A stretch of DNA of 62,960 bases, the filler included, from Pelomyxa schiedti (taxonomy: Eukaryota > Protista > Evosea), in assembly GCA_020536535.1 (NCBI GenBank). It is 6 parts of 6 records of this genome, joined end to end, with 100 filler letters (N's around TTAATTAATTAA, not from the genome) between each part and the next. Parts side by side here need not be neighbours in the genome. Positions count along the whole stretch, not along the records: positions 1 to 25,660 come from JAHLWZ010000674.1; 5 more parts are not named here. One strand, 5' to 3'. The notes under the pieces are model-generated. The model was not told the DNA's origin and ran no database searches. It saw nothing but the letters and a program-made list of their open reading frames with translations. Of this stretch, positions 1 through 62,960 are shown one piece after another (positions within the stretch are counted from its first letter, which is position 1; each line of letters opens with the position of its first letter). Position numbers and translations under genes: made by a program.

Positions 1-1074
1 ATAGAGAGGTACTTCCATCCAATTACAGTTGAGCCAACTAACTCTAAACCCAGAATACAAAAGGTGTTGGACACCGAAGTGCGAAATAAATACTCAACCA
101 CTTGTACATACACAAACCTGCGAACGTAACTTACCCATATCGGATTCTATGACCCCACCTTTGGTGAAAAGTCACCGCTCTGAAGGATGAAAGGGGTCCT
201 TTTTCATCATTTTCTGCTAAGAGCAGTTGGCGAAATGCACCTGCTTTGAAGCTCTCTTCGTTTGGGTACATCAAAACTGCGCTTTTCGGTGCACGTAAAG
301 CCCTTTGCCGTGCGAAACTTTGAAAACCGCCCAAAACAACGCACCGTGCATTTCTCGTGCGGAATTTTTCCGTTTTGTTGGTTCATTTTCTGCTTTCAGG
401 TCCTTGTCTCCCACTCGGTTCACATCTCTCCTCACAAAGGGAAAATAAACCCAACAAAAAATGCTCCCCACCAGCAACAACGATAACGATCCACCCACAT
501 GGCCTGACATCTGCGTCCCATCAGTGATATACTGGCGGAAACCAGAAACTGTATTAATGCCTTTTCCTTCATTTACCTGGGTCTCACCAAGGCCTCAGTT
601 GACAATCAGAGTGAGAAGATCGTGGAGGACCGAGAGGCACATCGACTCGTGTGACTTCCTGCACGCGGGCCTGCGGGCAAAATGTTGCCATCCCACAACT
701 CTGCAAGGTCGGTGTCGGTTGTCTTGTGCTGTGAAGTTCATCTATGTTCAGTGCATCTCCCGAAATAGACTAACATTTAGTAGAAATGAAATGTTTCAAG
801 TGCTCCAAGGATGGAAGCCCTGTAAAATTAGTAGTCCAGAACCACCTGGCCGAATATGACCCCCCTCGCGACTTAGAACAATATCTGTTCACAATAAAAA
901 CCACATGCACTTCCTCAAGGTATACAATCACCCAGGAGCAATTTTTTAGTCTCTCCTCACCCAACCATTACCCAGAAATCACCTTCATTCCACTGTTGTA
1001 ATAGTGATTGATCTTCCAAAGCATAGTACCCCCATTAAAACAAGTCCCCTTCAGCTGAGGGCAAGGGCAATCTC
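1..1074. repeat. Near-identical copy (probable alternate haplotype) of 15649-16734
   Basis: Same start (atagagaggtacttcc) and colinear through ...gcaagggcaatctc, with scattered SNPs and small indels, mostly non-coding; ends at a ~100-N gap. Confidence 0.9.
461..1074 (+). CDS. Partial second copy of the CxxC...CTSSRxH putative DNA-binding protein (full copy at 16107-17522)
   Basis: Spliced translation MLPTSN...WRKPET|LTIRVRR...TTLQ|VEMKCFKCSK...CTSSR|NHLHSTVVIVIDLP...; truncated by gap. Confidence 0.7.
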
Positions 1075-1983
1075 NNNNNNNNNNNNNNNNNNNNNNNNNN
1101 NNNNNNNNNNNNNNNNNNNNNNNNNNNNNNNNNNNNNNNNNNNNNNNNNNNNNNNNNNNNNNNNNNNNNNNNNNTATGACGTTCGTTGGTGTGTCAATCA
1201 AGCGCTTGGGGTTGTTGAGCGATGGGTGGTGCCGCCGAATACTATGGATGAATTGGAGATGCCTCGTTTGTTGGGCAGGCGGCTGATCACAGATGGCTTC
1301 AACACACATCTTTGCCGTCAATTTGGTGGCGGGTGCGCTGAGATTTTTTTCCACATATAGTTGGCTATTCCTGCAGACTGTGTGCTGGCAGGAAGTGCGG
1401 CATACTGTTCAGTTATGGACACTGTGGGTCAATCATCACGGTCTTTCATGTGGGCCATCTGATTCATGGCATGACTACATTCAGTGTGGTCCTTTGAGAT
1501 GTTGGTGCCCTGGTTATGGCTGAGCTGCTCAGTGGAGATGAAGTGGTTTTGCATCGGCATGGGCATCATGAAGTTGTGTGGATTTGCACCTACTTTTGAG
1601 TCAGGAGAACTAGTTGTCAGTGAAACCCTTGGCGGAGATCAATGCTGGCCAGAACCTGTTTTCCATTCCAACAAGTAGAAATGATTTTGATACGCAAAGG
1701 ACTTAAGCCACTCTCCTGTTCATAGAAATCACCAACTCTGCATTAGTGCAGTAGGCAAGGTAGACACGGTGCACCGAAAAGAAAAAGAAAAGATACACCG
1801 TGCACGTGTTTCCCTTTTTCATTGTGTTTCGTTTTCGACTGTTTGCAGCCTAAAAAAGGCTTCGGGCAGAAGTACCACCTGCACCTCAGGGAAAAAAATC
1901 ACCGTAGCAGCCCTCCTGCTCTCTCTGCCTTCCTTTTCCCGATCAGTTTTTTTTTCGAACAAACGGAAAAAAAAGATCTGTTG

Positions 1984-4900
1984 ATGGAGGACATTACGAG
2001 GGTGCACAAGCTCCTCCGGCCCGACGAAATGTGCATTTTTGTGAGCAACACAAATCCCACAATGTCTGCTGGGGAACACCCAACAAACCCCTGACTTTTC
2101 TTTCTCTACGCGATGGACACGATGGACGACATTCTCACACCTCACTAAATTTTTCTTTCTTTTCTAAATACCGACGTTCTTTTCTTTTCTTGTCTTTTAC
2201 CAATGGTAGGCTGCACAAGCAAAAGAAGTCAAATTGGGAAACAAAAGGATAAATGTTCTGGTTGCATTGATTTCCAATTGTTCAAAAACTCGTGAAGAAA
2301 TAGCGTGTGCAACCACCCTCACCTTACTAAGATTGGATTTTTTTTGTGGCTGTTCCCATTGTAATATGTTTTACAGAGTTTTCATTGTGGGAAATAGATT
2401 TGACTCCCAGTATATACGTGATATAATTCCTGTTTATGCAGACTTGACTTGTAAAGTGTGACGCACCTCCCCATTGCTCCAACCAAACCACTTTGAAAGG
2501 TTGTTTCGGAAAATCCAGCTGTTGTTGACCTCAGTGTAGCAGATGGTTTTGAAGCACATTCACTCGAATTTTTAGCTGCCAATCCTCTAAAAATGTTCGT
2601 GCAAAATGTTGTCAAAGCTCAAAACACTGCAAGTATTGTGCCCATGCCTCTAGGTAGAGGCATCTGACCCTCCTGCAGAAGAAAACAATTTAATTTCGTC
2701 AAGTGGGCTATCCCATCAGTGGGTTAAAAACTATCGTGCCTGTATGTTGCCCCCACAAAGAATTTTTTTATCTTTTCTAACAGTTCAAAACAGTATCTGA
2801 AGAAGGTGTTACCTTATTTTACCACTTAAAAAAAAAAATTTGGAACCTAAGAAATTTGCAGTAGGGATAAGGCCAGAGGAGCAGGAATCAGCAAGCTCTG
2901 GAACCAATAGCGGTGCACCAGCTTCTTCCTCAACCAAGCCAGCAGATAGCAGTAATCTCGAGTGGATATCCAAGATGCTGAAAACTCGGGAACCAGAATT
3001 CACTACTCACCAAAACATCAAGTGCGCCATCAATCTCTATTTTTTCCTGCACATACTAATGGGCACTTAGTATTTTTTTTGGCACATGGAATGTCAACGA
3101 TCAAAAGCCTGTTGAACCACTTGATAAGTGGTTGCTTCCCACCGACCCCAAAGTTATCCCAGATATCTATTGCATTGGGTATGTAATCCACAATAAACCA
3201 CAGAAGGGTGTGTTCTTTACGACTGACTCTGTAAACATCAGCTTTCAAGAATTGGACCTTACTGCTGAGGCACTTTTACTTGGGGACACCTCCAGGGCAG
3301 CTCCGTGGGATATGCACATTCAATCTACTCTCGTGCGTGTTGGCTCCTATGTTTTGGTAAGATGTCTTCTTTTTGCATTCCTTCCTTTGACCCACTTCTC
3401 ATTTTTAGCTGATGATGAAGCAACTAGTTGGAATTTTGTTGCTCGTTTATGTTAAAAGTGACTTGCTTCCAAAAATCACTGACGTGCAGAGTGGATTTGC
3501 GGCTGTTGGGATCATGGGGATGATGGTACAACCCACTCCATTCCACCCATACTTTGACACCAACCAATAGGGAAACAAAGGGGGTGTTTCAGTACGATTC
3601 AATATTTGTGACAGCACATTTTGTGTTGTAAACTCCCACCTTAATGCACACAATGAGAATATTGCCCGAAGAAATCAAGATTACCATGATATTAGTCGGC
3701 ACATACTATTTGCCAATGAGGATGAAGCTCAGACACATACCATTTTTGATCACGAGTAACCAATTTCTTCTAATTAGAAAATTTTGGTTTTAAAACTACT
3801 CTGAAGTTTTCTATTCTGGATTGGTGACCTTAATTATCGCATCGATTTGCCAGACAATGATATTCGGCAGAGAATATTAGCTTCTGACTTTGGACCACTT
3901 CTAGAAGCGGATCAGGTTTGTCAGGAATGGCTTTATTCTGGGTCTTCTGAGATTTTGATAGTTACTGGATCAACGAAAGCAGAATAAAGCCTTCGACGTT
4001 TTTACTGAGGAGCCTATTAGATTTGCCCCAACCTACAAATATGATAAGAATAGTACATCTTATGACAGTGGAGAAGCAAGAAGATCACCAGCATGGTGTG
4101 ATAGAGTGTTGTGGCGGGCTGCAAACCCACCAAGTGTTACTCCAGTATCTTATTCACGGTATTTCTTATATTCAAACGAAATGCCACTGATCCTGTACAG
4201 GCACGAATTACTCAGTTCTGATCATAGACCAGTTTCAGCTATTTTCACGATTCAAGTCCAAGTGATAATTGTGGAGGCCAGACAAAGTGTCTTCCTTTCC
4301 TAAAAACAAAAACGAAAACAAAAAAAAAACGGAAACCCGCAGTAACATTAGTTAGAGGTGTATCAGGAACTCCTCAAGCAGTTGGATATCATGGTAATAT
4401 ACTCTTTTTACACCTTAACGCTGACTTTTTTCGTGAATTTTTCAGGAGAATGAATGTATGCCTGATGTAACGATTGGCACCAACAATATATCTTTTGATA
4501 ACGTGTATTTCCTTGCTCCTGTCGTACGAACCATTACAATTGAAAACACGGGGCAGGTGAAGAGCTCCCAGTTACTCTTTTCCCGTTAATGCTGGTAAGG
4601 TTCTTGCTCGCTGGCGCTTTATCCCTAAACTCGATGAGCACCGCATAAGTAAACCATGGATGGTAATCAGTCCCACATCTGGGATTATGCTCCCTGGGGA
4701 GCAGACTACTATTTGCGTGACAATGCATGTCGACAACTCCACTGCTCCTGCTCTGAACCTAGGGCAAGAAAGACTTGAAGATATTCTTATTCTCCATCTC
4801 GAACATGGCAAGGATTACTTTGTACTACATTTTTATATGTGGGTGTGTCATTGATCTTGTCAGGTAACAGTGTCTGGAAATTTTATGCCGTCTTGCTTTG

Positions 4901-5935
4901 GGTCGACACTGGAGCACCTTGTTCTCTTTCCAAACCCTGTCCGAGCTTCCCAACCACTTCCAGGAACCGCCCCATTTCCACCATTAACAAACTCCTCCGT
5001 GTCGGCACAAGAGCACAAGCTGCACATACCCAAGGAGTTATGGAGGGTAGTTGATGTACTCTTCCGAAAATCTATGGACCAGGTTACACCAAATGAATGA
5101 ATTCCTCTGACTTCCATTTAAATAGAAGGGCATTTTCACACAGTCCGGCACACCTGACGACCTTGATAGACTTAGAGAATGCCTTGATACTGGAGCTGGA
5201 TTTGATGGTGCAGATTTACTTAAATAACTGTAAACTTACTGTATTTTCCTTTCCAGATTTTAGTCCTCATACGATGGCTGAAGCTTTACTCCTCTTTCTG
5301 GAGAGTCTACGGGATCCCGTTGTTCCATTTGAATTCTATTCTCAATGTTTAGATGTTTGTGAGAGCTATCCTTCTTGCAAACAGGTCAGTTTTCGAAACG
5401 CCAACGGATAAAACTCAATTGTACTCAGATTGTATCACATTTCCCTGTTGTGCATTACAACGTGTTTTACTATTTGATGTCATTTTTGCGCGAGCTTCTC
5501 AACTACTCCGAGCAAAACAATCTACAACCAACCCAACTAGGTTTCTTCCCCTCACGCTTTATTCGTCCTATTCTTACTCAAACAATAGCTGCCCTTTTTG
5601 GTCGGGTCCTCCTCCGGCGTGCTACCGGCAAGAAACTGCCTGACCAAGTTCAGGACCTTGAGGTAAAAAGGAAAACCATGTTTGTGCAACAATTCCTTGA
5701 AGTCAATGAGCACCCACCCGCCGCACCACCATCAAACACCACAACTACCAGCACTTCATCCAGCAGTAGTGCCACTCCCACAACTTCATTGAGTTCCGGA
5801 ACCACAACGACGCAATCCAACACTACCGCTTCATCCTCTTCAGCTTCTGCAAGTAGCACTACTGTTACACCGCAACAGCCCCCTCATACTTCTTCCCCAC
5901 CTCCTACCTCTTCCTCTGCCGCAAACAAACTGTGA
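1984..5935 (+). CDS. OCRL: OCRL/INPP5B-type inositol polyphosphate 5-phosphatase (PH-like, 5-phosphatase, ASH, RhoGAP-like), multi-exon
   Basis: Motifs [49 protein letters not shown]; [19 protein letters not shown]; RhoGAP-like IPKELWR...GIFTQSG without the arginine finger, as in OCRL. Exons join through GT-AG introns. Confidence 0.93.
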
Positions 5936-6184
5936 ACAAAAAAAACCAAGGCTTTTTTTTGGCTTCATCAAGCAAGTTTTTTTCGTTTTTTCTTTTTTGT
6001 TGTTTTTGGTTTTTTTTGAATTGTTTTTTGGTTTTTATTTGGGTTTTAGTATTCCAAAGAGACCACAAGGCCTTTGAAAAGCTCTCCTTTACAGTGAATG
6101 TTGTACACGAGTCATAGTTTTTACAATACCAAAAGTAGTGCCGCACTAGGGCTATTAACAGCTTGTTGAGGTATTCACATGAAA

Positions 6185-9100
6185 CTAGGTGCCATCAAGG
6201 TCACCCTCGCTAGAGGAGTGAAATGTGGCCTCTATCTGAGAATCAAAAATTAGTTGGATTGGAAGAGGTCTTTTGTGGATTACGAAAGGTTTGAGCTTGT
6301 CAGTGTCTTCAATACAGTAGTATGGTTTCATACTGATATGGGCCTCTATCTCACTTGTGTGAGCGTGGTTGCACAGAATTGAGAACAGAGGCTGAATTTG
6401 CTTTTTTACTATACACCTAGGAGTGGATTAGGCGCAAAGAAAGTTCTGAGAAACCAAACCTGGCGAGCTTCACTAGAACAGCATGGACCATGCTGTTTGT
6501 GTCCCAATGACTAAACAATGCTCTAACAAGGGGCTGGCATGATTCCGTGATTGGGTCCTGCTTGTAGTGTTAGAAAGATAATGTTGAAATAGTGGCCGTA
6601 CATAGGTAGCTTGGTAATTCAGAGCCCGGAGCACTGCCAGAGTAACAGACACTACGGGCAAAATTTTGACATGAGGATGCACAGATGGATCATGTTCATC
6701 TGGTTTTACAGAGCACTTCAGTACAGAAATGATTTCTGGTAACAGTTGTGGAATAATGGGATGATCAGGTGGAAGTTGAATAAGAATGTTCTTTATCATT
6801 GGAAGAACTGTGTGCACATACTGGTCGTGTGTCACCTAAAAATCTTTTAGAAGACAGGAAAAGGTTTCAAAGCTAACCAGAGAAACAATTTGGCACAGAC
6901 TTTCTAAGCTGTTCTCCAGTATTCCTAGAACATCGTCAGAGAAAAGAACAGGCCCTGGACGACCCAGTCCCCTCGTGATTTTATGCTTGTGCCAAGTCTA
7001 ATTTGTGTGAGCTGTTGTATGTATTTAGTGAAAGTACGTTTTTTGCATCCGGGCATGGGCATGTAAATGTCATAAAAGGGGACACTTCTGGCGCTGGGCG
7101 CTGCTGAAAGCACTGCTGCAACATTTCAAGTAAATTTTCCACCAGCTTGCTCAGTCTATTGATATCCACGTCACGTTTTTCCGCTCTTTTTGTTCCACCA
7201 CACAACGGACATGTAGAAGGAGATCTAGAAGGTGGTGGGCTGGTACTCTCCGAAGCATTTTGTGGAGAGGAAAGTTGGGCAATATAATTCGGGATACAAT
7301 CCAGAATCGCCTTCATAAGTGAAAGCTGTAAGCCCGTTTCAGGTTCCTCGTGTGATTCAGGTAACATCTGGGGTGTAACAGAATAATGCAGATTTATGAG
7401 CATGGACATGATTATTGCAAAAACTCTTGGGGAGTCACTGTGTGGAACAATGCAACTCAGTAAAAGTGATGGACGCGTGGAAAGATATGACGCTGCTTTT
7501 CCGATAGGCACGAGTGATAGAGTTACACAAACAAATTCTGCAATAGCGTTCGAACATTGACAGTCACAATGGTGAGAAATGTTACAATCACACGGATTGC
7601 AGGAACAAGATCTCCCAAACTGTGTGTCTGCACTCTTGGTAATATCTCCACTTGAGCAGGCCAAAGCTGAAAAGAGTTGTGTTTTAAGTTCGGCTGTCTT
7701 CAGCAGTACTTGAATAGGATTATTTGGTGCTAGATCTAACAATTCATGTACAATCCAGGAGAGTGGAGGACCTAAAAGTGGCTTAACACAAAAAGGATTT
7801 GGTGAATGTTGCATGTTGGGTATTGAGAGTGGAGCTTTGAGAACCTCCTCTGTCCAGTTGATTAACACAAGGTTTGCTTATGCAGGTACATGTCTTTAAA
7901 GGAGTGCCATTCCTAGGCTCAGAGTGATTACAGGTCTCTTCAGTTCTTTCACTTGGGTCATAGCAGTCCTTTTTAGACTGCGGAGCAAGAAAAAGTCCAC
8001 TCCCTTTACAGAATGATTTTTTTATGGCTTCTTCCTCACTGCTTCCACTCAAACTGCTGCAAATACTGCCACCCCCACTTCCACTACCACTGCTACTACT
8101 ACTATGTTTGAGGTATTCTCCTGTACCACGGCTTCCTCTGCTGCCTGACATGCCGTTGTAGCTTGTTCTGAGGTTGGTACTGGCATCATATCCGATTTGT
8201 TGTTCCAAGCCATGTACATACTCATGGCTCACGGTAATGGAACTACGGCTCCTCCGCATCCCAGTCGCACTTATATTTCTATTGGGTATGCTTTCCAGAG
8301 TAGGAACTATGCAGGAATCCAGGCTGCTTTGCAGTTGGTTTCTCTTATTCCCACCACCACAAGGATAAGCACACGAGCGAGGGTGTCCTTTGCAGCAATG
8401 ACGAAACATTTCGTCCATGATCACTTGCAAACCCTGTGTGACCTCAACTTGCATCATGGAGGCAAGTGACGACTGGCCTTGCTCTCTTAGTATGGGCGGT
8501 AGTAAACTTGCTCCAATTCCCAAACTATTATTCCCGTTGATCAAACTCGGCGTTAAATTGAAGTCACACAAGCCTGCATAGCTGCTTAACTTGGCAGCGC
8601 TCACGGCGTCTGTGTTTGGCATCACGCCAAATGGACTCAGAGCAGAAAGGTAGTACTCAGGTGCTATCTGCGCAAGTGAGGAAATAAAAGAAGATGCTGG
8701 AATTCCAGAATTTCCAATAGAAATTGCTGGATATGAAGTAGTACCCCCCTGAAGTGCAGGATATGAAGAGTACGACGGTGAGTTGCTGCCGTTACCAGAG
8801 AGTCCACCACATTGTGACTGTGATTGTGGTTTGTTCCCACCTGAATCGGAATTTAAAATCAAATCACGGAAGTGCTGCTGGAGGGCGTTTCCTAAAAAAG
8901 TAGGCAGCGGGGGCGGTGACTTTGGCCTGCTGGAGACTGGTGCCCCACCGGTGGGACCGCCCGTCGAAGACGCAGCGGCGATCGCGGCCTTGGCCCGCAT
9001 CATAGACCCTATCGTGGCGTGATTATGGGCGCTCGGCGGAGACTGAGGCATCACCGCCGACGGCAGATTCGCCGAGGGCCGCCGATCGGACCAACTTGGC

Positions 9101-9369
9101 TTCGTCGGCGGGTTCGTCGGCCACGCAAGTTGGCAGCCGCCGCCCGAATTCCTCAGGCCGTTGTTATTGCAGCCGTTGTTGATGTTGCAACTGACACTCA
9201 TACTGCTGACGATAGCCGGCGGAAGGGAATTTGTGCTCAGGCGCAACAATGGGCCTGAGGACAAACCTGTTGGACTACTGAGGGATCGAACCACGGTCTG
9301 TTGTGCCGTGGAAGGTTGAAGTGTAACGTGCCTGACGTTAACGACTGGCGTTGTCAGCGTCCCACCCAT
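6185..9369 (-). CDS. Large uncharacterised protein: S/G/P-rich disordered N-terminus, helical Cys-containing C-terminal half
   Basis: ORFs of 528, 295 and 120 aa can be joined by short GT-AG introns; predicted end ...GDLDGT* at 6185. No family recognised. Confidence 0.65.
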
Positions 9370-9708
9370 GAGTAATTTTTGCTTGGGGTTTTTCGTTTAG
9401 TTTTGCATTTCGCGAAAAAAAAAATGTGGTTGCAGAGTTGGTGTGGTGAAAAAAACTTCGGCTACCTAGCATCCAAATTAAGGCAGGATCACCTCCCAAA
9501 TGCGCTCAACTTGTGTATTTCGGTTACCGAAAACACCCTTCCGATGTCCACATTAAACACTGGAGACAGTTAACATCAAATGGGAGTACACATGACCAAA
9601 GTTATCACTCGAAACCGATTTCCTGTTAACAGAACCTCCACTAAGACCCAGTTTCACACCAGGGTGTATTTATAATCAATACGATGTTACATGTAGTTAC
9701 ATGAGGGT

Positions 9709-12700
9709 TCAGGTACCCTTACGGAAGTTGCTGGGTGACTTGAGCTGTGCATTCTTGACGGTGAGGTCCTGTGTGTGCAAAGAAGTGTTGGAAAATGCAA
9801 GGAATTTAAGTAGAATCCTGACCTGCAAATTGGGGAGGCTTCGGTATGAGAAGTTGAAGAAAACTTCGTCTGCATTTGTTTGCTCGTCATCGGCATTGGG
9901 GTTGGGTACCGCAGTGCAAGGAGATGAAGGGGGAATGACTGAAGAAGGGTGAGGGGAGAGCGGACTGTTTGATGCTCCCTCGTCGAAGTCACGTGATAAA
10001 CCACTTAAATTCATGCTCGCCATTCTGCTATCTGAATTGCAGTTAGTGTGAATTGGAGGGATGGATAATACCATCAAAATAGCTTGTGTCCTCCTTTGAA
10101 AGAATGTCGGGTGTAAAAAGTGCTTCTTCGCTTAGCAGAGAATCCCATTGCACTCCTTGGAAGAAGGGATGGTCCTTCACTTCCTGCGCTCCTTTGTTAT
10201 TTTTTTAGAAAAGCACAACAGTGGAAGTGACAACACCATTTGCACCGAGCCTTTTTTTTGGAGAAATGACGAGAAGTCTATTAATAAAATCTAATGCTTC
10301 CGCAGAAATGTCTGGAGGTTCATCCACGGTATTTTCTGATTTAAGATCAATTATTTTAGTTCGTTCTTTGTGAGAAAGTACTCCGTAGCATAAGAATATT
10401 CTCAAAAATGGCTAAGGGTGTCTCCGCATTGAAGGGTGGAATTCCATATAGGAACTCATATGCCACAACGCCTAATAAGCACAGTTACAGCCAAGATTTC
10501 GGGTTTTTACATACCAACTGCCCACCAATCAACCATACGATCTTGAAGAAGGGTGAAAATAGGAAATGGGAAACTGATATTAGTACCATGTCCAGTACCA
10601 AGTATTACTTCCGGAGCCAAGTAATCTGGGGTTCCAACAAGGGAGAATCTCTGTGTTTTCAGGGAAGGTGAACCATTTAGTCTTAGGGTCAACGAAATCA
10701 AATTACTCACTTTTCGTGGTTGTCTCCAATTGGTAGTAGGAGAAAATGACGATCTTGCAGTTGTTGGTGAATACTGGTTAGTGTACATAGGTGCTTGTGC
10801 GTGAGCTAATGGAGTTTGCGTGAGTGGAACAAGATGTGGTTGCTCCTCATTTTGTTCCAATAAAGATAGGGGTACACTAGATGACTGTTCAATGCACTCA
10901 TTCATTGGGAGTGATGAAAATGTTCCAGAGATATTGCAGGCAGAGGGCACAGTACTTGGTGTTGTCGGAGTTCTTGGGGATGATGGATCATGAACTGATG
11001 TTTTAATTGGAGACAAAAAATCAGCTCCTAATTTTGGTTGCAATTTTTACTATTTGGATAAAGAGAAACCATTTTGAGGAAATTGAAAAGGTTGTCCTGG
11101 GACCGGTGATTGTATCTTCATGTATGTAAGCACTCATAGGCAACCTTAAAAACACATACATTGTGACTGGGTGCCATTCCATCATCCAAGTAGCCATACC
11201 TTGAGAGACCAAAGTCTGTCATAGATACGTAAACAAGAAGTCAACTTTGAAGGCTGGAAAACCTGTCAATTTAATGTGCCCAGTCCCAGTAACAAGCATG
11301 CTGCTAAATTTAGTGGATACATAGATATTTACTCTACACACTTATCGGGTTTGATGTCTCTGTAAGTTGTTAGGGACGAGAGGAGCGAATGGTAAGTGTA
11401 CCGGTGGATAATTCCTTGTCCATGGAGATATTCCAAGGCAAGAACAAGTTGAGCAAGGTACATTTTTGTCATATCTTCGGAAAAAACAGCTGCAAGAAAC
11501 GTTGGAAACTGCTTGAGGAATCAAAGAGGACAATTCAACTCACTCAGGTTTTTCTGCTTGTTGTTTAGTGTGAATGAAAAATAGGGGGTTAGCGCACCAG
11601 CAATGAATATAAATCTCCACCACAAACATATTCCATAACCTCCAGGTGCTTAGACAAAGTAATTTGAAGAGGAAAGTTGTACCATATAAAGATATTCTTT
11701 TGTCTGAAAACAATAATAGCATTTGACTAAAAAGGGATTACTTGTGCTTGCAAGGATATCACGTTCCGCGTTGATATGAGCTATCTATCAGTTTTTACAA
11801 AAGGCACGTTTATGAAGAGGAGTACTTGTGTTTTTTGCATGGCTTTCTGCTTACTGATACGCTTGATTGCATACAAGTCTTCAGTTTTTTTTTTCCTTGC
11901 CAGAAACACTTCTCTAATGTGGGATTGGACAGTAGTTATTTTTAAAAAAGTAAAATACCCAAACGCCCCATGGCTGATTGGTTTGATGATTGAGAAATCT
12001 TGACTTGTGATAGCTTTTTTCTGAATGAGGATTAGCACAAACTTATCTCGAGGCACAATTTACCGCAGTTATTTCCCGGGACTGACTTGTATCCATCTTT
12101 TGCAGTGACTGAAGTAAATGCAACTTTTCCGAAAGCTGTGTGGTATTGGCAATTTAATTCCCACATCTCAATGCTACCTGCTGTTCCAATTGAACTACAA
12201 TTTTGTCCACAGGGGAAGTAGCAAGGGAATCAATAAGTGACTGTATGGTTTGTATTGCTTCTATTCCACTGTTGCATTTAGAGTCTGTGGCTCTGCGCAC
12301 ATAGCTTATCAAATATTTCGGAAAAAAAAGCATGCTATACTTGGAACAAATATGCTGAAGTTGGTAAACAATGTCCGATGCTAGTTTGTGGCTGTCATTC
12401 TTCTTTAGGGTACGTGATATCTAGAGACCTTTTAGAGATTTCATCTCGTGAATGATGTACTTTATCAAGGTGTCGATTGCACAGTAAAATCTTTGTTGAG
12501 AGCATGCAGTACTCAGTGTGGGATTCAACCCTATTGGCGGGAATGTGCTCCTCACATATACGGCAGACAACTAACTGGGTTTTTCTTAAAAATTGCTAGA
12601 ATCCAGGAAAATACTTCAGTGGAAGCACTATCTTCGTGTGTTGTTGAAGTACTGTTGGTCGAAGGCTCTTCTCTTGGTAACTCTACAAGTGGTGGAGTTG

Positions 12701-14440
12701 TTTTGGCGGATGGTGGGGAAATAGGAGTTGGAGGCACGGATTCTGTTAGCTCCTTAAATAGTGCTGTTGCCAATCTCTTCACACTTTGTAAAAGAGATTT
12801 CGGAGGCTCTGGTGGTGGTGGCGGTGGCGGCGGCGGCGGCGGTGGTGGTGGTGGTGGTGGTGTAGGTGTAGGTGGAGGTGGAGGATAAGATCTCTTTGTA
12901 TCCTTATCGCAATGTTATTTATTATGCACATAAAGAGAGACTCTTACAATGGCCCTCAACGGAGACAGCTTGTTATTTACAGTTTTGGTGTCAACACACT
13001 CATCAAGGAGGGCTTGAAAATCAACTTTAGGTTGTGGTGGAAGTGTTTGAACACGTGGTCGTACTTTTTGTCTGTAAACCAAAATTAATGAACAAAGGGG
13101 ACGATAAGACGTGTTCCCGTACTGTACTGAGGCCACAGAGGAAGCTGTGACTGGAGGTGCCACTGAGGGTAAGCTTGGAGTTGGTGGAGGTGGAGCATCA
13201 GGTGCTCTCTGTATGAAATATTCGAAAAAAAAAAAAAAAAGAAGCTCAGTGCATACTACAAACTCTTGGAAACGTGTTATCTTCGAAACAATTAACAGTA
13301 GTTTCGTTAGGTTGGACGCGGGTTGTAAAGTTTGCACTCTTTGCTGGATGAGTTTTCTCATCTACCAGTACTGTTAAACAAAAAAGGGATTGCATACAAC
13401 TGATCACCTCAGTTATAAGGTATTTCAATCTCCCTGTTTGAATTTCCTCTGCTGTGAAAGCAAGAAGTTTTTCAGTATATTCCCATATGAGTCGGTGCTC
13501 CTCAGCATTCGTATCTAGGAAAGGAATAAGGTAAACATAGGGAAAACCGATAATTACCATACGACGAAATCATGCAAGTATTGCAGAATTGTTGAAGTTC
13601 TGTTTTACATTCTTCCATCAATGAAATGAGGGCTGCTTGACTCCTGCGGAATATATAAGTACGCATTGTAATCAGGCAAGGTACTTTAGAGGATCTTGCA
13701 TAAACGAGGCGTGTGCTTCATCCATGCTCGCACTGTAGTAGCGTACTTTCTAAAGGAATGAGACTACTTGAAGAACAAAAGATGAGAGACCTGAAACGGG
13801 GTGGGGTTAGATGGAGAAAGCGGTTCAGGCCGAGGTAGATGGTGAGGTGTCTGTGTCACTTCATAGTTGTGGAATCCACCTGGGGCAATCCCAATTCCAG
13901 CTCGCGAATGTCTTCTTCCAGTTGTTGCTGCAATTAGGGGAGGCTGGTGCACCACAAGTGGTGGAATCTGCTGCTGCTGTTGCTGTTGTTGTTGGAGGTG
14001 TGCATACACAGTTGGTGCTCGTGCACCCGGAGTCACCATCATTTGGGCCGCCACGCCACTATAGGAAGGCGGGGCCGGGTGTGGCGCAGGCGTCCGTGGC
14101 GGTGGCGGCATCTGCGCCTGTGTCTGTGGGTAATAAAAATTGCTGGTTATAATCCCAGCACTGTCTTGACCCAGCTGAGATGGTGGGTGCACCAGAAGCT
14201 GTCGTGGCGGTGCCATCCCAACCTGAAACCATAAATTAACAAGGTGACATTCTAGAATTTTGAATAGAACAAAAAAAAAAAAAAAACAAGGGAAAAAAAA
14301 AAAACGCACTGGGTCAAGTACAACTGGAGAAACGGATGTTGTTTCGTCCAAATCTGGGGGCGGCGGACTGCTCTCTACATAGTAAATGAGAAACGAACAA
14401 CGGTCCGACATCTAATATCTATGCCTGTTTGATGGTGCAT
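9709..14440 (-). CDS. Greatwall/MASTL-Rim15-IRE family AGC kinase with N-terminal C2HC zinc finger
   Basis: [37 protein letters not shown], long insert between subdomains VII and VIII, then GTPDYLAPE and VDWWAVG; AGC tail FFNFSY; [16 protein letters not shown] finger near 12500-12570. The start at 14440 assumes a GC-AG first intron. Confidence 0.88.
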
Positions 14441-14607
14441 CGTCGCCTTGGTTTTTTTTTGTTCCTTTCTTCGGGAATCCCGAAGACGATTTTCGTTTGA
14501 AAAACAATCTTCCAGGAGATGACTTGGCATCCTGGCAACATAACTCCCCGGACAAACATAAAGTGCACGCGGCGGCGGGATAACCTTCATTCTAGATCAA
14601 CAAACCC

Positions 14608-15831
14608 ATGGCATTCATGTCATCATCTATCGGCTCGGAAATAAGAAGGTAAGCTTTTTCTATCGGATTCTGGTATGGTGAGGAGTCTGTTCGAAGGTTG
14701 CGGCGTGAGTACGTGATTGTTGAGGAAAAACGACGGGCATCTGAGGCACTGGCCAAGGAGTTGGAAGGTAGTCTTGTAACAAATCGAGCCACTCTCGACC
14801 AGCTTCAAGCAATTGGCACAGACGCCGTAAGGTACTTCTACTCCCCTCCCCAAAAAACCCTCACAGCAACAAAGGGCACACTCGAGGCAACAAGCCACAC
14901 ACCAGACGAGACACTTTCTCCAACAGTGGGTCGCAAACCAAATTGCAGAAGTGACAGCAAGGAACACAATACAAATGGAAAGGCTCCTTCTTGCTGAAAA
15001 AGCTTTGCGAGAAGAACGGTACTTCGCGCTATTGCTTGAGTGCTTAGCTCAGCAACTTGACAGTAGTCACTTCCTGGAGGAGTACTCTTCCTATATGCGA
15101 CTATGTGAGGAACAGAGCAGCCCATCCTGGTTAGAGGCAAGACAGCGTCAATCGGAGGTAGCACTACAATGCACTACGATTGAAGTGGCCACTCTTCAAG
15201 ACAATCTCCGGGCATTGCAATTAAGGTTTACATTCGGTTGCCATTGGCCGCACCACAAATACACCACCAGATTGGAGACTTCCAGAAATGCAGGTTCTAA
15301 ACACAAATCCATGCTGGAGGACTTGCACCTCCTGCAAGAAAAAATCTCTACAATTCACTTCCTGCATTGCAAATACAAGAAGAAGCTGGCCAAAACCACC
15401 AAACAAAAGGAGGACACACAACAAGAAATAGAGAGGTACTTCCATCCAATTACAGTTGAGCCAACTAACTCTAAACCCAGAATACAAAAGGTGTTGGACA
15501 CCGAAGTGCGAAATAAATACTCAACCACTTGTACATACACAAACCTGCNNNNNNNNNNNNNNNNNNNNNNNNNNNNNNNNNNNNNNNNNNNNNNNNNNNN
15601 NNNNNNNNNNNNNNNNNNNNNNNNNNNNNNNNNNNNNNNNNNNNNNNNATAGAGAGGTACTTCCATCCAATTACAGTTGAGCCAACTAACTCTAAACCCA
15701 GAATACAAAAGGTGTTGGACACCGAAGTGCGAAATAAATACTCAACCACTTGTACATACACAAACCTGCTAACGTAACTTACCCATATCGGATTCTATGA
15801 CCCCACCTTTGGTGAAAAGTCACCGCTCTGA
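14608..15831 (+). CDS. Uncharacterised coiled-coil protein (spans a scaffold gap)
   Basis: E/K/Q/L-rich heptad-like exons joined by GT-AG introns; predicted end DTE|SPL*. Its 3' end is duplicated at 1-183. Confidence 0.6.
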
Positions 15832-16106
15832 AGGATGAAAGGTCCTTTTTCATCATTTTCTGCTAAGAGCAGTTGGCGAAATGCACCTGCTTTGAAGCTC
15901 TCTTCGTTTGGGTACATCAAAACTGCGCTTTTCGGTGCACGTAAAGCCCCTTTGCCGTGCGAAACTTCGAAAACCGCCCAAAACAACACACCGTGCATTT
16001 CTCGTGCGGAATTTTTCCGTTTTGTTGGTTAATTTTCTGCTATAAGGTCCTTGTCTCACATCGGTTCACTTCTCTCCTCACAAAGGGAAAATAAACTCAA
16101 CAAAAA

Positions 16107-17522
16107 ATGCTCCCCACCAGCAACAACGATAACGATCCACCCACATGGCCTGACATCTGCGTCCCATCAGTGATATACTGGCGGAAACCAGAAACTGTAT
16201 TAATGCCTTTTCCTCCTTCCTTTCCCTGGGTCTCACCAAGGCCTCAGTTGACAATCAGGGTGAGAAGATCGTGGAGGACCGAGAGGCACATCGACTCGTG
16301 TGACTTCCTACACGCGGGCCTGCGGGCAAAATGTTGCCATCCCACAACTCTGCAAGGTCGGTGTCGGTTGTCTTGTGTGGTGGTGAAGTTCATCTATGTT
16401 CAGTGCATCTCCCGAAATAGACTAACATTTAGTAGAAATGAAATGTTTCAAGTGCTCCAAGGATGGAAGCCCTGTAAAATTAGTAGTCCAAAACCACCTG
16501 GCCCAGTACGACCCCCCTCGCGACTTAGAAAGTTATCTGTTCACAATAAAAACCACATGCACTTCCTCAAGGTATTCAATCCCCCAGGAGCAATTTTGGT
16601 TTTTTTTAGTATATCCTCACCCAACCATTACCCAGAAATCACCTTCATTCCACTGTTGTAATAGTGATTGATCTTCCAAAGCATAGTACCCCCATTAAAA
16701 CAAGTCCCCTTCAGCTGAGGGCAAGGGCAATCTCATGTAAGCTTCCTTTCCACCTTTGAAATTCAATTTATCTATGCAGCAAAACGAAAACCCCAAATGA
16801 GCAACATAGTTGAAGTCGAAGATGAAATGTCACCCTCAGGAACTCCTTCTCCCCCAAAACCAAAAAGCCCAAAAGCTACATCGAGCCCTGCACCAATCTC
16901 TTCCTGTACAAATTCATTCCCATATAAATCTCCATATGACCAGTACGAGGCGATTTTGTATCAAAGTAAGTTCGCTATCTTATACCTATTCACACCCTTA
17001 CATAAAAAGATTGGGAAGGCCTCCTAGCAGATAGACGACACTTTTCACGAGGTTGCTGCTAACAAAAAACTTAGTCATTTCTCAACCCCAACAGAGCTCA
17101 GTATTATTGTGAGATTACTCCGTTTCAGAATGGAATTGGGCGTGGCACTAGCAATAGCACTCCAAGCACAAGGAATACAGAACAGCCTTAAACTGCTCTG
17201 TCAAAAGTTCGTACTGTTGCACCACACCATATCACTGGACTCCGCATCGCAGCTGTGTATCCCCAGCAATGTTATTGATGCCAGAGGGTCCAGAGGTGGA
17301 GTTCCACCTGCTGCTACCAGTGCTTCCTCTGACCACAATTCCGGGCAGCAGTATGGATTCTGCCTTCTGGTGAGTACCTATCCAACAATCGAGGATGCAA
17401 GGTCTGGTGTGAAGTCCTATGAGGCATTTGTTCACAATGGGGGTCTGTTCAGGAACCTCCTAAACAAGGACCTGGAGGGTGAACAACTCCTCTCCTGTCT
17501 AGCTGTTGTACACAACTGGTAA
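16107..17522 (+). CDS. Putative Zn-binding beta-sandwich transcription factor (CxxC...CTSSRxH), with basic KRK patch, S/P linker and C-terminal alpha/beta domain
   Basis: Six GT-AG introns link ORFs 16107, 16438, 16797 and 17109 into one frame (...RARAIS|SKRKPQMSNIVEV...YQ|SLLADRRHFSR|ELSIIVRLLRF...HNW*). The function is inferred. Confidence 0.65.
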
Positions 17523-17558
17523 AAAAACCATTTATTTTAGCATCCACAATACCTGAAA

Positions 17559-18920
17559 TCAAATACTATTTTCTTTCATTGGTTCACACTGAAACCCCTC
17601 TTCCCCAGTTCTACACAAGTAGGTTAATGATGTTCCTTGGAGTGCCTCTTTCTTTGTGTGTGTGGCGTGAATGGCAAGTGTTTGACCAAGGGAGCCAACC
17701 ACCGGGTTGAGTTCAAATTTGTTTTTGAACTTGTCTCTCCACACATTCTCCCCCGTGATAGGTTTTTTATCATCTCTGGGTTTGATTTTGAAAGGGTGAC
17801 TTGTGCAAATGACTGCGGCTCCAAAGTCCTTGGCAGCCCTCTCCAATGCCTTTACTGTAGCAGTAATCCTGTTTGTTGGATCAGCCTCCGAGCAGTTCTG
17901 TGCGTAAAATGACGATATAGGGTCCACAACTATCAACCTCACTTGTGAAACTGCCTCGCCTCCATCGGCTTCGTTTGCAGAATCATTTGAGCAACAGGAG
18001 AATGCCGCCGGGCAGTCAGCCAAAGTCTGAACCGAGGCCAGTAGCTGCAACGAAGACCAGCACCTTACAAATTTTATCCTGGACATCACCCTAACAGCCT
18101 CCCGCGCCACCATTTCCTCCTCCCACTGTGCATAATCCACTTCGGCACTAGCTCCCATTCCAGCATCATTCCCGCCATATCCATTTGCATTTGCGCTTTC
18201 AGTTCCACCGGGATTCCCATTTGCGTTCGCATTTGCAGTTGCAGTTGCAGTTGCAGTTGCAGTTGCATCTGAATTTTGATTTGTTGCGCTTGCAGATATG
18301 CTGTCGTGTGACTCCAATGGCTGGGAGGCCGTGGCTTGCCGCGGCGTGGTCTTGCAGTAGGCCCTGAGCCGCGACCTCACGAGCGCGGCGAGCCTGTTGC
18401 CGCTCACGTGGCCGTCGCAGTCGAAGTAGACGGCGGCCGACTGGGCCCCGCCCGTGGGCACGCCGCCGAGGCACCGCGGCATGGCGCAGGTCACCGCCGC
18501 GTGCAGCGCCACCTCCGTGGTCCCGCTGGACGACGGCCCCGCCACCTCGACGAACTGCCCGGCCCGTATCCCGCCGGCGCCGCAGCCCCCGCCCCCAGAG
18601 AACCCCAGGTCCGCCACCGCCGCAGCGTCCATGTCCCTGTCCCCGCCGCTGGCCGGCCCCCCTCCCGCGCCGCCGGGTCGCCGCGGCGCCGAGAGGGGCG
18701 GGAGCTCCTGGTCCAGGAACGCGATGTCGGTGAGGAGCCCGGTCCCCTGCAGCCGCTCGAAGAGTGACCACGCCGTCTCGCCCTTGGGCCCCGCCGCAGC
18801 ACGAGGCGGAGGAGGAGGTGGCGGCAGTGGGAGAGGCCTCGCGGCGGCCGGGACTGTTGTGGTTGTTGTAGTCGCCGCTGCATCACGCAGCTGGGCGTCG
18901 TTGGACGCGTCCACCATCAT
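17559..18920 (-). CDS. XRCC2: XRCC2-like RAD51 paralogue, single exon
   Basis: ETAWSLFERL N-terminal motif, FVEVAGPSSSGTT (Walker A position), CAMP..LGG..GG, VYFDCDG, RCWSSLQLL, LIVVDPISSFY. Confidence 0.85.
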   Translation of the reverse strand: MMVDASNDAQLRDAAATTTTTTVPAAARPLPLPPPPPPPRAAAGPKGETAWSLFERLQGTGLLTDIAFLDQELPPLSAPRRPGGAGGGPASGGDRDMDAAAVADLGFSGGGGCGAGGIRAGQFVEVAGPSSSGTTEVALHAAVTCAMPRCLGGVPTGGAQSAAVYFDCDGHVSGNRLAALVRSRLRAYCKTTPRQATASQPLESHDSISASATNQNSDATATATATATANANANGNPGGTESANANGYGGNDAGMGASAEVDYAQWEEEMVAREAVRVMSRIKFVRCWSSLQLLASVQTLADCPAAFSCCSNDSANEADGGEAVSQVRLIVVDPISSFYAQNCSEADPTNRITATVKALERAAKDFGAAVICTSHPFKIKPRDDKKPITGENVWRDKFKNKFELNPVVGSLGQTLAIHATHTKKEALQGTSLTYLCRTGEEGFQCEPMKENSI

Positions 18921-18960
18921 CTTTGAATTTCATTTCCTTTTCCTTTTGCAAAAGAGAACA

Positions 18961-20718
18961 ATGCCCCTCTTCGCCCTCACGTACCACGTCGTGGACAACT
19001 ACGTCGAGAGGAGGCAGCCGTATCGCAACGAGCACCTGGGGCTGTGCCGCCTGTTCGAGGCCGGGGTGGTTCCCCCGGGTGAGAGAGGGGGCAGGGTGCC
19101 GACCACGATGGTTCTGGGCGGGGCGTTCGAGGACCTGTCGGACAGGCGGCGGGCGCCTGGGGCCCTGATAATATTCCGGGCGGGGGAGGCGGCGGACGTG
19201 AGGCAGTTTGTGGAGCGAGACCCTTACGTGGCGCACGGGCTCGTGGAGAGGTGGCGCGTGGCGCCCCTGGCCACGCCCCTGGTCGGTTGCCTCGTCTCGG
19301 CCGAGGACTCCGCGCCAGGGGGATCTGTTCCTAGCACTCTTAGCGACGCTGGAATTGTGGCTGAAAATGATAATGGGATTGGGATTGGGACTGGGACTGC
19401 GACTGGAATGGAGTGTATTCGTGTGGACAGAGACAGGACAAGTGCCGATTGCAGGAGAAGTGCTTGTGTTGGCGGAATTCCTTATGGTAATGAAAGTCCA
19501 CATAATGGCGCTCATGACAACAACTCACTTGAGTGAACAGAGAATGTCGACTCGGAGTTGAGGGATAAGGTCTTCTCCATGATACTGGGAGATATTTGTC
19601 AGTTCTTGTGGTTCAAGGACCTGACATCCGTGTCTCGTGTCTGCCGGGCTTGGAGGGCTATGTTTGGTGTTGGAACTCACACTGGAGAGGGCGCTGTCAC
19701 GTGGATAGCTGCACTGGTTCGGACTTCACCTTTTTTCCAAATACCACACCCCATGGTATGCGGTTCAAATATCTTTGAGCACTGCAAAACCTGCCATCTG
19801 TATAGAGAGCAGACGTGTTACAATCCAATGGAAATGCAGTGGCAGATGAAAATGATGTCGCGCCGGGATTCTATCGCTTCGTCTTCCAGAACTGCTTCTC
19901 AAGCAACTGGTACACATCGGGGGTGATCACATCAAGCACCCCACTGGCGCCCTTTCCCTCTCCGAGTTCACACCAGCTTTGCTATTACGAAGTAGAAATA
20001 AGATGTATTTCGGACTGTGCTGTGGGTATAGGATTTGGTATTGTCCCCTTTTTTTTTTCATGGCTTCTTGGTTGTTAACCCGCGAAAAGGTGTTCTAAAT
20101 GCAAACGAAGCAATGTTCAGGCACCCAGGGTGGGCATTTAAAACTAATGACAGTTATGGGTGTGTATGGGTGCTTGCCTTGGCGGTTTTGACCCCATTTC
20201 TAGGTATCATGGAGACCTTGGAAACATTTTCCACAACCACCCCACTGGAGTCTCTGGCTGGGGTCCTCTTTTCGGGCCGGGTGTGTATTAATAACACCGC
20301 AATATTATTATTTGGTTTCGTCTTACAAACAAGTTGCCAGGTGATGTGGTAGGTTGTGGCATTGACATGGCAAACAACACGATTTTCTACACCTTAAATG
20401 GCCAATTCCTTGGTGTTGCATTCCATGCACAAAGTTCCAAGCTTCTCCTTTTTGTTGCCTTGTATACGTGTGTATTCTGCTGCTTTCAAACAAAAGAAGT
20501 TGATAACAATCCATTCCAATCACTTTAGAGTGTCCGATATCGTGGCAATCAACATGGGTTTTTACAAACCGTTTCTGTACAATCTGGTTAATTATGAACG
20601 AGGTACAGAGACGAGATTTGTTTTTTTTTTTTTTTAGTTGTAATATTTCCCCCAGACTCTCAGTACCCTGTTGTTTGGACAACAGACCAGTGCACGGAAC
20701 ACAGTAAACCGTGGGTAA
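18961..20718 (+). CDS. YciI-domain / F-box / SPRY fusion protein (predicted)
   Basis: YciI: ERRQPYRNEHL...GALIIF...FVERDPYV. F-box: ILGDICQFLWFKDLTSVSRVCRAWR. SPRY: YYEVEI, HPGW..SYGYHGD, GDVVGCGID, FYTLNGQFLGVAF. The first two are joined by GT-AG intron 19487-19540. Confidence 0.72.
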
Positions 20719-20811
20719 CAAAGTCGTGACTTTTGGGATTTTTTGGAAATATTATCTTAACACAAACATCCCGTGCTTTTTTTGCAATAAAAAAAGTTTT
20801 GTTTGCCAACT

Positions 20812-22486
20812 TTATCCTTTTGGTTCTTTGTGGAAGAAATCAGTGATTTGTGTTGTTTGTGCAGGTGTTTGTCTTCTTTTTTTGGCCTGGCTTGGGTTGC
20901 TCTGTTCTGGTCCTTTTATGTTAGAAAAGTTAAGGATTTCAACACTGAATTGTTGTTGCTCTTGAGTAATGTGATATCTTTATGAAAGTGCCACCACAGG
21001 TCCTTTGGTGTTGTGAAAACCATGGGTCAGTGGGACCTGGCGGTCTGTTCATAGCTCTGTGCGAAAGTTATAAAGAAGGTCGAGATAATACATAAATTCC
21101 TTTTCACTATTCCAAAATGGGGTGGCTTCGTTCTGCAAGAACCCTGTGTGGGTCAGATTAACACTGTTAATTTGATTTATACATTGCACTGCCACCAATG
21201 GACCCGATAGTGGTCAACTTCGTCACTAAAGCTATGGTACACCGTGACGTGTGCGTTGCATGCAGCATTGACAGTCGCCATCCATGTCCTAAAATTCTAG
21301 CCCTATGAATGGTATTTTCCCAATTACTTGGACATACAGGACCATGGTCACCGTGATCTCGGTTGTTGTGGGTTACAAATACTACACGCACGTAAGAAAG
21401 AGCATGTTAAAAATAACGGCACACAGTAAGCATGTATCATCTCGTGCTACATACAGCCTCGATTTTTATCGAAGAATAATAATGTTGGAGAAATGCAAAC
21501 CAGAAGTGTATTCACAACATCAGAAGCCGGTCTGTACTTCAATAGAGGCTCGGAAAGCCGAATCTCGCATATGCCACCCTTTCTGTTATACTTGCACAAA
21601 CCTGCACATCTTTTTATGTATGAAGTCAGAGGTTGGCTTCCCGCAGCACTTGCACAAACAGAGTCATTTTTGAACTCCAAGAAACAGAAACAGCATCCAG
21701 TTTGGATCCAAATAAGCGCTGATTATAATCTACAAACAAAGCGAAGACATCTGGGTGAGGGCTGTCATCCCTAAACCAATCCGTTGGCTCACAACTCAAC
21801 GCCAGGAGTTCGTTTTGATGCTCCGTAACAACAAGTCTGCCAGCACTAGCACTAGCACTGGCACTCTCGCCCGCACAGTCGCCATTGCTATTGCTATCCA
21901 AATCACCACCTCGCTCCGCCGCCGCTGATCCTGCACTCTCAACCACATTCTGCACAGTCAATGACGGCGTGATTGGCTCACTTGCACCACTGCCGTCTTT
22001 CTCCTGGTTGGTCTGATCAGCAGGAGCAGGCTTTGGCTTGTCCTTTCCATTTCCATTTCCATTTCCATTTCCATTGCCGATGCCGCTGCTAATTCCAGTG
22101 CTATTGGCATTTACATGGACATTGGCATTGGCATTGACATTGACATTGGCCTTAACAATCCCAACGGCAGCGAAATTGACAAGAGCATCGGAATTGGAAC
22201 TGTTGCTGTCGCGAGCGACGACGAGCTTGTCCCCGCAGCGCCCCTCGCTCGCCTCCTCCTCGCCCACATCAGCAGGCTCGCCGGTCGGCATTATGGGCTC
22301 CCCCCCTCGCTCCAGAGACAGCGCGATGGCGAGCTCCAAGTCCGCGTCCAGCGACCTCAGCGGGGGCCTCTTGCGCACGACCACAGCCCCCGGGGGCGGG
22401 GCCTCGTCCCCGTTCTCTGCTGCTGCATCTGGTTGCCCTCCCCTTGGCTCACCGGCCGTGGGCGTCCTTGTTGTAGCAGTAGACAT
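20812..22486 (-). CDS. SPRTN: SPRTN/Spartan (DVC1) SprT metalloprotease with N-terminal UIM-like motif and C-terminal PIP-like motif
   Basis: PHPDVFALF, KMTLCAGLC, IRLSEPLLK, TLLHEMIHAYL (HExxH), DHGP, VYHSFSDEV, HWWQCNG, HQRTCGGTFIK|IKGPE; DADLELAIALSL; QITDFF. Confidence 0.92.
20920..20977 (-). other. 58-nt AT-AC (U12-type) intron in SPRTN
   Basis: Minus strand reads AAG|ATATCAC...TCCTTAACTTTTCTAAC|ATAAAAGGA. Removal restores CGGTFIK-IKGPE and the last exon; retention gives a stop. Confidence 0.8.
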
Positions 22487-22602
22487 CAACAATCAAATGC
22501 TTTTTTTTTCAAGTTTTTGGTGATTGGGTTTCTCTCTCTTACTGAGGAAATCTGTTGGTTTTGGTGGGTGGGTTGTAGGGGGAGGGTGATTGTGCCAATC
22601 AA

Positions 22603-25174
22603 CTATGGGTGTTGCTGGCAAAGTCTGGAATAGGCATCTTGGAACCTGCGCCTGATGTCGGGAAGATGTGAACCAAGTAGCGAAGAATTGCTGTCAATCC
22701 AGCACAGGGATGCATAGTGTATATTCAGAAGTTGAAGTATTTGGGAAATCTTTTGGTATTTTGGTGAGAAGTGGTTTTTTTGTTTTTGTTGGTTTGTGTT
22801 TGTTTGGCTGTTAGGGAGGGCAGTGAACTTACTGGGCTTTCTTTGTTACTTATGCGGGCGATGTAGTTGTGATTTATTGTATCTGCTGTGTCGGCTATAG
22901 CTTCTTGGGTGTCATTCAGTTCAGTATTCAGCTCGCGTACTTGCCTTAGCCTTAAAAAAAAAAAAAATTCCAGTTAGAAAAGTCTGGTACAAAGGGAGAA
23001 CATCACACCATCTCTCTCTTTCTATTTCTGTTGGCTGGCGGTCTACTGTGCTGCGCCTTACTGTTTGAAGTTCAGCTTCCAGCGAGGCCACCACTTGTGA
23101 AATTATCGCCTGTTGCCCTTCTGTTTGTGCAAGTAGCTGGCAACTCTCAGTAAAAGATGATGAGGAAAAGTAGATGAAAATACTGTTTCAATATCTTGCA
23201 TTTTGTTGCTTACAACCTCTAGGTCATCTCTAAGGCCGTTCATCTGCAAATCTTGAGTTTTTCGAGAACTTGGGAAACTTAGAATACCTTGACTGTTTCA
23301 CTGTATATTTTATTGTCAATTCCTCTCATTTGTCCAGCTTGCTTGATAAACCTCAGCTTCAATTCCTCACAGTCACCATGAAACTGGTTAGCTATTTGTT
23401 CAAGAGTCCTTTCCCGCAAAAACGTGCGTGAATCTATACGCAGTAATTAATGGCAGCGTGAATTCTGGTTGGTCTCACCATTTACTAACAGAGGGGGGGC
23501 AGTTGGGGGTGCCAGTCGACTGGCTGCTGAAGAAGGTATTGGGGTGGATGCCACAGCGGATTGAGAGGATGGTGCAGCAGGTGTTTGGGGTGGTGCAGTG
23601 ATGGGAGTTGGGGTGGTAGATGGTAGGGCCGGAAAAGGTTGTGCAGGAGTTGTAGTGGAGGTACCTCCAGGTAAGGGTGCGACAGTGGCAGCCGAGAGAG
23701 GGGGTGTTGTTGAAGGTGCTGTGGTGCTTGCACCTATCACGGGCACTGTTGAAGGAGCGGGTGTGGTTGTTGGTGTGGTGGAGGAAGGTAGAGGGAACGC
23801 TGGGGAGGGCAATGTTGTGGCCCCAGTTTCAGCTTTTGGCTGTGTGGTGCCAGTCGCGGTGCCTGTGGCAGGTTGCGTTGCACTACCCGTAAATAAGTTG
23901 GCAAATTGAGTTGTGCCAGATGGTGGTGTTGTGGATTGTGCAGGTGTGGAGGTAGTAGTGGGTAAAGCACCAAACGCTGGTATCTGGGGAGTCGTTGCAG
24001 GAGTCGTTGTAGTAGCAGGAGTTGGAGTAGTTGTTGGCTGTGCTCCAAAGATAGGAAGGGTAGTGGGGGTAGCAGCAAGGGTATTGCCGGTTCCAGTGTT
24101 AGCAGTAGAAGAACCAGAAATAGAAAATCCAGTTCCAGGGAAGAGAGCCGCGGTTGTGGTGCCACCAGTGGTTGTGCCAGTGTTCTGCTCAGTCTTTGGC
24201 TGTGCACCAAACAACAACTGTGTAGGAGTAAGCCCAGTAGAGGCTGCAGGTGTCGCCGTGGATCCTGTGCTAGCACCAGTACCAAATGTGGGAATAGTTG
24301 TAGCACCACTAGTAGACGCACCGGTACCAAACGTGGGAATAGCAGTACTAGCAGCAGCAGCAGCACCACCACCTGTAGCACCAGTACCAATGCCAAATGC
24401 GGGAATAGCAGAACCGGTGCCAGTGCCAGTGCCAAATGCAGGAATAGCTGTACTAGTCCCAGTGCCAAATGCGGGAATAGCAGAACCAGTGCCAGTGCCT
24501 GTGCCTGTGCCTGTGCCAGGGCCAAATGCAGGAATAGCAGTGGTGCTGGTCCCGGTGCCAGGGCCAAATGTGGGAATAGTAGTAGCCGTGCCAGTGCCAG
24601 TGCCAAAGGCGGGAATACCAGTCCCAGTCCCAGTGCCAGTGCCGAATGCGGGAATGGTTGCAGGCGTCGTGGTGGTGGTGGTGGCAGCAGGAGGGGGCAC
24701 GCCAAACACGGGAGGCAGGAAACCCGTGCCCGTGCCGGTGGTCGCGGCGGCGGGCGTGGGGGTCGTCGCAGGGGGCGCTGCGGAGCCCGGGAACAGCTGC
24801 GCCGTGGTTGTGGGGGTGAAGCCCGGCGTGGCGGTGGCGGTTGCGGAGCCGGAGCCGGGGAACAGCTGCGCCGTCGTGGTGGGGGAGCCGGGCGGGGCGG
24901 CCGAGCCCGGGAACAGCTGCGCCGTGGTGGTGGGCGTGAAGCCAGGCGTGGCGGCTGCCGAGCCGGAGCCGGGGAACAGCTGGGCGGTCGTGATCGAGCC
25001 GGGCGGCGGGGCGACGCCGAACGCGGGGGGGACGAAGCCCGTCCCTGTCGTGGACGGTGTTGTGGAGGAGCCGGGCGGCGGGGGCCCAAAGAACGGGGGG
25101 AGGGTGATGGGGGGGGCGCCGGCAGGTGTTGCCGTGGACGCCGGGGTGCCTCCAAAGGGACCTATTGGGAACAT
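22603..25174 (-). CDS. NUP62: Nup62/Nsp1 FG nucleoporin
   Basis: T/G/P/A-rich first exon with IPAFG/IPTFG/LFPG repeats, then coiled coil RTLEQIANQF...FIKQA...ID and ISQILQLLNIHYASLCWID, matching the Nsp1 C-terminus. Confidence 0.85.
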
Positions 25175-25660
25175 CAGGGGACAAAGGGGGGGTAGAGGGC
25201 AATAAACAACTTACCGAAGACGATGGGCGATGTCATTTATTTTTTTTGGTGCTAGTGATCAATCCGGTGAAGATACCAGATTGCCTTCCAGGGGCATCAC
25301 ATTGCCAACAGTGTGGGAGGGCAGGCACTGGTTTACAGAGAGGGCAGTCACCAAACTGCTTCTCAGGTGTTCATTCCCATTTCTCAGTCAAAATATCTTC
25401 TTGGAGAAATATTGGCCTGACGATTCAAGTTCAGCAGAGCGTGTTGGGTTTGAAAGCCAGTTTCTCTGAAATCTGTCCGTTTTTGGTTGTTGAAACCTTT
25501 TTGGGGTTCTCCCTTAGAGAAGAACGAATCTGTGCCTCGACGGGCGCGCAGCTCCCCACACTTCCAGGACCCTGCAGAGGATGTTACCGCAGCTGTGGCA
25601 GTCCTCTGAATGTTCGCACATGCACTGCCAAGACCTGAATTAAGGGGAAAACAATCAGTT

Positions 25661-25760
25661 NNNNNNNNNNNNNNNNNNNNNNNNNNNNNNNNNNNNNNNN
25701 NNNNTTAATTAATTAANNNNNNNNNNNNNNNNNNNNNNNNNNNNNNNNNNNNNNNNNNNN
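25661..25760. other. Artificial contig linker (also at 36782-36881, 52938-53037, 59364-59463, 60907-61006)
   Basis: Identical N-run/TTAATTAATTAA/N-run structure, a six-frame stop linker; genes are truncated on either side. Confidence 0.95.
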
Positions 25761-28700
25761 CGCAGCCAAGTTCTTCTCTCTTTCCACCCACCACAACTGG
25801 GCAAACCCCTTCCATTTTTACCCCAAGTACATCATCACTTTTTCAATTGCCCTCTTCGTCTCAACAGCAACCCCCAACCTCCTTGTTCCAGACTCCTTCA
25901 CAGCCACAACAGTCACTGTTTCCAAGCACAACTGCCAGTACACTACCGAGTCCGTTTTATACTCAGCCGCAGACCCCCTCACTCTTCCCTGGTCTTTCAC
26001 AACCGGGAACAAGTTCTTTATTTCCCCCGCTCAATACCAACACTTCCCAACTTGCCTCGACCATGTTCAACAATATTCAAGTGCCCCAATCTCCTGTTGC
26101 ACAAGTGACACAACCACAGCAACAACCTCAGCAACAGGAACCCCCAACCCCATATGCATCTTTGCCACGTTTTAATAATCTACCCAAGAGAGAAGATACA
26201 GCTACCCCACGGTTCCACGTTAGCTTGAGTGCTTTAAGTTCACCCCGTTCCAACTCCTCCCCATCTCAAGAGGAAGGGGGAATTCACACAACACTGTATA
26301 GTGCACCAACCTCACCAATCCGAACACAGACCTTCCCACTGAGACCTAAAAAGACTCCCTCCTCCCCTGAAACCCAAAATCATCCAAAAGTCACTGTTGA
26401 TGAGGGCTTGGCAAAACTGACACTTTCCCCCAAACCGAAGAATGACAAAGAGACAAGTCTGTACATAAAGCCTCAGCAGATAGAGTCTACTAAAGCGGAA
26501 GATCAACCTCAGCAACCTCCACCTACGCCTTCTCAAAACTATATCACTCCTGTGAGGGTAGACACTCTCGAAGGACTTCAAAGCAATGCTTCTACAGAAT
26601 CTCCTCAAGGCAAGGGATCTGATGAAGTTCATGAGGAATCAGCACAAAGTAACTCTAAAGAACCTCCTGCGTCCCCACTTCCATCGAACTCAGAAGTCAG
26701 AGCCAAAATATCTTCACTAAAATCACATTCAAGCCCCTTACCCAGCCCTCAAAAATCTCCATCAAGCAATCCTCGCGCACCTTCCCTGTCTAAACCTGGA
26801 TATTCAACAATTCCGCATTTAAACTCCTTGAAGGGCATGTCTGACGAAGAGCTCTCCCGCGTCGAGAACTTCTCCGTTTTGTGTGAAGGTGTTGGTCAAG
26901 TGACCTTCTTGGGACCAACTGATCTACGTAATGTTGACATAGACTCTGCGGTGCAATTTGGGCACATGTCTCTGACAGTTTACCCAAACAATAAGTATGG
27001 CAGTGAGCCCCCGGTTGGCCAAGGTCTCAATAAACCTGCTGGTATGTCAAAACACTATTCTCACTTACAATAACCGTAAAAAGAGGTCACTCTGTACAAC
27101 TGTTTCCCTGCCTCTGGGAGAGATGTTAAGAGACTTGTCCACTACAGCAGGAAGATAGCGGAGACAACCGAAAGATTAGGTGCTACCCTGGTCGACTACA
27201 ATGCAATGACAGGTACTTGGGTATTCCAAGTTAAACACTTCAGTACCTATGGAATTGAGTGGACGTCGGAGGATGAGAGGGAAGCTGGGGACGAAGCAGC
27301 AGATCAGGAAGACCGAGAGGAACCAATTGATACAGATAACATAGAGGAAGAAAAAGAGGAGCTTTTTCTAGAAGTTAAAGATGAAAACGAATCAACTGAA
27401 GACACTGTACAGCTGGACAATACCGCCACGGTAAATTTACCACCACTCCTTTACTATTTTACTTACCATAACTAAGCACATGGAATCCTCTGAGATGCAA
27501 AACATCACAGCTTTCTCCCAGAGTTCTTTTTCAAAGACAGCCTCCCTATCCACCACAACTGAATCCACTTTGCCAAAGGAAACCCTGCATTCAAAGTATA
27601 CAGACGAGGTTCCCTGCTCGGTTTTCCCACCAAATGTACAAGCCCTCACTGAGTACATACAATCTCTTGGTGTGAGCCAATCTGAAAAACGGTACTGTGT
27701 GGAAAGAGATTACCCGATTGTCATGCCCCGAGTTAGCTGGAGCCCAGGTGGGATGTTTGCTATTGTAACAAACAGCGATTATCACCTTCATCTGCTCAGC
27801 ACCTCGCAAGTGATATCACTTCCCCCAGTCGAGCCTTGCCTCAAAATGCTTAAGTCCCATCTAAAATCAAGTGGATTGAGTGACCCACATGACGAAATGC
27901 ACGGATCCCAGGACATGAACGAGTCAACATCTCAAAAGGAGAACATGAAGACGTTCACCTTATACAAAGATCGCCTGGATGAGCACATATCCGAGAATTC
28001 CCTGAATTTCCCTGATGGAACCCCCCACAAAACTCTTTGGGAGTTAGTGAAAAGCCTCTGGGGCACGATACCAGAAGAAAACTCCTTTGATCTCCAGTTT
28101 TCAAGGAGGTTGGCTTTGAGTAAATGGCTTTCTCGTACTCTGAGAATGAAAAAGCACACTAAACTGCCATCCCAGAACACGACATCTGGTCTCCTCGACG
28201 AGATTTTTGACTTGTGCTCAAGGAACATGATATCAGAGGCTGTTCAAGTAGCACAACAGGCAAAATTGAACAGGCTCGCTGTGCTAATTGCTTTGAGTGG
28301 AGGGGACCCTCAGAGGAGTCGCCTACTTCTTGAACAGCAACAGGGATGGCTAGCTGGTGGTAAGCCGGCAATTGTCAGTGACAAGATTGCTCGACTTTAC
28401 AAACTACTTGGTGGGTCTACTGGTGACAGTGATGTCGAAAGAGGGATGACTTGGGAACAACAATTTGGTTTTCACATGTGGTTTTCAACTCCTCCAAACA
28501 GAAGTACAAGAAGCGCGATACAGAATTATGTGACCACTCCCACACTGATCAGACCGCAATCACAAACAAACAAAGAGTATTTAGACATCAATTACCAACT
28601 GCTTGCACTGTACGCAAAGGGGCCCGAGTTCGTTTCAAATGAGGAAAGCCTGAGCGTCGATTTATTGCAGGCACTGCACCCGGAAGGCCTTGTGAAATGT

Positions 28701-30075
28701 ATTTGTGACATACAACAAACCTGGTTCCTGCAGTCGGTTTTATGTGTTTTGGGATACCAGATGGACATCCTTCAGTACTGGCGTTTGTATAGTTGGTTTG
28801 CATGCGAACTTGGGCATTGGGAATGGGCTATTTATGTACTTCTTAATATACCCCAGGTACTCTTACCCACAGTTTTTTATGTTTACTTACAAAGGTCTTT
28901 TTAGGTGAGTCGTGAAACTGAGTGGTACCTTCAAAAGGCAATACAAAAAATACTGGATCTCCACGTTGCTCAGGGCGTGAATCTACCCGAAAGTCTTGCC
29001 NNNNNNNNNNNNNNNNNNNNNNNNNNNNNNNNNNNNNNNNNNNNNNNNNNNNNNNNNNNNNNNNNNNNNNNNNNNNNNNNNNNNNNNNNNNNNNNNNNNN
29101 TGTTTACTTACAAAGGTCTTTTTAGGTGAGTCGTGAAACTGAGTGGTACCTTCAAAAGGCAATACAAAAAATACTGGATCTCCACGTTGCTCAGGGCGTG
29201 AATCTACCCGAAAGTCTTGCCGGTGAAAGCAGTTGGGCCGACAACTTCCCCTACAGTGAAAAACTTCTCGCCCCAAAAACATTGACAGAAAAACTTAGCT
29301 TCCTTCACTGGCTCAAGTGTATCCCGTCACAATGGCTACTACGCGCCGAGGCAAATTCTATCTGTACAAATGACCAAGATGCACTTTTGCAGAAAGTGAA
29401 CTACCTCATTCAAGCAGAAGATTTTATCGAAGCCCATGAACTTCTCATAGCCCAAGTAGTTCCTATTGTAGTTGTATGTGGAACAAAGAGCTATGGTGAC
29501 TTCAAAGCTGAGACCCATCTATTGGCAAAATTGGATGACGCACTCCAAGCACTCTCGGAACACAGACATGAAATCGACCAGTGGGGATCAGGCGGCAGTG
29601 TTGTCATGGAGTTCATGGATTTAACCAGCCGGATGGACCCCGCGGAGCTGCCGAACGTTCCATTGGACCGGTACAGCACCCTATTGTCTAAGCTTAAGCT
29701 ATGGGAAGACCGCGTACGCATCCGCGAAGGGCGCGAGCTCCGGTAAGCACTCCCCAACTTATCCGAGAGTAAATTCCTAACGTGAATTTCAGCCTGCACT
29801 GCACACCGCCGCTTGAAGGCAACCTGTCACAGGCCAGACTCTGCGTTACCATTCTGATGACCCGCACGATAAAGCAGCTCCTCCGCGGCCGCTTTTCCAA
29901 CAACGCGGAAGGTGCCAGTGGCGGGAGCACGAGCCGGCAAGAGGCGATATCGATTCTATCCACTCTGGTGAACCTCCCTCTGCCCAGTGACATACGAGCC
30001 AAATTCCACAGCCACTTCTCGTCCATTTACACTGACACAGCCTATGCCACCTTCAACAACAAGAACAAAGTGTAA
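25761..30075 (+). CDS. NUP98: Nup98-Nup96 precursor (5'-truncated; spans a gap)
   Basis: Autoproteolytic domain GYSTIP...RVENFSV...GQVTF...VYP...PPVGQGLNKPA...GTWVFQVKHFSTYG (HF/S cleavage site), then Nup96 motifs RVSWSPGG, LWELVKSLWG, RRLALSKWL, MTWEQQFGFHMWF, LGHWEWAIYVLL. Confidence 0.93.
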
Positions 30076-30130
30076 AAAAGATTTAAATCCTTTCAAAACC
30101 ATTCAACTATTCTATGGCCTTTTTGTAGAA

Positions 30131-32897
30131 TCATGTGCTTTCATGTTTGTCCAGCAACTTCAAAGCCCAATCATCATAGGTGCCATTGTCATCATCTGAA
30201 AACGGGAAAGGTGGTTGCCCAAACAAATTGAAGGTGGCGTCAGTAACAAGAGACTGCAGAGCACAATTGGCGGCCGCTGTTGTAGTAGTGGTTGTCCCGG
30301 TGGGTCCACTGTAGTTGGCCGCAAGTTGCTCCAATAGGTTATCGATTTCGTGCAGTGCTTGTTCGCAAGTTGGTCGCTGCAAGAATTGGATAAGTGAAGG
30401 GAGAATTGCAAAGTGTAGGTAGACGCACATAGGAAGGGTTGTTATTCAAACATTGCTCCAGCAAAGATTTCTGTAATGTGGTTAGTAGAATATAAAATAG
30501 TTAGCACGATACTTACCAAGACAGGATCTATGGGAACAACAGGACCATCACCATTTGCAATATCCCCAGGTATAAATATGACCGGGTCTTCAGGCAACTC
30601 CGCTTCAGAAAGGATTTGTATCATGACACAGCCGGCATCCCAGCTTATTTGGTGTTATCGAGAAAACCACAATGCAGTAACAGACATATCTGCTTTGAAG
30701 GAGAACGGTCCGACATTTGGGACAACCTCTGGGGACCATCTCCCTAAAGGTAATGTTATTTCCGTCAAAGGTGTAAAAGGAAGGTATACTTATTGTATGA
30801 CGCTGTGCTTGTGCATAATACCTTGAAATCAAATCACTACAGCCAAAGTCGCTTATCTATTTTTTTATATTTGTTATAGGAAAAGGTAGCAGGCAAGTAA
30901 ACACCTTTAACTTGAAATCTTCACTTAGGAGACAGTTTTCAATTTTTAAGTTGCTTTAAATGATTGGGTATTAATTTGTGGTAACTTTTTGGTTCTTATT
31001 ACCAGTGGGTTATGTACTTGTCATGCAAGTACTTTAGTCCACGCAGCTGTGTTTGTGATTTTATTAGTAATAGATTCTCATCAGTAGTAGATACCAAACG
31101 GGAGCACGATTGTAATTTCCATATATATGTCAGTAGAGGGCGATACTGTGAATCAGAAAAGATGGTGGCTAAGTTGTATTCCATATATTCAAACAATAGA
31201 ATCCCGGCCCAGGTGTAAGGACCCTTTAGCGAAACACCCAAGAATTGCACAATATTGGGATCGTTGGACTCTCTGCTGTTGTGTCAGGGCAAAATTTCGC
31301 AGATTTCTGCTTACTGTAACAGTACAGCCAGTTTTATTACATCAGCACAGTCAATGCATGGGTGTAAGACTTTGATGGCTGTCTGTGTACCTGTAGCCCG
31401 AATGGTGGCTGTTGGCCAGAAAATATTCAAATATTAGCACCTCATAATGATTGCGTGGAATATGCCTTTATAAACAGTCCCCAGAGTTCCTTTTCCCATG
31501 ATATGCTCCTCGTCGTACAAAATCTGAGATCTTGCGTAAATGTTTTGATTTCTCAATGTCGCTGTTGGAACCAGTTGTGGATGTTCAATATCAGGCTGAT
31601 AGCCAACAAAATCGCCAACACCTCTGAACACACCATTATCGACCATGGGCAGGCGATGTGGGCCCTCAAGTATGACGTAATTGGATCGCTCCTGTTCCTG
31701 TCCTCCCTTCACCAAGTAAGGAGTTGGCTCTGGAAATTTCATGGGTGATGGAATGGTAAATTCCCGCTCACCATAGCCATCAGCGTCACCATCACTGCCA
31801 CACCCCACTACTTTGCTTTGTACCACATCATCCATATCCTCGTCATCAGTACTCTCAGAGTCGTTGGGCGCTTCAATGGCAAAGCCTTTCTCGTATGAAT
31901 GAACAAGTGGAGGCGGAGCAGGGCTCGCGTCAGGGCTCTTGTTGGCATCAGCATCATCAACAACAGGAACGGGAACTGGGGCGAGAGGTGGTGGTGCAGG
32001 AACCGGCGCAGCGTCTGGTATAGCATCGATGTCAAATTTGCCGGCACTGTGCATCCGCAAGGCGACCTCGAGGACGAGGGAGGTCACCGTAGGGAAGCAT
32101 GGAGTGGCTTGGGGGTCTTTGGACTTGGTTTTTGCCTTCGGTTTTGGGGTTCTTGATGTCTTGGCTTTCAGATCATCTTGGGTCCTGCGGTTGCGGCTGT
32201 ACTTCTCCCGCCACACTCCTGCCGAGTAGAGTGCAATGATGTCGTCATGGAGGTGGAAACTCTCAGACTGCACCAGCCTTGCGAGAGCATCAGGAAGCAC
32301 CACACTCTGCGGAGCCGCCGCCCAGCGGTCCTCAATGTCCTTTGCCTTGCGCACCATCCTCGCCAGCTCCCTCCAAGCCTGTGCATGCTCTGCATCCAGA
32401 TCTCTCCTTCCCTTCAGCCCCGCGATTTCAGCACACAAAGCAGAAGGCTTGGCCGCGTCAAAGGCGCTCTCAGGCTCCAGCGCCAGAGTGCGGCGCTGAG
32501 GCGGCGGCGACCGAGGCCGAGACGGCGGCGTCCAGCGGCGGGCCGCAGTAGCCAACGGCGTCGACGCGGCGGATCTTTTTTTGCTGCTGCGTAAGTTGTA
32601 AGGCGTGCTCCGCGACTGCATCTTACTTGTCGTTGTTGTTGTTGTACTTGTCGTGGTGGTGGTGGTGGTTGTGGAAGTGGTGCCCCTGCGCCGGCTCGAA
32701 GGCGTTGTCATCGGGGCGGGGGCCGCACTCTTGTGGTGGCCCTTTGACATGGTAGTAGGTGCAAACGGGGTCTTTGGTTCTTTGTTCTTGTTGGTGCTGT
32801 GTGTTGCCTGGATCTCACTCTCACTCTCACTCGTGCTCACGTCGTCGTCGTCGTCACTGTCACTCTGCTTGGTCGTGGTGGTGTGGCGTCTACGCAT
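30131..32897 (-). CDS. TKL-like protein kinase with long low-complexity N-terminus; predicted pseudokinase
   Basis: GKGTLGTVYK, TAIK, PNIVQFLG, FEYME, GLKYLH, ITHCNLKIENCLL, ISDFG, RWSPE, ADIWDAG, QRPTCEQ. Confidence 0.85.
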
Positions 32898-33145
32898 GTT
32901 GTTGGGCTGGTTTTATTACTGTTGTGTCCAAGATTTTTGTTGTTGTGGCTGCCTTTCTATTTTTGGCGCTCTTTTACAGAAAACTCAACAAGACAGGATC
33001 TGGCTGCACTGCCAAGTTGCTCGTTGTAGAGGGAAGTGTGAAAGGTTCATTATTGGGAGGGCTTGTGGGATTATGGTGTTTCATTACATCTGAGTGATTG
33101 CTTGTAGATGCACACTTTGGGGGGAAAACTAAGTGTGCATAAAAT

Positions 33146-33362
33146 GGCTCCGTTCACCCAATTCGCTCGTGCCCCATGACCTCTGCGATGTCCTGCCGCT
33201 TCTTATGGCTCCGCCGCTGCACTCGTGGCTGAGCTTTGCACCCCTTTTTTCTTTCCCGAAAGTACCTGGACTCCATGCATGGACTGCCACCTCATGCCTC
33301 AGCTCCGTAACAGCTGCGGCTCCGTTCACCCAATTCGCTCATGCCGAATGACCTCTGCGATG
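33146..33362. repeat. 45-bp direct repeat (33146-33190 and 33318-33362, 3 mismatches)
   Basis: ggctccgttcacccaattcgctc(g/a)tgcc(cc/ga)atgacctctgcgatg occurs twice, 172 bp apart, in intergenic DNA. Confidence 0.9.
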
Positions 33363-33904
33363 ACAGAAGCCCTTTAGACAGTTATTTTACTCTCAAAGGT
33401 AAACAAAAACTTTTTGCAAAAACCTTGTTTATGGTGTATGGTGAATTTGAAGCCAATAAAGGCCAAGAGTAATTGAGTCACTGAGAGAACGCCAAAGAGG
33501 TGGTCTTACATCATTTCAATGCAATGTACATTGAAACCCTCTTGGGGGTGTTCCCATTATATCTTCAACGCGATTCTCAAAAGAACCTCTTTTTTTCTTG
33601 TGGGACATACTTATGGGAGGGTATCCTTCGAGTTGTGGCTTGGCCTTGGTGTACCTGCTCGACCTGTGTATGTTCGAGAATCACAGGGCACCAGAGGAAA
33701 TACTCTCCATACTTGGGTAGTAGTCAGAGCCTTGAAAAAGTCAGGTGAACGAAGCGGAATCCACTACGAAGACCCTTGCGGAAAGGAACGACTCTCGGTG
33801 TTCGAGTCTTTGGTTTGGTGGAGACGACTCTCCTGTGAAGGTGCAAAATAGAATCTTCTTTATCCTCGATAGTGGATCCTCGCAATCAATAACACCGGCA
33901 CGTC

Positions 33905-36310
<2,406 letters not shown>

Positions 36311-36504
36311 CAACACCAAACCCAGCAATCCTGGATTCCCAACACAACACTCACAGTTTCAATTTCACACGAAAACACCTGCTTTCCTTTACAAGCAGGC
36401 AGTAAACGTCAATTAGGAGAAACATGGATCAAGTTGATTCGTATCTGTAGAAAAACAGACAGGCACAGAACTACAAATCCACAAAAGATTCACTCGATTC
36501 GCTG

Positions 36505-36781
36505 ATGATGAGCGGGGAACAGCAACAACACCAAGGCGAAGAGCACCAACACCAACAAGACGAGCACGACGACGACCGGCAGCAGCAGCACACGCCAGCG
36601 CGGCGCAACGCCTACGCGCTGCCCCTCGGGGGCCCCGCGAGCCCGCGGGCCGCCGCGGCGACGGTAAGCACCTCCCCGCGGGTCCTCACCTGCACCCCCT
36701 CGGCCAGCCCCCGCTCCACCGCCGTGGTGGCCATCAGCGCCTCCCCGAGGTGCGGCGGGGGGGGCCTGAGCCCCTCCTCTC
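36505..36781 (+). CDS. 5' fragment of a gene with low-complexity SPR-repeat N-terminus (truncated by contig end)
   Basis: ATG followed by GC-rich coding-like sequence of the kind seen at other gene starts here; open to the contig edge. Confidence 0.5.
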
Positions 36782-36881
36782 NNNNNNNNNNNNNNNNNNN
36801 NNNNNNNNNNNNNNNNNNNNNNNNNTTAATTAATTAANNNNNNNNNNNNNNNNNNNNNNNNNNNNNNNNNNNNNNNNNNNN

Positions 36882-38451
36882 CTCTAGTGATCAAGTGGCA
36901 GAAAGTTCAATTATCGTCGATGGCAGAAATCTTATAATTTCCAAGTATCCTCTTAGTAGTTTGCTTTACTCTCAATCCTTTGTCCACAAGGGCGCTCTCA
37001 CGCCAAGATGCTACTCAAGCTGTCTTGTCAAAAAAAACTGTGAAGGAAAAAGAAGACAAGAGAAACTTGCATCTGGCAGATGTAGGATGTATGCAACTAC
37101 TCGACATCTTTTCGAGCTTATGCTTGTAGACATTTCACCTGCTGAAGGAAAGGAAATGGGCCTTTCTGAAAATGATATGCGGAAGCGTCTTGCTGCCTAT
37201 CAAAATAAAGTTGTGGCTAACACCTACTTACTTGCATTGAGTTTAATTTCTTTCTAAACAGAAATTCAAGCTGAAGAACCCAAATTACTTTGTAAGCCGT
37301 ACTAGGTTTGTCAATACCAATCTAGTGATACATGTTTAATTCGCTTTGACACAGATTGAGTATAAGAAACATTCCCATCAAAGTTACTGAAAAAGAGCTC
37401 TCACAATTAGTTACTGATAAGCTGGGAAAAATCTCCCTTTGGGTATTCCTTGCTTTTACTTGTATGATCTAATGAAGGTAAGAGAGTATGGCTGAAACGC
37501 GATAGCGAAAGAAAAACAGAATCTGGTCAACCTAGATCCTTTGGGTAGACTCCTCTCTCACATTGAACTTAGTCTCTAAGCAACCCAACAGATTTGGGTT
37601 CTTAGATTTCCGTGAGCATGACGATGCTATGACCACCCTAGAGTATCTCAATAATAATCCTGATATATTTGGAGAAGAAAAGAGACCTATTGTGGGTATG
37701 GGAAAACCTCTCGAATTTTGAAGAAATGAAATCAATCCAGAATTCTCCATTGAAAATGCCCAAGCTGTTGCCAAACTGGAGTATGTGTTTCATTTCTTTC
37801 GAAGAAATACTTCAGAAGTTATAAACAAGCGTCACAAATAAGTAATATAAGATAAAGGAAAATCTTGGCTGTAGGAAAAAAAAGGAAAGAAGAAGCAAAG
37901 CAGGTACTCCTCCTAATTTACTTTTAACCATTAAACTTCGAAGGCAAAATTGCTTGAAAAACAACAAAAAAAAGCAAAAAAGACAAAAAAGGCTCTAGCA
38001 GAGTTGAATTTGGTCTCTAGTACTTTTTTTACACAGGACCAACTAATTTTATTTAAGGAAGCAACACCAATAAGTGATTCCAAAAAAGAGAAGCAGAAAC
38101 AAAAAAACCTCCGCCACCGTGAGAACAAGAAAAAACGCCAAGAAGGTGCCAAATGTTCACCTTTATATTTTTTTTTTGGAAGAATCTAATACCACTACAG
38201 AAGAAGTGGAGACCCCCGCTGCTGGGAAAAAGCGGCCTCCTCCTAGAAACCAAGACCCGTTTGATGCGGAATTGGAAAAATACTATGCAGAGAAGCCACA
38301 AGCACCACCAGTACAAACTCACTTGCATTTTATCGCACTCACATGTTTTCAGAAGAAGAAAAAGCGGAACAACAAAGAGGCCCTTGAGGACAAACGATTC
38401 CTGAAGTTAGTTAAGAGCTACAACGCAAGAAAAGCTAAGACCTCTTCTTGA
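36882..38451 (+). CDS. RBM28: RBM28/Nop4 nucleolar RRM protein, 3' part
   Basis: VDGRNL...ALSR...EDKRNLHLA, LSENDMRKR, KLKNPNYFVSRTRLSIRNIP, GFGFLDF.EH, LNNNPDIF...RPIVEFSIEN; basic tail. Confidence 0.9.
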
Positions 38452-38514
38452 ATTTGGGAATTTGGTTTTCCAAAAAAAATATTTTTTTCTTCTTGTGTTT
38501 ATTTCTAGTTTGTT

Positions 38515-39592
38515 TTAGTGGCCTTCACCAATAAGTGGTACGGCACCAGCAGCGTGAGAAGGAACGGGGATTGTCAGCCAAGGTGGGGTGGGTTCAAAAA
38601 ATGTGAAGAGGTTCCCGTTGGTAGTAAAATTAATCCCGCCGTCGATGCTGACCTGTAGTTTGGTTAACATGCAAGTTATAAAGGCAGATAAGATATGAGT
38701 GCAAAAACCTCGAGTGATACGACTCCAGCGGGATGTTGAGGTGTAATGACTTTAATGAGGTCTCTTGAATGTGGTGAGGGCGGGGATTAAAAGAAGGGAC
38801 TTACTCTGATACGAGTCTGGCAGGAACAATAGTACTGCCAAACTTACAAAACACGCTGGCTAAGTTAGGATTATGAGGAAATACGCCCATAACATCGACC
38901 TGGAAGAGCATGTGAGAGGAAAAGAAGCGAGAGGGGAAGAACTGTAAAAAGTACATAACATCAACCCGCCAGTTATACTGCCTTGCTTGGGGAAAATCTT
39001 GATTTTGAAGCTATGAGAAATCATTGCATACATGAAGGAGGGTGCATACAGCAGTTACTGATGCGTGCCTTTGAGGTGTTGTGTTGGTAGGTCCAGAGTC
39101 ATTGGACGTGTTCGTGCTTGGAGGCTTGGAAGAAGAGCTTATTCTCAACTTTGACATAGCGACGCGTAGAACAGCGCCGTCGTGTATTCCGCTTTCAGCA
39201 AGCGTAGCACTGTCTGTTCCAAGAAGTAGTAAGTAAGTAAGCAATGGGTGAAGTTAAATGATGTCAAATTAAGGAGAACCGCGAAGGACACCTGCCAACA
39301 TTGAACCAGCGTGCACGAGTTTCACCGTTGGCGCCGGACTTGGTTCCGATGACGCAGAAGTGGTACTCGGAGAGGAGGAGGTAGTGTTCATAGGCGGCAG
39401 TTTTTCTTCCACGGATGTCCTCAGCGACGATACGCGGTCGTCGGAAGAGAACGAGCCGACAAACACTACCTCGTCTCGTATGGTCTTCACAGTCACAGAC
39501 ACCCTGCCAGATCCAGATGCCGATGCCGACTCGTTACCGCTCGCTCCTTCCTTCCCCTCAGCGGCCACCGCCGGCTCATCGCCTGGTTTCAT
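38515..39592 (-). CDS. Ubiquitin-like + IPT/TIG domain protein
   Basis: UBL: VSVTVKT...KLVHAGSMLADSATLAESGIHDGAVLRV. IPT: IFPKQGSITGG...FCKFG...IKVITPQHPAGVVSLEVSIDGG.NFT...FTF. One splice junction is unresolved. Confidence 0.75.
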
Positions 39593-39668
39593 TTATTTTT
39601 TTTAGCTTTTGTTTCATCTGAGTATTGGCGTAGCGTTTAATTACGCAGTGAAAAGGTCCAGGCACGAG

Positions 39669-40778
39669 ATGGACATCGAGGAGGCACACTTTGGCAAGGG
39701 CGAGTGCCCCTTCAGCGGGTGCGTCGGCAACAACTGCCGCAAGTGCGACATGCACGACGACTGCAAATGCGCGTCCGCCTCGTCGTCCCAGTCTTCCGCG
39801 GCGTCGGCCTCTTCCTCTTCTTCCTCTTCCTCGTCGTCCGCAGCCGCCACCGCGACCCCCGACGAGCTGGGCTCGGAGCCCACCGACGACCAAGTTGGTG
39901 GCGACGGCGGGGGGGTGCCGGTTGTGGATGCGTCGCACTTTGAGAGGGTTTTGGCGATGGAGGCGGCGGACGACCCCGCCTACACCAAGACGATCCACTA
40001 CGGCGTAACCGTGGCTCTCAAGGTATGGCTTACCCCAACATAGATGGTACATACATACATATCTTCCCAACACAGGGAAGCTATTTTCTTTTGCAGTTGC
40101 TGGGTTTTTTTTTCGGGGGTGGGGGGGCGCGGGGGTATTTTATTGTGTGGCCAAACAATGCTGTATAGAGGGAATCTGATAAGGTCTGGATGGGTGCTGC
40201 ATCTGCTGTACTTTCTGGGGTGACCCCAGCTGAATTGTTTGACTTATATTGGGTGATTCCTAACCGAAGAAAGTGGGATACTTTCTTTAGGTATATCTAA
40301 TATTTGTGGAATCTTTCGCAGTACTCACAATCGAAGCAAACTTGAAGTGGTTCAAGAGTACCCTGATGGTTCCCAGCTATTCTATACAGCCTCATGGAGC
40401 CCCCCTCTGGTTGCAAAACGGGACTTTGTTCAGGTCCGCAAGTGCCACACCAACTCAGATGGATCCATTGTGGCAGCGTTCCTGCCTTGCACTCATGAGT
40501 CACTACCTCCGAAACCAGGCCGTATGCTCCCCTTTTGATTTTTTCCTCTCCCTCTACATTGTTCACTAAATCATTCCTCACGTGTTTCAGATGTGCGAGG
40601 TGTGGTGCACTTTTCTGGCTTTGTGATGCGGAGTGTGGGACCATCCCAAACGAAATTCACTCTAGTTACTTACGTTGACGTGGGAATGCCAATACGTGAC
40701 TGGATAATCCACCGGCTGACGTCCATGGCTGCCCGGTACTATCTCAGTGCTCTTAAAAGCGCCATCAAGTCCTCCTAG
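39669..40778 (+). CDS. START lipid-transfer domain protein with short Cys-rich N-terminus
   Basis: NRRKWD, PPLVAKRDFVQVR, HESLPPKPG.VRG, TKFTLVTYVDVG. Confidence 0.85.
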
Positions 40779-40994
40779 TACCACAATCACGCCATATCTC
40801 GGTCCCTATACATAGAAACATATCCGGTTCCAAAATTAGATCTAAAAAAAAGAAAAGAAACCAAGAAAGAAAAGAAAAAGAAAGACCGCCAAAACAACGA
40901 CCACTCTAACTCAAACCACGCACAAAAAAACCTTTTCGTATTCGCGAAGTGTCACGTTGTGCTGACGCCCCGAGCATCCCACAATCCCAACCGA

Positions 40995-42591
40995 ATGAGC
41001 CAACAACCGCAGTACGTCGGGTGCGCGTGGCCGCCAGGAGCCCCAATGCCACCCCCTCAACAACAACAGGCACAGCAGCAGGCACAACAGCAACAGCCAC
41101 CACAGCAGAACCAGCAGATCCAACAAATGCCCCCTCAGCAGCCACCCCCGCCGCCACCACAAATGGCTCCTCAGATGGCCACACAGGTCGGACCACCAGT
41201 GATGATCAAACAGCAGACCCAGCAGGTCTCGGTACAGCAGATGCCTCCCCAACAGGTGCAGGTCCAGCAAGGCCCGCCTCAGGTCGTGCAGTCGTCGTCT
41301 GCTCCCATAAGTACGGGCACGGCGGCGCCGCCACCTCCGCCGCCGCCTCAGGGTCCTCAGCAGCCCCCTTACATTCCAATGGTGCAACCTCCGTCGATGG
41401 TTGGCGGGCCTCAGCCTCAGTCTATTGTGGCCGTGGGGATCCCCGGTCCCACAATTCCTATCCAGTCCCTGCAACAACAGCAGCAACAGCAATTGGTGGC
41501 GATGCAGCAGCAGCAACAAAATATGGGGGCGGGATCACAGGTTGTTGGCGGAATTATGGGTCCACCGCCCCCCGGGCAGCATTACATGAAGGGTGTGATG
41601 ACGTTTCACCAACCGACACCAAAGAAGGGCAAGAAACCGGGTTCTGCAAGTTACACCAAGCCGAGCCTTGAATGTATGTTTGATACCCTATTCTTACATT
41701 ATTTAGAGCTTATTTTTGTATTCTTACACAGATTTGATTTCCCTTGTTCAAAGAAGAAAGCCAAGAGGACCGGAAGAGTGGTCATACTTAGCTGAGGAGT
41801 ATAATATGTGGACACAAGGCCAACCAAAGGAAAAGCCAAGAACGGGAGCTGCTCTTTCCATGAAGTATGCTTTGGTTCATTTGAAGGTCTTTCACTCACC
41901 GCCAATGTTTCAGATTTAAGAAGCTTGCTTCACCTTCAAGTTGCTCTCCCTTACAAATGGCAGCAAGGCAAGCAGAATCCAGTATTTACTCCCAGGATCC
42001 AGATGACTACGATTCAACCGACGAATCCGACAAGGTAATAGGAAACCAAAACCAAACAAGAAAAACAAGTAGTTTTCTTAACCCTCAACTCTAAATAACA
42101 CACAGGAGGATGCTCACTCCCACACACAAAGCCACCTTGTAAAAAATGAACATCCACCAAACCAACCCGAGTGCAGCGGCATCCCAGGTCAAGCCGGCAC
42201 CCCGCAGGACGAGACCTCCTCCACAACCCCATCGAAGCCGGCAACCAAGAAGCCCAGAATCGCGCCGCCCACGGCCAACAAGGACTCCCCAATGAACTAC
42301 GTGGCTCAGCTGCAATCCCAGATAGAGAAGACCAGGAAGACCCAGAAGGACCTGAGCAAGAAGAAGCTCAAAGAGAAGAAGGCCAAGTGGAAGCAGGATG
42401 AAGAAATGACCAAGGCTTCACTGGCCCTGGACCGCGAGAGGCTCGACTTCAACAAGGAGAGACTTACCTTTGACAAGGAAATGCTCAAGGCTTCAAAGAC
42501 CTGCCCACCACACAAGTACGTAAAAGTACCGGACTTGACCCCAGTGGTGCTTTTTTGTCAGAAGTGTGGTGTGTCAAAGAACTTGGAGTGA
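40995..42591 (+). CDS. Q/P-rich protein with Myb/SANT-like (DUF6818-like) domain, coiled coil and C-terminal CxxH...CxxC
   Basis: GSASYT...LISLVQRRKPRGPEEWSYLAEEYN...RTGAALSMKFKKL; ERLDFNKERLTFDKE; CPPHKY...LFCQKCG. Confidence 0.65.
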
Positions 42592-42851
42592 AGGATTACT
42601 TACATGTGCATGACCGTACCAAACAAAGAAACAATACGTGGGAAACAGTACTACTACACATAATGAATAGAGTAAATAAAAGCCTTTTTCAGGGTTAGAA
42701 ACAGAGGGGTTTTTTTTCGTGTTTGTTTCTTTTTTGGTGAGAGTTTGTTATTCAAGCTTGTACATAAAGACAAATTAACAGTGTAGAACATGGTGTACAG
42801 TAGAAACAAAGCCATGCACATATGAACAGTATAAGCCTTTCGTCACAGTGG

Positions 42852-45800
42852 TCAATAAAACGACTGTGGTAGCTTCCCCATCTTCTCAATGCGCGTAATG
42901 ATGTGCTTTCCATAAGTCACCTTACGCAGAGCAGGAATGCTTGGCTTAATCTTGCTTATCAACAATTCTCTTTGTTCCTCTGTTGCTATGTCCAGTAATT
43001 TTTGGATGACGTAGTTGGCGAAAGGGTCCTTGACCATAATCAACATGGGCATTCCATCCTGCTTAGGGCCCAATATCTCAGAAATTATAGCTGAGCGTTC
43101 AGAAGAGCTGGAGAATTGGACACACTTCTCCACAACGTTACTATTGGGGATAAATCAGTCATGTGTTAAAAAAAGGAACGAAATTAGTTTACCTTGCGAA
43201 TTTGTGTTGACTCAGTTGCACATACTGCCCCGCCAACTGAGAGATAATGCGTGTCTTATGGTCTGGGAGACCATGCTCCAGTATGTGTTGAATCACATAA
43301 TTTCCGTATTGGTCTTGCACCAGGAGGGGGATGTAATTGAGAAGCTCTTCGAGTATAGGTCTCTTTGTGCGTGGTGAGATTTTAATACCTGAAAACTTCT
43401 ATCATACAGTTTGTATGTCATTGCAGTGCTCGAGAATTCGTTGGATTACGCGGCAACCATACGGGTGCTGGGCAAGGGTACCAACTTGGCCTCGGAACGA
43501 GTCCACTATAAACTGAATGTGCTCCGGCCTTACACATTCAATGCACTTCTGTATTACATGGTTGCCGTTCTGATCTTTCACGCATTTGAGGATTTCACCT
43601 GAGAACGAAATGAAAAAAAAAAATATGAATTCCAACAAACAAACCATCCAGTTCCCTCACTAATCTTTCCTGCATCGATGAATCAATATGTTCCAGTGCT
43701 TTCTGAATCACACGGCAACCATACATTTGAAGTGAAAGAGAAAGAACGGACCCTTGAAGAGCCTGTGCCAACTGCTGGCACTGCTCATCAGTTCCTGATT
43801 ATTACCATTATTGGAGAATGTGTATGTAAGTAAATCTACCATGCTCAAAGAATTTTTGAATGACGTAATTTCCAAAGACGTCACTGATAAGTGATTGCGC
43901 ACTCTGTATAATTTCCTTGAAAACGAGTTGTTTTTCATGTATTCTGCACACAGAGTGAGGAAGGAGTGTTAAATTGCTTGTTCACACGTTGCTGTTTCAA
44001 GTTTTTGTTGTATAAATCGAGACCCATGCTGATCCTAACAGAGGATGTGTTTAAAGTTGGGAAAATGTATGGAACACCCACACCTGTGATACTTCAGAAA
44101 CGTGTCCGATGATATCCTGGTTGGTTGGGTTAATATTACTTACGAAGAAAGAAAACACTGCCATGAGTTGGGTGGGAATGTAATACCCCAAGGGTAAAGT
44201 TGCGGCCTTTGTTGCCCCGCAAATCATCCAAAAAGGAACTCGTGGCGGCTGGTATGAAATTGCTGCTGGGTTCTTCTCGTGCCCACGGTTGCCCTGAAGC
44301 TGCAGGTGAGAGAGTGCATGAGGGGTTATTTATGGCAAAGGCAAACCAATCACTTTGCGAGGAAATGATGTTCGCGCATATGCAGATCCCTCGTTTGTTT
44401 GTGACAACGCACTGTGATCAGATCCCTGAGGGAAAGTCAACACAAAGAGTGGCAGATGATGGGTCAGTGTTTATTTACCCTGCGCCCCGTCATGTCAGCA
44501 GTGGGAATTACGGGCGATGTGGCACCCCTGGGCACATACAAGTCATTGCTCACCACCACTCCATTCGATGCAGGGGTCAGAGGAGGGAGTCGACTTTCTT
44601 CTTTGGGAACTATTGTGGGTTGTGGAGGCGTGTAAGATTGGAATGGGTGTGCCGGAGGTGGGGCTTTCATGTGACTTGCTGCTGCGTAGGGAGTTGCAGG
44701 GATCAAAGGGTTGTATGGAGAATAAGCCGGCACTGAGACTTCAGGATAATACGAAACTGGTGGCACTCCATAGCTTGGAACGGAATTGCACTTCTGGGCC
44801 AATGTGAGGGACTGAAAAGCATGCGCCACAGAAACAACAGCAACAGCAACTACAACAACCAACCTGAGACTCGATGGCTAGTCGTGACATGGACTCTTCC
44901 AGATTATCTGGATAATACTCATATTCTGGCCTTGTTGCTGGATATCGAAGGTTTCCAGAGCGAGACTCGGGCGGAGACCATACCACTGGGGGTTGGGAGT
45001 TTTGAAGTATGGGCGATTGCTGCTGTTGCTGTTGTACACCGTAAAATGCAGCTTGAGGTTGCATTGCCCTGAAAGGCTGGGGTGGTGATTGTGTCACAGG
45101 ACTCGGTTGTATATCAGTCTTGATGTGCAACGGAGGAGTAGAACCCAAGATGCGTTTCTTCAAGGAATGAATAAATGGAGATGGAAAGAGAGAGAGAATC
45201 GTGTGGGCTTCTCACCTCCATTTCTCGCTCTTGACCGAGATCGGCAAAGCAATCTCCATTTGAGCGCACTTTTTGGTAAACTGGGGATGGGGTGCGAGGG
45301 AAATCGTGTTGAATTTTTTCCAAAACCTAAAGAAATTGAAGAGTTGATACCACTTCAGATAAAGGCTCATGGCATACAGATTTTGGTGATGCAAGAGGGG
45401 AAGATGGGCTATTTGGCGCTTCCGCTTCAAAGGCCCACACTTTACCATCTCCCCGTGGAGTCTAAGGCAAGGAGGAAAGAGAGGGGCTCCTCAATTTGAG
45501 AGAAAACAAAATGTTTTACACACAGTTTGCTTGCCGGGAGACATTGCAGCTCCTCCAACAACCATCACCCGTTCCTTGCGAGGTTCGAAGGTGGAGTTGG
45601 GCGTGGAATTCATCGCACTGCCCTTGGCCGCCTCGGGTTGCCAATTCCACGCTGGAATGGGCGGAGGGAGGCGAGGATCGATGGGACGTCGCGAGAAGTA
45701 ATACTGATGATAGACAGGGTCCTTTATTTCGTTAACAACGTGAGTGCAGTTTTAGTCACATTGGCATGAATTGTCACTTACCATGCGAAATTCTTGGGAG

Positions 45801-46156
45801 GAGAAATCCGAGAAAGCCGGGTCTGGGGTGTGCACCTGCTGTAAGAATATATGTTGTTGGAAAACAAGAAAAGGAATTGATCTCCAAATACGCACATCAG
45901 GGACCAAAGAAGGAGGAGCAGAAGAACTCCTCGTGACAGCCTCGCTGTCCAGCAGCTGCGTAAAATCATGTTGTTGTTGCTCCTCGCTGTAAGGAATTCC
46001 AACGAGCCTCCCATTGAACGCTACGCGCGACGCCAGAGGCGAACCTGGTACTTTCGCGACAGAAGGAGAGAAAGATCTCGGGGGCGGCAGAGTTTGTTCG
46101 TTATCGTCATCCAAAATACTCGCAACCCACCTCACTGCCGGGTTGCCCTGGTCCAT
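42852..46156 (-). CDS. Pumilio/PUF RNA-binding protein (classical Pum type)
   Basis: PUF repeats [92 protein letters not shown]; N-terminal RSSSAPP. Confidence 0.95.
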
Positions 46157-46491
46157 TTAGATCTCGGTTATTCTCGCTCAGCCCGCACTTCTCGTGCTCC
46201 ACGCACCCCCCACCCTCGCTTCCTTTGTTTTCCTTCTGTGTTTTTAGCATCATTTTTCGCCTGCTTCCTGTTAACATGTCAGATCTGCAGTAATTCCCCG
46301 GCGTCAACATCACAAGTTGGCGGGCCAGAGTTAAGTTCACATTTTAAAAATAATCAGGTAGGGAGGGAGTGGGGAAGAGTTGGGGCGAAGAAGAGGAGTT
46401 TGATTAGGGACACTGTGTTGAAGGAAACGAAAGATCTTCCGAAACATCGTTTTGTTCCAGAAAACCACGGTCCGCCCTTCTGCCGGTTCTT

Positions 46492-48378
<1,887 letters not shown>

Positions 48379-48657
48379 ACCTACCCCTAACTAATTTAAC
48401 CTGTAAAGAAAATAAAGTTTTGTGCTTGACTCTGTGATTTCACCTCCCTCAAATAGGGACTTCACCCCAAGTCCGTGAACATCATAAAGAAACCGAAATT
48501 TCAAGTTACTTTTCGCCGAACTCCCGTTGATTCGATTCCATCAGAGTGCTCGTTTGACATCAGTTGCCTGTGGCTGCCTTCGATCTAGAGATCTATTAAT
48601 GCCCTGCCTGTCACCAGTTTTTTGATTTCTTACAGAACCAACTAAAAAACAACGAAA

Positions 48658-50216
48658 ATGAAGGTGCCACGACCGAGCGCTGCGCTGGCCTTTTTGGTTG
48701 CGTTTTCGATCTGCTCATTTCTGACGCGAATTCGGCTGCATCGTAGATATGGCTGGGATTGGGGGCAGTGGCCTAGAGTGGTTTTGGGAATAGTGCTCGC
48801 GTTTTTGACTTTCCCGCTGCGTATGACTGAACGACTTCTCACGAACAAGACATTGCAACGCAGCCGTATTTTCCCTCCCGTTTTCATTGTTGGGCACTGG
48901 CGCAGTGGTAAGGAATCCCTGCCAACATATTTGGAATCAAACCAACTCGTTACTATGTCAGGCACGACTTTGCTTCACACTCTCATCTCGCAAGACCCCC
49001 AGTTTGGTTTTGTGCCCAGTTACCAAGTGTGCAGTCTCGCTTGCTATTTTGCCCTTTTGAAATCCACTTTAGGTGTTTGCAACTAAATTTTCTGATCTTT
49101 GTGAGTTTGAGGTGGCAAAGAAGATCATTAATGGCCTTATACCTGTAAATAGAGATTTTGATAAAGTGGAATTAAAGTTCGAGGGCCCTCAAGAGGAAGA
49201 AGTATCTGATGTTGTATTCTTCATCCTCTAACAGCATTCTCAACTAAGTTGGCAATTGCTGATAGAGTACCATACTCCGTGTTTCACTGTTATTGCTTCC
49301 CCAAGAATTTAAAAGACCTCTTACGTTACGTTACACTGGAAGATGTTCCGCAACATGAAATAGATAGACTAAGAATAGCCTACTCTACTGTATTGTAAAG
49401 AAATATAGCTACCCTTACACTGAAGTTTTCAACCTTCTATAGGTTCTTCGTAAAGCTCACCTTGTAATGAACGGAAAACAGCTCTTAATAAAAAACCCAG
49501 CCAATACAGGACGTATGCACGAGTTAATGTCTTGGTTCCCGGTAACAAATCATTGACAATTTAGCGAAATACCAATACCCCTCCCAGGGTTGCAAGTTTA
49601 TTCACATTTATCGAAATCCATATGCTACTGCACGCTCTTACCTCCACATGAATCAAACAATGTGTCGAGCTTGCTCTCTCCAAGACTTTGACGACAACCT
49701 CGTACTTTGTCAACAAGTAGCCAACCAAATACCAATTTCCACTAGGTGTGGAGAAACACCCTCGAGTCCATTGCAACAGTGGAGGGGAAGTATCTCAAGG
49801 ATAGACCGACAATGCCACCTGGCACTCTAGCTGAGGTTCTATTCCCGCACCCCTTGGTCTCATGTCTCATGTCTCATGTCCCATGTCCCATGTACATATA
49901 GGTCAAGTACGAGGAATTTATGCAGAACCCCGTGCAAGAACTGGCCCGTGTTTACAAAGAGCTTAATATACAAGGGTTTGAGGCTGCTGCGCCCAAATTC
50001 CAACAGTTCCTCAAGACACAGGCGGAATTCCAACCAAATGTATTCAAGTGGAAACGGGAGCTGGTGGCAGATGTAAATGAAAGTTGTGAGTTCCTCTTTG
50101 AACCATATGGCTACCAGAAACTCTCACCGGCCGACATGGACTCGGCTGTGGATCCCAAGACCCCAAACTCCAAACTGTCCCAAAAAGATACCACAGCAGA
50201 AAAGAAAACCGAGTGA
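48658..50216 (+). CDS. PAPS-dependent sulfotransferase (Sulfotransfer_3-like)
   Basis: PPVFIVGHWRSGTTLLH.LISQDPQF, PQEEE, LLIKNPANTGR, KFIHIYRNPY, VKYEEFMQNP. The start codon is uncertain. Confidence 0.88.
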
Positions 50217-50311
50217 ATAAACCAGAGAAATTAAATTATAAAACAATTTTGGGATTCTTTTTCTTTTTTTTTTTGGCGTAGCAACAAGAAGGATTAAGTG
50301 TCACTGTCAGG

Positions 50312-50917
50312 TCAGGGTTCCCAGAAAAGCTCTGGAGAAACAAGGTTAGAGAAATGGTGGTGACACAGAAAGTTACTGTGGAATTTCTTTATGCAGCCTT
50401 GAAACGGTGGGACCTTGGGGTGTGTATGTGTTTGGTTCCACTCCTTGGCTTTGCGGCAGATGGAGCATAGCAAATCAGTGCCTTCCATTTTCTGTGCCTC
50501 AACTAGGGAAGCAAATTCCCCAACGAAAGGTTGGTTTCTCCAGGCGTGGTATTCCTCATACAGCGTGGAGTTTCTCTTGAGTAATTGAAGGTATTTGCCC
50601 AGGTGGTCCAGACTGGTAAAATCCTTCACATGAATAACCGAGTGTTCAGGTGTAACCAAAGTCTTTGACCCCAAGTAAACTGGTACACTGCCGGCATATA
50701 ATGCTTGCCATAACTAAACCTTGTTACACCACACATGAATAACAACGTACCTTTTCAGTTACATAGCCTTCACACACACTATTTTCAAAAGCCAAGGTAA
50801 ATAAGTGGGTGGCTATGAGATCTATTTTTTCTAGAGCACCGGCCGTAGAATATCTATATTCGTTTTTAGCCAGGTCAGCGTTGTGCAGTCGTTTCCCATA
50901 GAATCCCACTGATATAT
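50312..50917 (-). CDS. GT10 alpha-1,3/4-fucosyltransferase, C-terminal part
   Basis: FTLAFENSVCEGYVTEK|LWQALYAGSVPVYLG...IHVKDF...YEEYHAWR. Confidence 0.9.
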
Positions 50918-51017
50918 NNNNNNNNNNNNNNNNNNNNNNNNNNNNNNNNNNNNNNNNNNNNNNNNNNNNNNNNNNNNNNNNNNNNNNNNNNNNNNNNNNN
51001 NNNNNNNNNNNNNNNNN

Positions 51018-52241
51018 GCTTCACACTCTCATCTCGCAAGACCCCCAGTTTGGTTTTGTGCCCAGTTACCAAGTGTGCAGTCTCGCTTGCTATTTTGCCC
51101 TTTTGAAATCCACTTTAGGTGTTTGCAACTAAATTTTCCGATCTTTGTGAGTTTGAGGTGGCAAAAAAGATCATTAATGGCCTTATACCTGTAAATAGAG
51201 ATTTTGATAAAGTGGAATTAAAGTTCGAGGGCCCTCAAGAGGAAGAAGTATCTGATGTTGTATTCTTCATCCTCTAACCGCATTCCCAACTAAGTTGGCA
51301 ATTGCTGATAGAGTACCATACTCTGTGTTTCACTGTTATTGCTTCCCCAAGAATTTAAAAGACCTCTTGCGTTACGTCACACTGGAAGGTGTTCCGCAAC
51401 ATGAAATAGACAGACTAAGAATAGCCTACTCTACTGTATTGTAAAGAAATATAGCTACCTCACACTGAAGTTTTCAACCTTCTCTAGGTTCTTCGTAAAG
51501 CTCACCTTGTAATGAACGGAAAACAGCTCTTAATAAAAAACCCAGCCAATACCGGACGTATGCATGAGTTAATGTCTTGGTTCCCGGTAACAAATCATTG
51601 ACAATTTAACGAAATACCAATGCCCCTCGCCAGGGTTGCAAGTTTATTCACATTTATCGAAATCCATATGCTACTGCACGCTCTTACCTCCACATGAATC
51701 AAACAATGTGTCGAGCTTGCTCTCTCCAAGACTTTGATGACAACCTCGTACTTTTTCAACAAATAGCCAACCAAATACCAATCTTCTCTAGGTGTGGAGA
51801 AACACCCTCGAGTCCATTGCAACAGTGGAAGGGAAGTATCTCAAGGATAGACCGACAATGCCGCCTGGCACTCTAGCTGAGGTTCTATTTCCGCACTCCT
51901 TGGTCTCATGTCTCATGCACATATAGGTCAAGTACGAGGAATTTATGCAGAACCCCGTGCAAGAACTAGCCCGTGTTTACAAAGAGCTCAATATACAAGG
52001 GTTTGAGGCTGCTGCGCCCAAATTCCAACAGTTCCTCAAGACACAGGCGGAATTCCAACCAAATGTCTTCAAGTGGAAACGGGAGCTGGTGGCAGATGTA
52101 AATGATAGTTGTGGGTTCCTCTTTGAACCCTATGGCTACCAGAAACTCTCACCGGCCGATATGGACTCCGTTGTGGATCCCAAGACCTCAAACTCCAAAC
52201 TGTCACAAAAAGATACCACAGCAGAAAAGAAAACAGAGTGA
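51018..52241 (+). CDS. Sulfotransferase, partial second copy
   Basis: Same exons as the 48972-50216 copy. Confidence 0.85.
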
Positions 52242-52330
52242 ATAAACCAGAGAAATTAATTATAAAACAATTTTGGGATTTCTTTTTCTTTTTTTTTGGC
52301 ATGGCAACAAGAATGAGTGAAGTGTCACTG

Positions 52331-52937
52331 TCAGGGTTCCCGGAAAAGCTCTGGAGAAACAAGGGTTAGAGAAATGGTGGTGACACAGAAAGTTACTGTG
52401 GAATTTCTTTATGCAGCCTTGAAACGGTGGGACCTTGGGGTGTGTATGTGTTTGGTTCCACTCCTTGGCTTTGCGGCAGATAGAGCATAGCAAATCAGTG
52501 CCTTCCATTTTCTGTGCCTCAACTAGGGAAGCAAATTCCCCAACGAAAGGTTGGTTTCTCCAGGCGTGGTATTCCTCGTACAGCGTGGAGTTTCTCTTGA
52601 GTAATTGGAGGTATTTGCCCAGGTGGTCCAGACTGGTAAAATCCTTCACATGGATAACCGAGTGTTCGGGTGTAACCAAAGTCTTTGACCCCAAATAAAC
52701 TGGTACACTGCCGGCATACAATGCTTGCCATAACTAAACCTTGTTACACCACACATGAATAACAACGTACCTTTTCAGTTACATAGCCTTCACACACACT
52801 ATTTTCAAAAGCCAATGTAAATAAGTGGGTGGCTATGAGATCTATTTTTTCTAGAGCACCGGCCGTAGAATATCTATATTCGTTTTTAGCCAGGTCAGCG
52901 TTGTGCAGTCGTTTCCCATAGAATCCCACTGATATAT
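52331..52937 (-). CDS. GT10 fucosyltransferase, partial second copy
   Basis: Same FENS...YVTEK motif and exons as 50312-50917. Confidence 0.85.
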
Positions 52938-53316
52938 NNNNNNNNNNNNNNNNNNNNNNNNNNNNNNNNNNNNNNNNNNNNTTAATTAATTAANNNNNNN
53001 NNNNNNNNNNNNNNNNNNNNNNNNNNNNNNNNNNNNNGAAGCACATTGGTGTGTCTGTTGGCCGTTGGCGTGCTGCAAACTGTGTGCACACTGTTTTCCC
53101 AGAAAAACGCTCGTTTTTTGATCGTGTGCACACCGAAAAAGTTTGGGCAGTCCCAATCGTCTGCCACCCTTCTCTCGAAAATAGGGAAAATAAAAAGAAA
53201 ATCATTTGATTGGCGAAAGGTAGTATCTAGATTAGATTGCTGCCTTGGTTCCCAGGGACATGTCCCCTAATGTTACATTGACATCAGTCCCCAGTCCGCA
53301 CTTTGTGAGGGAAGTG

Positions 53317-56146
53317 TCAGTCCTGGCGAGCGTGCTGTGGACGAGGCAGTTCGGAATTCAGTGGTCTGTGAGCAAGCACGGTGTTGGTTTCAGACTGTCT
53401 GTGTTGAGGTGGTTCAATCCGGTGGCACGGCGGTGGCGGCGGTGGTGGTGGTGGTTCAACGTGGGTGGGATTGGTGACACAATCATCATCATCATTGTGA
53501 GGCTCCAAGCCAGCGGCATTGGCATCATCATCATCATCTGTCTGCAATAACCAGAGCATTGTGGCCTCGACGACCTCCCGGCATGTTGTGTTGTTTACTG
53601 CTGTATTCGATGGCAGTTCTGTGCCAACTGCGCCAACATTGCCATTCTTACTGCTCTGTACAGAATGGTGAGCGTAAAGGAAATGAAGTACACACACATA
53701 CATAGGCACCATCAGTGAAGGCCACGTTCACCGTCTTCATTTGGGAGCTGTCGTTGGTGCACTCACTGATGGGAATGGTGGTTGTGATGCCGATGGCTCT
53801 GTCCGGCCTCGTACCGGCGAGTGTCCGGTTGGGATTGGTGGCACCTCCATCTTCGGACTCGCATTCAGATTCGGATTCAGACTCAGAGTCAGAGTCGGCA
53901 GGTTGAGGTTCTCGGAGCTTCTGAGAGGATGTGGGTGTGTTGGTTGCCAACTTTTCTTTGTCTTTGGACTCGGAGCAACTGTGCGTTGAGTCCTCTGCCT
54001 CTGGTTCAGGTATTCTTGTTCTGCATTCAATCGCTTTCTCCTTCGACTTCGACAATGGTGTTGCCTCAGAGTCCGAGTCTGAGCCGGAACTGGAACTTGA
54101 TTCATCAACTGCCGTGGAATTCAGGGATTTTCGGGTCTGTCTGTTCTCCTGTTGGTGGCAACGGTTACGTTTGAGTTTCTTCTGTGAGGGGGTGTGGCTG
54201 TGGGTATAGCTGAGAGGGAGGGTTTTGGTTTTGGGATGGTTAATGTGACATTGTAAGTGCTTGTGTAGGCCGGTGATAGCGCTATCGCGTGACTTGTAGT
54301 GGTTCCATCCGGCTCTGTAAAAGTTTGAGCACTGAGGGCACGAATAGGGTGCATCCTTCTCCGTCGGAACAATGGATTTGGCCCTCCGCCATATCTTTTC
54401 TGTGGGTGTACCATGGGTGTTACCTCCATCTTCAGTTTCAGACTCACAGATAGACTCTGAGTCACAGGATACACCACTTTTAGTTTCATCCAGCTGTGCT
54501 GAGTTCAAAGGCTCTGGCACAGGCATTCCCAGGACAATATTTCTGTTGCATTTCCTCCCAGTTGTGATTGCGGGTTTAACAGAAGCTGACTCTGAGTCCG
54601 AGTCTGAGTATTCTGAGGCTAAGTGCGACCCAGATTCAGATGCAGACTCATAAGCCGAGTTCTCCCTGTCAGTCTGGGGTAGACGAGGATTTCCCTCCAT
54701 CTGTTTGGTATCGGTCTGCAGCAAGAACAGTTAGACGGACTAAAGATTGATCAAATGCAATACCTTGCGTGAGGAGGAAAGGGCACACCGTGCAGCGCCA
54801 TCATGTTGATCTGTTGGTTGCTTCAAAGTGGTATCATTGAGCTCATCTGTTGGGAGTTCGGTATCCAGATGTGGTGACGAAGTCAATGGAGCACATGCAA
54901 TTGGTTCTACATCCAGCTGCTTCTCCTGTGTATTCACATCCTTATTGCAACAGTAACAGCAACATTTGCAGCAACTCCGGTGTTGATACAAAATCTCCAC
55001 AGAACGCTCTCGCACTAACCCATTCAGATTTTGGGATGGATGACTTGGGGAGCAAGTTGGGGTCCCCTGCAAGCGATGTGGAACAACCCCAACTGCAGAA
55101 GCCGGAGATGTCAGAACCACTCGCAGCATTGCCACTTTGTCACTCAGTGTATTTTCTGCGTTGGGGTGGCACCGACGTTGGTGAGCGTGGCTATTCATGT
55201 GCTGATTGAGACTGTTTATGGCGGATCGGCGTGATACATAGTAGGCGCTCCACCCAGGCCTGGAGTACCTCGTGCACAGTGGGCATGCGTAAGGTTCGTT
55301 CCCACCTATCGGTACAATCTCAATAGACTGACGAGTCCCTGGAGTTGACAATTGACGTTCATCCAACTGGGAGTCGCGGGGTGCACGCGGCGTGCTGTTT
55401 GCATCGCATATCTGTGGGAGAAAGTGAAATACTCAACAGTTGGAGCAAGACTAACGCACATTGCCGAGCAGTGGTGATGACAATGGGGCACCCTCTTCCC
55501 CTCCTTGTAGTGCGAGAGGCGGGACACTTGGAGTAAATTTCTTGTCAGCTTGATCTTTTGAGTTCCTGGTTATATCTTCCTCATAGTCGGAGCTTGAATC
55601 AGAGTCATCTTCCATTTGTGTTCTAGTTGCTTTCGAATGCGTTTGCTGTTGACTGCAGCTCCGTTGGTTTTTCTTTGAGGACTTAGGTGGAATGTGACTC
55701 CTGGTCATGTTTTCACTGTTACTGTGACTTTGGAGGTGATGGAACAAGTTGGCAATGGCATGCTTTCTTGAAGGTGATTCTGCCCATCCCGATATGTGAT
55801 AATCTTTGCACAGCGGGCATTTGTATGGCGTTCGATCCTTGATTGGAACAATCTCCTTGGCTTTCTCCCATACGAGATCCCCTTCTATTAATATGAGATG
55901 AGAATGTTGAGCAGAAAGGAATGCGAGAATACCCATCCTCTCTGTTGCATCGGTATCTCGTGAGCGAGAGCTTCTGCCCATGTCATTCTGAACGTGGTGA
56001 TTCAAGTGAGACTGCAAAAAAATGAGAGCTCTGTCTCTGGAGCCATAGTACTCCCACCCAGTTCTACAGAAATCTGAGCAAATTGGACACTTGTAAGACG
56101 CATCGCCTCTGGTTGGCACGATAGATTTGGCCCACAGTGAACTCAT
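53317..56146 (-). CDS. Long-loop C2H2-like finger protein, paralogue B (4 fingers plus conserved C-terminal CREVVE.TMLWLLQTDD motif)
   Basis: ORFs 55451-56146, 54740-55366, 53648-54724 and 53317-53712 carry the repeated AK.IVP...Y.CP.C...GW...H...H module and the shared tail. Exact exon limits are not all resolved. Confidence 0.7.
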
Positions 56147-56399
56147 TCCCTTCCCTTGGTAACCAACTATGAAAGGTTACAATGCAAAGGGAAAAAAAAA
56201 AAAAAAACAGTAGTTACTGATGTCGGTGGGAAAATGACGCAGGGAAACGCTGTCATCGTCGAAAGTATTAAATGATGAGATCTGTTCCGCAGAAAAGGAA
56301 GACGAAAAATGATGGTCAACTCAGTGGAGTATCGACCCACATGTTTGTTTGTAAGTGTACATTTAACATCAGGGGCATTCATTTTGTGTGAGGGAAGTG

Positions 56400-58859
56400 T
56401 CAGTCCTGACGGGTGTGCTGTGGACGAGGCAGTTCGGAATTCAGTGGTAGTTGGACAAGCATGCTGTTGGATCCAGTCTGGTCCAGTGGTGATTCGTGTG
56501 TGGGATTGGTGACACAGTGGTCCAAGCTGGCAGAGTGAGAATCATCTGTCTGCAATAACCAGAGCATCGTGCCCTCAACTACCTCCCGGCATGCTGTGTT
56601 GTTTCCTGTTGTATTTGATGGTACAATGGTTTTGGCTCTCAGCCATGTCGTTTTTGCGGGTGTACCATGGGTGTTACCTCCATCTTCAGTTTCAGACTCA
56701 CAGATAGACTCTGAGTCACAGGATACACCACTTTTAGTTTCATCCAGCTGTGCTGAGTTCAAAGGCTCTGGCACAGGCATTCCCAGGACAATATTTATGC
56801 TGGCTCTCCTCTCAGGTGTGATTGCGGGTTTAACAGAAGCTGACTCTGAATCCGAGTCTGAGTATTCTGAGGCTAAGTGCGACCCAGATTCAGATGCAGA
56901 CTCAGATTCATAGACCGAGTTCTCCCTGTCAGTCTGTGCCTTGGGTGCCAATATTGGAGATACAAGCCTTGTCACTTTCGCTTCCGGTGTCGCTGCTTCA
57001 TTGTCAGAGCTAGAATCGGAGTCATCAGAGTCAGACAGGGAATCTGAGCTATCCGATGTAATTATCCCACTGGAGTTCGGCTGCTGTTGTTTTTGTGAGG
57101 ATTCGGGAGGGGATGGCTGAGTGCGACTTCTGAGTTCATCTCCTTCACTTTCACCGTTGTGAGTCAGGAGGTGCTGAAACAGACTGCTCACTGCAGCCCA
57201 CCTTGACGGAAACTCCGATGACCAGCTCGATTTCCGAAAGTCTTCACACCGCGGGCATTTATAGGGCGTGCACCCCTTGATTGGTACCGCGGCCTTGGCT
57301 TTCTCCCAAATGAGATGATTCGGTCCTCTCCCTTTATGAAAGAAGGATTAGAAACACAACAGTCAAGGAAATGGCGTCAGCATATTGCATACTCTTCCTC
57401 AGTGTTGTTTTTTGGTCTGATGATATTAACAGTGCGGTACAGGTCTGTGCCATAACTAAGTTAGTTATAAAATGCAAAAGAATAATAACACTGTACCTTG
57501 GGGGCTTCGGAGGAATGTGTAACATTTGCTGTTGATTGTGATCGGCTGTTGTCAGTGGTCTTGCCGTCAGACTGTTGTTCTGGGAGTGCTGCTGCTTCTT
57601 CTGGCTGGGTACATTTTCGCACCCATTTGCGTTGGTGGGGTAGGCAAGTATTACCCTCCTGTTTTGCGGGTGCATCCACCTTCTCAGCCTTGCTATGGCA
57701 GCAGCAACAGCAGCTCTGAGTCGCACCGGAAATCGGTGTCATTTGGACAACATGGCCATGGGTGGTTTCTTTGGGTTTCTCAAGGTGGATTTTGAGGTGC
57801 CGACTTAGAGTTTCAATGGCAGCTTTGCGAGTTCTACAGCGCCACCCAGGCCTCTTGTAATTTGGCTGAATAAAATAATCAACAGACCGGAACGCTGTCA
57901 TTTTCGTTATCGTCGCTCAGGATCGCCGGTCTGGTGTTTTTTTTATTCCGCCATTTGTGCACAGTGGGCATTCATAGGGTGCATCCTTCTCCATTGGTAC
58001 AATGGCTTTTGCTCTTTCCCATGCGGTGATGGTGGGTGGGAGTCCCCCAGGCACATCACAGGGAGAACTACTCGCAGGTGGATGGACTTCCGAATTGTGA
58101 TCGTCTTCAGACACGGAGTCGCAGGATGCACCTCCTTCGGTTGGATCCGGTTGTGTTGAGTTCTCTTTCTCTGGTGCAGGCATTCTGGCTTTGAGCCTGG
58201 CGACTTTCTTCTTCAACGTTGCTGTCTCGAAATCCGAGCGTCTGAGTCGTCAGAACCAGAGTCTGATTCGTCGGTCAAGGAATACCTGGATTTCCGGGTC
58301 TGCTGTTGGCTAGTGCGTCCAACGTTCAGTGCGCGTGGAGATTTCGCATTCGTTTGGTGTTGGTGGTAAGGCCTGCGTCGGTGCTTTTGTGCATATTCGG
58401 GCGAAAACGGGGGAACATTGCTGCTGGGCGTGTCTTCGCCGTTTTCGATGTGGCGCTGGAGGTGATGGAACAAGCCGGCAACGGCGTGTTGTACCGATGC
58501 CCACTCTGAAGACCACCCTGACTTGTTGTATTTTGTGCATACGGGGCATTTGTACGCCCTGTGACCCTCGTTTGGAACGATCTCCTTGGCCTTGGCCAAA
58601 GCAAGCCGGTTTGCTTTACGAGAAGAGAGTGATGAGAAACACGCGCACCACACGGGGTCATCCTCCTCGGCTGCCCTTGTGTGGTGCCTTTTCCATTTCC
58701 TGTATGGCCCTTCAGGTGCAGGTACGCAGAAACCACTGCTCTGTATCTGGAAGGGTAATAATCCCAGCCAGGCCTCTCGTAATCAGAACACTTCGGACAC
58801 GCGTAAGGCGCCTCACTGTATGTTGGTACGATCGACTGGGCCCACGACCACGCGCACAT
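56400..58859 (-). CDS. Long-loop C2H2-like finger protein, paralogue A (4 fingers; third interrupted by a MITE carrying a stop, so possibly a pseudogene)
   Basis: Same module four times, similar first-intron position to paralogue B, same tail (...RQD*). Confidence 0.65.
57864..57952. mobile_element. 89-bp MITE with 27-bp terminal inverted repeats and 4-bp ATTT target-site duplication
   Basis: GGCTGAATAAAATAATCAACAGACCGG versus the reverse complement of the right end, GGCGGAATAAAAAAAACACCAGACCGG (23/27); ATTT on both sides; excision restores CPLCTNYKRPGW. Confidence 0.9.
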
Positions 58860-59006
58860 GCTAAGGTGTTCTTGGGATGGTAGAATTAATGGTGATTGTG
58901 ATCCCGTCTATTTGCACATCTTATAAATCATTGTGCCAGGGGAATGGTGTCAAAATGTACAGCTCATTTTTAGGAGTTCTATCTCTTAAGTTCTATCTCC
59001 CCCAAG

Positions 59007-59363
59007 TTACAATGGCGTTACATTGGCATTGTGTGAGGGAAGGCGAGCGTGCTGTGGACGAGGCAGTTCGGAATTCAGTGGTCTGTGAGCAAGCACGGTG
59101 TTGGTTTCAGACTGTCTGTGTGGAGGTGGTTCAATCTGGTGGCACGGCGGTTGTGGTGGTGGTTCAACGTGGGTGGGATTGGTGACACAATCATCATCAT
59201 CATCATCATCATCATTGCGAGGCTCCAAGCCAGCGGCATTGGCATCATCATCTGTCTGCAATAACCAGAGCATTGTGGCCTCGACGACCTCCCGGCATGT
59301 TGTGCTGTTTCCTGTTGTATTCGATGGCAGTTTTGTGCTCTGTAAAGCATCGTGAGTGTAAAT
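59007..59363 (-). CDS. 3' end of a third tandem paralogue of the finger family
   Basis: LPSNTTGNSTTCREVVEATMLWLLQTDDD...LPRPQHAR, closely matching 53320-53620. Confidence 0.7.
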   Translation of the reverse strand: MYTHDALQSTKLPSNTTGNSTTCREVVEATMLWLLQTDDDANAAGLEPRNDDDDDDDDCVTNPTHVEPPPQPPCHQIEPPPHRQSETNTVLAHRPLNSELPRPQHARLPSHNANVTPL

Positions 59364-59463
59364 NNNNNNNNNNNNNNNNNNNNNNNNNNNNNNNNNNNNN
59401 NNNNNNNTTAATTAATTAANNNNNNNNNNNNNNNNNNNNNNNNNNNNNNNNNNNNNNNNNNNN

Positions 59464-60245
59464 AAGAAGTTGAGGACATTTACCTAACGAAGAAGTGCTT
59501 TGAAAGCTCTGCAGAATTGCCATCTTCACCTTGTCCAGCTGTGTGTAGTCCCTGAACTCCTCAGGCTATGTTTCCGGCTCTGGATGTAACCTCCTTAGGA
59601 TAGGTAAGAGACCAAAACACAGGAGGGGGAACAAACTAGCCTTGTTGGCCAAGGAGCAACAAATAACTCATTGTCAGGCCCAGGATTGTAGCGGGCACAT
59701 CGAAGATTATCTTTGCTTTTTGCAGCCAGTTGATTTCCACACTGTTGGCTAGCGTGGTACATGAGTAACACACACACACAAAAAAAAAAAGAGTGATACC
59801 TGAGGCAGCTAAGCCTCCAGCCCGTATCATTAGAGGGGCAGTGATGTTGGTACAAAAAAACATTGGCTGGCACTCCGGAGTATAATAAAAAAAACAGAGT
59901 TGAAAAAGCAATTAGGAAAAGAAATTTACACACCATTCTCCTCAGGCAGTTGCTCACATTCCCTCTCCAAGTGGGGCTTCGCCTCTCTTTTTTGTTGTTG
60001 TCTTGCCAACAAAGTTGCCGATGATGTTGCGGACGAAGTTTTCGTGGTTGCTGACGATGTGGTCGCGGCTGTTTTCGGGCGCAGATGCCAACGATGTTGC
60101 CGGCGGAGTTGTCAACACACTCGTCAGACCAGTCGTTGAGGAGGTCGGCCTCAATGGGGAAGTCTTGGGTTTCTTTAGGCTCGGTGATTTCGCCTCTTGT
60201 GGCACAACACCGGCCCATGGGCGCAGCGTGTCTCTGTTGGCTCAT
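59464..60245 (-). pseudogene. Degenerate intron-containing coding-like sequence, unknown family
   Basis: Intron-like T-rich segments and coding-like pieces in different frames, with stops; no consistent spliced ORF found. Confidence 0.3.
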
Positions 60246-60289
60246 TTGATGGTTTTTTGATGAGTTTCTACTTCGCTTTTGTGGTGAAA

Positions 60290-60586
60290 TGTAACCTTAG
60301 GTGCATAGATTTTTGATGTAACACAAGGTGCATTGCAATTTTAATGTAACCCGAGGTGCATTGATGTTTGATGTAACCCAAGGTGCATTGCTATTTTAAT
60401 GTCACCTGAGGTGCAAAGAGTCATTCCAATGTAACCTAAGGTGCAGTGATGAGCCTATGGGTCTGGTTTTCGCATTTGTTGGACACATAAGCTATTCATT
60501 GTAACCAGAGGTGCATTGACTTCACTTAAGAGCGCAGTTTTGGAATTTTTTGCACTCTTAAATGTGTGTTGTAACCCAAGGTTACA
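60290..60586. repeat. Array of 8 copies of TGTAACCnnAGGTGCA
   Basis: Starts at 60290, 60317, 60345, 60372, 60400, 60430, 60500 and 60570. Confidence 0.92.
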
Positions 60587-60656
60587 CAGCAACACAAAAA
60601 AGTTGAATGAGCACCGTGCCTGAAAATTGGGATTTTTTTTCCTCCGTGTGCCCAAG

Positions 60657-60862
60657 ACTCTGTCCTCTGCTCGACATGTGGTGAAGTATTTGATGATAAG
60701 TTTTTCAATCACATTGGCTGTGGAAACTGCCCGGTGGGTGGGCTCTGTCTAAACCACACCCTCTTGACATACTCTCAGGTATGCCCATAATGTTAAAGGA
60801 TTCGAGTCCTTTCACCCTTCAGCTGCTGAAATTGAACTCCTCTCTGGAGTTTATATCGCTGG
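60657..60862 (+). pseudogene. PHD-finger-like fragment
   Basis: VLCSTCGEVFDDKFFNHIGCGNCP, an intron-like segment, then YAH in a shifted frame; later Cys ligands are missing. Confidence 0.3.
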
Positions 60863-61006
60863 TATGTTAAAATGACTTCATTTGTTCTATTCAATCCCCA
60901 CCTTTCNNNNNNNNNNNNNNNNNNNNNNNNNNNNNNNNNNNNNNNNNNNNTTAATTAATTAANNNNNNNNNNNNNNNNNNNNNNNNNNNNNNNNNNNNNN
61001 NNNNNN

Positions 61007-62577
61007 CCTCGGACCAAAGAGTACAAGATGATAGGATGTTGGAGCAGGAAATTGAAGAAGTACGAGCAGAACTATGCAATAACGGAACTCGAAGCACTTG
61101 CAGTAGTCTGTGGTATTGTAAGATTCCAAGAATATCTGGAAGGGAGACCATGGATACTGTATACAGATCACTCTGCACTCACAAGGTTGAATGATACTTG
61201 TCCCGCAAACAGTAGAGTTTGGCGGTGGTATGTCACATTGCAAAGTTGTCTACCGTCCAAGATTGTCTATGTGAAAGGCAAGACTAACGTGGTAGCAGAT
61301 GCTTTGTCAAGAGCACCCGTTCTTGATGCAGAGAACGAGGTAGTTACTGAGGGTTCCTGTATTATTTGCCTGTAAGGAGTTTACACCGAAGGAGATGTAC
61401 AACTTACAGAGAGCAGACCCTGAATTGGATTTCATCATCAATTGTCTGGTGGGTAGAGACAAGCCATCACCAGAATTGGCATGGAAGTTGCCATGGTATT
61501 TCATCGATGAGGATTATCTGTTGAAACATTGTCAGAAAGATCAGAAAAGAGATTCTATTTCATCTTGTGTTGTTGTACCTAAAGACAAGAGATGGGAGAT
61601 TTTCGCATATTATCACAATAACGATCTAGGAGCACATCTGAACGCTGGTCAAACACTCGCTAGGATACTCCAAACATTCTGGTGGGATACTATAGTCAGC
61701 GATGTGCACAAGCAAGTCAAGTGCTGCCCAGAATGTCAACAGTGTAACACGTTGCAGCAACCAGTAGCATGTGCAGTGTCTGTACACATCTACGCACCGT
61801 ATCCATTCCATACTATCCAATGGGACCATGCTGGACAAATTTGATAAGAAAGCAACCGCTAATGGGAATAGATTCATACTCAATGTGATTGATGTATTTG
61901 CAAACTATGGGATATGTATCCCAACTCCGAATGAGGAAAGTGCAACAACAGCTAAATTGCTGTGGGAACATGTGTTTTCGAAGTTCGGTATACCTCAGAT
62001 GGTGATGACTGACGGTACTGTAAGGAACACAGCTCAAGTGATTGAACAGTTACATACATTCATGAACACGGTTCATAATATCAATGCACCGTATAGACCT
62101 CAAACAATAGGAAGAGTTGAACAAGTTAATTCCGTTCTCAGAAGAGCACTGAAGAAAGCTGGTGACAAAAGTGTCAAGTGGGATCAAATCATACCTGCTA
62201 TTGTGTATGCACACAACACAGCGCCGAATACTGCAACTGGATTAGTACCGTTTGCACTCGTGTTCGGAAGAGAACCTGTTGAACCAATTGCAGCACCGTT
62301 TACGTGTATTGAGTGCAAGGAGGCCCACACTTACATCAAGCAGATACAAAAAGGATGGGAATTTGCTAACGAACTTAGAGAACGCATTAACGATACAAAG
62401 GATAACCACGTACCAGCGAAGCGCAATTTCAAGCCGAAGTCATTCAAAGTCGGTGACCGCGTACGTGTTTACATGCCTATCACGTCAAGTGTTTCCGGAA
62501 AGCTGAATACGTTGACTCCAGGACCTTATACAGTATTGGAACGTAGAGGAGAGCATACGTGGCTTGTGTCAGCTTAA
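61007..62577 (+). mobile_element. Ty3/gypsy-type LTR retrotransposon pol remnant (RNase H, HHCC, integrase core, SH3-like tail), frameshifted
   Basis: SRKL...EQNYAITELEALAVV...YTDHSAL, KGKTNVVADALSR; YH...AH...CPECQ; WDH...TDG...PYRPQTIGRVE; FKVGDRV...GPY. Frameshifts near 61370 and 61840. Confidence 0.92.
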
Positions 62578-62960
62578 GGGCGATCGGGAGATAAACCACA
62601 TGAAGCCCGGCCGACGGCCCATTGTTACCGTCGACAGCGACCGATTATTTGCCTTTAGACTTATGTTAGCTTTTGCCGGAGCAGATCTGGTCCAGATGTG
62701 TTGCTATCTGCTGTCTGTCGGTGGTTGTTCACAACTCTGAGTGTGTGCAAACAACAACCCATGCCAGTTGTGTGTGTGGGGCTGTGGTTTATGCTTTTGA
62801 GGGAAACAGGTTCAAACCCACGATGAGAAAAAGAGAAAATAAGCTCCTGCCAACCTAGTCAGGCTTTTGCCAATGAATCAGGTTTACAGAACCCAGGAAA
62901 TAACACCCAAAAAGCACCAAATTACAGTCAAATTGCCACTCTGTGGTTGATATTGTGTAA

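Follow-up and report, generated by a model that had tools for sequence, protein, structure and literature searches.

Near the end of a SPRTN-like gene of Pelomyxa schiedti lies a 58-nt segment with AT-AC termini, which raises two questions: is it an intron, and which spliceosome removes it? The segment is part of a window of 62,960 nt (the whole stretch of DNA that was analysed, filler included). A sequence-only reading had described it as a minor-class intron with a perfect U12 branch site and a non-consensus 5' splice site. From this deviation, it had derived a minor spliceosome with relaxed or altered U11/U6atac recognition in the organism. We conclude that positions 20977-20920 are the last intron of a SPRTN orthologue, that its termini are AT-AC, and that it is most likely removed by the minor (U12-dependent) spliceosome. 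We give this reading a probability of about 0.78; as a minor-class AT-AC intron, the segment is well supported, though not proven.

The SPRTN gene and its transcript

Homology searches of the gene model were run exon by exon, and the junctions were checked as short translated peptides. The model has eight exons (Table 1), and their phases close in frame over the whole coding sequence. Of the features that mark SPRTN, the SprT-like metalloprotease domain with its HExxH motif is present, and a Spartan zinc-binding domain follows the protease domain. On exon 7, SPRTN_ZBD (PF22934) scores 49.1 bits; the match covers profile positions 23-48 of 48 and stops exactly at the exon end. The Pfam and PDB matches thus confirmed the predicted gene as a SPRTN orthologue. 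Its N-terminal region is long and of low complexity, with a weak UIM-like match (Pfam, 12.7 bits) that stays below the cut-off. The animal protein carries C-terminal modules that bind PCNA and ubiquitin (PIP, UBZ); the exon-by-exon profile search found no UBZ in the model. In exon 8, TTQITDFF fits the pattern xxxIxxFF, without the leading Q. No related SPRTN loci were found in metagenome contigs. The neighbouring gene in the stretch is XRCC2-like; an exact-protein look-up gave no record.

Table 1 Features of the SPRTN-like gene and of its last intron, in positions along the window
Feature	Position	Strand	Remarks
SPRTN-like gene	20812..22486	(-)	8 exons, CDS 1347 nt, 448 aa; ATG 22486, TAA 20814-20812
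Exon 1	22486-21660	(-)	gene model
Intron 1	21610..21659	(-)	50 nt, GT-AG; predicted, RNA contig does not reach
Exon 2	21609-21501	(-)	SprT-like PF10263, 28.5 bits
Intron 2	21447..21500	(-)	54 nt, GT-AG; predicted, RNA contig does not reach
Exon 3	21446-21425	(-)	carries HEMIH
Intron 3	21382..21424	(-)	43 nt, GT-AG; predicted, RNA contig does not reach
Exon 4	21381-21338	(-)	gene model
Intron 4	21297..21337	(-)	41 nt, GT-AG; predicted from homology, RNA contig does not reach
Exon 5	21296-21183	(-)	match to human Spartan (PDB 6mdx), E 4e-9
Intron 5	21144..21182	(-)	39 nt, GT-AG; absent from RNA contig
Exon 6	21143-21100	(-)	gene model
Intron 6	21057..21099	(-)	43 nt, GA-AG; absent from RNA contig
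Exon 7	20978..21056	(-)	end of Spartan zinc-binding domain (...CGGTFIK); RNA contig coverage
Intron 7	20920..20977	(-)	58 nt, AT-AC, phase 0; absent from RNA contig
5' splice site of intron 7, ATATCACAT	20969..20977	(-)	+1 to +5 as in U12 consensus; +6 to +8 ACA, not CTT
Branch-site motif of intron 7, TCCTTAAC	20929..20936	(-)	9 nt remain to 3' terminal AC
Exon 8	20812..20919	(-)	35 aa + stop; KKRR basic patch, PIP-like TTQITDFF; RNA contig covers 20889-20916/19

Parts of the stretch are covered by four runs of a single study, two of single-cell RNA-seq and two that are DNA-like. The 58-nt skip is seen in a contig of run X2 that is 253 nt long, aligns without mismatches and has a Nextera adapter at its end. 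It matches 20889-20916, 20975-21056, 21100-21142 and 21182-21266, and it lacks three segments: intron 7 (58 nt), 21057-21099 (43 nt) and 21144-21182 (39 nt). The RNA support is this single contig from one sample, at a depth of ~3.5; no RNA contig covering the unspliced form of intron 7 was found. The junction lies within 20917-20977 and has a 3-nt ambiguity (ATA), which allows AT-AC, TA-CA, AT-AT or TC-TA as termini. Of these four registers, AT-AC (20977-20920) alone gives a known splice-site pair and a start with ATATC. This register places 31 nt of the contig in exon 8, and the short side measures 28-31 nt overall.

Removal of the 58 nt joins ...QRTCGGTFIK/IKGPEQSNPS... in the local junction translation (the slash marks the junction). 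The expectation that this join restores CGGTFIK/IKGPE and opens a last exon ending in QITDFF was thus borne out by translation and by the RNA contig. The last exon, 20919-20812, translates to IKGPEQSNPSQAKKRRQTPAQTTQITDFFHKEPKG before its stop codon, with TTQITDFFHKEPKG as the C-terminal end. If intron 7 is kept, the protein stops after ...TFIKISHYSRATTIQC (the end is also given as IKISHYSRATTIQC; ...TIQC). We enumerated 189 possible joins with GT-AG, GC-AG or AT-AC termini and examined the best 25 by length of the open tail. Among these 25 of 189, the few that reach the QITDFF frame remove part of the zinc-binding motif. The AT-AC join ranks under the best 25 by open tail; it was checked separately and matches the RNA.

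A junction of this kind could be an artefact of assembly or reverse transcription in a low-coverage single-cell library, with an mRNA that really ends in ...TIQC. Such an origin would suit the single contig of low depth with its short side of 28-31 nt and the 3-nt ATA microhomology, but the same contig drops two more introns exactly where homology predicts them. Moreover, the join keeps the reading frame and brings back IKIKxPE, and its boundaries coincide with ATATC and with the AC 9 nt past TCCTTAAC. In the template-switch test of Larue et al., the two splice-site regions share at most 0.667 identity over 12-mers, well under the flag of 0.916 for a reverse-transcriptase template switch. Hence, the junction does not look like such a switch, and we regard an artefact as highly improbable.

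Intron 6, which the same contig lacks, has GA-AG termini, with GG-CA and AG-AC as other possible registers. Its join gives ...HFGIVKR/AMNRPP..., which we take to resemble ...YVKRATNREP of human Spartan. A U12-type identity of intron 6 was ruled out, since neither its 5' end, GAATTTAT, nor its TTTATAAC box agrees with that class. Two of the three RNA-supported introns of the gene (AT-AC and GA-AG) are therefore non-canonical, and the GA-AG intron suggests that the major spliceosome here tolerates odd termini. The prediction that GT-AG-only tools would mis-call this gene is thus supported, and they would do so twice, at intron 7 and at intron 6.

Sequence elements of intron 7

The reverse complement of 20920-20977 begins with ATATCACAT and ends with TCCTTAAC followed by TTTTCTAAC, 58 nt in total. 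Compared with the 5' consensus RTATCCTT, ATATC is present at +1 to +5, and the bases at +6 to +8 deviate, as had been noted. With this genome's own U11 5' end, the predicted U11 duplex amounts to ~-0.2 kcal/mol for intron 7 versus -6.6 kcal/mol for the consensus AUAUCCUUUU. A 5' site that fails at +6, +7 and +8 and leaves U11 pairing nearly nil argues against removal by the minor spliceosome.

The branch site points the other way. The perfect U12 motif claimed earlier was found at the right distance: TCCTTAAC lies 36 nt past AUAUC and ~10 nt from the 3' end and is the sole TCCTTRAC in the window. The count of TCCTTRAC alone is not above chance (1 in 25.7 kb vs 1.84 expected); it is the position that counts. 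For intron-like base composition, TCCTTAAC falls within the permitted 7-place window by chance with P ~1.7e-4, and TATC occurs at +2 to +5 with P ~6.5e-3. Granting a generic TTAAC branch site, TCC ahead of it would still be seen in only ~1.3% of cases by chance. Intron 7 has no long pyrimidine tract, and exon 7 ends in AG (G at exon position -1).

These elements have to be weighed against removal by the major spliceosome. As a U2-dependent AT-AC intron, the segment would use CTTAAC as a generic branch site, and A at +1 and the terminal C would form a compensating pair. The rare U2-type AT-AC introns of animals use such a pair of +1 A and last-position C; their 5' site is a U2-like ATAAGT, and no TCCTTAAC box is present in them. 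With them, the SPRTN intron shares AT-AC termini, the exon-end AG and the lack of U11 complementarity; unlike them, it carries the TCCTTAAC box and has no ATAAGT site. An exon-terminal AG favours the major spliceosome (PMC11347168). The 5' site resembles the gene's U2-type GTATGT at +2 to +4, and complementarity to U11 is absent past +5. However, +5 is C in intron 7, whereas four of the five U2-type introns of the gene have G there. CTTAAC also fits yUnAy, the generic U2 branch site, at a distance usual for the gene's short U2-type introns, whose branch sites are equally near the 3' end; yet ATATC together with a full TCCTTAAC at U12-typical distance is unlikely to arise by chance. Loose terminal dinucleotides occur in the same transcript (GA-AG intron 6), but canonical U12-type AT-AC introns and minor snRNAs exist in the genome (see below). 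To our knowledge, every organism studied so far has very few U2-type AT-AC introns. On balance, a U2-dependent intron 7 appears rather improbable to us.

Minor-spliceosome components and other candidate introns

We searched the assembly (52.4 Mb, 5337 contigs) for components of the minor spliceosome. U11 (Rfam 67.5 bits, cut-off 39), U12 (58.2 bits, cut-off 53; a weaker second locus has 41.1 bits) and U6atac (62.7 bits, cut-off 33; one locus) all score above the Rfam gathering scores. Of the four minor snRNAs named for such a search by the sequence-only reading, only U4atac was not found, which counts against minor-class removal of intron 7. Rfam RF00618 had no match in the assembly at its default threshold, and none with the cut-off set to E<=10. 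A pattern search for the expected U4atac/U6atac stems with an Sm site returned one match, which cmscan did not recognise. U4atac is commonly missed in protists. In Acanthamoeba and Physarum, U11, U12 and U6atac are likewise the sole minor snRNAs reported (PMC2396436).

On the protein side, Ubiquitin_4 (PF18036) was matched with 34.2 bits over two adjacent exons. We take this domain to be the ubiquitin-like domain of SNRNP25, the U11/U12 25K protein. There was one match to zf-U11-48K (PF05253, 25.6 bits), a domain that is not specific to the minor spliceosome. PDCD7 (PF16021) had no match in the assembly, which is uninformative. As far as these tools can show, the organism thus keeps a minor spliceosome, and this half of the original proposal stands on the snRNAs and Ubiquitin_4.

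The other half proposed that 5' splice-site recognition by U11 and U6atac is relaxed or altered throughout the organism, so that the SPRTN intron would be its typical product. In the cmscan alignments, the U11 5' end reads UAAAAGGG and is canonical, which speaks against this proposal. The branch-site box of U12, GUAAGGAAAA, is canonical as well; it pairs with UCCUUAAC, the A being bulged, and TCCTTAAC of intron 7 is complementary to it. U6atac, in contrast to its consensus GAAAGGAGAGA, reads GAGCCGAGAGA, with the box GCCGA where AAGGA is expected. The three changed bases are those that pair with +6 to +8, and a pattern search for U6atac-like loci found this one only. The box would favour altered recognition, but an organism-specific change had to be dropped as an explanation, since GCCGA is a known and widespread variant (PMC2396436). 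The sole U6atac locus has the CC variant as defined, with [GU]CCGA replacing AAGGA upstream of AGAGA. The variant is known in Trichoplax, cnidarians, a sponge, Acanthamoeba, Physarum, Physcomitrella and oomycetes (PMC2396436). In such organisms, the 5' sites are of the consensus type and cannot pair with the U6atac box (Davila Lopez et al. 2008; PMC2396436).

Other introns of the genome bear on the same proposal. We scanned for ATATC, 15-45 nt, TCCTTAAC, 7-12 nt and AC, with the reversed pattern as control. The scan gave 28 matches genome-wide (23 distinct loci) versus 21 for the control; most single matches are therefore chance. Of the 28, 8 carry ATATCCTT (counted by distinct loci, 7 of 23) versus 0.4 expected, a ~20-fold enrichment, whereas A, G or T stands at +6 no more often than the reversed control predicts. 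Six of the 14 unique ATATCC matches are not continued by TT, which could be read as relaxed recognition, but this is about what the control predicts.

An open-frame test across candidate junctions failed to part real introns from chance; hence, flanking homology was used instead. One ATATCCTT...TCCTTAAC...AC intron splits an AAA ATPase gene, with positions 9-27 of the Pfam AAA profile before the junction and 31-70 after it. Together with the enrichment of ATATCCTT, this intron indicates that the standard AT-AC minor intron is in use. By flanking homology, none of the other ATATCA matches resembles an intron in a recognisable gene. One of the ATATCC matches that TT does not follow, on C540, was rejected as an intron, being part of a 294-codon open frame.

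A second AT-AC intron is probable in an IDI-like gene on contig C625, where ATATCCAAC...TTCCTTAAC...AC lies between ...LVDENDxxxGxxxKxE and (C)HL...GILHRAFSVFLF. Past the junction, the exon is similar to human IDI1 (E 0.03) and to TIGR02150 (E 0.002); the upstream piece is recognisable by eye alone. Its 5' site would agree with organism-wide relaxation, and the intron, ATATCCAA, hints weakly that other bases are tolerated at +7 and +8. When the scan was run for GT-AG termini, it gave 16 matches versus 19 for its control, and none of the 16 had GTATCCTT. Thus, minor introns with a perfect branch site in the same length range look to be AT-AC only.

With a canonical U11, a known U6atac variant and an enriched ATATCCTT consensus, recognition altered across the organism is not supported, and we consider it unlikely. 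Since ATATCCTT is enriched and matches with other bases than C at +6 stay at control level, the SPRTN intron is, on present evidence, an outlier within its own genome.

A minor-like intron among known systems

On strict motif criteria, intron 7 would be classed as "minor-like" rather than as a consensus minor intron. The data show the splice junction, the motifs, the snRNAs and the identity of the gene; we infer removal by the minor spliceosome and the way in which the weak 5' site is tolerated. U12 would pair with TCCTTAAC, a perfect branch site at ~10 nt from the 3' end. Of the 5' site, only AUAUC is retained, and past +5 it offers almost no complementarity to U11. Its recognition probably relies on the U11/U12 di-snRNP, which would bind cooperatively over so short an intron, and on proteins that touch the first bases of the intron. 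Such cooperative binding of the di-snRNP is established for human extracts. A strong branch site 36 nt past AUAUC could thus carry a weak 5' site. As a CC-variant U6atac cannot pair with CCUU anyway, the changes at +6 to +8 would cost only the U11 pairing. Splicing links the zinc-binding domain to a 35-aa basic tail with a PIP-like motif, and retention would leave the protein without this tail.

Like U12-type AT-AC introns, the SPRTN intron has AT-AC termini, ATATC and TCCTTAAC ~10 nt from the 3' end. It has no long pyrimidine tract, stands singly among U2-type neighbours and occurs in a genome that encodes U11, U12 and U6atac. Unlike them, it has ACA instead of CTT at +6 to +8, which nearly abolishes the U11 duplex, and at 58 nt it is very short. 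A strong branch site, a degenerate 5' site and G at exon position -1 are shared with the "minor-like" introns of Olthof et al. (2024; PMC11347168), and these features have been discussed as lying between minor and major introns (PMC11347168). That class is defined by position-weight-matrix scores, whereas the SPRTN intron is placed by motif features; most members discussed are GT-AG (PMC11347168), whereas the SPRTN intron is AT-AC and comes from a protist.

The U6atac box is the same as in the CC variant (Davila Lopez et al. 2008; PMC2396436); no difference was seen, and P. schiedti is a further carrier. The transformed minor system of Physarum polycephalum likewise belongs to a protist with non-standard minor-intron motifs (bioRxiv 10.1101/2020.10.12.336362). 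There, the branch site has shifted jointly with U12 throughout the genome (bioRxiv 10.1101/2020.10.12.336362), whereas in P. schiedti both U12 and U11 are canonical, as are most AT-AC introns, and this SPRTN intron alone deviates strongly. Our literature search found no paper that links SPRTN with a minor intron.

A broader role of the CC variant may be imagined, although we hold it to be doubtful. In CC-variant lineages, +6 to +8 would be read by U11 alone, and in short introns a perfect branch site could replace U11 pairing, so that the minor introns of this protist, which look almost entirely AT-AC, would drift towards recognition by a branch site and AUAUC alone. If this were true, such a drift would first be exemplified by the SPRTN intron (ATATCACA) and the IDI-like intron (ATATCCAA), and the CC variant, unexplained since 2008, would gain a testable consequence.

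The SPRTN intron is a well-supported, fairly ordinary minor-like intron and not evidence of rewired splicing machinery. Its value lies mainly in correct annotation and in a natural test case of a weak 5' site with a strong branch site. GT-AG-only tools cannot model this gene correctly, and a wrong model drops the tail with the basic patch and the PIP-like motif. For the minor spliceosome, the intron offers a clean natural case of AT-AC splicing that proceeds although U11 complementarity is almost nil, in a host with a CC-variant U6atac. Whether CC-variant lineages tolerate degenerate 5' sites bears on how the substrates of the minor spliceosome are defined.

SPRTN exon 1 and the neighbouring genes

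Over the hexanucleotide repeats of SPRTN exon 1, the DNA contigs are interrupted at 22029-22159, and one sequencing run carries a 6-nt insertion (GCACTG) at 21854. Hence, the length of this repeat region is either polymorphic or difficult to assemble. Close to the N-terminus, LELAIALSLE weakly resembles a UIM (12.7 bits, below the cut-off), whereas the animal protein has a C-terminal UBZ instead.

The convergent neighbour of SPRTN matches F-box-like (24.4 bits) and SPRY (41.1 bits) domains. Its last intron, at about 20603-20653, is of the GT-AG type, as shown by an RNA contig of the single-cell run X1. As this contig extends to 20796, 16 nt short of the SPRTN stop codon, the 3' ends of the two genes abut or overlap. 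Two genes from SPRTN, we noticed a second DNA-repair gene, a Rad51 paralogue whose nearest Atlas clusters are XRCC2 and whose N-terminus is of low complexity and very GC-rich (65%).

Features in the window (plain positions) and elsewhere in the Pelomyxa schiedti assembly G000 (contigs C, excerpts L)
Feature	Position	Strand	Remarks
SPRTN intron 6	21057-21099	minus	43 nt, non-canonical; absent from RNA contig
Hexanucleotide repeats, SPRTN exon 1	21840-22160	minus	code for runs of (GN)n, (NA)n and (SA)n
F-box + SPRY protein gene	19558-20730	plus	convergent neighbour of SPRTN
Rad51-paralogue gene	17559-18920	minus	single exon; Rad51 and AAA_25 domains
U6atac	G000:C841:53279-53397 (L003:1501-1619)		sole U6atac locus of the genome
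Second U12-like locus	G000:C859:7899-8035 (L002:1501-1637)		41.1 bits, below cut-off
Probable AT-AC intron, isopentenyl-diphosphate isomerase-like gene	G000:C625:39377-39432 (L015:451-506)

Termini of SPRTN intron 6

Comparison of the RNA contig with the genome gives GA-AG termini for intron 6, GG-CA and AG-AC being the other possible registers. A good GT donor is present 9 nt downstream and is left unused in the RNA contig. The termini indicate that the major spliceosome of Pelomyxa schiedti probably accepts a non-T residue at +2.

Minor snRNA loci and further AT-AC introns

The 5' splice-site-pairing box of U6atac reads GCCGA rather than AAGGA. Pelomyxa schiedti thus joins the known carriers of the "CC variant" described by Davila Lopez et al. 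2008 (PMC2396436). The second U12-like locus retains an intact 5' half, including the branch-site box, with a shortened 3' domain, and may represent either a pseudogene or a variant U12 gene.

In the probable AT-AC intron of the isomerase-like gene, the 5' site reads ATATCCAAC, which departs from the consensus at +7 and +8, and the branch-site motif reads TTCCTTAAC. Genome-wide, when the TCCTTAAC branch site is required to be perfect and the length to be 37-80 nt, the pattern ATATCCTT...AC occurs 8 times and GTATCCTT...AG not once. Unlike in most species, the AT-AC subtype appears to make up almost all minor introns of the Pelomyxa schiedti genome.
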